Shown here: in pieces, positions 1 to 64,000 of the stretch
Layout of the letters: the number at the start of each line of letters is the position of its first letter
Position numbering within the stretch: the stretch's first letter is position 1
Assembly (NCBI GenBank): GCA_015680685.1
Contig: MNCI01003467.1
Coordinates: forward strand, 964,731-1,028,730
DNA length: 64,000 bases
Source: Gnetum montanum
Taxonomy: Eukaryota > Plantae > Gnetophyta
Reading direction: 5' to 3'
The notes under the pieces: generated by a model
What the model saw: the letters and a program-made list of their open reading frames with translations, nothing else
Databases searched by the model: none
What the model was told of the DNA's origin: nothing
Made by a program: the position numbers and the translations under genes

Positions 1-1942
1 TATTTTAACCTTTTTTACTATTTTTAGTAAAAATTCGATTCAGTGAGATTATCCACTAGGGTGGTTGACTATTAGTCGAAAGATAGTAGGAAAACTATTA
101 CTGTGAAATACTATGTAGTAAATGGTTGTATACTATGCAGTATATAAGGTTTAGGATGGTAGAACTAACTATGTTGATTCTTCTCGCATGGCCTATGCTA
201 GAGGTTGGCACAGTAGACTACTGGGATTCCCAACCAACTACACTAAGTGGTGAAAGTGGAAAAGTGGTTTCAACTGGCTTTTTCTATTAAATCCCACAAC
301 AAATAGATTTAGATTTTTGAACAAAACTAGGTTCTTGAACAAAAATGGGTTTTCAAGGTAGACTATACTAGTTTCAAGGAATTCAACAATTGTTGTGAAA
401 GTATAGTGGGAACCCAACTCACTTGTGAAAACTATGTTGGGGTATTTGGGCAACAACATTGACTTTCATAGAATATTTTTGCAAATTTGAATATTTAACA
501 AACTTGAAAAAGATTTTTTTGAAAAGATTGACAAAGGGTTTTTGGGCTAAGAATTTTGGTGGAGGTCCTTCTTCTAGTGCCAAAAAACTATTAGACTTGG
601 AAAATTCACTTGTTGGAATGGAAACTAGAAGATCCCAAGTGTTGGTATAGTTTTAATATTGAATCCTAAGGACCTTCAAAAAATGGGATTCAAGGCATCC
701 TGGATGATCTAGCCAATGATCATGGACTTATAGAAATGTAAACACGATCAAAATGGAAATAGAATTGCAAATCCGAAATGAGAATAGACATAGAAATTAA
801 AACTTGAATGTAATTTGCACAAAAAGGAAGTATAAATTTATTAAAATGTGAAATGCATAATGTATAGGGTTTAAGAGGTACAAATTTATGTGCCAATGCA
901 CAATAATTTCACTTGGAAGAAGCTTGAATTTCATTGGAGCTTGTAGATTGTACTTGAAAGTCCATGATCTGGATACTTCCCAATCCTAGCTTCCAGTAAT
1001 TCCCTACTAGTTTTCATTGGAATCTACAACTCTGATCACTAATTGTATTCCACCATTGAAGTAATGGTATTATGTTTGGAGTCTCTAATACCCATCATAG
1101 ACACCAATTTTCTATCAAAGATGTTTTAAGCTTACAAAGGCTCTTTTGGTGCAAAAAATGCTAAAAATTCTTTCAAGTGGAACTACTTCTAGGTTTTCAA
1201 ACTCAAACCAAGGTGCTCATGTTTGGTTTTTATAGGCTTTGTACATCACTATCATGATTACTGATATATTAATATCTATTTATAGTTGTAATGGTTACAA
1301 TTCTTAGCGTTGGTGGCCATTTATAGTAATTCTTGATACACTGTAGCCACCAAAGCCAATCTAGATACTATAAATAGTAAATAGACTTTTATGACTATGC
1401 TGGCACCATCCCAACTATGCTAACCATGGTGCATTACATTGAGCTTGCTAAAAATTACCTGTGAATATGATGCCTACACTGGTCATACTACAACTGCTAA
1501 AGACTTGGGGTGAATACATTGGCCACTGTTGGGAAAATGGAAAATCCCAACAATTCCAATGCTAGATATGTGGATCTACACTACGTTTTGTGGTGAATAC
1601 ATTAGGTTTTGATTGAAAAGGAAAATCCAACATCACCAACGCTAAGGGTAGATGGTTTTAGCATAGTTAAGGTTATACCTCTACAAAAACCTATGAAAAT
1701 GCTAAATTTGGCAATTCGTAAGGTGTTTTCAGCCTTCCTAAGCCAAACTATAGACATGAGATAACTTTTTCCACTTGGGAAGTGAGGAAATAGCAACTTT
1801 TAAGGCTTTTTTAGTGTCAAAAGTTAAAGTATGTATGATTGTAGCTCATAGACTACAAATCTTACATTTATAGTAAAATCTTGCCTCATGTTGGAAGATA
1901 AAAGTTACAAATTTTCACATGAATTTTCTTGGTGGTGTCTCA
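1..1942 (-). mobile_element. LTR of Tat/Ogre-like family A, minus orientation, probably running off the left edge
   Basis: Reverse complement of ~900-1942 aligns with 6491-7600 (e.g. cctcacttcccaag.ggaaaaa; tttttgtagaggta.aaccttaactatg). Minus-strand start TGAGACACC at 1942 matches the family starts at 6491, 20888 and 22773. Confidence 0.7.
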
Positions 1943-2277
1943 ATAGAAACTTTGAAACCTCATAAACCCATTTTCACATGCAACTATGTTGAGGGTGATC
2001 TTGACTATGTTGGCTAGTGTAGTACCAGTGTAGTCACTAGTTTTAGCCTCATTTATAGCTTTTGGAGGGTGAAAACAAAGTCAAAATCCACCAATCTTCA
2101 AGCCTAGTACATTGAATTGGTCATAAAAATCATCAGGAACTCAAAATTGGCCATGATAAACATGGAGAACCACCTACTGATGTCAAATACACTAGGGCCT
2201 ATTCTAACTACGTTGGCTAGCATAATCACCAATAGAGCATAGTGTAATCACATCATATGTCAAATAGGGTGTCGACA
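1943..2277. mobile_element. Probable terminal fragment of another LTR that interrupts the Tat pol
   Basis: Ends ...aaatagggtgtcgaca (LTR-like terminus) just before pol homology begins at ~2290; no partner end found. Confidence 0.35.
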
Positions 2278-2289
2278 TTAAAAACCTTG

Positions 2290-5200
2290 GAGAACATCTA
2301 GAGTGGCCTAAAAACCTAGTTAAAACTATTGATCTTGAGTTGTTGACATTACTGAGGACTCTCTAGTTGAGGTTCTTATCATGACACATAGTAGTAAGGA
2401 GAATACCCTAAAATTAAGTTCATCACTAGAACCTCATTAGGCTAAAGACATCACCAATGTCCTCCAAATAATGTTAAGATCTTTGTCTAGTCATATGAAG
2501 ATATGCTAGGACTTTACCCATGCCTAGTACAACATAACATCATACTTGATCCTAGTATTAGACTACTTAAGCAAACAATTTATAAGATTAGTCCAAATTT
2601 AATCATGGCAGTTCATGATGAGATCATAAAACTATATGAAGCTCATTTCATTAGAGCTATCAATTACACAGAATGGGTATCCAACATAGTGATAGTTCCT
2701 AAGAAAAATAGGAGTAGACATATTTTCATATATTTCCAAGACTTAAATAAGGCAACCATCAAGGATGATTTCCCTTTACCTAGTATTGACCAACTTATTG
2801 ATACTACGGTTGTGCATGCTTTATTATCCTTCATGGATGGGTTCTTGGGATATAACCAAATTAGGATTGACCCAGAACATCAACTTAGTATAATCTTCAT
2901 GATTCCTTGGAGTACCTTTTGTTATACCATGATGTCTTTTGGCCTTAAAAAATGTAGGAGAAATCTAGAATAGAGCTATGACATAGAAGATATAGCCATT
3001 AATTCTAAAGTTTTCAATGACCATGCACATGACCTTGACCTTGTTCTTAAATGATGTCTCAAGTATAAGCTTAGTATTAACCCTAAAAGGTGTGTCTCTG
3101 ATGTCAAAACTAATAAGATGCTTCACTTTGTAGTATTCGAAGTAGGAATACATGTCTATCCTAATAACATTAAGGCCATATCCAACTTGGAAGCACCAAC
3201 TAACATTAGAGAGCTTTGAGGGTTTCAAGGTAGATTACTATTTATTTGTAGGTTTATCGCTAGGCTTATGGATAAGTTACAACCCATGCAACATGTGCTT
3301 AAGAAAGGAGTTTATAATGAGTGGACAGCTCAATGCCAAGAAGCCTTTGAAAACCTTAAGTAAGAGTTGGCATAACTACCTACAATTTATCCACCATAAC
3401 AGGGTAAATCATTTTACATCTACCTTGCTATCTTTAACATGTCTATTTCTTCTCTAGTTTATCAGAAATGAGATGATGGAGTGGAGCTTCCTATATTCTA
3501 CTTAAGCCATGCATTGATTACCTATGAGACTTGATACACTAAAGTGAAGAAGTATTCTCTAGCCCTAGTCTTCTCACTAAAGAAGTGGTGACACTACCTC
3601 TTTAGAAGCCAAGTCAACATCATTTGCAAAGAAAATGTGCTTAGAGCCATCATGACCAATATCTATGAAAGTAGCCATATAGGCCATTGGAAAACCATAA
3701 TAGTTGAGTTTGACTTTTAGTACATCTCTGAAGCCTTAATGAAAGGTCAAGCTATAGCTATGTAACTCACTATTTCATTGGTAGAAGATCATGTATCCAT
3801 AGATTATGAATTCTTGGATGAAAACATTAACATTTTTAGAAATGTACCTAAGGACTATGAGGTGATCATGCAGTTTGAAGGAGCTTTGACTACCAATGGG
3901 GCTAGTGCTACTATCATCATAACACTTCCATCTAGTGAAATCTAGGATTTTGCTTATTATTTTGAATTTCCATGTACCAACAACATGGTAGAGTATGAAG
4001 GATTGATTAGGGGCATGATGGTAGCTTGAGATCTAGGAATCAAATGCCTAATGATAAAAGACGATTCACAACTTGTGTTTAACCAAATAATTGAGGTTTA
4101 TGGATGTAAAAACCAACATTTGCAACCTTATTATGACCTAGCTATGAAACTAATACAACAATTCATAGACACTGATATCCAACATGTACCTTGAATTGAG
4201 AACATGCTAGTTGATTCCATTGCAACCTTAGCTCTTAGTGTTATTCCTGATGTGTTTAGCAAGTTACCTACCTTAACCATGAACTATGCTATTCCCATCA
4301 TGTAAAACACTAAGGATACCTTCATAGCCTCTATTAGTATTTTTCCTTGAAGGAAATGGTATGATGATATTAAGTTTTACCTCATGCATGGTGAATCTTC
4401 ATAAGGCCTAACTACTTCTATAAAGGATGTTGCATGTAAACAATTAAAATAACATGTCATTGTAGGTGACAAAAAATTATGTCAACAGTCTTATTATGGC
4501 ATATTGTTAGTATGCTTAGGAAAAATTGAAGTTGAAATAGTCCTTGAGCAAGTTCATGAGGGTATATGTGGAGGACATATAGGACCTAGAGCCACAACTA
4601 CTAAGATTAGATGGCTAGGCTATTACTAGTCCTATATGAGAAATAACTATCTATAGAAGGTCAAAACTTGTGACACTTATTAATGACATAGTAACCTAAT
4701 GCACATGCTACCAAGTCAGTTACATACTACTCAAATAACTTGGCCATTTCAAAGGTGCGGGTTGTACATCATTAGACCTATAACACCTAAGTCTTCTGTA
4801 GGAAATAGCTTCATCATCACTACAACTAAATACTTCATAAAATGGGTTGAAGTTATTTTCCTAAGGAAGATGACATCTCAACAAGTTTGTAGATTTATAC
4901 TTAAGAACATAGTGTCCCATTTTAGCATAACTATGACCATAGTCATAGATAAAGAACCATAGTTTAATAGCTAGGAAACTAAAAACTTGTATCATGAACC
5001 ATGGATCTAAACTTGGTGGAGGAGCAATGAGTACAAATGCTTGCTCACATTGAGTGATACTAAGAGAGGTAGAAACAATAGCATTGCCATGCACTCAACA
5101 AGCACAAGATCAAGAAGGAAGACTTGGTCATCAAAGCTATCCATGAGCATGCAAACAAATTCTTAGCCAACTAGAAAGGGCCTTTCTTGATCACTAAGGC

Positions 5201-5293
5201 CTATGACAATGAAGCCTTTAGGATAGCAAACATGTATGGGAATGATTTGGTGAACCTAGTTAATCATTCCTATCTAAAAATTTATTCTATCTA
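2290..5293 (+). pseudogene. pol: Degenerate Tat/Ogre-like Ty3/gypsy pol: RT, RNase H, second archaeal-type RNase H, integrase with internal deletion, GPY/F tail
   Basis: WVSNIVIVPKK...DLNKATIKDDFPLPSIDQLID...SFMDGFLGYNQI (RT); MQFEGA...FPCTNNMVEYEGLI...DDSQLV (aRH, ~3868-4100); VHEGICGGH and WPFQRCGL..I.PI (INT). Many stops and frameshifts. Confidence 0.92.
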
Positions 5294-5813
5294 ACACATC
5301 TTGGAAGCTACCAACATCATCATACATGACCATAGTGACCAATAACAAGCAAGACAACATTATTTTCTTTATTTCATTTCACACAAAAAATGAACTAAAA
5401 AACTTTGTAACATCTATAATGCAAGATGCAGATCCCTTTTGGGTGTACCAATTGTGACATTTATTCATCTAATTTTATAATTTTTTCATGTGAGCCTATG
5501 CATTATATTGTGACAACATGCTTTCTTTTTCTTATTTTGTTACTCTCTTAGAGTTGTGCTTTTAGGATGAAGCCTGGAGTCATTGCAAAGGTGTAACTCA
5601 TTATGGAAGCAAGTCATCATGTAACTTCAATGTGCAAGATTTGATGAGTTTGTCTTGCTATACAAAGAGTACCTATTTCACTTCATTCCTATTACCTGTC
5701 ATTACATCTAACCCTATAACCTACTTATAACCATCCTCACCCTAAGCAACAATGTTGAGCTATGTTTTACACTCATGCATTATGGCCATTTGACATGTCC
5801 TTTATCATGCTTC

Positions 5814-6036
5814 ACCTACAAGTCTACTGAATGTAACACATCTCATTCAATGGAAAAACCTACAAGTCCATCAAATGTAACACATCTCATTCAATGGGAA
5901 AACCTACAAGTTTGTTGAATGTAACACATCTCATTCAATGGAAAAACCTAAAATTCTGTCTAATGTAATACATCTCCTTCAATGGGAAAACCATTAAGTC
6001 TATCACATGTAATACATCTCATTTAATGAGAAAACC
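5814..6036 (+). repeat. 44-bp tandem repeat, 5 copies, in the Tat 3' UTR
   Basis: Unit acctacaagtctactgaatgtaacacatctcattcaatggaaaa; reverse-complement arrays at ~21375-21510 and ~23240-23420. Confidence 0.9.
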
Positions 6037-6490
6037 AAATCAAACTTGGCCTTGGCAATGAAACCTATTGAAAGTTTCTTCTTGAAAAAAATGGGGACGC
6101 AAATTTCCAAGAGGCCTAATGGCCAAAGAAACCTTAGAGTGAGGTATTGGTTACTTAAAAATATTACCAAGTGACCAATGCTTCAACACATGAAGCACAA
6201 AGACCTTATTTATTAGTCAATGTATCATTGCGATATTGTAGTCATGATGTTAACTTATGGAACTCATTGTTAACCCTCATGACCATTTCCTGATAATCAA
6301 ATATAACCTATAGTTTTTACCACCTCATCATAATGTTATCCCATTATCACAAGCACTCTTTGGCATGATTTGACACTATAGGATCAAGCATAAAGAGGAA
6401 ACATCGATGATGGATTTGTAGTGGTGTTTTGCATTCTTTGTTGATCTCTCTCTCGGGTCAATCCTTCAAACATCAATAAATAGGAACCAA

Positions 6491-7930
6491 TGAAACATCA
6501 TCAAGAAAATACATGTTGTAACTTGTAACCTTTAGCATCCAACTTGAGATAAGATTTCATTGTAAATGTGCGGTCGATAGTCCATGAGTTGCAATCTTGC
6601 ATATTTTAACTTGTTGGGGCTGAAATATGCCTCATAAGTTTCTAACACCTCACTTCCCAAGAGGAAAAAATGATATTATGTTTATATATAGGCTTGGGAA
6701 GGTTAAAAATGCCTTGGGGGTTGCCAAAATTGGCATGTCATGGGTTTTTGTAGAGGTACAACCTTAACTATGTTGAAACTATCTACCCCTAGTGTGGATG
6801 GTGTTTCATTTTCATGTTTTCTAGTAACACCTAGCGTAGCCATCACAAAGCCCAATGTATTTGCAAGAGTAACATTGTTGTTGTTGTGTTGTTCATTTTT
6901 CCAACAATGGCCAATGTTGTCGTAACATTTTTTGATGGTCGTAGCATGGTTAGCATAGTCATCATGGATTTCTAGTAGATGCAGTTTGGCTAACATGGTC
7001 ACCATGATTTTAGCAACTTTCAATGAATGTCAGTGTATTCCTCTAAGGACAATGTAGTTGAGGTGAAGAATACCATAGTCAAAAAAGTCTTTTTACTATT
7101 TTTAGTTTATAGATGGGTTTCGATGGCCTTGATGCATTAAAACTTTCTAGAAAAGGTCAAATACATTGGCAATCATAGCTATTAAACCTACAACCAATGT
7201 CAATATGTCAGTAATCATGGTAGTAATTTGTAGCATGAAATAAACAACCTAAAGCCTATAAAAGCCAAATGTAAACACCTAATTTAGGTTCCCAACATTT
7301 TTTCAGTAGTTTTGAACATTTTTTGTAACCAAGAAACCTAATAGTAATTTGCAACATTATGCACGTTTGAGTTCCTTTTGGCATCTATGTTGAGCACTAG
7401 AGACCCTTAGCATAGTACCATTGGAACAAAAGTGTACACCACTATTTACACCACCTATAGCCAAAGTTTCAAACTTGAATAGAAACTAGCAAATAGTTAC
7501 AAAAGATTGGAATTGGAAAGTACTTAGATTGTGGAGATTGACTATAGAACACAACCTACTAGCTCAAATAGCCTTTGAACACCATTTGTACTCTTTGAAC
7601 ATTATACTTTCATTCAATAAAGTTTTTAGTTCATTTGTATTGTAGATTTATTTTCAAGTTTAATTTCTTTGTTAATTTATTTTACTTCAAATTTGGAATT
7701 CTATTCTCATTTTCATTTCTATCTATACTTTCTAAGTCCTTGGGTGATCAAAAAGACTATCTGGCATACCCTAGATCCTATTTTTTCAAAGGCCTTTGGG
7801 ATTTAGGATTAGGCTTTTGCAACTTGGGATTTTTGATTTTCTAGCAACCTAATTTTTCAAGATCTATAATGAACCATTGATATTCACTAGAAAAATGCTG
7901 AATTTTTTAGAAGCAATCATAGTTCCCACT
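6491..7930 (+). mobile_element. 3' LTR (truncated) of Tat family A
   Basis: Starts TGAAACATC after purine-rich aaataggaaccaa; homologous to the minus-strand LTR copies; ends abruptly at Athila-like gag sequence. Confidence 0.7.
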
Positions 7931-7939
7931 TGGGATCAG

Positions 7940-10241
7940 AAAGATAGTAGGATTAAATAATTAGATATGAATAATGTTTCCAATTTTGAAGGGGAATATA
8001 ATGCAAATCCATAGCATCATCTACAAGTTTTGCATGATGCCTATGCCTTAAAAAACATTGAAAATAACCAATAGAAGTTGAAATTATTTCCAAGGATACT
8101 TGTAAAAGAAGCAGAAAGTTTGTACTAGTTCTTAGAATTGGAATCCCTTCATCGATGAAGTACTATGCTAGAACTATTTAATGACATATACTAAATGTAC
8201 TCCCAAGTTTCCAACCTAAGAAAGTAGATTCAAGGATGAAATCAAGGAAATCATGAGTCCTTGGATGTGGCCCTAGGTAGGTATTACTCTCTATTGCACT
8301 AATGTCTAGGCCATGGATTCTATCAAAGGGAGAAACTTCACCATGTCATAGATGGGTTGTAGAAAAATATAAGGGAAATTATTTAGGTCTATGTCCAAGG
8401 GAGACTTTTTGAGATGAGGGTCCATTAAATCCAAAGGCTAATACAAAAAATGATGAAAAAATAAGGGGAGTTGAAGAAATGAAAAATTGCAAAGGAATAC
8501 ATTAGAGATTCCTCTATTTACAAGAGTGAGGTACATTTTTGTGATACAAAGAAGGACATACTACTAGATGAAGTGGTGTAAAGAAAGATCTTACCAATAC
8601 AAAAATCTATCTTTGAAATACCAACTAAGTTGGAAAAAATGTGGGAATTCTTAGATGAGAAGTTTCAATCTACTTTGAAAATAGTAGAGGAGAAGTTAGA
8701 ACAAGGGCATAGTGAATAAGATAGAAGGAGAAAAAAAGATACAAATAAGGGGTATTAGTAGCAAAAAGGTAAGGTTACCATTCTTGATGAGGCTGTGGAT
8801 TCTAGAATCAATAATGATGGATGTGATATCTATTAGTATGAAAATCTCAATGAATGTTATCCTATGATGTTGCATCTATAAGAATCTAGGATGTATGCCT
8901 TGAATTCAAAATTTGCAAAGAGGTAACCACCCAAGAGATTTCCTTATCCTCAAGCTAATCTAAGGTAATAATTCCATCAAATACAATATTATCTAAATTG
9001 AGCAACACCTCAACCTTAGTAGCAATATTAAGAATAACAAAATCCATAGTCATGGGGGATGCCACGACCTAGATAGTAGTAGCCTTATTAGTAGCTAGAT
9101 CCATATGGATACTATGTCCAACAGTCTATATCTTGTCATGGTTATGCAAGCCATACTCCTTTCAATTACCACTACTACCCCTAAAATACCATGAAATCCA
9201 TACATCATGATCTAGATCTCCTCTACTTATCCTCCTCTCTATGCATTAATAAACTCTGCACCATTAAATACCACTCCTCTACCACTTGCTCCACCTATGC
9301 AAGGGAAAATTCTATCATAACCATCAAAGTGGTTTTGAATCTAAACCTTGAAAGAAGACTTTTTCAAGATTAATAGTCCATCAAAATCCTCACAAACACC
9401 TACGGATGCTACCCCTACATCCATTGCTTTTGAAATCATCCTCGAGCCTCCTTAAAATAAAATGTCCTCTAATATGTTTAATGTAATGTTAATCCATGTG
9501 GTTATTGATTGGATCAAGATTAACCACCTTTCTAGGAAATGATCTGATCTTGGGAGATCTCTTATCTATTTGTAGATTATAGGAAATGATCCATGTAAAT
9601 CTCTACTGGACTTAGGTTTTGAAGTAAATTTAATCTCATAGGAAATGTATAAGAGCTAGAACCTACCTCCATTTCAGAAATGCAACATCAAACTAGAGCT
9701 TGTCATTTAGTCCATAATTGTTTTCTTGGGATTAGTGGAGACATTTTGACCATCATCTATTGGTGTTCTTATACATGTGGATAATTGCAATGGAAACTTC
9801 TCTATTATCATGGAAAGGGCTTTTCTTAGTACGATTGATACCAAGATGGGGATTTGAGGCCTTTCCTTGAAAATCTCTAAGAAAAATGAATTTTGTAAAA
9901 TAGAAAAGTAAGTTTCATGCATCATGTACAATGACATAGGGTGCCATTGAGTGTAAAAAATATAGACCATACAAAGTACATCCATCAAAGAATGCAATAA
10001 GTGTGATAAGACATCTACTATTCAAAATTTTTTGTATGTAGTAGCCACAAAATAGAAAAATGCCCAATCGTTGACAACAGATAGTGGGTAGACTTCAAGA
10101 TATGCATGGAACCAATGGAAAACCTCACAAGTGATTACATTAAAGACATGAATGAAATAGAGTAAATCCAAAGGAAACTCTTTCATGCATAGATTGAGAT
10201 GAGTTGGAGAGATTTGAAGATCCTAGATTAGTTCAAGTAGA
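7940..10241 (+). pseudogene. gag: Degenerate gag-protease of an Athila-like Ty3/gypsy element (5' end missing)
   Basis: Colinear with 33310-35550; protease-region motif ...DLGRSLIYL*IIGNDPCKSLLDLGFEVNLIS at ~9545-9640. Confidence 0.8.
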
Positions 10242-11976
10242 TGTTGAAACACCACAAAAATTTGGACCCAACACTTTCAAACAAGAATCAAGCTAAGTCA
10301 TGATGCTTCCCAGCATGACCGAAACTTGTGAGCTTCACAAACAGCATTAAATAGAGTTGAATCAAGCAAGTAAAAGTTCCCTGAGATCCATTGGAGACTA
10401 CATCAACATTTGGAAACAAGAAATGTAGGTTTCAAACACAAAACACTTAGTTTTGACTAAGTAAACTTCTTGCACATAGGCCTGCATGCCCAGTGTGCAA
10501 CTCAGCGTGCAGCAACTTTTGGGCCCCAGAAATGAGTTAAAACATGCTAGAATTGAGCATCTGGACCCCCCAGGACCTTCCCCAAGGTTCCTAGTAGCTC
10601 TCAGGCACTTGAAAATCAAATTTTGGGCTCCAAATGATGGTCTTTCATTCTTGCACGCCTAGCGTACACGCCTAGCGTGGAGCAACTTTTGGGCCCCAAA
10701 AATGAGTCGAAACATGCTAGAATTGAGCATCTGGACCCCCCAAGACCTTCACTAGGATCTCCAATAGCTCCCAGGTACCTAAAAATCAAGTTTCAACCTC
10801 AAAATGATGCACTTCCATGACCTATACGCAAAGCATACGTACTCTGCACGCCCAGCGTGCAGCCTAGCGTACACCACCAGAAACGGCCCAAAACAGGCAT
10901 CAAAGGGAAATATTTTCACCTGAAATTAACTCCCAAAGGTAGGGAAACTATTGGGAATCATCGCAGGCACCTGAAAATCAAGTTTTAACCTTAAAATGAA
11001 GCATTTCCATGTGTGTACGCTGGGTACAATTTGGTGTACACTGAGCCTGTACGTTGAGGTTGATGCTGAGTCTATACGCTGGCATCCAGTATGCTGGCAT
11101 GCAACACGCTGGAATGAAGCACGTTGGCATCCTATATGTTGGCATGCAACATGCTGGCATGCAGCACGTTGGCATCCTATATGCTGGCATGCAGCACACT
11201 AGCATCTTGTACGCTGGCATGCAACACACTGGCATGTAGCACGTTGGCATCTTGTATGCTGGCATGCAGCATGCTGTACAGTTGTAATTTTCTATGCACC
11301 TGAACAATGCAGCCACATGTCATCTGACCCGAAATCCTCTCACCCACGGCCACTCATACCCTTCTAGATCTGAATCCAATGCCCAAAGACCTCATAAAAA
11401 CCCCAATTTTTCACTAGATCGAGGTTGGCAATTTTGGGGCAAATCGAAGACAAAAAAAAAAAAGAACTAGAGACATTGAGAAACCAGAGAGCAAAAACCC
11501 TGTACGTTGGACCTCAACTTTGCATGCTGAGCATATAGCCTTCACGCTGTGCCTGTAGTTCAAACTAGCACACCATCATCCCTCCGCATCCACCGGGGCT
11601 CTTCGTTCGCCTTATGTCAGATCCACAACTTCGTTTAGACCGGTGCACTGTAATCTAGATTATTTTTACAATAAAGTTTGCTTTATCCCTGGTTAATATC
11701 TATTATAGTTTGCATGCATTTTTTTCTGCATTCATGTTGATTTTCTTGCACGTTTATATCTTGTTTTATGTTTATCGTGTTGTTTACGCATAACCTAGCG
11801 TATTGCACATCAGCATACGTTGGGGAAGTCCTCGTTTGATCTGTGTGTGGACCATTCAAGGCACTCTACCTTCATCTATTCCAGCTTGCCCTCAAGCGAA
11901 GGTAGAGTCTTCTGTGCTTGTCTATAGATCTCTTGGTGTCTGTTTCATTCTTGCCTTGCACCGACGATTTCAAACA
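10242..11976 (+). mobile_element. Solo LTR (~1.7 kb) inserted between Athila protease and RT
   Basis: TGTTGAAA...TTTCAAACA termini; near-TSD gtaga/gtaca; host pol resumes as KSLKLKTLLANLEYSYL; retains CpG unlike its flanks; ~170-bp internal direct repeat (10511/10681). Strand is tentative. Confidence 0.75.
11076..11270 (+). repeat. 15-bp tandem repeat, 13 copies, with 45-bp higher-order pattern
   Basis: Units such as acgttggcatcctat / atgctggcatgcaac / atgctggcatgcagc. Confidence 0.95.
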
Positions 11977-11981
11977 GTACA

Positions 11982-14790
11982 AAAGTCCCTTAAACTAAAA
12001 ACCTTACTAGCTAATCTAGAATATTCTTATCTTGAGAATAGCAAGATGGTGATTATAAATATCCATCTTTCTCAAGCATAAAATAAGAAGCTACTTAAAG
12101 TGGTAAACAAATGGCCAACAACCTTTTCCTGCTCATATCATGAACTAACACAAATAGATCTAAGAATATGCTAGCATTAAGTCTACACAAATCCCTTTAT
12201 CAAACTATGAAGGAAACCATAATGGAGGTTGAATCCTAAGCTTAAGCAAGTTATGAAAGATGAAATTAAATAACTACTTAAGTCAAGATTCATTTACCCC
12301 ATTGTAGATAGTGAGTCAATTAGCCCACTTGATAATATACCAAGGAAATGTAGCAAATGGAGGGTTTTCATAGACTATAAGTTGTTAAACATGGAAACTT
12401 TTAGGGATTATTTTCCATTGCCATTTATGAACTAGGTGCTAGATACTATTGTAGGGCATGGCTACTACAATTTTCTAGATAATTATAGTGACTATAACCA
12501 AATCTAGATAGCACTAGAAGACTAGGCCAAAACAACCTTCACTTGTCTTTGGAGGACTTTTACATACAAAAGGATGTCCTTTGGCCTTTGTAATGTTCCT
12601 ACTACTTTCCAATGCCTAGCGCTTAGCTTCTTTTAGTAGAAAATTGGTACTAGTATGAAGGTCTTCATGGATGACTTTTCCACTTATGGTATCAATTTTG
12701 AGCAAGCTTTGAATTGTCTCAAGTAAGAGTTGAAATGATGCATGGAAATAAACATAAGGATCAATTAGTAGAATGGCCATTTGATGATCCAAGAGTGCAT
12801 AGTCTCGGGGTATAGAATTTCAAAAAAAGGGATTGAGGTGGATCCAAATAAAGTATAGGTCATCCAAGGAATCACCAAAAATTAGAAACAATAAAAGATG
12901 TAAGGTCATTCCTTGGACACACAAGTTACTATTAGTGCTTCATTGAAAACTTCTTGAAAATTACTAAATTGCTAGTAGAGCTAATTAAGAAGGATGTACC
13001 CTTTGATTGGACTAAGGAATTCAAGCACGCATTCCAACAATTAAAGAAAAATCTCATAGACACTCCTATTCTATGTACTTTAGATTGGTCTAAAACTTTC
13101 TACATCATGACAGATGCATTCAATTATGCATTGGAAGCAATGCTCAAATAATTGGATGATAAAAAATTTCCATACTACATCCATGGTATAAGAAAAAGCA
13201 TTTGTGGTACACAATTGGATTATACCATAACTATGAAGGAGCTTATGGTGGTGGTGTAATTATTGGAAAAATTTAGGCACTATGTGCTTGGATAAAAAAT
13301 CTTTGTGTACACAGATCATAGTGCTATTTAGTTCCTAATGAACAAACTAGTGGCAAGACCCCATTTCATATGGTGGCTGGTAATATTGTAGGAGTTTGAC
13401 CTTATAATGATGGATAGGAAGAAAAAAAAGAATGTATTTTCCTATCATTTATCTTAGTTGAGATGGGATAAAAAATAGGATGATGAATCTTTATTAGATT
13501 AATTTTTGGATGCAGTTCTCTTTACCAAGTCCCTTGATGTTTAGACTTATGAGGGTATCAATTGGTCCAATGATTTCCTCTTCTAGCTTCTTAAGAGATT
13601 TTGGAATGAGATATCAAGAAGAAACAATAGTTTCTTCACCAAGCCAGACACTACATGGAAATCCAAGGAAACCTTTACAAAGTCTATGCTAATGGCTTGG
13701 TGTGATGTTGTGTACCTAATGCTAATCAACTATAGATTATCCAAGATGCTCATGAAGGTCCTTGTGGGGGTCATTATGTAGGTAGGAGGATGGCCATGAA
13801 GAGTCTCATGGTAGGGTACTTCTGGTTGATAATGTTTAGGAATGTTCATCATTTTTCTCATTTGTGTGAGTACTACTAGAGAGATGGAGGAATGATAGCC
13901 TGAATGAAAGGACCTTAGTAGTGGATCCAAAAACTACAAACCTTTTACCTTTAGGACATTAACTTCATTATACCAATCATTTCCATGTCCAATGAAAAGC
14001 CATACATCATTATTACGATTGACTACTACACTAAGTAGGTTGAAGCTATAGTCATCATTGATTGTTCATCTTTCATTGTAGCATGGTTTGCCCAGAAAAA
14101 TGTTGTAAATTTGAGAGCACTTATTTATGATAATGGAACTCATTTTGTAAGGATTATTTTTCAGAAGCTAATGCAATGCTTTTGGATGCAACATAAACTC
14201 ATAACCCACTATCATCAAGAAGCTAATGATCAAGCTAAAGATACTAATAGGGAGATAACCCACATGCTAACATGTATAATTAGTAAATATAGGAAGGAAT
14301 GGTGTAATAAATTCAACAATGCTCTATGGGCTTATCGATCTACTAAAAATTTTCCTATAGGATACTCTTTTTATGAGTTGATGTATGGAAAGATACCTAA
14401 ACTTTTAATTCAAGCTAAGCTCTATACACTCTCAACCACTTTTGAACTTGAGCTTGATCTCTATCTAGCATAATGAGAACACCTCATGATACTAAATGTG
14501 CTAGATGAAAACTAACAAGTAGCCTTAATAATGAATGAGATGCATAAGTCACACTCCAAACAACATCATGATGCCTAAATATGAAGAGTTAAATTCCAAC
14601 CGAGTGATAAGGTCCTCTATTAGGATCCCCTACATGTGTCACAATGTACTAAACTCTAAACATTATGGAAAGGACCTTATATCATTCATGAAACTTTTCC
14701 TCTAGTGCCATGACCATCTATCATCCTTCACACCCAGAAAAATGATTGCTGGTCATAATAAGTAGAGTCATTCTTAGAACCTTGAGTTAC
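11982..14790 (+). pseudogene. pol: Degenerate Athila-like pol: RT, RNase H, integrase
   Basis: WRVFIDYKLLN..TFRDYFPLPFM; KTTFTC.W.TF.YKRMSFGLCN.PTTFQ; MKVFMDDFS; MTDAFNYAL (RH); HEGPCGGHY; ALIYDNGTHF...ALWAYRS; WKGPY. Confidence 0.92.
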
Positions 14791-16848
14791 CAGTAACGCC
14801 AAGATATTTCAACAAGCATAATCTATTTTTTAGATCTCATTCTCTCAACTCATTCATGGGGGAGTTGGACATCCATATTGATAGCATGTGAGGGATAACC
14901 CATTTTTCATCTTTTTTTTTACATAGTTCTTCATATGTTTTTTCATTTTCTTGACAATTTTATTAATTATTTTATATATTTTTCCTTTTCCTTCATCCTT
15001 ATTTTTATTATTTATCTTGTTTTATAGAAATATTTGATCTTTGCAATATTGCTTTTAATATTAGAAGTTAAAGAATACAACTATTAATGTAATGATTAAT
15101 TTGCTAAATGACCAAATATTTGTCTTTGGATTATGTCCTCTATTACAAATGGTCAATTTTCTCATGATAGTAGTTATTGGATCCATGAAATCCATTCGTT
15201 CCATATACTCTACATGGGGTATGTATCTTAAAACCATGAGGTCCTTCCACATTACAACTAAAAGTAACCAATGATCTTGCTATCCAATGGACTTGGGATA
15301 GCCCAAGAAGGATTGACAAAGAATGTGACCCCAAGGGGTCTTGTCATGTTTTCTTTCCAACTTATTTCTTATGTTTTCTCATTTTTCTCCATTGGTATAT
15401 CACCATTTCTATTGTTGACCATTAAAGGAAGTACATCTTTGCATGGTGTGATTCTCATGAAAAAATTAAACCAAAAAACATAAGAATATAAAGGCATTCC
15501 TTAGATATAATAATGGGCTATAGGCATTGGTTATGGAGCTATAAAGACATGTTATCTATGATTGAAGACATGCCTCCAACTAAGCCACATTATATCTTCT
15601 TTCTCTTTTCTTCTTCTCTAGGAGTGGTGGATGTTCTTTGGGAATTGTCATGATCTCCTAATGATCTAAGGGATACGATAAGGTAATGTGAAGTCAATGA
15701 AAGTGTATGGAATTGGTATAGACTAAGGATGGCATGATATCAAATCATGTTAATCACATACTTCACAAGGACTTCATGTGACCTAGATATAGATCTCTTA
15801 CCATTCTCTCTCTACTATCATTCTCAATCCATAACATATCATCCCACTACCTCATATCATGGTTAATTAATACATTTTTTATGAAGATACCATATTTCTA
15901 AGATGATTACTCCATTGGATATGAGTTTTAACTTGAACTGATCATTAATCATCCTTGGTGCCTATGGACTCCTTAGGATGAGGGCATGTAAGGGCATCAA
16001 GGGCATAAAACCTACTTTGGGAAGGGTTCACTTACATTCCCTTTGGTCTTCCTTAAGTTAAAATTCCTATTCATTGGCTATTTGCACAATCAATTCCATC
16101 AAATTTCATTTAAATATCTAGATTTTCTTGATTTTGACCTTTAAATTCATTTTAATGTATTTGAATCCTTTCTTTTAATCCTACATAACCCTCTTCTATG
16201 TTGTTGCCATTTTTCTATGTCTTTCTAGCTTCCATTGGGCTTTTTTTGTATCCTAGAACTCAGAAAAATTCATCCATTTTTCATATGCAGAGTATTACTA
16301 AGGATAGCAATGTTGATTCATCCTTGTCGATGCAAAGGGTTTAGTCGATGTAGCCCCATCAATGCATCCCCATTAACATAGTGCAAAAACAGTATAAATA
16401 CACATGACACTTAGCTAATTTTTCTTCATTTCCACATGAAGTAAGAGGAGTTTTCTTTTTTCTTAAATTTTTCAAAGCTAAAGAGCCTTCCAAGCACCCT
16501 AACTCTCAAATCATTAGCCTATTTGCACCCATTTGTTGATTCTCATATTACTAAAGGTAAGCTGTACATCATGGGGAACATAAACCTTTGGTTTATTTTA
16601 GAAATTTTTTTGAAATTTTCCTAACTCCTCAAGTTTAACCTAATAAAATAATATTAAATTAGTAATCCTAAAAGGGTCAAAGCTAACAAATAAACTCCAA
16701 TAACTAATTAATAAAATAATATTAAAATAATAAACCTAGCTAAGATCATAAACAAGTCCAAACATAACCTGATATAATAAGAAAGATATCAAAATAAATA
16801 AAGGTTATGAAATAAAAAAATAATCCTAGATTATGTTTGTGATTATAG

Positions 16849-19650
16849 ATGGTACCAAGGTGAGGACCACAAGTGGGAGGGGCTTCACAGACCAAGGAGA
16901 AGTAACCAAGAGGAACAAGGAGCTAGTAAGAACAATAATAATAGTCCATGAAGAAGCACTTGAAGTCATTCATGCAATAGGACCCCGTTTGATAGGGCCA
17001 TAAGTGGAATTTATTCACTACGTTTCCATATCAAAAACTAGCTAGGCAATGCAAGATGAGGCACCTAGTCTAAGGTCTAAATTTAAGGTCATTCTAACAA
17101 AGGCCTACTTGGAGAATATTAGGATCAAGGAGGTTCAAAGTTCTATTCTTTAGGATTTGAACTCTAGATCCTTCTTGAAGCTAGCGCTAGAAGATATCTG
17201 TGCACAACCACAAGGGTCTCCCATCTAGCTCATTCTCTCCAATAGTTGAGAATGGTACATTGGGGAGACCTACTTATTCTATAACAATTTAAAAGGAGAT
17301 GCATTAGTAAAAATCAAAGACATCACCATCTCCTACTTGGTTGAGGCCATTGCAAAGGCCCTCATGTCACTAGACATAGCAGCAAAATTGGCTGAGATTT
17401 TGATGCAAGTGGATCTAGACCCAAAGAAAGAATGGATGCAATGATGCTATAGGGTAGACCACAAAGAGTACAATTTTCTCACTAAGGAAAAGAGAGCATA
17501 CTTGAAAATTACATCTCATCACCTAAATCCAATGATAAGGCCTTGAAAAGTCACTACTTTCTCTATTTAATCATGTGTTTCTTTGAGTGGAAAGTTTTCA
17601 TTCAACCTTCCTTAGCTCTTTTCCTAGAAATAGAAAAATGTTTCAATAAAAATGAAAAAGGAATAAAGAGCCTTTCCTTTCCATACCTCATCTACATACT
17701 ATGCAAAAGGAGAGGCATAGCTTGCTATTTATTTAAATGGTCCACCATGCTCCTATTACATCATGACAAGAAAAGATGAAAGATAAGGTAGTAACTAACT
17801 ACAAGAAGAGGAGTAGTCACCACCACCACCATGTGCAACTCTAGAGACTATGCCAGAGATACTTGTAGTTTTTGAAGAAATAGAAAAATATAAAAAGAAA
17901 TAGCTATAACAACAAAAAAGATATGTAGGTGGTGGAGAATCCTCAAGCTACCATCTAGCTATGAGCCACTTAAACAAGGTTGCAAGAAGCATCCACTAGT
18001 GAGATATTGAGATTGTCCTACTAGTTGTAGTTTAAAGGAACTAAACACCCATAAGGCCTAATCAAAATACTTGAGAGATCATAGTTTCCATCCTTCAAAA
18101 AATGTTTCCTAAAATTTCAATAAGTGTTGTAGCCTTCTCTATCATGTTACAAAAAGGTAAGGGGGTGACTATCCTGGTGATGCAATACAAAGGCTAGGAT
18201 ACAATGGTAGAGGTGGTGGCTAATAGGATTGCTAAAGTGATGAATGCTCTTATAATGTTAGTTCTTGATATTAGCATAATTGTGGACATTTTTACATTTT
18301 CAGAAGTAGGAAGTGATTAGATAAATGCTACCCAACATGAGAAGGTATTGGAAAGACTAATTGGAACTAGGTAACTACTTTTAAAGATCTTTAATCTCTT
18401 GGATGATATCATTGTGAACTAGTTATAGTTGCTTGAGATAAGAAGAAAACTACTTATTAAAAACATGTAACTAAAGAAGACCAACATAGCTAATTGGTGG
18501 ATGGCCATTGAAGTTGTACAGTTACATGCTTATCTCTCTGATTATATGATCCTCAAGGCTTGAGCTTACCAAGGATGAAGCTTTTCAACAGCTTTAGATG
18601 AAACTTCAATAGGTCAAGAATGTAAAGGAGGTCATCATATTTGAAATGTCCTTTTCAAAAGTCATGACTTTCAACACTAACAAGGGCCTATTCTAGGTCT
18701 AGAAGAAAACCTTACTCCTCATAAAGAATAATAATCACCTATGCAACATTGAACAACAAAAGGATTGATTGGTCAAACTCATACACTAGTAGTAGTAGCA
18801 GCTCGCGAAGGTGAATCTTGATCTAAGGTTGGTAGTAAAAAAATCATAATCTCTTAATGAAGAAAGTCTATGCTCTTTATCAAAAAAAAAAACAATCATT
18901 AAGTTAGCCACCTAGAACAATGAAGCCCTAAAGTTTGAATATGTAAAAAATCAGTATAGGGATTAAATTGGACTTCTCAAATGAGTTAATAATAAGAAAA
19001 TTCAAATGCAAAAGACACAAATGAACAAGGCCCTCCAATAATTCTAGTGTAGAGGTAATGTACAGTAAGCATTCTATAATGGACTGAATTTGCTTGAAAA
19101 GGCTAAAATCTACTTGAAGGAGTTATATATTGAAGAGATGAAAGAGTATATGAAGCCTACCAACCTCAAGTATGCAAACTTGATGATACTAATAGCAAGG
19201 AAAATAGGGTTAAAATTAGAGAAGTAGGTGGCTAGTTCCTACCTCTTCTATGAGGTGGAATTCAAGTTCCATAAGGAGACAAAACAAAGGTTAGAGATAA
19301 CAAATGTAGAGTTTGAATTTATCAAAAGAAGATTCACTAATGAATGATCTATTGTTGAACACTTGGTCAAGAGGATGAATAGCTACTAGGAGCTACAGAA
19401 CCTTATATGGACATTTACCATAGAATGCAAAATCTTTGTAGCTTGGTTCATGAATGTGAAGGAAGTATTTCCTGTAATGCCTTGCCTATGAAACATTCCT
19501 ACACTGGCCCACATCAGCAAAGCTACTTGGACTATTTATGATCCACTAACCAAAGAAGGAAAGATGAAAGAACTTCTAGATGCTTTCAATATTCTAGTAG
19601 AAGCAACAATAGTAGCAAGTAAAATTCAACCTCTAGTAGCATCAAGATGA
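16849..19650 (+). pseudogene. Degenerate extra (env-like) ORF of the Athila-like element, with Transposase_32/ATHILA-type domain and charged C-terminal part
   Basis: LFYNNLKGDALVKIKDITISYLVEAIAKAL (~17274-17363) and SLSFPYLIYILCKRRGI (~17668-17718); lies between pol and the 3' LTR; ATG directly follows a candidate splice acceptor (tgtttgtgattatag|ATG). Confidence 0.65.
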
Positions 19651-19937
19651 AATGAGGGAACATAAGAGCCACAGGAGTCTCCACCTTGGGGCACTATTTG
19701 AGACTTCATTGCATCTTTGGTAATTCTATAGGTGCCTGCTAAAAGTTTTATAAAGTGTTTAATTTTGTTGTAATGGACACTTATTTTTGGTAAACAATGT
19801 ACAATCTACCACTTAGAGTTAGTTAGTAGACAATCAATCTATCTTTTGGTCAATAGATTCCATACCTCCCAATTTGTAAGAAACTTGATCCTAATTTTAT
19901 TTACTTAATGACAAGTTTTCAATCAATTGTGGGGGTA

Positions 19938-20140
19938 TGATGAGACATTAATAAGAAAGGCTACATTGATACATGCTATTGATGTAGCCATTTATGCCTT
20001 GACGTAGATATGTCAATGTAGATGTAGTCATCGCCTATATAAATGCTTCCACTCCTTGCATTTATGGAACTTGTTAGTCATACCCTTAGTAGAACTCTTA
20101 CAATTTATTCCTTCTATAGTTAGAAAATTTTTTCTTTAGG
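19938..20140 (+). mobile_element. 5' part of the Athila-like 3' LTR, interrupted by the Tat complex
   Basis: tgtgggggta|TGATGAGACA mirrors catggaggta|TGATAAGA at 37663; TATA-like ctatataaat at ~20035. Confidence 0.7.
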
Positions 20141-20199
20141 TGCCATAGTGGGGGAAGGTGGGGGGTGGTGAGGGTAGGGGTGGGGAGGGAGGAAGGAGG

Positions 20200-22035
20200 G
20201 GTGTGTGTGTGGAGGGATAACAAGCTATGGGGGTTCCACACTAAAGGATTTGAGAAGCTATGTGTATGCAAAATTTCAAGAGCTCTCAAGTGTCAAAATG
20301 CAAAAAAATGTTGAATTGTGGAATCCTTTCATGATGTTGGGCTTAGGGTTTATAAGTTTTTTGGCCATAAATCATACAACAAATCACTGAAGTTGGTGTA
20401 GTGTTGAGGTCATAGCCATGTTGGATCAATGTTGGGGGGATGAAGTATCAACATTGGGGGGGAGAGGGGGGAAGGTTATACAACCCCTCAACATTGGGCA
20501 TGGTTGATATCATACCCTCCAATGCTTGGAGTAGGTGGGCCATACCCCTAATAGGTGAGCTATACCCTTCGTAGGTGAGTTATACCCCCAATGGGTATCT
20601 CTAGTGTGAAAAATGTAACACCTCCCTCATAAAACCCATCAAAATGTTAATTTTGGAATTCCAAAAGGCATTTTAACCTTTCCAAGCCTAAATATAGACA
20701 TTATACAAATTTTTTCACTTGGGGGATGTGGCTTTGACCACTTATGAGGCATTTTTCAGCCCCAAAAGTATAAAGGATGTGATATTGCACCTTCTAAGTT
20801 AAAATCCTCACATTTATAATGAAGTTTAGCCTTAGGTTTCATGGAATGAGGTTACCAAGGTTACAACATGCCAATTTGGTGGTTTTCATTAATTCCACTC
20901 TTTTGGTGTTATGAGGATTAACTCAAGAGGCATCAATAAAGAATTCAAAACACCACTATAGGTTCATCACAAATGTTTCCTCTCCATGCTTTATCTAGTT
21001 ATTTCAAACTAGGTTGAAGAGTGCTTCTAATGATGTAATAAGACTATGATGAGGAAATGATAATAAGATCATAGGAAAATGATTGTGAGGGATAAAACAA
21101 CATTCCTAATGTTGACATCATAGCTATGGCACTGACATTTGGTCTATCAGTGGCTTTGACACTTCATGTTTTGAAGTGTTGGTTGTTCAACAGATGCATT
21201 TGAGGATCCATCATCTAGCTTCAAGGTTAGAAGGCTCCTCCCTTTTCATGTTTAGAGCCATTGGTTTGAACTTTTGAGGCTTTATTAGCCATCCAACATC
21301 TTGGTAATTTGGTTTCTCCTTTCTTTTTGGGTGAAGCATTCATTGGGTTTCTTTGCCAAAGCCAGTCTTGACATATGTTTCCTACTAAATGAGGTGTGTT
21401 ATGTATAATAGACTACATGATTTTTCCATTGAATGAGGTGTGTTACGGTAGATGGACTTAATGGTTTTTCCATTAAACAAGATGTATTACATTCAATAGA
21501 CTTGTGGGTGGAGCATGATGAAGGGATGTCATATGGTCATAGTGCATGAATGCCAAGCATAGGTCCACATTATTATATAGGGTAAGGAAAGATATAATAA
21601 GGCTATAGGATTGGGTTTAAAGAAATGATAATGAAAATGGAGATGAAACAAGCACTCTTAGAAAAACAAGACAAGCTCATCAAATCTTACATATTGAGCT
21701 TACATGGTGACTTGCAATTATGATGAATTGTACCTTCACAAGGACTTTAGGCTTTATCCTACAAGTGCAATTCCAAGAGGACAAGAAAGCTACACAAATA
21801 AAACATGTTGTCATGTTACAATACATAAGGCGATGTGAGATAATGAATAAAGCCAAGCTACCTAGGTCACCAATGTTGCTATTTTTTAGCCATGGTGGGC
21901 CATGCTACTAGTATAAGGCCTTGGCAGGCGATGTTGCTAGTTTAAGGTCTTAGTGGCTTGTGTTGAAAGTTTAAGGCCTTAGTAGCCCATGGTTTCACTA
22001 GTTTTAGGCCATGGCATGGCATCTTATTAGTTTAT
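20200..22035 (-). mobile_element. Extra Tat family A fragment: 3' UTR plus partial LTR (LTR start 20888)
   Basis: Diverged direct repeat of ~22270-23980; also matches 40715-41610 with an internal deletion. Confidence 0.8.
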
Positions 22036-23784
22036 GTAGCGATTAAAACTCCTAGTTGTAGGAGAAACTAAGAAATTTTTAGTGCAATAGACTTGACCTT
22101 AGTGGTGGGTGTGCAAATCAAGGGGGGGGGGGGGTTACTATATGGGGTAAGTGTTATACCCCCATGGCATCAAAGCCATTCCATTTACTAAAAATAGTAA
22201 ATGGTAATTTCACCCATGCTAGATCTTTCCACCCATGTTGAACCTTCCAATAACAATGTTGATGTGTAGGATCCTTGCTGAAGTTTGTCTAGCATTGAGG
22301 TCTTGGCCATGTTGGATTAATGTTGGGAGGATGAAGTATCAATGCTAGGGGGTGATGTATCAATGATAGGAGGAAGGTTATACATATCCTTTCCCTACAC
22401 ACTATGCATGGTTGATATCATACCCTCCAATGTTTGGAGTAGGTGGGCTACACCTGCAATAGGTGAGTTATAGCTCCAATGGGTACCTCCAACGTGGAAA
22501 ATGTTACACCCTCCATAAAAAGTGTTAAAATTCTAGTTTTGACATCCCAAAAATAATTTTTAATGTCCCAAGTTCAAATATAGACATTATACAACTTTTT
22601 TTACTTGGGGGATTAGGCTTTGACCACTTATGAGGCATTTTTTAGTCTCAAAAGTATAAAGTATGTAAGATTACGTCTCACAGGTTATAATCTTCACATT
22701 TACAACAAATTTTAGCCTTGAGTTTTATGAGATGAGGTTACCAAGGTTACAAGATGAAAATTTGATGGTGTTTCATTGGCCCCTTTTTGTTGGCATCTAG
22801 AGGATTTACCTAAGAGGCATTGATAGAGAATACAAAACACCATTGCAGGTGCTTGATATAGTTATGTCGAATCATGCCAAAGAGTGCTTGCAATGATGGG
22901 ATAAGGTTATGATGAGGAAATGGTGATAAGGTCCTAGGGAAATGGTTATGAGGGCTAAAAATTCATTCAAAATTTTGACATCATGGTTGTGGAACCAACA
23001 TGTTAGTCTATTTGTGGTTTTGACACTTCAAGTTTTGAAGAGTTGGTCACTTGAAAAATGCATTTGAGGAACCATGACCTCACTCCAAGGTCACAAGGCT
23101 CCTTACTTTGAATGTTCTAAGCCATTGGTTTATGTTTTTGAGGCTTCATTAACCATATGACTTATTGGAAATTTTCTTCCTCCTCTTTTTCTTTTGGGTG
23201 AAACCTTCATTGGGTTTCTTTCCCAAAGCTAGTCTTGACATAGGTTTTCTTTTGAACAAGGTGTTTTGCAAAAGATAGTCTTAGCATAGGTTTTTTGTTG
23301 CACAAGGTGTTTTACACCAAATAGAATACATGGTTTTCCCATCAAATGAGGTATGTCACACTTAGTGGACTTAATGGTTTTCTTGTTGAATGATATGTAT
23401 TACATTCAATGAACTTATGGGTGGAGCATGATGAAGGGATGTAATATGGCCATAGTGCATGAATGCCAAACATATGTCCACATTATTATCTAGGGTAAGA
23501 AAGGCTATAACAAAGCTATGGGATTGGGTTTAAGGAAATGGTACTAGGAATGGAGATGAAATAAGAATTCTTGGGACAACAGGATAAGCTCACTGAATCT
23601 TGCATATCAAGGTTACACAATGACTTGCTGCTATGATGAATTGTACCTTCATGATGACTTTGGGCTTCATCCTGTAAGCACAACTCCAAGAGGACAAGAA
23701 AACTCGGCAAAGAAAACATGTTTTCATGTTAAAATGCGTAAGGACATGTGAGATAATGAATAAAGAAAAGCTACCCAAGTCACC

Positions 23785-23985
23785 AATGTTGCCAATTTTA
23801 GACCATGGTGGACCATGTTGCTAGTTTAAGGCCTTAGTAGGCCATGTTGCCAATTTAAGGCCTTAGCATGCTATGTTTCTAGTTTAAGGCCTTACAGGGC
23901 CATGTTGCTAGTTTAAGACCTTAGCAGGCCATGGTATCACTAGTTTTAGGCATCACAAGCCATCTTACCAGTTTAAGGCCTTGGA
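23785..23985. repeat. ~29-bp tandem repeat, ~6 copies, in the Tat 3' UTR
   Basis: Unit ccatgttgctagtttaaggccttagcagg; related array at ~21870-22035 and a few units at ~27750-27812. Confidence 0.88.
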
Positions 23986-24029
23986 ACATCATCGATGTTA
24001 GCCATTGACTGGTAGTTGGTAGGCAACAT

Positions 24030-27000
24030 TTAGTAAGGCTTTAGATAGGAATGATTGATTTGGTTGGCCAAATCATTCCCATACATGTATACTATCTTGA
24101 AGGATTGGTTGCTGTAGGCTTTGATGATCAAGAAAGGCCCTTTCTAATAGGCTAAAAATTTGTCTACATTTTCATGGATAGCCTTGAGAACTAGGTTTGC
24201 CTCTTTGATCTTACACTTGGTCAAGTTATGATGGTGTTTCCACTTTTTCCTCTCTTGATATCACTTAATGTGAGCAAGTTTTCATACCCATTGCTCCTCC
24301 ACTAAGTCAAGGTTTATGGTTCATAGATCCTTATGTTGGTCATTGTTGATGAAGTCAAATAAGGCTACTCAGAGCAATAGTACCTACAATTCAAGAGGTA
24401 AAATAGCTTCATAACCATAAACTAGGCTATAAGGGGTTATAACAATTACCATATGATAGGTTGTCTTGAATGACCACAGTGCATGGATAAGCTACTCATG
24501 ACACTTGTGGTTGCTATTATTTAACATCTTTTGGAGCTAGTTGATGATGGCCTTATTGCTTTCTTCTACTTATCCATTGCCTTGAGGGTAATATGATGAT
24601 GAGAAGGAATGCTTAATGCCTAGGTCATGACAAATTTTTTTCATTTCTTGGCTACTAGACTATGGTCCATTATCTATGACTATGATCATAGTTATGCTAA
24701 AATGGACTACTATGTTATCCAAAATAAATATATATTGTCTTTCTTAGGGGAATAGTTTAAACCCACTTTGTAAAGTATTTGGTTGTAGTGATGCTAAAAG
24801 TGTGCCTTGCAAAAGACATAGGCATTATAGGGCCAATGATATCCAACACCCATCGTTTAAGTGACCAAGTTATTTGAGTAGTGTGCAACTCAGTTGGTGG
24901 CACATGTATGGAATTGCTATGCTGTTAGCATATGTCATAAGTTTTGACCTTCTACAGGTAGTTGCTTTTCATATAGGGCCAGTAATAACCTAACCATCTA
25001 ATATTGATTGTCATAGCTCTAGGTCCTATATGTCCCCCAAAAATACCTTCATGATCCTACTCTAGGATAGTTTGGACTTTGATTTTACCCAAGCGTACTA
25101 ATAATATGCCATTGTAGGATCATTGACTTAATGTATTATCACCTACAATGACATACTATTTTGATTGTTTATGTACAATGTCCTTTAAAGAAATAGTAGG
25201 CCCTATGAAGGTTCACCATTCATAATGTAAAATTTGATGTTGTCATAGCATTCCATTGTAGGAGTAGTATGAATTATAGCAATAAAGTTATTCTCAATAT
25301 TCTACATGATGGAAATAGCATAATCCATAGTCAAGATGGGTAACTTGCTAAACACATCTAACACTATATTGAGGCCTAGCATTGTAATGGCATAAGCTAT
25401 AGTGTTCTCATTTTAGAGTACATGTTAGATATCAACATCTATGAATTATTATAGCAGTTTCTTTCCTAGGACACAATAAGGTTGCAAATGTTAGGTTATG
25501 CAAGTGTAAACCTTAGTTACTTGGTTAACTAGATGTTGTGAATCACTTTTGATCATTAACCGTTTGATTTCTAGATCATGAGCTATCACCATCTTCATAA
25601 TAAAATTCTCATACCCCACTATGTTGTTGGTACATGGAAACTAAAATTGGTAGGTGAAGGATTGGATTTCACTAGATGGAAATGTTATGATGGAAATGAT
25701 GCTAGTTCCATGGGTAGTTGAAGCTTTGTCAAAGTGCATGATCATCTCATAGCCCTCGAGCACTTGGCTAATGGTGTTAATGTGTTCATCTACAAACTCA
25801 GGGTCTATGGTTGCATGGTCATCAACTAGTGAAACAATAAGTTGTACAACTATAGCTTGACATTTTGTTGAGGATTGAGAGACATAATGAAGATCAAACT
25901 CCATTGTTATGGCTTTCCATTAGGCTATATGGCTAATCTCATAAATATTGGTCATTATAGCTCTAAGCACGTTATCTTTGCAAATGATGTTGACCTAGCT
26001 CTTAAAGAGGTAGTGTCTCCACTTCTTCAGTGAGAAGACTAGTGTTAGACAATACTTCTTCACTTTAGTATATCTAGTCTTATGGGTAACTAATGCATGG
26101 CTAAGGTAGTATACTAATATATGTACTTCATCATCTCATTTCTGATAAAGTAGAGACGTGATGGACATGTCAAAGGTAGCAAGGTGGATGTAAAATGGTT
26201 TATCCTCTTGTGGAGGATAGATTGTTAGTAGTTATGCCAACTCTTGCTTAAGGTTTTCAAAGGCTTCTTAGCATTGAGAAATCTAGTCATAGTGGACTCA
26301 TTTCTTAAGAAAGTGTTACATGGATTGTAATTTATCTGTAAGCTTAGTAATAAACCTATGAATAAATTGTAATCTTCCCTACAATCCTTGAATTTTCTTA
26401 AGGTTAGTAGATGTTGTTAAGTTAGATATGGCCTTAACCTTATCATGATCAACATGTATCCCTACTTTAGACACTACAAAACCAACCATCTTAATGGTCT
26501 TGACATCCAAAACTAACTTCTTAGGATTAAGCCTAAGCTCATAAAGGAATCATTTAAGAATAAGGTCTAGGTCACATGTATGGTCATTGGCCACTTTGAA
26601 CTCAACAACTATATCATCTATGTAATTGTTGAGAAAACCTAGTAAGTAATCATTAAAGATATATGTGATGGCTCTTTTGTAAGTTTCTCATGCATTCTTT
26701 AGGTCAAAGGGAGTCATGGTATAGAAAAAGGTACTCCAATGGGTCATGAATATCATGCTAAGTTGATGTTTTGTTTTGATATTAATATGGTTATAACCTG
26801 AGAATCCATCCATAAAGGATAACAAGGCATGTGCAGCCATAGTATAGATAAGTTTGTCATTACTAAGCAAAGGGAAATCATCCTTGATGGTTGTCTTATT
26901 TAGGTCTTTGAAATAAATGCAAATGTGGATACTTCCATTTTTCTTTGGGACTACCACTATATTAGAAACCCATTATGCTTAATCAACAACTCTAATGAAA

Positions 27001-27510
27001 CTAGCTTAGTATAGCTTTTTGATCTCATCATGAACTGCTAGGGCCAAATCAGGTCTAATCTTGTGAATATATTGCTTAAATAGTCTAATGCTAGGATCAA
27101 GCATGATGTTGTGTTGGACTAATCATGGGTCAAGACCTGTCATATCCTCATATGACCAAGAAGACACCTTAATATTATCTTGTAGGACCTTGGTGACGCC
27201 TTGAGACTATTGAGGTTCTAGTGAGGAACTTACTTTTAGGGTTTTCTTCACACCATTGTGTCATGATAGAAACCTTAACTAGAGAGTCTTTAGTGATGTT
27301 GCTAGCCTCTAGGTCAAGGATATTAACTAGGGTTTTAGGCCATTCTAGATGTTTCTCTATTGAGGCTATGTGGTTGAGAAGACTCTCAGCTCAAGATCTA
27401 GACAATCAAGGTTGATACACCATTTAACATCACTGTGAGGCCCACTTAGGTGCAAGGGAAAACTGATCTACTCCTAGGTACTCATACTTTAGTCTTGCAT
27501 GTCAACCATA
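24030..27510 (-). pseudogene. pol: Degenerate Tat/Ogre-like pol: RT, RH, aRH, INT, GPY/F
   Basis: ORF 26688-26957 VVPKKNGSIHICIYFKDLNKTTIKDDFPL...SFMDGFSGYN; ORF 25641-25904 EFDLHYV...MHFDKAS; colinear with 2290-5293 and also retains the integrase core. Confidence 0.92.
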
Positions 27511-30500
27511 AGCACATTAAGTGGCACCTAGATAAAGATTAGTAAACAATGCCAAAATTCTATGATATGATGCAAATACATGCTACTTTAATGCTAAAGA
27601 GACTGTAAATGAGCTCATATGAGGCAATAAAGAAGTATAAAATAAGAAAACCAAATGAAATATATGCCAAAAAAGTCAAATAAAGGTCAAACAAGGTGTA
27701 ATAATGGAATGCATGAGAAATAAGGCCAAATATAGTCAAAAAAGGCTATAATCTTGCCAAGTTTAGGCCTTGGTAGGCCATGGTGCTAGTTTTAGGCCTC
27801 AGTGGGCCATGGTTACATGGTGTCAGATGATGGTCATGGAAGGTCACGCTTCCATCATTCAACACTAACCAAAGGCTAAACAAGGGTTAATAGAGGCTAT
27901 AATAAAGAAAATAAGGTGAATATAGGGAAACTAAAGCCAATTGATGGAAACAAAGATTAATAATGGATTAAAAGGTCAAAAATAAGTTAAAACACCATGA
28001 AATAATGTTAGATTAATGAAAATGGAATGCATGTGGTAAAAATTGGCTAATTCTAGTCAAAAAAGGTTATATTTTGCTAGGTTTAGTCCTTATCAAGGCA
28101 TGGGATTAGGCTTCAAGGTTTCTAGGTAAGATTGGACATTAGAAGAGGTTGTTTGGTGTAAAAAAATCATGGTTTCCAAGGTATCCATGTAGATTTATGC
28201 TAGCTAGCATGGATGGGATTATTCCCAACATGGATGGGACATCTAGGTGGTTACCTAGGATTTTTTTAAGTATTTTTTCATCTCCTAGTGGCTTGTATGG
28301 CTAGTGTAGTGGACTAGGAAGGTATTATCATAATTTTTTCATTAGTTTCAACCCTTGGGAACCCCTATTGAAGCCTAAAAATGCCATCCACACTAGATCC
28401 ATGCTAGGTAGCGTGGCCCCAACATGATTATCAATGAAAATGGATTATGTAAAATCTAGAGGCTCAAAATTGGGATTCTAGAGCCTTCCCAAGGTAAAGC
28501 AAGGCTAGATTTATCAAGATTGGTCATTTTGGAGGTTGAAAATGGCCAAAAAGAAGGTTTAAAAGTTATACCCTCTATATCACTAGCCAACATGGATAGA
28601 AGGGTGCTCAACATGAAGGATCCAGATCTAGACTATAACAAAGTAAAGCAGGGTTGGATTTGTAGATACAACTATGTTTCTATAGTTGTGTAGTCCCAAA
28701 CTAAGTTTTAAGGCCATTTTAAAAGGGTTTTGAGCATGAAATCAAGTTGAAGCTAATACCCACGTTGGGGCCACATTGACCAGCATGGATCCAACATGGA
28801 TGAATGGGGATGCTCTTACTTTTTGGTTTTAGAATGGTTTTGAGACCAAATTAACCAAATTTTCAAGCTTTTAGGGCTCGAAACTATGATCCCTAATGTT
28901 TTTGATCAAATCTTACTATGTTTAAAGGCTATTTAAGGTCATGTATGGTTATCCCCTCCTTTATCCATGCTAGGTGACATTGATCTAGTGTGGATGAGGG
29001 GGATTGGTGTGTTTCAAGGTTAAAAACAAGGTCAAAAAAGTGGAAACTCAAGGTTGTGAGGTTATCAAATTTGCTAAAGCTAGTTTTTAGTGTCTGGGGT
29101 TGTCGATTTGGTGCCAAAGTGGAAAGGTGACTCAACCACACTGGATCCATATTTTCCAACATGGATTAAGCCTCACCTAGTGTGGATACCTTAGGATATC
29201 ATATTTGGGCACGTTTTGGTAGCAAATCAACCATACATGTCATCCATCATGGTTGCCAGTGTTAAGGGCTAGTGTCTAGGGCCAACATTTGGTATTTTTG
29301 AAGGTCCTTAGATGGATTTTGAGGTTACCTTTTAGGATCCATGCTAGCTAGCATGGATATAGTATGGAAGATCCAAGGGGATCAAATTTTGGCTATTTTT
29401 GATTGATTTTGCTAGGTCTGATGGCTTTTGGAGATGGTAACAAGGTTCTAGTATGAGAATGACATAAGTCAAAGTTGTTTGGGTGCATATGTAATTTCCC
29501 ATGAACTTTCCTGGATGCATCCATACTAGATCCATGCTACCCAACATGGATGATGATGGTGGATAGTGTGAAAGTTAAGAAAATCATGAGATGGGATCAG
29601 GTTTGGCAAGTTTTGGCCATCAGAGTCCTCAAGAAGGTTAGCTTGTCAACACAAGTTAATGTCAATGAAAATATTATGAATTTTTTGTCATACCCCTTTC
29701 ATTCACATTGAGGCTTTGCTACCTAGAATGTATAAGGGCCCCCTAGTGTCACTTCTCTTAGATTCAATTTTTTGGTCCCTTTTGGTAAAATTTGATAGGG
29801 CTTCAAAGCCACTACAACTGTAGGGGTCAAGGATCAAGACTTGATGTCAAAATCCACTGGTTTGAAGCCTCCTTTGTACCTTATGCATTTGTCACCATTT
29901 ATCCATGTTGGGTAGTGTGGCCCTAGCATGAATGAGATGGGAATGATAACTTTTTATCATTTCTAATTAATTTTGTATCATTTGAAGGGTTTGGAAGGCT
30001 TCAACAAGTTTGTAAGGTCATTAGGGTGGGTTTTAAGGTTATTTTTGGCTATGAAATAGATTTTTTTTTGCATACCCCAAGGCATCCACACTAGATCCAT
30101 GCTGGGCAATGTGGATGGGGGGTTCACCAATGTGGAGAAGGTTTCATATGTAAAAATTGGCTTAAATCTTGGCAATTGATGACTATTAAAGATCATAGAA
30201 GGGTATCTAGGCTATCTAAGTGCATTTTATGGTTGTTTAAGGCTATGGCAAGTGATTTATGGCATACCCTTAGGGTAACCATGATGGGTAGCATGTATGG
30301 GAGGGTCACTAGCATGGGGAGAGTATATAGATGTAAAATCTTAGTTATTTTTTGCCAATCTATATTACTAGAAGTTGATAAGGGGTGTTAGAGTCAAAAT
30401 ATGGTAACTGCATGGTTGATTTTGATAATTTAAGCTTACCCCAATCATCCATGCTAGGAAACATGGATGAGTTGCACCCCCCTCAGCATGGATTAACTAG

Positions 30501-32200
30501 ACTTAAAATTTTTGGCCACTTCTGACTTAGTTGAATAAGGTTTTGGGGTTTCCAGAGGTAACTATATGAGTTTAAGGCTATTTGGGCCTACTTTTGGATC
30601 AAACTAGGGCTAGGTGGACACTAAAGGATGAATATGCATGTAATACCTCCTTGGGAAATGCTAGGCTAGTGTTTCCCTAGTGTTGATGCTCAAGGTTGCA
30701 AGTTTTATTAAGGTTTGACCCACTTCTAGGATCTAGGGTTCATATATGTTAATGGAAGTTGCTAAAAATGGCAAGGTAGGTAAGGTTCCATGGTCATGAA
30801 GGGTAGGAGATAAGAACCTTCACTAGATCCATGCTACTTAGCATATATCAATGGGGGATAAGCTTAGAAAATGATTGTATTAGTTTCAATGGATCAAAAC
30901 CTTATTGTAGAGTAGGTTTCCAAGTTTATAACCCATCAAACTAGGGAGGCATCTAGCTGGGCCCACTAAAAAATTCAAATTTTTGAATCTAGACATCGAC
31001 TCCCACCTTCCTAGCATGGAGGAACCTTCTCCTCTTTGCACTTCTAGTGTATCATGAGTTCTAAATCTCAAAATTGGCAACAAAAGCATGTAAAGTGATG
31101 CTTAGGTTTAGATCTAGTTTTATTGTCAAATTGTTGCAAAAATCCATCCCACAATGCATTGGAGTAGAGCTAATGAGACACGATTTGCATGAGCTGCGAT
31201 ATCGCATCCCATGCGATATCATGTATGCGATTTCACGTCGTCCCCTGCGATATCATGGTCCACCGCCATATCTATAAATAAGAGGTGGCTCTCCCCTGTT
31301 TATCCATCCTGAGTTAGAAGTAGGAAAACTCTAGCAGTTTGATCACTCCAGAGATAGAATATTTTCCATGTGCCCACAGTAGGAGTCCTAAAGTGAATGG
31401 ATCTTTATTCGAGCAACATTGTACTTGAACACAAGTTGTGTACAACAATAAATATGAGCTTCTTGAATAAACCTTGTAGTGCGTGGAATAGGATTTTATT
31501 TATTTTTTTTCTTTCTCATCCTTAAACTCCTAGAATGTGGTATGAGTACGACTTGATTACAAGCATCTAAGGATGTGTACAAATAGTCAAGGAATCGGCT
31601 ACTCATCGCATACAGTATGAGTACAACTTGATTACGAGCATCTAGTGTGACTATTTGGTAACCCAGTGGTGTATCCAGGATCTACGCCTGGTAATCCTAG
31701 TGGTAGTCCCAGATGTGTACGGTTAGTCAAGGAATATACTGCTCATCGCACGTAGGCTAGATAGATTCTCTCAACTCTTTCCTCCTAGTTAAGTGACTTA
31801 GTACGATCACTTCGAGTACATGTGTTATGGGCAGTGATCCCAGCAACAATTAGTGTTTGGTAGTTGCAGTTGCATTGGTTCAGGGTGTGTACGATAAGTG
31901 GGAATAGATGCTGATGCTAGGTAATTTAGACTTAGTCATTATTTAGAGTTAGTTAGTTTCTCAACCCTTCACCTTGTTAGCATAGGAGACATAAAACATA
32001 AAAAATATAAAAAATCATATACCTCAGACTTACTTAACCATACACCATGACAACTACAAGTAAGTCTAGGAAGAAAACGAATGATTAACCCCAAGTGTTC
32101 CATGGGGCGTGTAGGCACTTGGTCGACAGAGTTCGATTGGATCGTGCATGCTACGCTCGTTTCGTATGGTTGAGTGTAGGGGTACCTTGCCACTCATCAT

Positions 32201-32282
32201 TGGCACCATTGACAGGGACTAAGTATTTATGCGCTAAATAAAACATAAGGATATCACTCATCATTGGCACCGTTGCCAGGGA
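32201..32282 (+). promoter_or_regulatory. Two primer-binding sites complementary to the tRNA-Asp 3' end
   Basis: tggcaccattgacaggga (32201) and tggcaccgttgccaggga (32265) versus canonical TGGCGCCGTTGCCGGGGA; both lie in a 64-bp tandem duplication. Confidence 0.85.
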
Positions 32283-32408
32283 CTAAGTGTTTGTGCACTG
32301 AATAAAACATAAGGATATCACTCACATCATTGGGAGCCTAAAAGAACCTTCAAGTTAATTAAGATAAAAAATTATATAACGGTGAAATTAGCACACCGAT
32401 AAATCAAA

Positions 32409-35400
32409 ATGTCTTCTTCTCACAAGAGCAACTCACCACCTAAGGACCATACACGAGACAGTCAGTAGCATAAAACAAAAAGTTAAAATCAGCCAAGTCC
32501 TAAATAATGCAAGATAGTTTATACTCATCCTGATGAGTATATTCCAAACTTTACCTTTATCCTCCATGAAGATGAATAGCTCCGATGGAGAGATTTGTAA
32601 GGTAACATTGTGTTACCCCTAGATCGATCAGTCTCTCACATGCTTTTCCATGCCTTGGCACATATAGGCATGACTGAATTATATGCTAAATACATTGTGG
32701 AAGAATTTGATATGAGGGATTATCATCCCACAGAAGCACAACGTATGAGGGACTCAAGGTAGGGGTGCGCACATCCTTAGCAAAATAGGAGATGAGGAAG
32801 CCCTTATAACAGGTTCTTTAGCAAATGATGTTCCCCCTCCTAATGATGGTGAGGAGGTAGGGTATCAGAACCTACGATCAACGTTACATAACCATGGTTC
32901 TGATGCCCGTGAACACCAACTGTTCACAGAGGGCACAACCACTCATGCTAAGGATAGACACTTAGATCGTCATCACGATTGAGGCTGGAGTAGTAGAAGG
33001 GAAGATAGGAAACATCATTATGGTGATGGTTCCCATTATTCTTTCCATTCTTCACATCACTCACCCTCTCCTTCCACATATGGGTGTAGCCATCATGAAC
33101 ACAAAGGAGAGGATAAGGGTAGACAAAATGAGAGACCTCGACGGGAAAGTCAAGAGAGAGGACAAGGGCAAGGATGTAGGGAGAGTAGGGAATAATGCAA
33201 AAATCATAGGCATCATGAAAGAGATGATCATGATGAGCCCCTACTCACAACCTAAAGCATGCTTGACATAACAGAGGAAGTTAGGATTCCCACAAGGCAT
33301 TTAAAAGATAGTTGGATCAAACGTTTAGACATGAACAATATCCCATGATTTGAAGGGGGACACAATGTAGATCCACAAAATAATTTACAGGAATTCCATG
33401 ATGCCTGTGCCTTGAAAAATATAGAAAATGAGTGGAAAAAACTTAAGTTGTTCCCAAGGAAACTCATCAAGGAAGCAAAGAGTTGGTACCAGTCCTTGGA
33501 ATCGGAAACCATTAGGAGGTGGAGTACGATGCTAGAACTCTTCAACAATAAGTATCAAATGTACTCTTGAGTGTCTAATTTGTGTAAGTAGATCCAAGGC
33601 TAGAAGCAAGGTACTCATAAACCCTTAGATACTGCCATGGCCCACTACTACACATTGTTACATCGTTGCCTAGGCCATGGGTACACTCAGAGGAATCAAC
33701 TTCGCCACATTGTGGATGGGATAAGGCATGAAACTAGAAGAACCCTTGGGACTTATGCCCAAGGAAGACTTTCATAACTTAGAACCCATGAAGTACATTG
33801 CTTGTTAGAGCAAGTAGCAAAAGAAGAAGGTGAGCTACGAAAAAGGGAAAGTGTCGAAGAATACAACCGTGATCCCTCTCTTCGAAAGAAGGGAGTGAAA
33901 TTTTGTGATGAAGAGGATGAGTCACCAATCGAAGAGTTGGTGAACAGAAAATCCTTGCCAATTCAAAAGCTCATAACAAAAATAGCGACTAAGGTAGATG
34001 ATGTATGGATTTTCTTAGACTCTAAAATTGAAATTGTCTTAAAAATTGTAGGAGACTCTAAGGTAGAACAAAGTAGTGACAAAGGTAACACAAAGTGGAG
34101 AGATTTAGGCCCTGCACATAACAAGGGTAAGGGGAAAATCACTAACTATGATAGGGTTATGGACTCTAACACAAACGATGATGGTGGATGTAAGATCTAC
34201 CACTATGATCATCCTAAGGGATGTTGCCCCATCATTTCACATCTACAGGAGTCTGGGGTGTATGCACTTAATCCAAGACTTAATCAATGGAAAACACCCT
34301 ATAGTTTACCTTATCCCCAAGGTAACCCAAGGTAGTTCCACCAACCATTAACGTATTATCCAAGTGGAACTCCCCCACAACCCATCGGAAAAAATCAATA
34401 GTGGCAATACCCACAGTCATGGGGGATGCCATCGCCGAAACATCAGTACCCTTCCTCGCAGCCTGACCCTTATGGATATTATATGTAGCAGCTAATTTCT
34501 CCAAGTGACTCTATGAGTCACACAACTCCCCACCATCACTACAAAGTTTGGGAGTACTTCAGGAGGACTCCTTCTCCTCCGAGAGACACTTCATACCCAC
34601 ACCATCCTCCAAATCCATCCGCACCTCTTCCACAAGTAGTTCTCATAACACCTCCTACTCCAACAATGCAAGGGGAACTTCCTACTCAACCACAGCAACG
34701 TCATGCTGTGAAAGCTATAAATATTCAACCTGCTGTTGGTTCTGATAACTGTAAAAAGAGAAGACCCTTCTTCAGAACCAAAAGCCTAGACAAACTCTCA
34801 CAACAACAAGTGGTTGGGCCCATGTACACTCCTCCACCATCTAACACTTTCGAGCACCCTCTAGTCCAACAGAGCTTAGCGCATACCGTAACTGACTAGA
34901 TCAAAGTAGGTCACCTTCCCAGGAAACTAAATGATCCTGGAAGCCCCTTAATCTATCTACAAATTGCCAGGAACGAACCACATAGGGATCTTCTTGACTC
35001 AAGTTCTAAAGTCAATTTAATATCATGAGAAATGTACCAATTCTAGAACCTACCCCAACTTAAGAAGAGCAACATTCAACTAGAGTTGGCAAAACAGTCC
35101 ATCACCATTCCCTTGGGATTGGTGGAGGAAATCATTACCATTGTGTGTGGTTGGTCTTACCCAACTGATTTCTTGGTGATTGAAGTAAACAACAACTAAG
35201 GGGACTTCCCAATTATAATGGGAAGGGCATGGATCAGTACAGTAGACGCATGCCTTAGGATCTGTGATCTTTCTTTGGAAATTTTTAAGATAAACATTTA
35301 TGGAAAGATTGAGAAGAGGAAAGTTCCATGCATCACATACAGTGATTCATCAGTTGATGACATGGAGGAAATGCCTCCATGTAACATGTGTGCTCTTGAA

Positions 35401-35600
35401 ACTTTGAAATAAAGAGGCCTGTATGTAGCAACCACATAACTAGTAGTAGACACCCCATGGTTGACAGCTACTTGAAGGAGCAACCAAATATGCATGGAAC
35501 GAATTGAGGAAACCCATGCCCATAACAAAAGCATATACACCTTGGAATATAAGCATCGCCAACTTACATCCCTTAATATAAGATCATTAATTGGGAGAAG
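32409..35600 (+). pseudogene. gag: Degenerate gag-protease
   Basis: KLKLFPRKLIKEAKSWYQSLESETIRRWSTMLELFNNKY (gag core, ~33440-33555); LPRKLNDPGSP*IYLQIA...LLDSSSKVNLIS and FPIIMGRAWISTVDA (Athila-type protease); His/Arg-rich N-terminal part. Confidence 0.85.
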
Positions 35601-37439
35601 TTGGGAACTTCTTAGAAATTTAAATAGGCACTCATTATTTTGGATCTCTCCCTTTCCACTCAGTCATGGGGGAGATGGCCACCTATGCTAATCATATGGG
35701 GCCCTTAGTTCTTTCACGTTTTTGTTTTACAACGTTTTTGTCTTACATATTTTTGTTTTAAAAATTTCTTTAAATTTTCTAGTTTTTATTTTACAACTTT
35801 CTTTAACTTTTCTTCTTTTTGTTTTACAACATCGTTATACTTTTTCCATTGTGTGTGTGTGTGTGATCCATCCTATAAGTTTGTCACCCAATAAGTGTTT
35901 GAAATGATGGTATAAACTATTTTCATATTGATTGCTAATGTTTGGTTTTTACCTTAAGTTATGATGTTGATACTAAGGTATGTTGTTTTGATATGGTAGG
36001 CAATGAGTTCACTTCATCCATCCATCCACAACACTCTATGGTCTCTCTTGGCTTGGAAATGTATAGTCTCCTTCTTAATAAGAACTTTAACGAATCAGTA
36101 ACTGAGAATTTCTCAAACTAAGGAAGGACTCAAGGTTTNAAATCAGTAACTGAGAATTTCTCAAACTAAGGAAGGACTCAAGGTTTAAAAAGGGGGTGAC
36201 TTCAAGGGAACTTGATGCTTTTGTGTTAGCCATTCTCTTAGGTGCTTGGATGTTCTCTTCTTGATTTTTCTCACCATTCTGATGTTACCCAATTATTGGA
36301 AGCTAAGACAATAAAAATAATCAAGTCTTTGCATGGTGTGGTTCTCACGCATAGAAACAAAAAACAAAAAAAAAGTGAGAATTCAAAGCACACCCCTTAG
36401 ACAGAATAAACTTGGGCTACAAGCACTGGTTATGGAACCAAAAGTGTTCCCTCTAACTAAAGCCCTTCTCACTTCCCATTCTCTCCTTTGCTTGTTCGGA
36501 ATGGTGGTAACTCTTGGGGAAGGCATTCTTGTTATCCAAGTGGATGCTTTAGGCGAATGCATTGATGCGAAGTCACTAGATGTGGTTGGTTTGAGGCTGG
36601 AGTTGGAATGAGATTTTCTAAGTGACATTAATCATGAAGCACACAAGGGGCTGTACACCACCTTGTTCTTGGGATTCCATTCCATCCTCTTCTCTCCACC
36701 CTTCTCTCCATTGTTCACCTCATTGCTGGTTGTATCATTAGTGTATATTTTGGTAGATGCATTATTTTCATTTTGGTAAATGCTTGTGGTTAAGACTTTA
36801 ACTCTTGTTCCAAATAACATTCCCAGAGCCTACGGACTCTTTGAATGTGGGGGTTGTCAGGGCATTAAGGGCATGGACCTACTTTGGGGAGGACCCACTG
36901 ACATTCCTATTTGGGGCATTAGTTAAATTATTTTCTTTAACATTTTGCAATTAATTTTATTTTGTTCATTTCCATCTTAAAATCCATTTCATTGATGCCA
37001 TAGTTGTTCTTTTTTATCTATCTTTCTTACTCCTTTCCTTTCTCCATTCTAATGCTACTGGAGGTTCACGATTAGTCATGGGGATACGGGACCCCAAGTT
37101 TTCAATTTTCTCCTAGCCCCAAATTTTTTGATTTTCTTCCTAACCTCTACACCTTTAGTAGTCATCATTAATATATCCCCAGATCCATATTAGCCATACC
37201 ACAACCAAGCCAATGAACCTACGCTGAAGAAAGGTATCAATTACATGATGATTCATTTACCCTTGCTAATATAAGCTTGTGTTATGTGCGCAGATGGAAA
37301 CCATGTGACAACGGACCAGATCTGGAGGGAGCACTTGGAATGAAGCTATGCTGGAAGCAGCTATGCAAGGAGCAAGATCGATGGTGCGCTTATGGATGGA
37401 CAACGAAAGGTGAAATCTTGGTGTTGGCAGCAACAACAC

Positions 37440-37463
37440 TTCTCTCTCTCTCTCTCTCTCTCT
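37440..37463 (+). repeat. (CT)n microsatellite
   Basis: tctctctctctctctctctctct; a similar tract lies at ~59303-59328. Confidence 0.9.
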
Positions 37464-40400
37464 TTCTTAGCTACCAACTAAGGCCTGATGTCATTGTAAT
37501 AAGGTGTTCACCCTTGTTGTCATGAACACTAGTTTTGTCAAGTATTGTAATGATGATCCATTCACATGTCATCCCATTAGTTCCATTCCCCTCAATAATC
37601 CCATACCTTCCCAATATTTTGTAAGGAACTCGAGGATAAGTTTTCATTCAATCATGGAGGTATGATAAGATGTGATTTGCATGAGTCGTGATATCACGGC
37701 CTCCAAAATATCGCATCCCATGCGATATCGCATAGGTGATATCACGTCGTCCCCTACGATATCGCATACGTGATATTGTGGTCTATTGCCATATCTATAA
37801 ATAAGAGGTAACTCTCCCTTTTTTATCCATCCTAAGTTAGAAGTAGGAAAACTTTGGCAGTTTGATCACACTAGAGATAGCATATTTTCCATGTGCCCGC
37901 AGTAGGAGTCCTAAAGTGAATAGATCTTTATTTGAGAAACATTGTACCTGAACACAAGTTGTGTATGGAAATAAAGATGAGCTTCTTGGATAAACCTTGT
38001 AGTGCGTGGAATAGGATTTTATTTATTATTTTCTCTCTCACCCTTAAACTCCTAGAATGCGGTATGATTACGACTTGATTACGAGCATATAAGGATATGT
38101 ACGGATAGTCAAGGAATCGGCTGCTCATCGCATGTAGTATGAGTACGACTTGATTACGATCATCTAGTGTGACTACTTGGTAACCCAGTGGCGTATCCAA
38201 GATCTACGCTTGGTAATCCTAGTGGTAGTCCCATATGTGTATAGTTAGTCAAGGAATTGGCTACTCATTGCATGTAGGCTAGATAGATTCTCTCAACCCT
38301 TTCCTCCTAGTTAAGTGCCTCAGTACGACCACTTTGAGCACATGAGTTACGCACGATGATCCCAGCAACGATTAGCATTTGGTAGCAATGGTTGCATTGG
38401 TTCAGGGTGTGTACGGTAAGTGGGAACGGATGCTGATGCTAGGTAATTTAGACTTAGTCATTAGTTAGAGTTATTTAGTTTCTCAACCCTTCACCTTGTT
38501 AGCATAGGAGACATAAAACATAAAAACTATAAAAAATCATATACCTCGAACTTACTTAACCATACACCATGACAACTACAAGTAAGTATGGGAATACAAT
38601 GAATGATTAACCCCAAGTGTTCCATGGGGTGTGTAGGCACTTAGTCTGTGGAGTTTGACCAGATCGCACATGCTACGCTCGTTTCATATGGTTGAGTGTA
38701 AAGGTACCTCGCCATGCATCAAGAGCTTTGGAAAAATTTTTTGCTTCAAAACACTTCTCATTCTCAACGTGGTTGCTACATATCACCTCTTAGGTAGCAT
38801 TAAGGCTTCCATCCTTCCAATATTCAAGCTTTACTAGTGTAGATCATTAAAACCATAAAGAAAAGAGGTGGAAGAAGTAAGAACCTAGTGATTGATGAGG
38901 AAGATGTCATAGGCCAAGGCATCTTCCATCTAACCAAGCTTGTTGTGGTACAAAACTCACATGTTGTAACCCCAGGGTAGGCCATTGCTAGTCATTTTTT
39001 TTGTTTCCTAAACATTTTTTGATGTTTTCTTTATTTTGGAATAGGGCCATATTTCTAGATCTAGGATAGGGTGTTTCTTAAAATTACATTTTGATGAAAT
39101 CCTACCTGCTACATATGTTTCAATAAGGGGTATTTGATCATATAGGGAAGGAATATACTCCTTCCCATATTGGTTTATGAGCTCATACATCCTTTTTTCC
39201 TCTACTTCCATCCATGGAATAAGCATGCTAGCCTAGATTTTGATGCAAACGTAGTTATAGTGACCTTCATTTATTACCAAGAACATAGGACTTTGCATCC
39301 TAAGTCACAAGGATTACCTACATTCAACCATAGCAAGGTCATTGGGATCATAGATCCTCATAGCTTGTTGCTCAGACATGTTGTTAGTAAAGTTAAAAGG
39401 AAAGAAGTTTGATTTGCCAAATGACATGATGAGAATTCTAAAAAAGGCTAAATAAAAGCTATAAATGGGTGAGAAAAAGTGAAAATTCAAGCAAGTAGAA
39501 ATGACAAAAAGTTAAGAATGATAAAAATGACCAAAAATAGGTTATTTACTATAAATAGTAAGATGGTTGTCAAAGGGGGTATACACCTTTTCTAAAAGTA
39601 GCAAAAGGTGATATCAAACTCCATCCACTCTGGGCTTCATAGCTGCACCCATACTGGGTGTAGCAAGGGGAACGAAATGAAGGTAAGATGGAAGGTCTTG
39701 CAACTTTTTATTCAACATTGGTTTGTGTGTGGGGCAGGGGATTGGGGGCAAGTGGCATGATTTACATTTTGGAAATTCTATTTTCTACTAAGAAAAAGAA
39801 AAGGCAAAATGGGCTTTAGAAAGGTTGTCAATGTTTCTTTTGCTAAAAATTTTTCATAGAAAAAGGGGGATGGTGGTTTAATTGTTGAAACTATCAACAC
39901 TAGCTTCCCTGAAAAATTTTGGTAGCAAAAGGGGGTAAAGGCTGAAATATTAAACCCACACCGGCTTTAAAAATTCATAGCAACTATTGTGAAAACTTTA
40001 AAAGCAAAAGCACCTACAGTTTCCACACTAGGTTTTGGTTGCATGGGATATGGAGGCAATGCTAGGTTTTATATAGATTCAAAGGTTTTGGCTGAAAATT
40101 TAGATCTAGAACTTGCAAATCAATGTTGGAAATAAGCACATAGGAGGCCCTCCTTATAGTGCTAGAAAAAAATATAGTGATTAAAAAACTCAATTTCTAG
40201 AGAAACCAAGAAATTTCCAACACAACAACCTTTACCTTAGATGTCTAGAGCCTCCATGAAGAAATAAAATTTGTGATGGCTTGGATGGTCTGGCAGATCA
40301 CCAAAGGACTTAGGAAATGTAAAATAGGAGTAATAAAAAAAATTTAAAATATAGATGTGGAAGAAAAATTATGTCAAAATGAAATAAATGAATAAACTTA

Positions 40401-41616
40401 CATAGGAATAAAACTATAAAATTTATTTCAAAAGAATAAAGGAGGTAAAAAAATGTGTATAAGATGGCCTATGCAGTAGGGGAGTTCACTTCATGGCAGT
40501 TCAGAGTCTGTTGAAGCTTCTATGATCAAATCCATGATTTAAGGGTCTTGCCACTCCTAATGCTCTCGAACCTTTGCTAATCTCCAACCAGATGTAGTGT
40601 GTTGTTGATGTAGTAGGTAATAAATGTGAGGGATTTGGATTATCAAAGTGGACAATGTTGGAAGTTTGGATTTTGAGGTGCTTAGTGTTGATATCACAAT
40701 CTCACAAATCTCAAGGAGGGGATAACATGATATGGGAGTTCCATGCTGGGGGATTTGAGAAGATGCATGTATGAAAAATTGCAAGAGCTCTCAAATTCCA
40801 AAATGCAAAAAAAATTTGAATTTTGAAACCCTTTCATGGTGTTGGGCCTTAAGTTTTATAGGTTTTTTGGCCATAAATCTTGCTATAAATTCTACCTGAT
40901 TTTTGAAAAACTTCTATTATACGCAAGTGTGGTGGGTGTGCAAATCATGGGGGGTTAATATATGGGATAAGTGCTATTCTACATGGCATCAAAGCCATTC
41001 TATTTACTAAAAATAGTAAATAGGAATTTCACCCATGCCAGATCTTTCTAACATTGGGCCTTATGATAGCAACATTGATGTGCATGATCCTCATTGAAGT
41101 TGGTGCAATGTTGAGGTCTTGGCCATGTTGGATCAGTGTTGGGGTGATGAAGTATCAACATTGGGGAGGGTGATGTTTCAATGCTCGAGGGGAGGGAAGG
41201 AAGAAGTTTACATGCCCCCTCTTCCCTTGGCCCCATGATTTACATGATTGATATCATATCCTCCAATGTTGGGAATAGGTGGGCCACACCCCTAGTAAGT
41301 GAGTTATATCTCCAACGGGTACCTCTAGGATGAAAAATGGTACACCTCCCATAAAACCAATCAAAATGTCAATTTTGGCATTCCAAAAGGCATTTTAACC
41401 CCCTCCCAAGCCCAAATATAGTCATTATATAACTTTTTTCACTTGGAGGATGAGGCTTTAACCACTTATGAGGCTTTTTTCAGTTCCAAAACTATAAAGT
41501 ATGTGAGATTACACCTCATAGGTTACAATCTTCACATTTATAACGAAGTTTAGCCTTGGGTTTTATGAGATGGGGTTACCAAGGTTACAACATGCAAATT
41601 TGATGGTTTTTTGACA

Positions 41617-42218
41617 TGAACAACAATAAAATTAAGATTTTCTATATCCATTACATCTCTTAGATTAGTTTACTATTTTATTTATGTACTTTACTTTCCA
41701 TGCACTTTATATTTATGTTATGTTCTCAATTAGTTAATATAATTATTCATAAACATGTGTGTATGACCATTTTGAGCATAATGTATTAACACTTGGTAAT
41801 TCCAACAATGGAGATTTCATATACTCAGTAATAGCCACTTGATAATCTTGTAGTGTTAATACTAGTTCAAGATGTGGATAACATGTGGGATTAGATATTG
41901 CACATTAATATAGTTTGTTATTAAACTAGTTCATTAGTTAAATAATTAATCATTCAACATTCACTTAAACATCTAGCCATTAGGAGAAAATATACTAAAA
42001 ATAATTATAAAAAATGCACCCATATGTCTTAATCACACTTAACCATATGTATAGATAAAACACAAGTGTGGGTTAAGAAATAACAATCCTACAACTACAT
42101 GATTTACTACTTAGAAATATTGGCTACTTAAGTAACTAAGTATATGGAATTCATGTGAATCACTAGTACACAATTGAGATTTAGATGGTTGAGTGTAGGG
42201 GATACTTGCTACTCATTA
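41617..42218 (+). mobile_element. 3' part of an Athila-like LTR, probably the remainder of the LTR starting at 19938
   Basis: Ends ggttgagtgtaggggatacttgctactcatta, matching the family terminus ggttgagtgtaggggtaccttgccactcatca. Confidence 0.65.
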
Positions 42219-42239
42219 GATATTATATTAACCATGGGT

Positions 42240-43890
42240 AATTTTGCATAGATTTGGAACTCCATGCTTTTATTTCTTATTCCAAAAATTAATCATGTGT
42301 CAAGGCCTAAATAATATTATTCCATAAGTTTGTGTTTTATGCTATACAAAATTTATTCTAAGATCGTAACACACTGTATCAAAAAAATCCTTTCTTAGCT
42401 AATTGTTACCATGTAGATAGGTTTTCTAAAATGCTAGAATATCACATACCACATTATTGTGATGCATGAGAACTTGAATTAGGCCCATTGCATGTGGATG
42501 AAAGTAGTGATAGTTAAGTTGGATATTGCCAAAGCCTATGATAGCATTAGCTAGAATGTGTTCATATGTATCATGTAACTACATGGCTTCTCTAAATGGT
42601 ATAATAATTGAATTACCTTCATTCTTCATACCACCAAATGTTTTATTTAGATTAAGGAGATGTAGTTACATTGGTTCTCACTATGATGTGTACTATGATA
42701 ATATGACCCCCTATCTTTATATTTGTTTACAATCATCTTAGAATTCCTTGATATGTGCTTAAGGTATGTGGTACTAAGTAACTTTTATGGAATGACCACA
42801 TTCAAAAAAATGTAAAAAATACCATCATCATGATTAAGGCCAATGTTCTAGAAGCTAAGAAGCTACACGTGGGGATTTCAACCTTCATGCATACATGTGG
42901 GTTGATGATTAATTAATTAAAGTCAACTTTCTATGGATTATATTACTCCCAAAAGAGGCTTACCAGAACTACCAATATCCTTGAAGTGAAGATCAAGTTC
43001 CTTCTGGATAACTACTTGGAACATCTTTCTCTTCTAGGAAAGCCTAAGACCCAGATGTGAAAATACATTATTCATAACTTTCAAGAGAAATTAATATCAT
43101 GGAAAAAAAACCTTGCTCTTATTTGTTGAAATAATTCTTCTAGCGAAAAAAATTATAGAGGACATTCTACTATATACATCACTATGATTTCTTCAATAAG
43201 AAGCATAATTAATATCCTTGATAAAATTATTTACAAATTCATTTGGCAAGTGATGGAGGAAAGGAAAATAGTTCATTTGATAAGGTAGAAGATAGTGGCC
43301 AAGGTAAAGGAGTTTGAAGGCCTCAACACCATAAGCTTAAGAAAAATGATTAAAAAGAAACTTGGCCAATTGGATTTGGAGCTAGAGAGATGTGCACCAC
43401 ATCACGTAACTTGGATTAATGTGTTTCGTCAAAGATAAAGACACTAATAGCTAGTAGGAAAAACTAGAAAACCAATGGATCATGATTTATGTGTTAAGTT
43501 TCATAGGCTTGAAACAAGTTCCAATAAGTCATTGTGTGGATTAATCTCCACCCTCCTCTCACTTCCACCTTCTTCTAGTAGACATTTAGTAGAATTAGTC
43601 AATGAACTTCTAAATTTGAGAAATGTGGCCATGGTTAGTCAATTAGATGATACATTGTGAATCCTATAGTAGATGAAAGATTATTCCATTAGTGGAGATT
43701 GCACATGTGTTTGAACTCATATGTATGTGATGGCATGTTTTATATGGCTAAGTCTTTCATAGAATTGATACCATGAAAAGGAGATTTTTAATCTAGCCTC
43801 CATGAACCAATGGAAAAATCCCAATGATTGCATGGGAAACACATTGATTCTAGTATCCTGATTCATCTAGAAGGAAGCTTTGGTAGGATT
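42240..43890 (+). pseudogene. Highly degenerate L1-type LINE ORF2 (RT) fragment
   Basis: LIPKINH...SISLCFMLYKIYSKI; KLDIAKAYDSIS; DPLSLYLF; VHLIR*KIVAKVKEFEGL. Confidence 0.8.
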
Positions 43891-45317
43891 TGACTTCTTA
43901 AAGATATTACTTCTTGTATCAAACTCCTCATTATTATTTGTATTAATATTTTATTTACTTCAACCTTGCACACTATATTTGTTATATTTTGGCACCATTG
44001 TGGTATTCCACCATCATAGTTTTATATCATTTTTGTTGATTTGATTAACATTTGTTAATTTCCTTGCTAGTACTTGGTTATAACTATTACTAGATATTAT
44101 GATTGGTCATTCTATTTGATGTAACACTTTATGTATCTTAAATATTAAGGGTGAGGTATTAAATGTATGTCTTAGTCCTCTCCTCCCTTAGGTCATGGTT
44201 TTTTTGGTTACTTATATTTGATCTTATAAACTTCACATTGTATTGGGGTAAGATGGTGAGTAAATGTTTAATCAAAGTTGAAAAATAACCATGATAATAA
44301 TAAAATCCTATGTTCCATTACTTGAGAGTCAATTTTTAAAAGCTTAATTATCATATTTAAAAACATTAGATGAGATTTCTACTATGAGAAAATGATTTGA
44401 AAGAAACTCTTACAAAAATTGCAATAGTGGATTATAATATTAGGATGACGCATATGTTAATTCTATTAATTATGTTTAGTGAGTTTGTGCTATTGGTACA
44501 AAAATAGAATTCCACATATAAAATATGGCAAAATAGTTGGAGGAAACATTTGAAGTGAAGAATAAATCAAAGGTACTTTTCCTTTAGAATCAATTGTATT
44601 CACTTTAGTAAAAAGATGATGAACCCATCACAACCCTTGTTTAGAAAGTATTTACATTGCAAACCTAAGATGCAAGAGTATTAGATGAAACAATAAAGTT
44701 CTCTTTGCTTACAGCTTTACCACTATTGTATGATGTCTTTAGACAAACAATGAAAAATGATGACAAGACCTACACTATGATGAAACTAAGTGAAAAGATC
44801 CTCAAAGAAAAAGCAGAAATGAATCTATATACCTCAGCATTAGAATCAAACTCTTAAGTAGTGATGGTAAACTTGAAAGAAGACTTAAAGAGATAAAGAA
44901 TGTCAAGGTATTTCCATATTTATAAAAAATAATATAGTCATGACATAGATTATTATTATGATAATCAACATAATTCCAAAGCTAATGTCATGGAAAAAAG
45001 ATAGACTAATAAGATTATTAAAAATTAGATGACAAAGTTAAATAAGAAAAATAAAAAATATTCTAAATTAAAGCCTATAACTGCTAATGTTATAAGGAAT
45101 AAGGCTCTATCTATATTGATTCTTAAGTCTCACAACATTTTATGGAGAATTTATCTTTATTAACATATCGAAAGAACATGCCCAATCCATACTATGTAAG
45201 AATTGGAGATGGTTGGTTAATTAAAATTATTCAAAGTAGGAAAATAATGATTTTTGGATTAAAATTAAAAAATATTGATTATAATAAATAATTTTTCATG
45301 TATTTAATTTTAGTATT

Positions 45318-46122
45318 TGATGAGTTATCATTTTCTTGGTCGCGATATTGCATACGCGATATGGCAACTTGTCTCCTCATCTATAAATAAGAGGTAGACA
45401 GATCTGATAGGTAGTTTTAGAGTTAGTAGTTAGAGTTGTTAGATTTAAGTTTATTTTTACATTATTTTTTCTCTCAACCCTTCTCTCCTAGTGTATTGCC
45501 ACAGTGTGGTGATTGTAATTGTTTGACATCCTTATTCGAGTGTGACGTACTTGGACACGCACATGATTGGAAATAAAGATCGAGATTACTTCATCATTGC
45601 AGCATTCACTTCACTTAATTATTTATTTAATTGTTATTTACTACTTTCTTAGTTAATATCTTCTTACCCTAAACTCCTGTTAAACGCAGAATGAGTACGA
45701 CTTGATCACGAGCATTTAAGTGTGACTACTTGGTAACCTAGTAGCATACCTAGGATATGCGCTTGGTAATCCTAGTGGTAGTCATGCACGAGGTCCAAGA
45801 TGTGTACAGATGATTGAGGAATGGATGCTCATCACACTTAGGCTAGCTTAGATTCTCTCTCACCCTCTTTCTCTTATCTTAGTTAATATTATTTTCCATT
45901 ATACCCAGGAGTAGCATTAGTATAGGAACACATCATACACCTCATTCTAGACTAAACCATATGTGACAAAGTTAACAGTAGTCCAAATGGGAAGATAGCG
46001 AACTGCGACCTAAGGATAACTATCTAGATACCACAATGAGCCCATCTACGGAGTTCGACTGGATCATGCGTGAAACACTCATACTCATATGGTTAAGTGT
46101 AGGGGTACCTCACCACTCATCA
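45318..46122 (+). mobile_element. Solo LTR of the Athila-like family
   Basis: TGATGAG...CTCATCA termini; perfect TSD GTATT (45313-45317 / 46123-46127); shares ctataaataagagg and other blocks with 31171-32199. Confidence 0.93.
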
Positions 46123-46605
46123 GTATTCCAATTAACAAATGAAGGTTTAAGTATTTACTTTAAGAAAAATAAGCATGACATGTCATATTGTGCAATACAT
46201 CATATTAGTGGTATTATGACCTAAGGTGTAGCATGCAATGGTACCTTTAATTTGGTGGATCATCAAGTTGAGAGAATGCATATGGTAGAAAATAAAGATT
46301 CATTAAAAAATGACATTTAAGACTTGAACATGTCAATATTAATATTCTAAAGAAAATACATTATTTTTATTTGGAGATTCCTAAGTTTAATGAAAACGAC
46401 ATACTTGATTATGTCTCTTCTAAGTTTGGAAAAATGTACCATCTACCATTTATAAAGCACTATGAAATTAAGACCACAAAAATACTTAAGATAATACATT
46501 TAGATATTTGTGAATATTTTCATCACAAGGAATAAGAAATGAAAATTATTTTATTACTTTTATTAATGATTTTAGTCAAATGACATGACTTTATGAAATG
46601 GTCAT

Positions 46606-49394
46606 TGTTGGCGACCGTTTGGGACGCGACCGCCAACGAGTGTCCTCGAACAGGATTTAGGTGCCTGCTGGTCTCTGGCAACACCAAGGCCCAGATACCT
46701 CCAAATAAACTCAATAGTTAATGTGAGTATGTGTGTGTGCTGTTGCGGCATGTGGTAGTGAGAAGTGGAACGATTGCGTTGTGTAAACTACAAATGACTT
46801 ACTTTAAAGAGATTCAGCCAACTTTGCCAAGTACTGTGAGTTGTTGAAAATTTCCTATTTTGTTCAACTTCCTAGTCTACACGGTCCTTATAATACCTAC
46901 TTGTAACAAATAAAATTTTGCAAAAACATTTGAGCACAACTCCGCAAATCTACTCCTAATTTTCCCCAGAGAAAGAGATAGTTCCACAAGAAAACTAGAA
47001 ATAGAGCAAGATTCGATGGAAATAAGCAGAAAAGAAAAGAAACAAGAATTGTGTAGACCTCAAATATTTAAACAAGGTAAAATGACACGAGTAAACACTT
47101 CGCAATAAAGCTATCCCAAATTCAATATCTACGAATTGTTCAAACTTCCAAGGCTCAAACAAGCAATATCTTCAAGACAATCCTACTATGCTACCAAAAA
47201 TTGCTGCGTAAACTACCACGTACGAGACTCCATTTTGACTAGATAATAGATGTCAACGATTGCATTCAAACAGAACCTTTAAAAGACTTGACAATTTCTG
47301 ATTGAAATACCACGAGAATTCACTTTAAAGATAAAAAGAAGCTATTCTGGTCCCATCAAAATACCAAAGATTTTCTGAACCCTCTCGACTACTGAATTGT
47401 TCAACGGCGTGACTACAAACAGAGGCTCTCTTACAACAATCCCAATAGCAGTTCCCACACGTTGCACAATAACGAAATTTACTACTAAAATGCTCTTAAG
47501 GCTTTTAAACACAAGCGCTTCTATGGCAAAATTTTAATAGAAATTTCTATCGGGCAACAAGAACAGTAAGAGCAATCTAAAAATCCCAAAATTACTTGCC
47601 AAGGATGATACTATCTAAACCACTAGCTAAACAATTTAAACAAAACAAAAAATGAAATGCATAACTCACAGGACCATGACAAAGAGGCTGAAATCTTTAT
47701 TCTAGCAAGCCATCTTGCAAGAAATCGTCACAACTTCTTCTTTACAAAATGCTCTTCTCCCCAAGACTCAAATTGTCTCCAAGTGAGAGCCCAAGTGCTA
47801 ACTAGTAGCCTTCAAAGTGTGATGTATGAGACCCCAAGTGTGATGTGAGAAGTGATGATATGAGACTCCCCTCGTGATGATATGAGACTCCCCCCCTTTA
47901 GCCCTTTTATAGGGTTCAAAGGTAGTTAGGTAAGTTACATCTTCAAAAATATCTTACCTAACTTTTCTCCCAAGTAACTTGGCTAACCAATTAGGAGGTT
48001 ACTTGCTCAACAAGTTAGGTAAGTTACAACAATTTTGGATAGTTATGACCATCATATATAAAAATCTGCAACTAACAAGTGTTTACTTCATATATGATAT
48101 TGGGTAAATATCCCAAGAATTTTGTCTTTGAATATAACTTCAATTTAGAGGTAGGTATCCAGCATTTATATCCAATGTTTATCTTGTTAAGTTGAGGCTT
48201 TAGAAATGTAATCGTTCATTTTTACATGTAACATAATCGGTTATAAAACTAATTTTAAGGAATGGCAAATATACGTTTCAAAAGTAAATAATTTTCCAAC
48301 GCCGTTAATCGAGTTTCCCAATGGCTTCTCCTATACGCAACCTATTCCCTTAGCTTGCGCTTCATTCTACCAAACTTGCTTCGTCCACTATTTTGCAGCC
48401 ACTGCTCTGCCTTGGATTGGCCCGAGGTCTTCTTTCCCAATTCATACATGATTGCCGCCACCGTTGGTTCATTGCTGATGTTGCTGAAGCCCTGATGCTA
48501 CTTTGCTGCCGCCATCTCCACATCTTCCGCATCCGCCATGGCTGTGTGTCGTCCATTGAACTCCCACAAAATCGATGGCAGTTTGAACCGCTTCTATGCA
48601 TAGCTCAGCAGTAGTTACTATTTCACCCATATCGGCAGTGAAATGGCTTGACACTGTAAACCCTCGGCGAAGATGTCCTACTCCAGTTCGTGGGCAGCAT
48701 TCAAGTCCAGCACATTTGTATTTTGTTTTTTTTCGTTTTTGCTGATAACCGTCTAGAATCGCAGGCATAGGTGTAGGCATGGTAACCGCCTGCATTTTAG
48801 CCCTGTTTCATTCATTTTACTATAGCCTCTGCCCAAGAAATTAGGCTCACTGTGGAAACAGAAAAAGAAACCCTGTGCGGAAAGTATTTGATAAAATTTC
48901 GAAGAGGAATATGAAGTTATTTCTAGCATTTTCTTGGCAAAATTTAGCGGCAAGCATCACTTTTTTTTGTTGCTGTGTTGATACCATATTTTTTTTTATG
49001 TTTGAGAGCACAAGATGTGCCCCTATCCCTGAAAATATTCAGTGCAGTATACTATACTGTTTCTTCTTACCACAGAATCTATTTTCTCTGTTCATTGGCT
49101 TTAATGCGGATCTGTAAAAGTAGGACCGACACCATTCTTGAATAATGTTTATCATCAATATATTTGTATGGCCAGGCCAGGTATATCTCGTGTCCGCCAC
49201 TGCTACTGAACTAGTCTGAGTTTGGTAGAATGTAATATGCCGAAATATTACATTCTTTGCCCAATGTAAGGTTTAAAATAAAATATGTGTTTCATCACCG
49301 TAAACTCATCCGAATTTTTACACCTATTTTATTTTTATTCTCTTTAAGTAGACTGAAACTCCTGCTCCATGTAGTGGCTGGAAATGTGCCAACA
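46606..49394 (-). mobile_element. Large solo LTR (~2.8 kb) of another family
   Basis: TGTTGGC...GCCAACA termini; TSD gtcat/atcat (1 mismatch); minus-strand TATA ccctataaaagggc at ~47901-47914; copia integrase resumes after it. Confidence 0.8.
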
Positions 49395-49467
49395 ATCATG
49401 AAGTCACAAGTCATGGAAAATTTTAAAAATTTTAAAATGGGGATTGAAAATGAAAAGAACATTAAGA

Positions 49468-50440
49468 GGTTACAAGGTCGTTGGAACGGATGGGCTTTGC
49501 CCGTTTCTGTGTCTGGCAAACCCTGACGGCGACCGACTTCATCCAAGAGGTCATCTTGGAACTCCTAGGGGGGGAGGAATCCCTCCAAATTACCTATGAA
49601 AACATGGACACTAGGGACTATACGCTACACTGCACAGCCCCCCGAATGGACCAGCTTGACGGCTGTGGGTGCTATGGTAAGTTGGGCCATCGCGAGGCAG
49701 ATTGTCGATTTCGCAGGCCCCGATCGAAGAACCTGGCCCGCCAGCTTTTCGAGGAGGGAAACTGGGTCACCAGGGGCCATAAGGGATGCCTCCACCCCCC
49801 CAAGGCCTCCTCCCCCACCCCCCTCGCACACACTCACCCCGACCCGAACACGCTGACCCCCTCGCACCATGCCCCATCCCCCCCACCCANNNNNNNNNNN
49901 NNNNNNNNNNNNNNNNNNNNNNNNNNNNNNNNNNNNNNNNNNNNNNNNNNNNNNNNNNNNNNNNNNNNNNNNNNNNNNNNNNNNNNNNNNNNNNNNNNNN
50001 NNNNNNNNNNNNNNNNNNNNNNNNNNNNNNNNNNNNNNNNNNNNNNNNNNNNNNNNNNNNNNNNNNNNNNNNNNNNNNNNNNNNNNNNNNNNNNNNNNNN
50101 NNNNNNNNNNNNNNNNNNNNNNNNNNGTCCCCCGCCAAGACTCCCCACTGCTCCCAATCACCAGCCACCACTCACCAACCACACCCACCATAACCGAAAC
50201 CAGTGCTCCCCCCACTGGGAGAATGGGTCAACGTCGTCTGGAGGAGCACCCGGACCCGATAGTGCAAGGCATCGCAGTCCCTAGCTGAGGAAGCCGGCTG
50301 CACCCCTATGGTCCATGAGGCGGAGGGGCACCCAGGCTGCCTGACTGAGTCCCGGTCCAGAAGTTGACAAGCCCAACGACACATCGACTTGGGCCAACAG
50401 CAGACCTTACGGGAGGTCTACCAGCGCCACACCTCTGGTT
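49468..50440 (+). pseudogene. LINE ORF1, C-terminal part (zinc-knuckle region plus Pro-rich tail)
   Basis: RMGFARFCV...LQITYEN...CYGKLGHREADC resembles the plant L1 zf-CCHC_4 region; N-terminus absent; N gap 49890-50126. Confidence 0.75.
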
Positions 50441-50444
50441 GCGC

Positions 50445-53164
50445 ATGAAGATTTTCAGTTGGAATTGTAGGGGGTAGGGTACCCCCTATAAACGAAATAC
50501 CCTGCACCGTATTGTCAAAGAGGAGGATTGTGATATGGTCTGCCTCTAGGAAACCAAGCTGCAGGCAGCGGAATCTGGTCACCTCCAGTGGACGGGCTGG
50601 ACCACCTACCTACACCCTAGCTAGGGACGGGCCGGAGGCCTGGCCATTCTTGCACGCCCCACCACCACTCTAGTGGATGCCTCCCTATGGACCATCACGG
50701 TCCACGTCCCTGCCCATGGTTTTTGGCTAACCAACTTCTATGGGGTGCAAGCTTGGGAATCATGGCTTCATGAGTTGAATCGGGTGGCCTTGCTGGTGCC
50801 TGATCACAGCTCCTGGGTGGTTGTTGGTGACTTCAACAAGCGTATGTACCCTTGGGAGAAATTGGGGGGGGGCCGCCCCACCCCTCCTGGCATGCCAGAG
50901 TTCATGGAGTTCCTTGAGCGCTCTTCTCTCGTTGATTTACCCATTGCGAACTGCCGGTTCACTTGGAGCAATCGACAGAAAGGGGTGCACCGTGTCCTCT
51001 CCCGCATTGATCGAGTTTGCGTTAGCTCTGCTCTCCTCCTCAGCACTGCTATCAACGTGACCGGGCAGGAGTGGGCTACTTCTGACCACTGCTCGCTGGT
51101 CGTGTCCATTGGTCCACCTCAACCCTGGGCCCCACGCGCATTTTGGTTTGAGACCACATGGCTGACCAAACCGTGGCTTCGCCCCCTGGTGGAGGACATC
51201 TGGGCCGATTACCAGCTGGGTCGGATGGATCCTTGGAGCTTCCTCAAAGATGCTTTCCTTCAGCTCAAGTGGGCCATTCGGGCCCTCTCGGTGGAGGAGA
51301 AGTTTTCGTTTCATACTAGCCACAAGATGGTTCGGGAGTGGCTCGGACACATCAAGGCGCGATAAGAGACTGGGAGGACATGTACTTGGAGGAGATGCAT
51401 CTTCTCCATCAACTCTAGAGTCTAGATCATGAGGAGGAGACCTATTGGCGGTAGTGATCCCAGATTAGATGGCTCTGCGAGGGGGACCGACATACGAAAT
51501 TCTTCTTCGCCATGGCTAAGACGCGTGGCGAAGCCCACATCCGCGGCCTCCGTACTCAGGCTGGGGTGGTGGTTGAAGATCCACAGGAGATTGCCAACAA
51601 GCTCTCACATTATTGGGGACGCATTTGGACCAAGCACCCCACCCAGCCCATCTCCGTCCATGTGGCCAAGGTGCTCACGGCTGTGGACAATCAACTTCTT
51701 CTGGCCCCCTTCTCAGCGACAGAATTGACTAACACCATCAACAACATGCCGGGCGGTAAAGCGCCTGGACCAGACGGTTGGTCACTGGAGTTCTTCAGAG
51801 CTTTCTTGGATTTTGTGGGGCCCAATCTTCTAGATGCTTTCAACGTCATGCTGGCCAGACGACAGGTACGGTGTGAACTCAACTGCTCGCGCATCATCTG
51901 CATCCCAAAACAATTAAATGCACACCACCCAGAGCACTTTTGTCCCATTGGTGTGTGTAATGTTCTCATTCGTGTCTTCTCCAAACTCCTGGTCAATCGT
52001 CTGGGACCCCTCTTGCCTAAGTTGGTTGGACGCAATCAGGCGAGCTTTGTTCATGGTAGGACCCTTCAGGATCAGGTTCTTCTTATGCAAGAGGTCCTTC
52101 ATTCCCTCCGTACTATGGGGTTGCCTGGTCTATGTCTCAAACTAGACATAGCTCAGGCATATGATATGCTTAGTTGGGACGCCCTACATGACATCATGCA
52201 TAAGAAAGGCTTTGACCCTGATTTTATCTAATTATGTCTGCATATCTAGTCCTCCGCAGGTTTCTCTTTTGATGTGGGTGGGCGGTTGTGGGGATTTTCC
52301 TCCCCTAGTTGTGGACTGAGGCAAGGCGACCCCCTGTCCCCCTTGCTGTTCATCATTGCCATGGACCTCATGCAATTTTATTGCAGTACTTCGGGGGTGG
52401 AGGGCCTGGACATTGCGGGGGTGGCTTACCGTGTTGAACACTATGTCGACGATAACATGCTTCTCAGCCGGGCGGCTGCCCCTCAGGCACGGTGTATCAA
52501 CCTGGCCCTGACCAGATTGGCTGCCAAATTAGGATTGGAAATCAACCGCACAAAGTTAGCGGCGTACGTCATCAATGTGGACCCGCAGGTGCAGCACCGG
52601 GTTACACAAATCATGAACATTCAGTCTAGCAAACTCACCGATACCTACCTTGGTATCTCGCTGTTCCATTGGGGATGGAACAACACTTGGACTCCCCTCC
52701 TGGCCAAACTCAAGAAGCGCATATACCACTAGGCAAATCTTTTTCTTACCCGCAAGGGTCGCCTCCTCATGGCTATCGAAATCCTCGTGGCCACTGCGTG
52801 CTTTGTGGTGGTGGTCGCCGTGCCCTCCTCGTCCATAATTCACCAAATCAACGCCATGATCAGCAGCTTCATTTGACGGGGGGCAAAGGGGGGAGCAAGC
52901 TTCACCTTGTAAACTGGCACCATGTCGCCCATCCTCGATAGGCGGGAGGCTTGGGTGTGACGACTTTCGAAGATGAATGCACGATGGAACAACAACGGCT
53001 CATCTACCGGTTGACACGTGCGCTGGGAGAGCGCAGCTAGTGGGCCCGCATCACCCGTAGGAAATACATGCCTTGACAGCCTAGACTACATGCTTCGTAC
53101 CCTTGGTAGACCATCTGTCGGCACGTGCGGGAGATGTTGTGCCTGGGCTGGATCCACCTCGAGC
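50445..53164 (+). pseudogene. LINE ORF2: APE endonuclease plus reverse transcriptase, several stops
   Basis: MKIFSWNCRG, CL*ETK, VGDFN, FTWSN, SRIDR, SDH (APE); KAPGPDG, KLDIAQAYD, GLRQGDPLSPLLF, HYVDD, YLGISL, HLVNWHHVAHPR*AGGLG. Confidence 0.95.
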
Positions 53165-53300
53165 NNNNNNNNNNNNNNNNNNNNNNNNNNNNNNNNNNNN
53201 NNNNNNNNNNNNNNNNNNNNNNNNNNNNNNNNNNNNNNNNNNNNNNNNNNNNNNNNNNNNNNNNNNNNNNNNNNNNNNNNNNNNNNNNNNNNNNNNNNNN

Positions 53301-54708
53301 CTTATCCTGCGGACCTGCAGAGCGTGGAACGAGCTTGTGGACACCATGGAAACGACGCCGACGTACAAACCTGACTGCGCCATCTACCGGGATGACGCGG
53401 AACTCTGGCAGATAGTCTGCCAGTGCGGCTGGGCCGACCTACTGCAAAGGTTGGTCGGGGACCCTGACCTTCCTGACAACACGTTCTTTACTAATTGGCA
53501 CGGTGATCAAACTTTCTTTCATGGCCGTACAATTCGGCTCACGGAAGCTGCCCTGGCCAACTATTTGGGGGTCCCGACCGCTGGTGAGGTCATCCTGCCG
53601 ACCTCCCGCGGCCTCCAGAACTCTGCAACCTTTTTCAAGGGGCTAACCCTGAGAACATAGAGCCGCCAGGTCCCTCGGTCTTCTCTCCCGTGCCTCTGGG
53701 CTCATGCCTCCGCCTTGGTGGAATGTTTTTTCATCTAGTTCGGCAACGTGTCCAAGCTCCAGGGGTTGCATTTCACCTTCTTGAGGTGCTTGAAGGATGG
53801 CACCTAGGTTAACCTGCTGCGGTTCTTCCTTGAGACCCTCCGCCGTAAACACTGTGGGCACCACTCGGGGTTAATTTTGGCTTTGTGGCGGGGGGCGGGG
53901 GGGAAGGGGGCTCCTGGCCCATCCTCTGCCCCCCCTGGGGGTCGCCTCGCTGATGCCCCCCCACCACCCCGATTTGCCCCACCCCGGCCACTCAGCAGCG
54001 GTAGACCACTTTGAACCTCACCTGGGGAAGCCACTCTCGTCGAAATCCCCCCCCATTGCCTGACCCCCCCAGCACCCCCCGAAATTGGGAGGCAGAAATG
54101 CAACATGCGGTTGCTGCTTCTCGGGAGGCCGAGCAACAGATTTCGGAGGCAAAGTGGACCGAGACCCTGGCTTAGTGGTGTGCCGACCACGACGCCTAGC
54201 TTCGTGAATCGGCACAACAGCTGAGCCGGTAGCACACGCTCATGATGGAGACCTCACAGGCCCAGATCATTGATGAGCTCCGGGACCGAATCAGGGAGGA
54301 GCTACGCTAGGAAGAGGTGGATCGTCAGGCCGAGGAGGCAGTGGCCTGGGAGGAGTAGGAGCACCTGAGGGAGGAGGAGGAGCAACGGCAACGACAACTT
54401 GACCGGGCACACGTTCACAGTGCCCGTCAATGGCTCAAGGGGGGGGCCGTTGCTGATATAGCATTTTTGGTATTAGTTGTGAGAGCTCCTGGGGAGAGCT
54501 CAGACGACACATCAGATGCACGTCCGCTAGATTCCACCCTGATGCGGGGGACTCGTTGGCTGACCGGAGCAGTAGAGAGGCTACTATGTAGGGCATCCAA
54601 CAAGCCGTGAACTTCATGGACACCGAGGAGCATCGTGCCACACTGGACCTGCTTCATGAGCTAGAACGGCCTCTTTGTGCTTGTCGCCTTCTGCCAACTT
54701 GCCCCTAA
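53301..54708 (+). pseudogene. LINE-borne extra ORF: Transposase_32/ATHILA-like domain, Pro-rich linker, coiled coil, C-terminal J-domain
   Basis: Readable through premature stops (mostly TAG) and two frameshifts at homopolymer runs: FFTNWHGDQTFFHGRTIRLTEAALANYLGVPTAG; VNLLRFFLETL...SGLILALW; E/R/Q-rich helix; YSIFGISCESSWGELRRHIRCTSARFHPD...GIQQAVNFMDTEEHRATLD. Confidence 0.7.
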
Positions 54709-57469
54709 AGGCCCCCCCCCCCTTATTTGACACTGCCCCCCCTCCTTTGTTTGTTTGTTGGGGTTGCNTGGAGTCCTCCGTACTTTGAAATTTGTGTTTT
54801 TCCGGGCCCCCCCGTCAGAGTGGGCCATCCCTGATGTTCCCACCATTGTAATTGTTTACTCGTGTACCATAACTTTTAGTAATACAAACCCGAACATTCT
54901 CTCAAAAAAAAAGAACATTAAGATAAGTATCTTAAGATGTGATGGTAGTGGAGAATATGTTTTAAATGAGTTCAATAGTATTTTGGTAAGAGAGGTATGA
55001 AATAAGAATTGATAATGCCATATACACTAAAGTAGAATGTAGTTCTAGAAAGGAAAAATAGACAAATAACCAAGAAGATATGAAGCATGTTGAATGATGA
55101 TTAAGTATCAAAATCATTATGGATAGAAGTCACATATTATGTTATTTACATTATTAACATAATTATAATTGCAAGTTTGAATGACATTCATCCAACTAAA
55201 CAATGACCCAATAGTAGGGAATTGTTAATATCACATTTTCATCCATTTGGAAAAACTTGCTATGTTCATGTTTCACAAGCATACCATCAAAAGTTGGACC
55301 CCAAAGCCATGGTGGTTTTGCTACTTCATTATTCATTAGACAAAAAATCTTATGATTATGGAGCATAAAGAATCATAGGTTTCTAGAGTCACATGATGTC
55401 TTGTTTGATAACATCTTTAACAAATTCAATAACATTATGAGTCATGATGTAGCTAATAATGCCATAGTGATCTCCAACAAAGCTAATACTAAATTACAAC
55501 CTTTTATGATCCTTTATAAAGATAGTGATGAATAATTTGGTACAACTAAGGCTTCTAATTCCATAGAGTCATTTATAAGAATTAATATTGGTAGAGTTGG
55601 AACATAACAATGAAATGCCAATGAATTTATTATGAAATTAAAAAAATTTTGTAATAAAAAATTATTCTAATACAACTAAGTCAAATATGATACTTGAAGC
55701 AAGATAACCCATAATTATGTAACAAATAATGTAAAATAAAGTTTGGTATGTAGTAATGAAGGTAGAATACCATATGTTGATAAAGAATAACACATGGGAA
55801 CTAGTTAAAGGTTAACCACAATCCAAATTATTAAGATGTAAATTGATGTTTCATGATAAAAGAAAGGTTGATAATGTGGTGGATAACTATAAAAATTGTT
55901 TGGTTGTAAGAGGCTTTGATCAAAGAAAAGAAATTAATTTTCAAGCCTTTGCACCCACCATGAAACAAAGAACCATACAGTGTATCTTGTCTCTAGTAGC
56001 ATCCTATAGTTTGAAATTATATTAGATTGATGAAAAATATATCATTTGAAATGGAAATCCATAAGAAGAAATTTTTATATACTAGCCTAAATTCTTTGTG
56101 AATTCTAAGTTTAGTGATTATGTCTATAGACTAAAAAATTCCTTCTATGGATTAAAGCAAGCTTCCCATAAATGGTACATAAACTTTAGTGAATTTGTAC
56201 ATGAAATGAGGTTCAAATGATCAAATGCATATGTCAATATTTATGTTATGAAAAAAAATGACTCATGGAGTGGTATAATTATTCTTTTATATGTTTATGA
56301 TAGTGCAATCATAAGCAAGAATGCTCAATTGATAAATTGTAATAAAAATTAGCTTTGAAATATTAGATCTTAGCCTACTAAAATACTTTCTTGGTTGTTA
56401 GATTCATTAGTCAATGGGACATATGAAAGTTGAACAAAATCAATATGTTTTGGATTTGTTAGAAGAATATTGTATGCTAGACTATAAATCTTAATCAACA
56501 CCAGTAGATTCTAGTGTTGTAGCATGGGTAGATGACTCTAAATCTATTATGGATTCCACTATCTATGAAAATTTGTTTGAAAAGTTAATCTAACTAATAC
56601 TTGACCAAATACTACATATTATGTTAATATTTGATCTTATTTTACTAAATAACTAACTAGTATACAACTCAATTTGACCTAGGGTATATTAAGATATCTA
56701 AGGGACACAATAGATTATGGTTTAAACTATGATTATTCTTCAAGGATTGATCTAGAAGGTTATATAGATGTGAACTACAGTGGTGATACTTCATCATAGT
56801 GTTCAATTATAGGATTTTTGATTAAACATAACATGAATACAATCTTGTGGTGGTCAACAAAATAGAAGGTAGTTTCCTTAGCTTCTACTAAATCAGAATA
56901 CAAGATTGTAAGTAACTTGGTTATCAAAATAAATGACTTCTAGTTATTTAAAGAAATCAAGAAGGATACTATATTGCTAATAACTATTTAGTACAATAAT
57001 TAAAGTGTCATAAACTTGATTAAAAATCCAATATTTTAGGAGAAAAACAAGAAAATTGGAATTGTAGTGCACTATATTCAACATACCTTTATAGATGGGT
57101 TCATCTTTCCTACCTATATTAACATCAAGAATCAACTTGTAGATGGATTTACTAGTTCATTGAGTGTTAACATTTTCAATACTTTTGTAAATGTATTAAA
57201 TCTTCAATTCTTGTAAGTTAAAACTTATGTTTCTTTTTATGGAAAGTGTTAAAGATATTATTTCTTATATCATGGTTCATGATGTTTTGTATTAACATTT
57301 TATTTACCTCATTATTTTCCACTATGATTATTATGTCTTGGCATTGTTACTGTATGCCATCATTGTGGTGTTATATAACTTTTTTTATCTAAATAAATTT
57401 TTTTTATTTTCTTATTAGTACTTGGTTATAACTATTACCAATGGTTATGATTGATCATTAGCTTCTTAT

Positions 57470-58620
57470 TTTTCAAAAATACATATTCCATTTTAGCCAA
57501 TAACATTTTCAGTTCAAGGGGCTATTGCTTGAAGTTCTTAGGAATTTCCAACTCTCCCCAATAGATATCATCATTTGTATCATCAAAGAGTTGGTGATGA
57601 ACTTGCTCACGTTTATCCATTCTCATGAAATATTCACATGTTATGCTCTCAACTGGTTCCATGCACAATGTGTTACTTTTTGAATTAGCAGTTAACCACT
57701 GGGTGCCCTTCTATTTTGTAGCTACTACATATAGACACCATTGAATTTCTATTTCTGGTGTACACTACTTGCATGTAGAGATAGATGATTGCTTTATGGC
57801 CCAAAGTTTCTACACATAATTGCACCCACTATCACTATACACGATGCATGGAACTCTCTTCTTCTCGATCTTTCTAAATGCATTAGCTTTAGATATTTTC
57901 AAAGAAAGATCTCTGATTCCCATTCTTGCATCTATAGTGCTCAGCCATGCTCTTTCCATGATGATTGGGAAGTTGCCTTTGTAGTTTTCTACTTTTATTA
58001 CTAGGAAGTTGGCAGGATAAGACCACCCATAGACATGATCACAATGTCTTCTACCAGTTCCAATGGAATAATGATGGACTAGTTTTCCAATTCCAATCTA
58101 ATGTTGCTCTTCTTAAGAGAAGGCAAGTTCTATGCAGTGTACATCTCATGAGAAATCAAATTAAAAGTAGAACCTGAATCAAGAAGATCCTTGCACAATT
58201 CATTCCCAACAATCTGCAAATAAATTAAAGGACTTCTAGGATTAGCTAACTTCCTTGGAAGGTTTCCTACATGGATCCAATCAAACATGGTGTGAGTAAA
58301 CATTATGGTATGGATCCTTGGTAGAGTTTGTTTTGAAGGGGGCCCAAAGAAATTGAATATGAAGGAAGAGTTAGAAGCAAGGTTGTCAACCATGAGTGTA
58401 GGTGAAGGCTTAGATGGACTATAGGATCAAAAGAAAGGTCTTTTCTTTGATCGGGCAATCGACCCCTTTGATTGATTATTGAGTTGCAAATTAATAGCCT
58501 CGTAGCATTGTGTTTTTATGGTTGAGTGGGAAGTTCATCCTACATTAGTGAAGTAGGTGGTAGTTGTGTAACTGAGGAAGGAGTGTGTGCAAGGATAGGA
58601 GAAGGATAAGGATAAGAGGT
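57470..58620 (-). pseudogene. Athila-like gag/protease fragment
   Basis: ORF 58130-58393 NLPRKLANPRSPLIYLQIVGNELCKDLLDSGSTFNLISHEMY is homologous to ~34900-35040 and ~9500-9650. Confidence 0.85.
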
Positions 58621-58621
58621 G

Positions 58622-59627
58622 TGTTGATGTCAACACTCCCATGCTCTCATGGGGCCATGATTATCAATGTCTCTATCTCTCTCTCTTAATCACCACAATA
58701 AAAATCATGCAAGTAGTGGACGTTTAAACTACTAAGCTACAATTATTGATAGTGGCGGTTACAATTATTAATGATGGAAGCTACAATTATTAATAGTGGC
58801 AGTTACAATTATTAATGATAGCAATTATAATTATTGATAGCGGTGGAACCAATTATTAATGGTGGCGAAACCAATTATTAATAATGGTGGTTACAGTCAT
58901 TAATGGTAGATGTTTCAGAAGTTATGGACATAGTGGTCACTTAAATTAGAGAATGTAGCCATCATTATGCAGGGTCACAACAACTATAAATTGGAGTTTA
59001 GAGAGGGGCTATTAGAGGTGGGAGAGGAGAGGTCCCAAAAATAGGCTCTAGCTATTAGTCTAAAGGGGCAGCTTCCTCTCCATTAAGAAATCGTTTCCTT
59101 CTTTTCTTTTTTTGGTCCAAGGCAGGAGCTAGTGGCTCAAAATTAGGATCCTTGTAGGTCTTCTTGGTGATGGCAGGAGCTTGTCACGGTGGTGTAGATG
59201 TGGGTGGACAATCTTCCTCTCTGCGATGATGCACAAAGGTGGCAAACAATGGCAGGCTTTGAAAATTACAGTTGCTGCCCTGTGCAGATTGTAGTGAGTA
59301 GTCTCTCTCTCTCTTTGTCTCTCTCTCCCTTTCTCATGGTGATCGCAGCCTTCCTACCCAACAGTGGATACCATCGACAGTCACAGACCAGCAACGTCAG
59401 CGGGATAAGGGAAAATTTAGTTCTTTTAATTACTTATTGTATTGAAGATAATTATTTAATTTAAATTCCATATTTATTTCTATCTTATTTACAAAAGTTC
59501 ATGGAGCCCTCTTCAGATGAGACTATTCCCAAGTTTTTGTACCCATACAGGAGGTGCCCTAGGCAATAGTCTCCTAAAACGAGTTTTCTTTCCCAGTGTT
59601 GGTGTGACCAAAATTTATACATCAACA
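58622..59627 (+). mobile_element. 5' LTR of Tat-like gypsy family B
   Basis: 9-bp terminal inverted repeat TGTTGATGT...ACATCAACA; TATA ctataaat at ~58984; followed by a PBS and gag. Confidence 0.8.
58737..58908 (+). repeat. 22-bp tandem repeat, 8 copies, in the LTR upstream of the TATA box
   Basis: Unit ttacaattattaatagtggcag-like, starting at 58737, 58759, 58781 ... 58891. Confidence 0.92.
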
Positions 59628-59633
59628 CATTTT

Positions 59634-59650
59634 TGGTGCTAAAAGGAGGG
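59634..59650 (+). promoter_or_regulatory. Primer-binding site complementary to plant tRNA-Asn(GUU) 3' end
   Basis: tggtgctaaaaggaggg versus TGGCGCTAGAAGGAGGG (15/17, both mismatches are transitions), just after the LTR end. Confidence 0.75.
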
Positions 59651-60297
59651 CCTTTCCCCAACCTTTTGTTTATCAACTTTTCTTGTTGTTTCTCTGACAT
59701 TTATTATTCCATTTTCTGAAATATTTATTTTCTATTCTTTTCTAGTCCCTATTTTTATTTTTTGAAAATTTCATTTTCCTTATTTCAAATTTTTTTATTT
59801 AAAATTTTCATTTTCAACCATTTTCTTAAAAAATATTTTTAAATAATTTTCGAGCCCTTTATTTCTTATTCTTAGAAGTTCATTTCTTGAAAACTTTTGG
59901 GTCTCATCACCCATTTTTCTTTAATCTTTTCCTTGTTATTTTTTTAAATCCTTGTTTCCAATCCCATTTTCGAATCTATTTTTTGGCAGTCCTTACCTTT
60001 GTCTTGGGTTAGGTAAGGTGGTTTTATTTGATTATGCAACTTTAAGTTTATCTTGAATTTTATGACTTTCCTTTTTAATTTTATAAGTATTGCAATTTTA
60101 TACATTTATTTTCTCTTTCCAAAAAATTATTATTTCAATATTTTCTTTTCTTTTATGAAATTTTATAGTTTTTGTATTTTATAGTTTTTTTATGAGTGAA
60201 CTTTCCTCTGCCCCTAGTCGACCAACTACATGTGATTTTACATTAAGGAAACAAAGAGCTTCACTTTTCGCATATTCCTAGGAGAACTCAGACTAGG

Positions 60298-62780
60298 ATG
60301 ATAGTCAATCAAACCCCAACTTCCTTGGTCAGTAACCTCTTTAACTTTACTAACTACCATGACATCCCAAAGTCGCTTCAGAACATAAATTTGTTCTACG
60401 ACTCCATAAACCCTTCAAGTGATGCCCATCAACATATACAATGTTTTGAAACTTCAGGCATCCACAACATTTTTGAAAACGATGTGGCATGTAGAGTATT
60501 TGTGACAACTTNGGCATCCAGAACATTTTTGAAAACGATGTGGCATGTAGAGTATTTGTGACAACTTTCAGAACCAAAGCAATCCAATGGTTTTTGATGC
60601 TCCCAAATGCCTCCATTAACTTATGGCAGGAGTTCAAAAATAAGTTTTTAACTCAATTTGAGAAATTCACAAGCCCTGCCATACCATCTAGCAACTTCAC
60701 CAGCTTAAGAAAGCTACCTGGGGAAAATGTTAAAGATTATAACCTTAGATTCCTTCATCAATTGGCCTATGTGCCATGGGAGATGCGTCCACAACCTGAT
60801 GGCATCCTCAACTTTTATCTCTCTACCATTGATCCATTCTTTGCCTATGCCATCAAATCAGACCCTAACATAATAGAAATACAGGGAGTAATGTCTAAGG
60901 CTGTGGAGCTAGAACAAATAATCCTTATGAACAGCATTCAAACCCAGTTTGGAATGATGAACGTTAGTAATCCTATGCAACATAGTCCCCTACCAACTTT
61001 CCCAATGACCAAAACTATGTTCCAAACTCCTATTCCCCTTCAAATGACTCAAGTAAAAAATAGCTATTTTCAAGGTCCCACATTTTCTCCATTGCTACCA
61101 TCTAACACTGGTTTGAATGAAGATCAATCAAAGACCTTAATTCAGTCCATCATAAACCCAAACGAGGTACCTAATCCTATTGAACCCCAAACTCGAACTC
61201 AAGATCAAATGACCCGGATATTAACTTCACTTCAAAAAATTTCCAACGAAGTAGTTGAACTAAAGAAAAACAACAACAAGGATCCTATACAACAAGAAAA
61301 GCCTAGTTCATCAGTCAATGACAATTATTGTTGCCTCCATAACACTAGGAAACATTCTGAGAACACTTGTCCCCAATTTTTAGCATTATACGGTGACAAC
61401 ACCCAATATCAACAAAATGGAAAATCTTCTGTTATGATTTTTAATGTACATCATGAAACAGAAAATGAAGAGGTTTCCTCATTGGAGCAAGTTATGGCAA
61501 ACAACCTAAACCCACTTAATTCTTGCTACCATAGACTTAAAGACATCATGAACAACATACAACAACAAACTAGGAATGAACCTTACACTTCTCTAAACAG
61601 AAGAGCTCCTAGTCAAAGTAACACAAATACTCAAACTAAGCCATCCCAAAAAAATGCTCCACAATGATCAAACCCACCTTCTATACTTAGAAGTACTCCA
61701 TCTCAACAAGAAGCTAAAGATAAACACAAGACTTACGATCTAGTTGAGGATTTGAAGAAAACCAAAGCTAACATCTCAATGTATGACCTTTTACAATTTA
61801 ACGGAATGAAACAGATAGTTCATACACTTGAAACTAGAAAAGAAACAACCCCAACCCTTGAAAGGCAAGTTCACTTCATAGAAAGTCCTAAGACATCATT
61901 GGTAAAAAATGTAAACAATTCCATGATGAGTGAGAAAGAGCAACCTCCTTTTTTAACAACTCTAATTATTTTGGAAAAGAATGTTTACAATTGTTTGATG
62001 GATTCTGGAGCAACTGTTAGTGTCATGCCACTTGAGGTATGTAAGGCTTTAGGAGCACAAATGATACCATGAACAAAAAGTGTGATTCAACTTGATGGGT
62101 CCAACGTACCTATAGTAGGGTCATTAAAAGGAGTGAAAGTGCAACTTAAACAATACCCTACGTTCACATGTTACACATATATCCTAATATTTGATATGTT
62201 GCCTACCTATGGTGTGTTGCTATCTAGGACTTTTGGAGCCAAGTTTGGGGGCTTCTTTAGGTTAGATTTCTCAGAGTTATTAATCCCTATCAAAGGAAAA
62301 TCTAAGTACATGACCATACCTCGAGAACCCTTCTGCAAACAAGTAGTTATAGCCTTGGATCAACAAAATCAATCTTTGGAAAATAAAAATGCCAATTTTT
62401 ATGTTGGGGTTCATAAGGTTGAGTGCAATGAACATGTTGAAAATGACTATGTGAATGGAATTACAAAAATAAATCTTGTCTATCATGTAGATTCCATCCA
62501 GTCTTATCAAAATTCTAGAGAAGGTGAAGAAAGCTATGGAGACATCTTACCTTATCAACAACATGATGGATTTCGTCTAAGTGATCCACCACCTTTAGGG
62601 GAAGATAACGATATAAATAAGACCCTACCTCTTAAAATAGTTCAAGGTGTGCTAAATTTTAATAACACATCCATGGAACATGCTCCTAGAAAGGCTATAT
62701 TTGATGACCCCCAAGACCTACACCTACCATTGAAACTTATATCAAAGAAAAAATTGATAGAAAATAAACAAGCAAGTTAA
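60298..62780 (+). pseudogene. gag: gag-protease of Tat-like family B (few stops)
   Basis: DVACRVFVTTFRTKAIQWF..LP..SINLWQEFKNKFLTQF (gag core); YCCLHNTRKHSENTC (Cys/His knuckle); CLMDSGATVSVMP and YGVLLSRTF (aspartic protease). Confidence 0.9.
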
Positions 62781-62839
62781 TATTAGGTCTTGATTTTCGT
62801 AATCTTAAGCATCAACAATATCTTGATAGGAAGTACATT

Positions 62840-63050
62840 GGTGAAGACCTTAAGATAGGAGACCTAGTCTCAGAACAAGGTAGAACATTTGACCAAGAAA
62901 ATCTTCAAAATAAGTTCTCTCCTATGTGTTCATGCCCATTCTTAATTAAAGACATCATTAGCTCCAATGTGTACAAGGTTGCTGATGTTCAAGGACATAA
63001 GTTACCTAGAAATTTTAATGCATGCATTCCATCCAAAGAATTTCTACTCA
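62840..63050 (+). pseudogene. Integrase C-terminal GPY/F remnant
   Basis: LKIGDLV...KFSPMCSCPFLIKDIISSNVYKVADVQGHKLPRNFNA resembles GDLV...KF.P.W.GPF....Y.L....G..L....N. Confidence 0.7.
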
Positions 63051-63683
63051 GGTGCCCCACGTGGACACCTAGTAGATTCTGAGTTGCATGTTTTCTTCCT
63101 CTTTGCCATGAATTTCCTTTGTATATAGTTGCATTTGGATATTTTCTATGCACTTCCATCATTTCTCTCTTGGCATACTATTTTGATTTTTGTTTTGCAT
63201 ATGATTTTAGTATCATTATGATCTTTTGAGTTACTAGGTGTTGGGTCATTAGAACACGATTTGAAAATAATGTGAGTATAATCCTTTATATAATATTTCT
63301 AGTACTATTACATACAATCTCTTTTATACTATATATTTGAATAATGCTTTGATTCTTCCTGGTCTTTTTCAAGGTTTTAGTTTCTATAGTTATGCTGGAT
63401 TATGGAGTATGAGATTTGTCCTAACTTATCATGTAATCATCATGATCATGTGAGTGTAGGATAGGTGATGTTGGAGAATGGTTGGCCATAATCACTAGGT
63501 GACCTTGGAAAACCACACTTTTCCTCTCATAAGCTCTAGCCCTCAAGTGTAATGATCCATGATTACCCTATGAACAATGGGGTGAAGTGTGTTCATTTCC
63601 ACTTGAGAACCCTTAGCTACCCAGGAGACCTACTATGATGCTATCAAATTGTAATTAAAGGCACATACATGAGGGTTCAACTG

Positions 63684-63859
63684 CACCATGGGCAAAGTTT
63701 CCTCAAAAAGAAAAAAAAAGGGAATGAGGACCGTGTTCATTGGTAGTGTAGCTAATCAGCCAGGCTTGTGTTGGAATTCCTACCTTAAGAATGAAGTACA
63801 CCATGTGCAAAGTTTCCTAAAAAAAATGGGGAATGAGGACCATGTTCATTGGTAGTGTA
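63684..63859 (+). repeat. ~65-bp direct repeat, 2 copies, in the family B 3' region
   Basis: caccatg.gcaaagtttcct(a)n ggaatgaggacc.tgttcattggtagtgta at 63684 and 63800. Confidence 0.8.
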
Positions 63860-64000
63860 ATAAGTTCTTAAGTGTGATGGGGTCAGGCAACTATCCTCAC
63901 CCTAACCTCCATTTCCCCTATTGAACCTATTTTCCAAGAAAAGAAAAAAAGGTCTAAGGAAAAATCTGAAAGTTATTGTAACGACAGAAAACGTCGGCAG

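Follow-up and report, generated by a model that had tools for sequence, protein, structure and literature searches.

A domain X and a putative J-domain at the 3′ end of the coding region in an L1-type LINE family represented in Gnetum montanum

The LINE insertion and its surroundings

The window, a stretch of 64,000 nucleotides from a contig of Gnetum montanum to which all positions refer, has an overall GC content of about 35% and one single GC-rich island with about 52% GC at 49.4 to 54.9 kb. An exact 15-nt repeat, AAAAGAACATTAAGA, is present on the forward strand at both ends of this island. The 5′ copy of this target-site duplication (TSD) at 49453 to 49467 is located where the GC content jumps from about 35% to about 52%, and the 3′ copy at 54909 to 54923 stands directly after a run of nine A residues. 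Since the 15-nt TSD is exact and an A tail directly precedes its 3′ copy, positions 49468 to 54908 are a single retrotransposed unit. The TSD pair, the A9 tail, and the GC-rich island mark this unit as the insertion of an L1-type LINE on the forward strand, which contains two gaps of N letters, at 49890 to 50126 and at 53165 to 53300. A second copy of the LINE was not found within the window.

Plant L1-clade LINEs possess an ORF1 with a zinc knuckle and an ORF2 with APE endonuclease, reverse transcriptase (RT), and zinc-finger region, in some of them also with an archaeal-like RNase H. Remnants of most of these parts are visible on the forward strand of the insertion. An ORF1 remnant, recognized in the translation at 49481 to 50284 and interrupted by a gap, has a zinc-knuckle-like motif (CGCYGKLGHREADC) and a Pro-rich tail, and gave no match in Pfam. 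The putative APE-type endonuclease part of ORF2 at 50673 to 51365 matched Exo_endo_phos_2 (E value of 0.003) and Exo_endo_phos (0.0045), both under the Pfam cut-off, and this piece had no match in the PDB. The RT at 51512 to 52732 is present in two pieces, 51512 to 52231 and 52274 to 52732, which matched RVT_1 with E values of 1.9e-9 and 7.7e-9, respectively. Its best solved relative in the PDB was the human LINE-1 ORF2p (3.5e-16), with the R2 proteins behind at 1.4e-11. Because of the RVT_1 matches and of human L1 ORF2p as the best PDB match, the element is assigned by sequence kinship to the L1-type LINEs. The post-RT part of ORF2 (...GGLGV...KY...) at 52733 to 53164 was readable in a three-frame translation through stops and a frame change and is also covered by contigs of the LINE family. 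A Pfam match to the zinc-finger region zf-RVT was not obtained with the pieces flanking the gap at 53165 to 53300, in or next to which this region is expected. The 3′ UTR together with the A9 tail (54906 to 54914) extends from 54709 to 54914, and at position 54912 many DNA contigs of the family and RNA reads continue into A-rich tails.

With 8 to 11 stops, the number depending on the frame chosen through a linker region, and at least two frame shifts, this LINE copy is dead, and it is probably 5′-truncated. The copy itself is a decayed representative; its value is in the LINE family to which it belongs. Old remains of LTR retrotransposons, which are AT-rich, seem to have been the insertion site of the LINE. 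A fragment of a Ty1/copia-type RT at 55843 to 56022 on the forward strand, just 3′ of the LINE, matched RVT_2 below the cut-off (4.2e-5). Toward the end of the window, a long open frame at 60495 to 62777 (forward strand), which contains a Retrotrans_gag domain (7.4e-12) and is followed by more open pieces, is a better-preserved LTR retrotransposon. On the reverse strand, a repetitive reading rich in Cys, Gln, and His (CQHIGCQRAACQHVACQH...) in a locally GC-richer patch at 10929 to 11319 gave only a weak match to Keratin_B2_2 and probably represents a short tandem repeat rather than a gene.

The 3′ coding part and its conservation in the LINE family

The original prediction had proposed for positions 53301 to 54708 about 470 codons, readable through mostly TAG stops and two frame shifts. 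A readable path of this kind exists on the forward strand. Its frame-1 part extends from 53301 to about 54011, its frame-3 part from about 54005 to 54445, and its frame-2 part from 54457 to 54705, with a TAA at 54706 as the end. The stops in this path are the TAG codons at 53658, 53736, 53805, 54173, 54197, 54230, 54308, 54356, and 54589 and the TGA codons at 54012 and 54454, so that the predominance of TAG was found as described; the second shift, in a run of eight G residues, was confirmed, and the first one lies somewhere within a poorly conserved linker of variable length.

Four parts could be discriminated downstream of the first 15 codons. A conserved domain of about 185 codons, designated domain X, occupies positions 53346 to 53900 in frame 1 and is interrupted by the stops at 53658, 53736, and 53805. 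It is followed by a variable Pro-rich linker with poly-C runs at 53901 to 54235, the frame of which is uncertain and which contains at least one frame change. The segment at 54236 to 54445, which is read in frame 3 and interrupted by the stops at 54308 and 54356, is charged, rich in Glu, Arg, and Gln, and probably helical (coiled-coil-like). The G8 run with the frame change of this copy (54439 to 54446) leads to the putative J-domain at 54457 to 54705, which is in frame 2, contains the HPD tripeptide at 54535 to 54543 and a stop at 54589, and ends at the natural TAA stop codon at 54706 to 54708.

A query stretch of 2,621 letters was aligned with DNA contigs of two organisms at a likeness of at least 80%, which yielded 6729 and 5988 aligned contigs, respectively; the LINE family is very abundant. 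That other copies might lack the ORF had been named as an argument against the module; instead, thousands of contigs from both organisms covered every bin of the region from 53356 to 54675, with a depth similar to that in the RT region. At three of its stops, relatives of this copy have sense codons. In place of the stop at 53805, C was present in 5323 of the 5368 depth units, resulting in a CAG codon; the relatives possess CC at 54454 to 54455 and therewith CCA where this copy has TGA; and an RNA relative reads CAG instead of the TAG at 54356. In a comparison of the family from 52300 to 54920 in one run, T or A in this copy stood opposite to C or G in most contigs at 172 listed places, and the reverse situation occurred at 116. 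This base bias and the many TAG stops fit cytosine deamination in a silenced copy.

In the G8 run, 18 of the 52 RNA reads had two letters fewer, and these reads translate straight across as WLRGGRCPY. This indicates that the helical segment and the J-domain are in one frame in transcribed relatives. Within the helical segment, the changes at 54304 and 54313 in the family contigs are silent in frame 3, and the GC contents at the three codon positions were 0.77, 0.34, and 0.73. The linker had the lowest DNA depth and almost no RNA reads, with a trough at 53972 to 54235. Its length varies among the copies, since some DNA contigs skip 89 nt (53959 to 54049) or 62 nt (54024 to 54087). At position 54210, this copy has a C and nearly all family contigs an A. 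Because this C-to-A exchange would create a TAG in frame 3 while being silent in frames 1 and 2, a reading of the linker in frame 3, the frame of the original prediction, where the sequence resembles a coiled coil, is doubtful.

The evidence for selection comes from a stretch of 30 nt downstream of position 54513 that ends in the HPD codons. Of its 30 letters, 11 differ between this copy and a diverged relative, which was represented by 17 DNA contigs and 52 RNA reads. When the codon changes were counted in frame 2, seven were synonymous and one was non-synonymous, compared to 0 and 8 in the two alternative frames, and the resulting peptides were RRTSARFHPD in the relative and RCTSARFHPD in this copy. 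The ratio of seven synonymous changes to one non-synonymous change in frame 2 is direct evidence that the region with HPD at its end is under purifying selection. Both domain X and the J-domain are conserved, and the direct evidence for purifying selection concerns the J-domain.

Relatives of this copy are transcribed. In an oligo-dT, unstranded library, 918 RNA reads were aligned, some of which span the transition from the helical segment to the J-domain, but these reads are mostly less than 90% alike to this copy and do not carry strand information. An intact copy was not observed. The agreement in composition between the module and ORF2, which had been taken as a sign of long residence, was also seen: the N-terminal part has a GC content at the third codon position of 0.72 and an A content at this position of 0.09, which agrees with the endonuclease and RT regions (0.55 to 0.67 and 0.09 to 0.15, respectively). 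The data support the view that positions 53301 to 54708 belong to the coding sequence of an L1-type LINE family, as an integral and long-resident part under selection, and are not a product of chance.

Identity and origin of the putative J-domain and domain X

The presence of a J-domain, which the original prediction had suggested, was corroborated from several sides, and positions 54457 to 54705 very likely encode such a domain. In the piece from 54457 to 54588, DnaJ (PF00226) was the only Pfam match, with an E value of 0.11 over the profile positions 3 to 33. The score of this 44-aa piece was 13.1 bits compared to a Pfam gathering score of 27.8 for a domain that is split here by a stop and was scored in pieces; the low scores result from the broken and divergent state of this copy. 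All seven matches of the piece in the PDB were J-domains, aligned in register through the HPD tripeptide, with dnj-12 as the best one (0.11). HPD follows the Tyr residue with which the stretch starts at a distance of 29 residues, which we take to be the canonical spacing of J-domains. The second piece, downstream of the stop at 54589, presumably follows the pattern of helices III and IV of a J-domain (I..A...L/M....R...D), and matches of this piece were found neither in the PDB nor in Pfam. A search for homologues of the J-domain piece among proteins of 0.55 to 1.75 times the query length yielded nothing. When AlphaFold2 was given this 44-aa fragment alone and no alignment, it predicted a beta hairpin and not helices with a mean pLDDT of 69, a prediction that we regard as unreliable for a fragment.

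Domain X has one recognizable relative. An exhaustive phmmer search with the query 53301 to 53657 against 1.84 billion representative proteins returned four matches. One of them, P0003, is a 91-aa ORF of a transcript assembly from Welwitschia mirabilis (7.3e-5), which aligns over its whole length with 32% identity and gave a Smith-Waterman score of 123, compared to 25 ± 4 for shuffled sequences. The other three, P0001, P0002, and P0004, are repetitive proteins in which one short low-complexity stretch was matched, and they were rejected as relatives. A profile search with the domain X alignment in 5.8 billion proteins, covering those of 0.55 to 1.75 times the query length, gave nothing beyond P0003, related loci were not detected when the alignment was compared with metagenome contigs and viral contigs, and P0003 itself had no match in Pfam. 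With AlphaFold2, the two-sequence alignment resulted in a pLDDT of 38, which is unusable for a fold comparison. On the basis of these sequence comparisons, domain X is regarded as a real domain that is conserved across diverged elements, almost absent from the protein databases, and not part of a recognized family. Together with the Welwitschia relative, this points to a gnetophyte as the host. With one detectable relative in 1.84 billion representative proteins, domain X would be a lineage-restricted domain of transposable elements that was missed by current annotation.

The Welwitschia ORF also bears on the way in which the module is connected to ORF2, a junction that is hidden, together with the end of ORF2, by the assembly gap of 136 N letters at 53165 to 53300. 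The first Met of P0003 is opposite to the Met codon at 53346, this Met and the residues after it, M-x-x-T-P-T-Y/F-x-P, are conserved between the two sequences, and the annotation of the Welwitschia ORF, which begins at the equivalent Met, is given in truncated form as "ORF type:comp". All this would agree with a three-ORF LINE, in which the conserved Met 53346 is the start of an independent third ORF that overlaps the ORF2 stop or is located downstream of it. Between the gap and this Met, however, none of the 15 codons from 53301 to 53345 (forward strand; LILRTCRAWNELVDT) is a stop, and they share the frame of the following part, which favors a fusion to ORF2. This peptide, for which a weak F-box-like match was the only one in Pfam (0.16), may resemble the end of a zf-RVT region (H-L-x-x-x-C...W), which would likewise speak against a separate ORF. 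A three-ORF structure is therefore a serious possibility that falls just short of an even chance, and ORF2 tail and separate ORF3 are to be treated as about equally probable. At the left edge of the gap, position 53164, 20 DNA contigs continue into a common 30-nt sequence that is absent from the window. Since these contigs run past the edge, the letters hidden by the gap can be recovered from public reads.

The original prediction had further connected domain X with accessory ORFs of LTR retrotransposons. For comparison, an Athila-like accessory ORF remnant is present in the window outside the LINE, at 17250 to 17776 on the forward strand, with a sub-threshold match to PF20167 (0.13, positions 113 to 176 of 177). 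A homologue search with this piece found no relative among proteins of 0.55 to 1.75 times its length. According to this reading, domain X would be a distant member of the ATHILA ORF-1, Transposase_32, or plant mobile domain (PMD, PF10536) group, and an accessory module would have been exchanged between LTR elements and a LINE. The motif pattern that had been noticed in both ORFs could be reproduced: the best local alignment by hhalign between the domain X alignment and the Athila-like ORF was FFTNWHGD...IRLTEAALANYL versus FYNNLKGD...ITISYLVEAIAKAL, with a P value of 0.026, and the nearest named clusters in a protein atlas, all of them at 0.9 or below, included ATHILA (PF03078, 0.89) and Transposase_32 (PF20167, 0.87).

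The likeness did not exceed the level of chance, however. The hhalign probability was 1.9%; neighbors at this level in the atlas are, by its own calibration, probably a wrong lead; BLASTP gave no alignment between domain X and the Athila-like piece; and the Smith-Waterman scores of the whole sequence and of its halves were reached by 89 of 1000, 376 of 2000, and 654 of 2000 shuffled sequences, respectively. These tests were the only ones with X-joined read-through strings, and the database searches were done with separate pieces. A Pfam search with nine pieces from 53301 to 54708 produced nothing significant, and PF20167, PF03078, and PF10536 were not matched by any of these pieces or by P0003 at E values up to 10, in a search in which the HMMER filters drop most matches above about 0.1. 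A Transposase_32 protein was also not among the phmmer matches from the 1.84 billion proteins. The proposed resemblance of the N-terminal part to Transposase_32 or ATHILA domains was thus not confirmed by profile, and a movement of the module between LTR and non-LTR classes is not supported by any formal test, with the hhalign P value and the atlas neighbors below 0.9 as weak leads. Membership of domain X in this group is less likely than not. Should a deep profile nevertheless connect domain X to ATHILA, Transposase_32, or PMD, this would imply that modules were exchanged between classes of retrotransposons and that the group reaches into the gymnosperms.

That the gap at 53165 to 53300 joins unrelated sequences, as an assembly chimera or at the boundary of an LTR or another element, is very unlikely. 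The gap is real, and its left edge in the post-RT region is located, as we assume, about 200 aa before the canonical zinc finger of a plant L1 ORF2. On account of this distance, the missing sequence is probably longer than 136 nt. On the other hand, the two copies of the TSD enclose both sides together as a single insertion, the GC content and the composition by codon position are equal on both sides, and the same runs cover both sides as repeats with comparable depth. LINEs can transduce flanking sequences, but the capture of a host J-protein gene fragment by this single copy, through 3′ transduction or template switch and outside the family, is also very unlikely, because the stretch is covered by thousands of contigs from two organisms, its protein sequence is kept in diverged relatives, it precedes the 3′ UTR and A tail that belong to the element itself, and no cellular homologue of domain X was found among the 1.84e9 proteins searched with phmmer.

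Possible function and comparison with known elements

Taken together, the stretch most likely represents the 3′ portion of the coding region in a dead and probably 5′-truncated copy of a high-copy L1-clade LINE family of a gymnosperm, probably a gnetophyte, in which endonuclease and RT are followed by domain X, the Pro-rich linker, the charged helical segment, and a C-terminal J-domain with HPD motif. The J-domain would dock to a host Hsp70 and stimulate its ATPase activity, and the client of this Hsp70 may be a nearby LINE protein, its ribonucleoprotein particle (RNP), or a partner bound by domain X. Polyomavirus T antigens recruit Hsc70 via a J-domain. A LINE protein with its own co-chaperone may assist in the folding or assembly of the large ORF2 protein and its RNP, or may remodel the partner of domain X, and an own J-domain would free the element in part from the J-proteins of the host. 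Alternatively, and speculatively, the domain may interfere with J-protein-dependent silencing of transposable elements by the host, of the kind mediated by SILENZIO, an Arabidopsis J-protein that acts in this silencing (PMC8616336). The anti-silencing or chromatin role that had been put forward for the module is speculation.

A tentative scenario, held with a little less than even confidence, would be that a gnetophyte L1 lineage incorporated into its coding region both a J-domain co-chaperone module and a lineage-restricted domain X, which were then maintained by selection while the lineage was massively amplified. Within the reach of the searches, this would be the first retrotransposon with an Hsp70-recruiting domain of its own, which might promote RNP assembly or interfere with silencing that depends on J-proteins and Hsp70. 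A description of a LINE or another retrotransposon with a DnaJ or J-domain was not found in the literature searched, which is not a proof of absence. LINEs rarely gain protein modules, and each of the known gains has informed on the limits to retrotransposition. A selected J-domain in a family of very high copy number would point to the recruitment of Hsp70 as a selectable step in the life cycle of plant LINEs.

Compared to known plant L1-clade LINEs, this element likewise has an RT closest to L1 ORF2p, a putative remnant of an APE-type endonuclease, an ORF1 remnant with a zinc knuckle, an A tail, and an A-rich TSD. It differs by the additional 185-aa domain, linker, helical segment, and J-domain downstream of the RT and zinc-finger region. 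The RNase H in plant L1 elements is another gain of a domain at the 3′ end of a LINE, and the RNase H added in some of these elements was not seen in the available sequence of this LINE. With the solved J-domains of the DnaJ/Hsp40 group (PF00226), the J-domain stretch of the LINE shares HPD, the canonical distance, and the register, whereas it is encoded by a retrotransposon, is located at the extreme C-terminus, and comes without G/F or zinc-finger regions. With ATHILA ORF-1, Transposase_32, and PMD, domain X has a short motif likeness (F-F/Y-x-N-x-x-G-D ... I-x-L/I-S/T ... L-A-x-x-L) in common, but neither a profile match nor a significant pairwise similarity. PMD has been found only in angiosperms according to a review (PMC8616336), whereas the host of this LINE is a gymnosperm.

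Gains of domains at the 3′ end of the coding region are already known in LINEs, and a J-domain in a retrotransposon was not found described. Insect R1 LINEs gained a tobamovirus-like SF1 helicase domain at the C terminus of ORF2 (PMC4686597). The event would be of the same kind, the addition of a module at the 3′ end of the coding region, but it concerns another LINE clade, another host kingdom, and another module, a co-chaperone J-domain combined with a domain of no known family.
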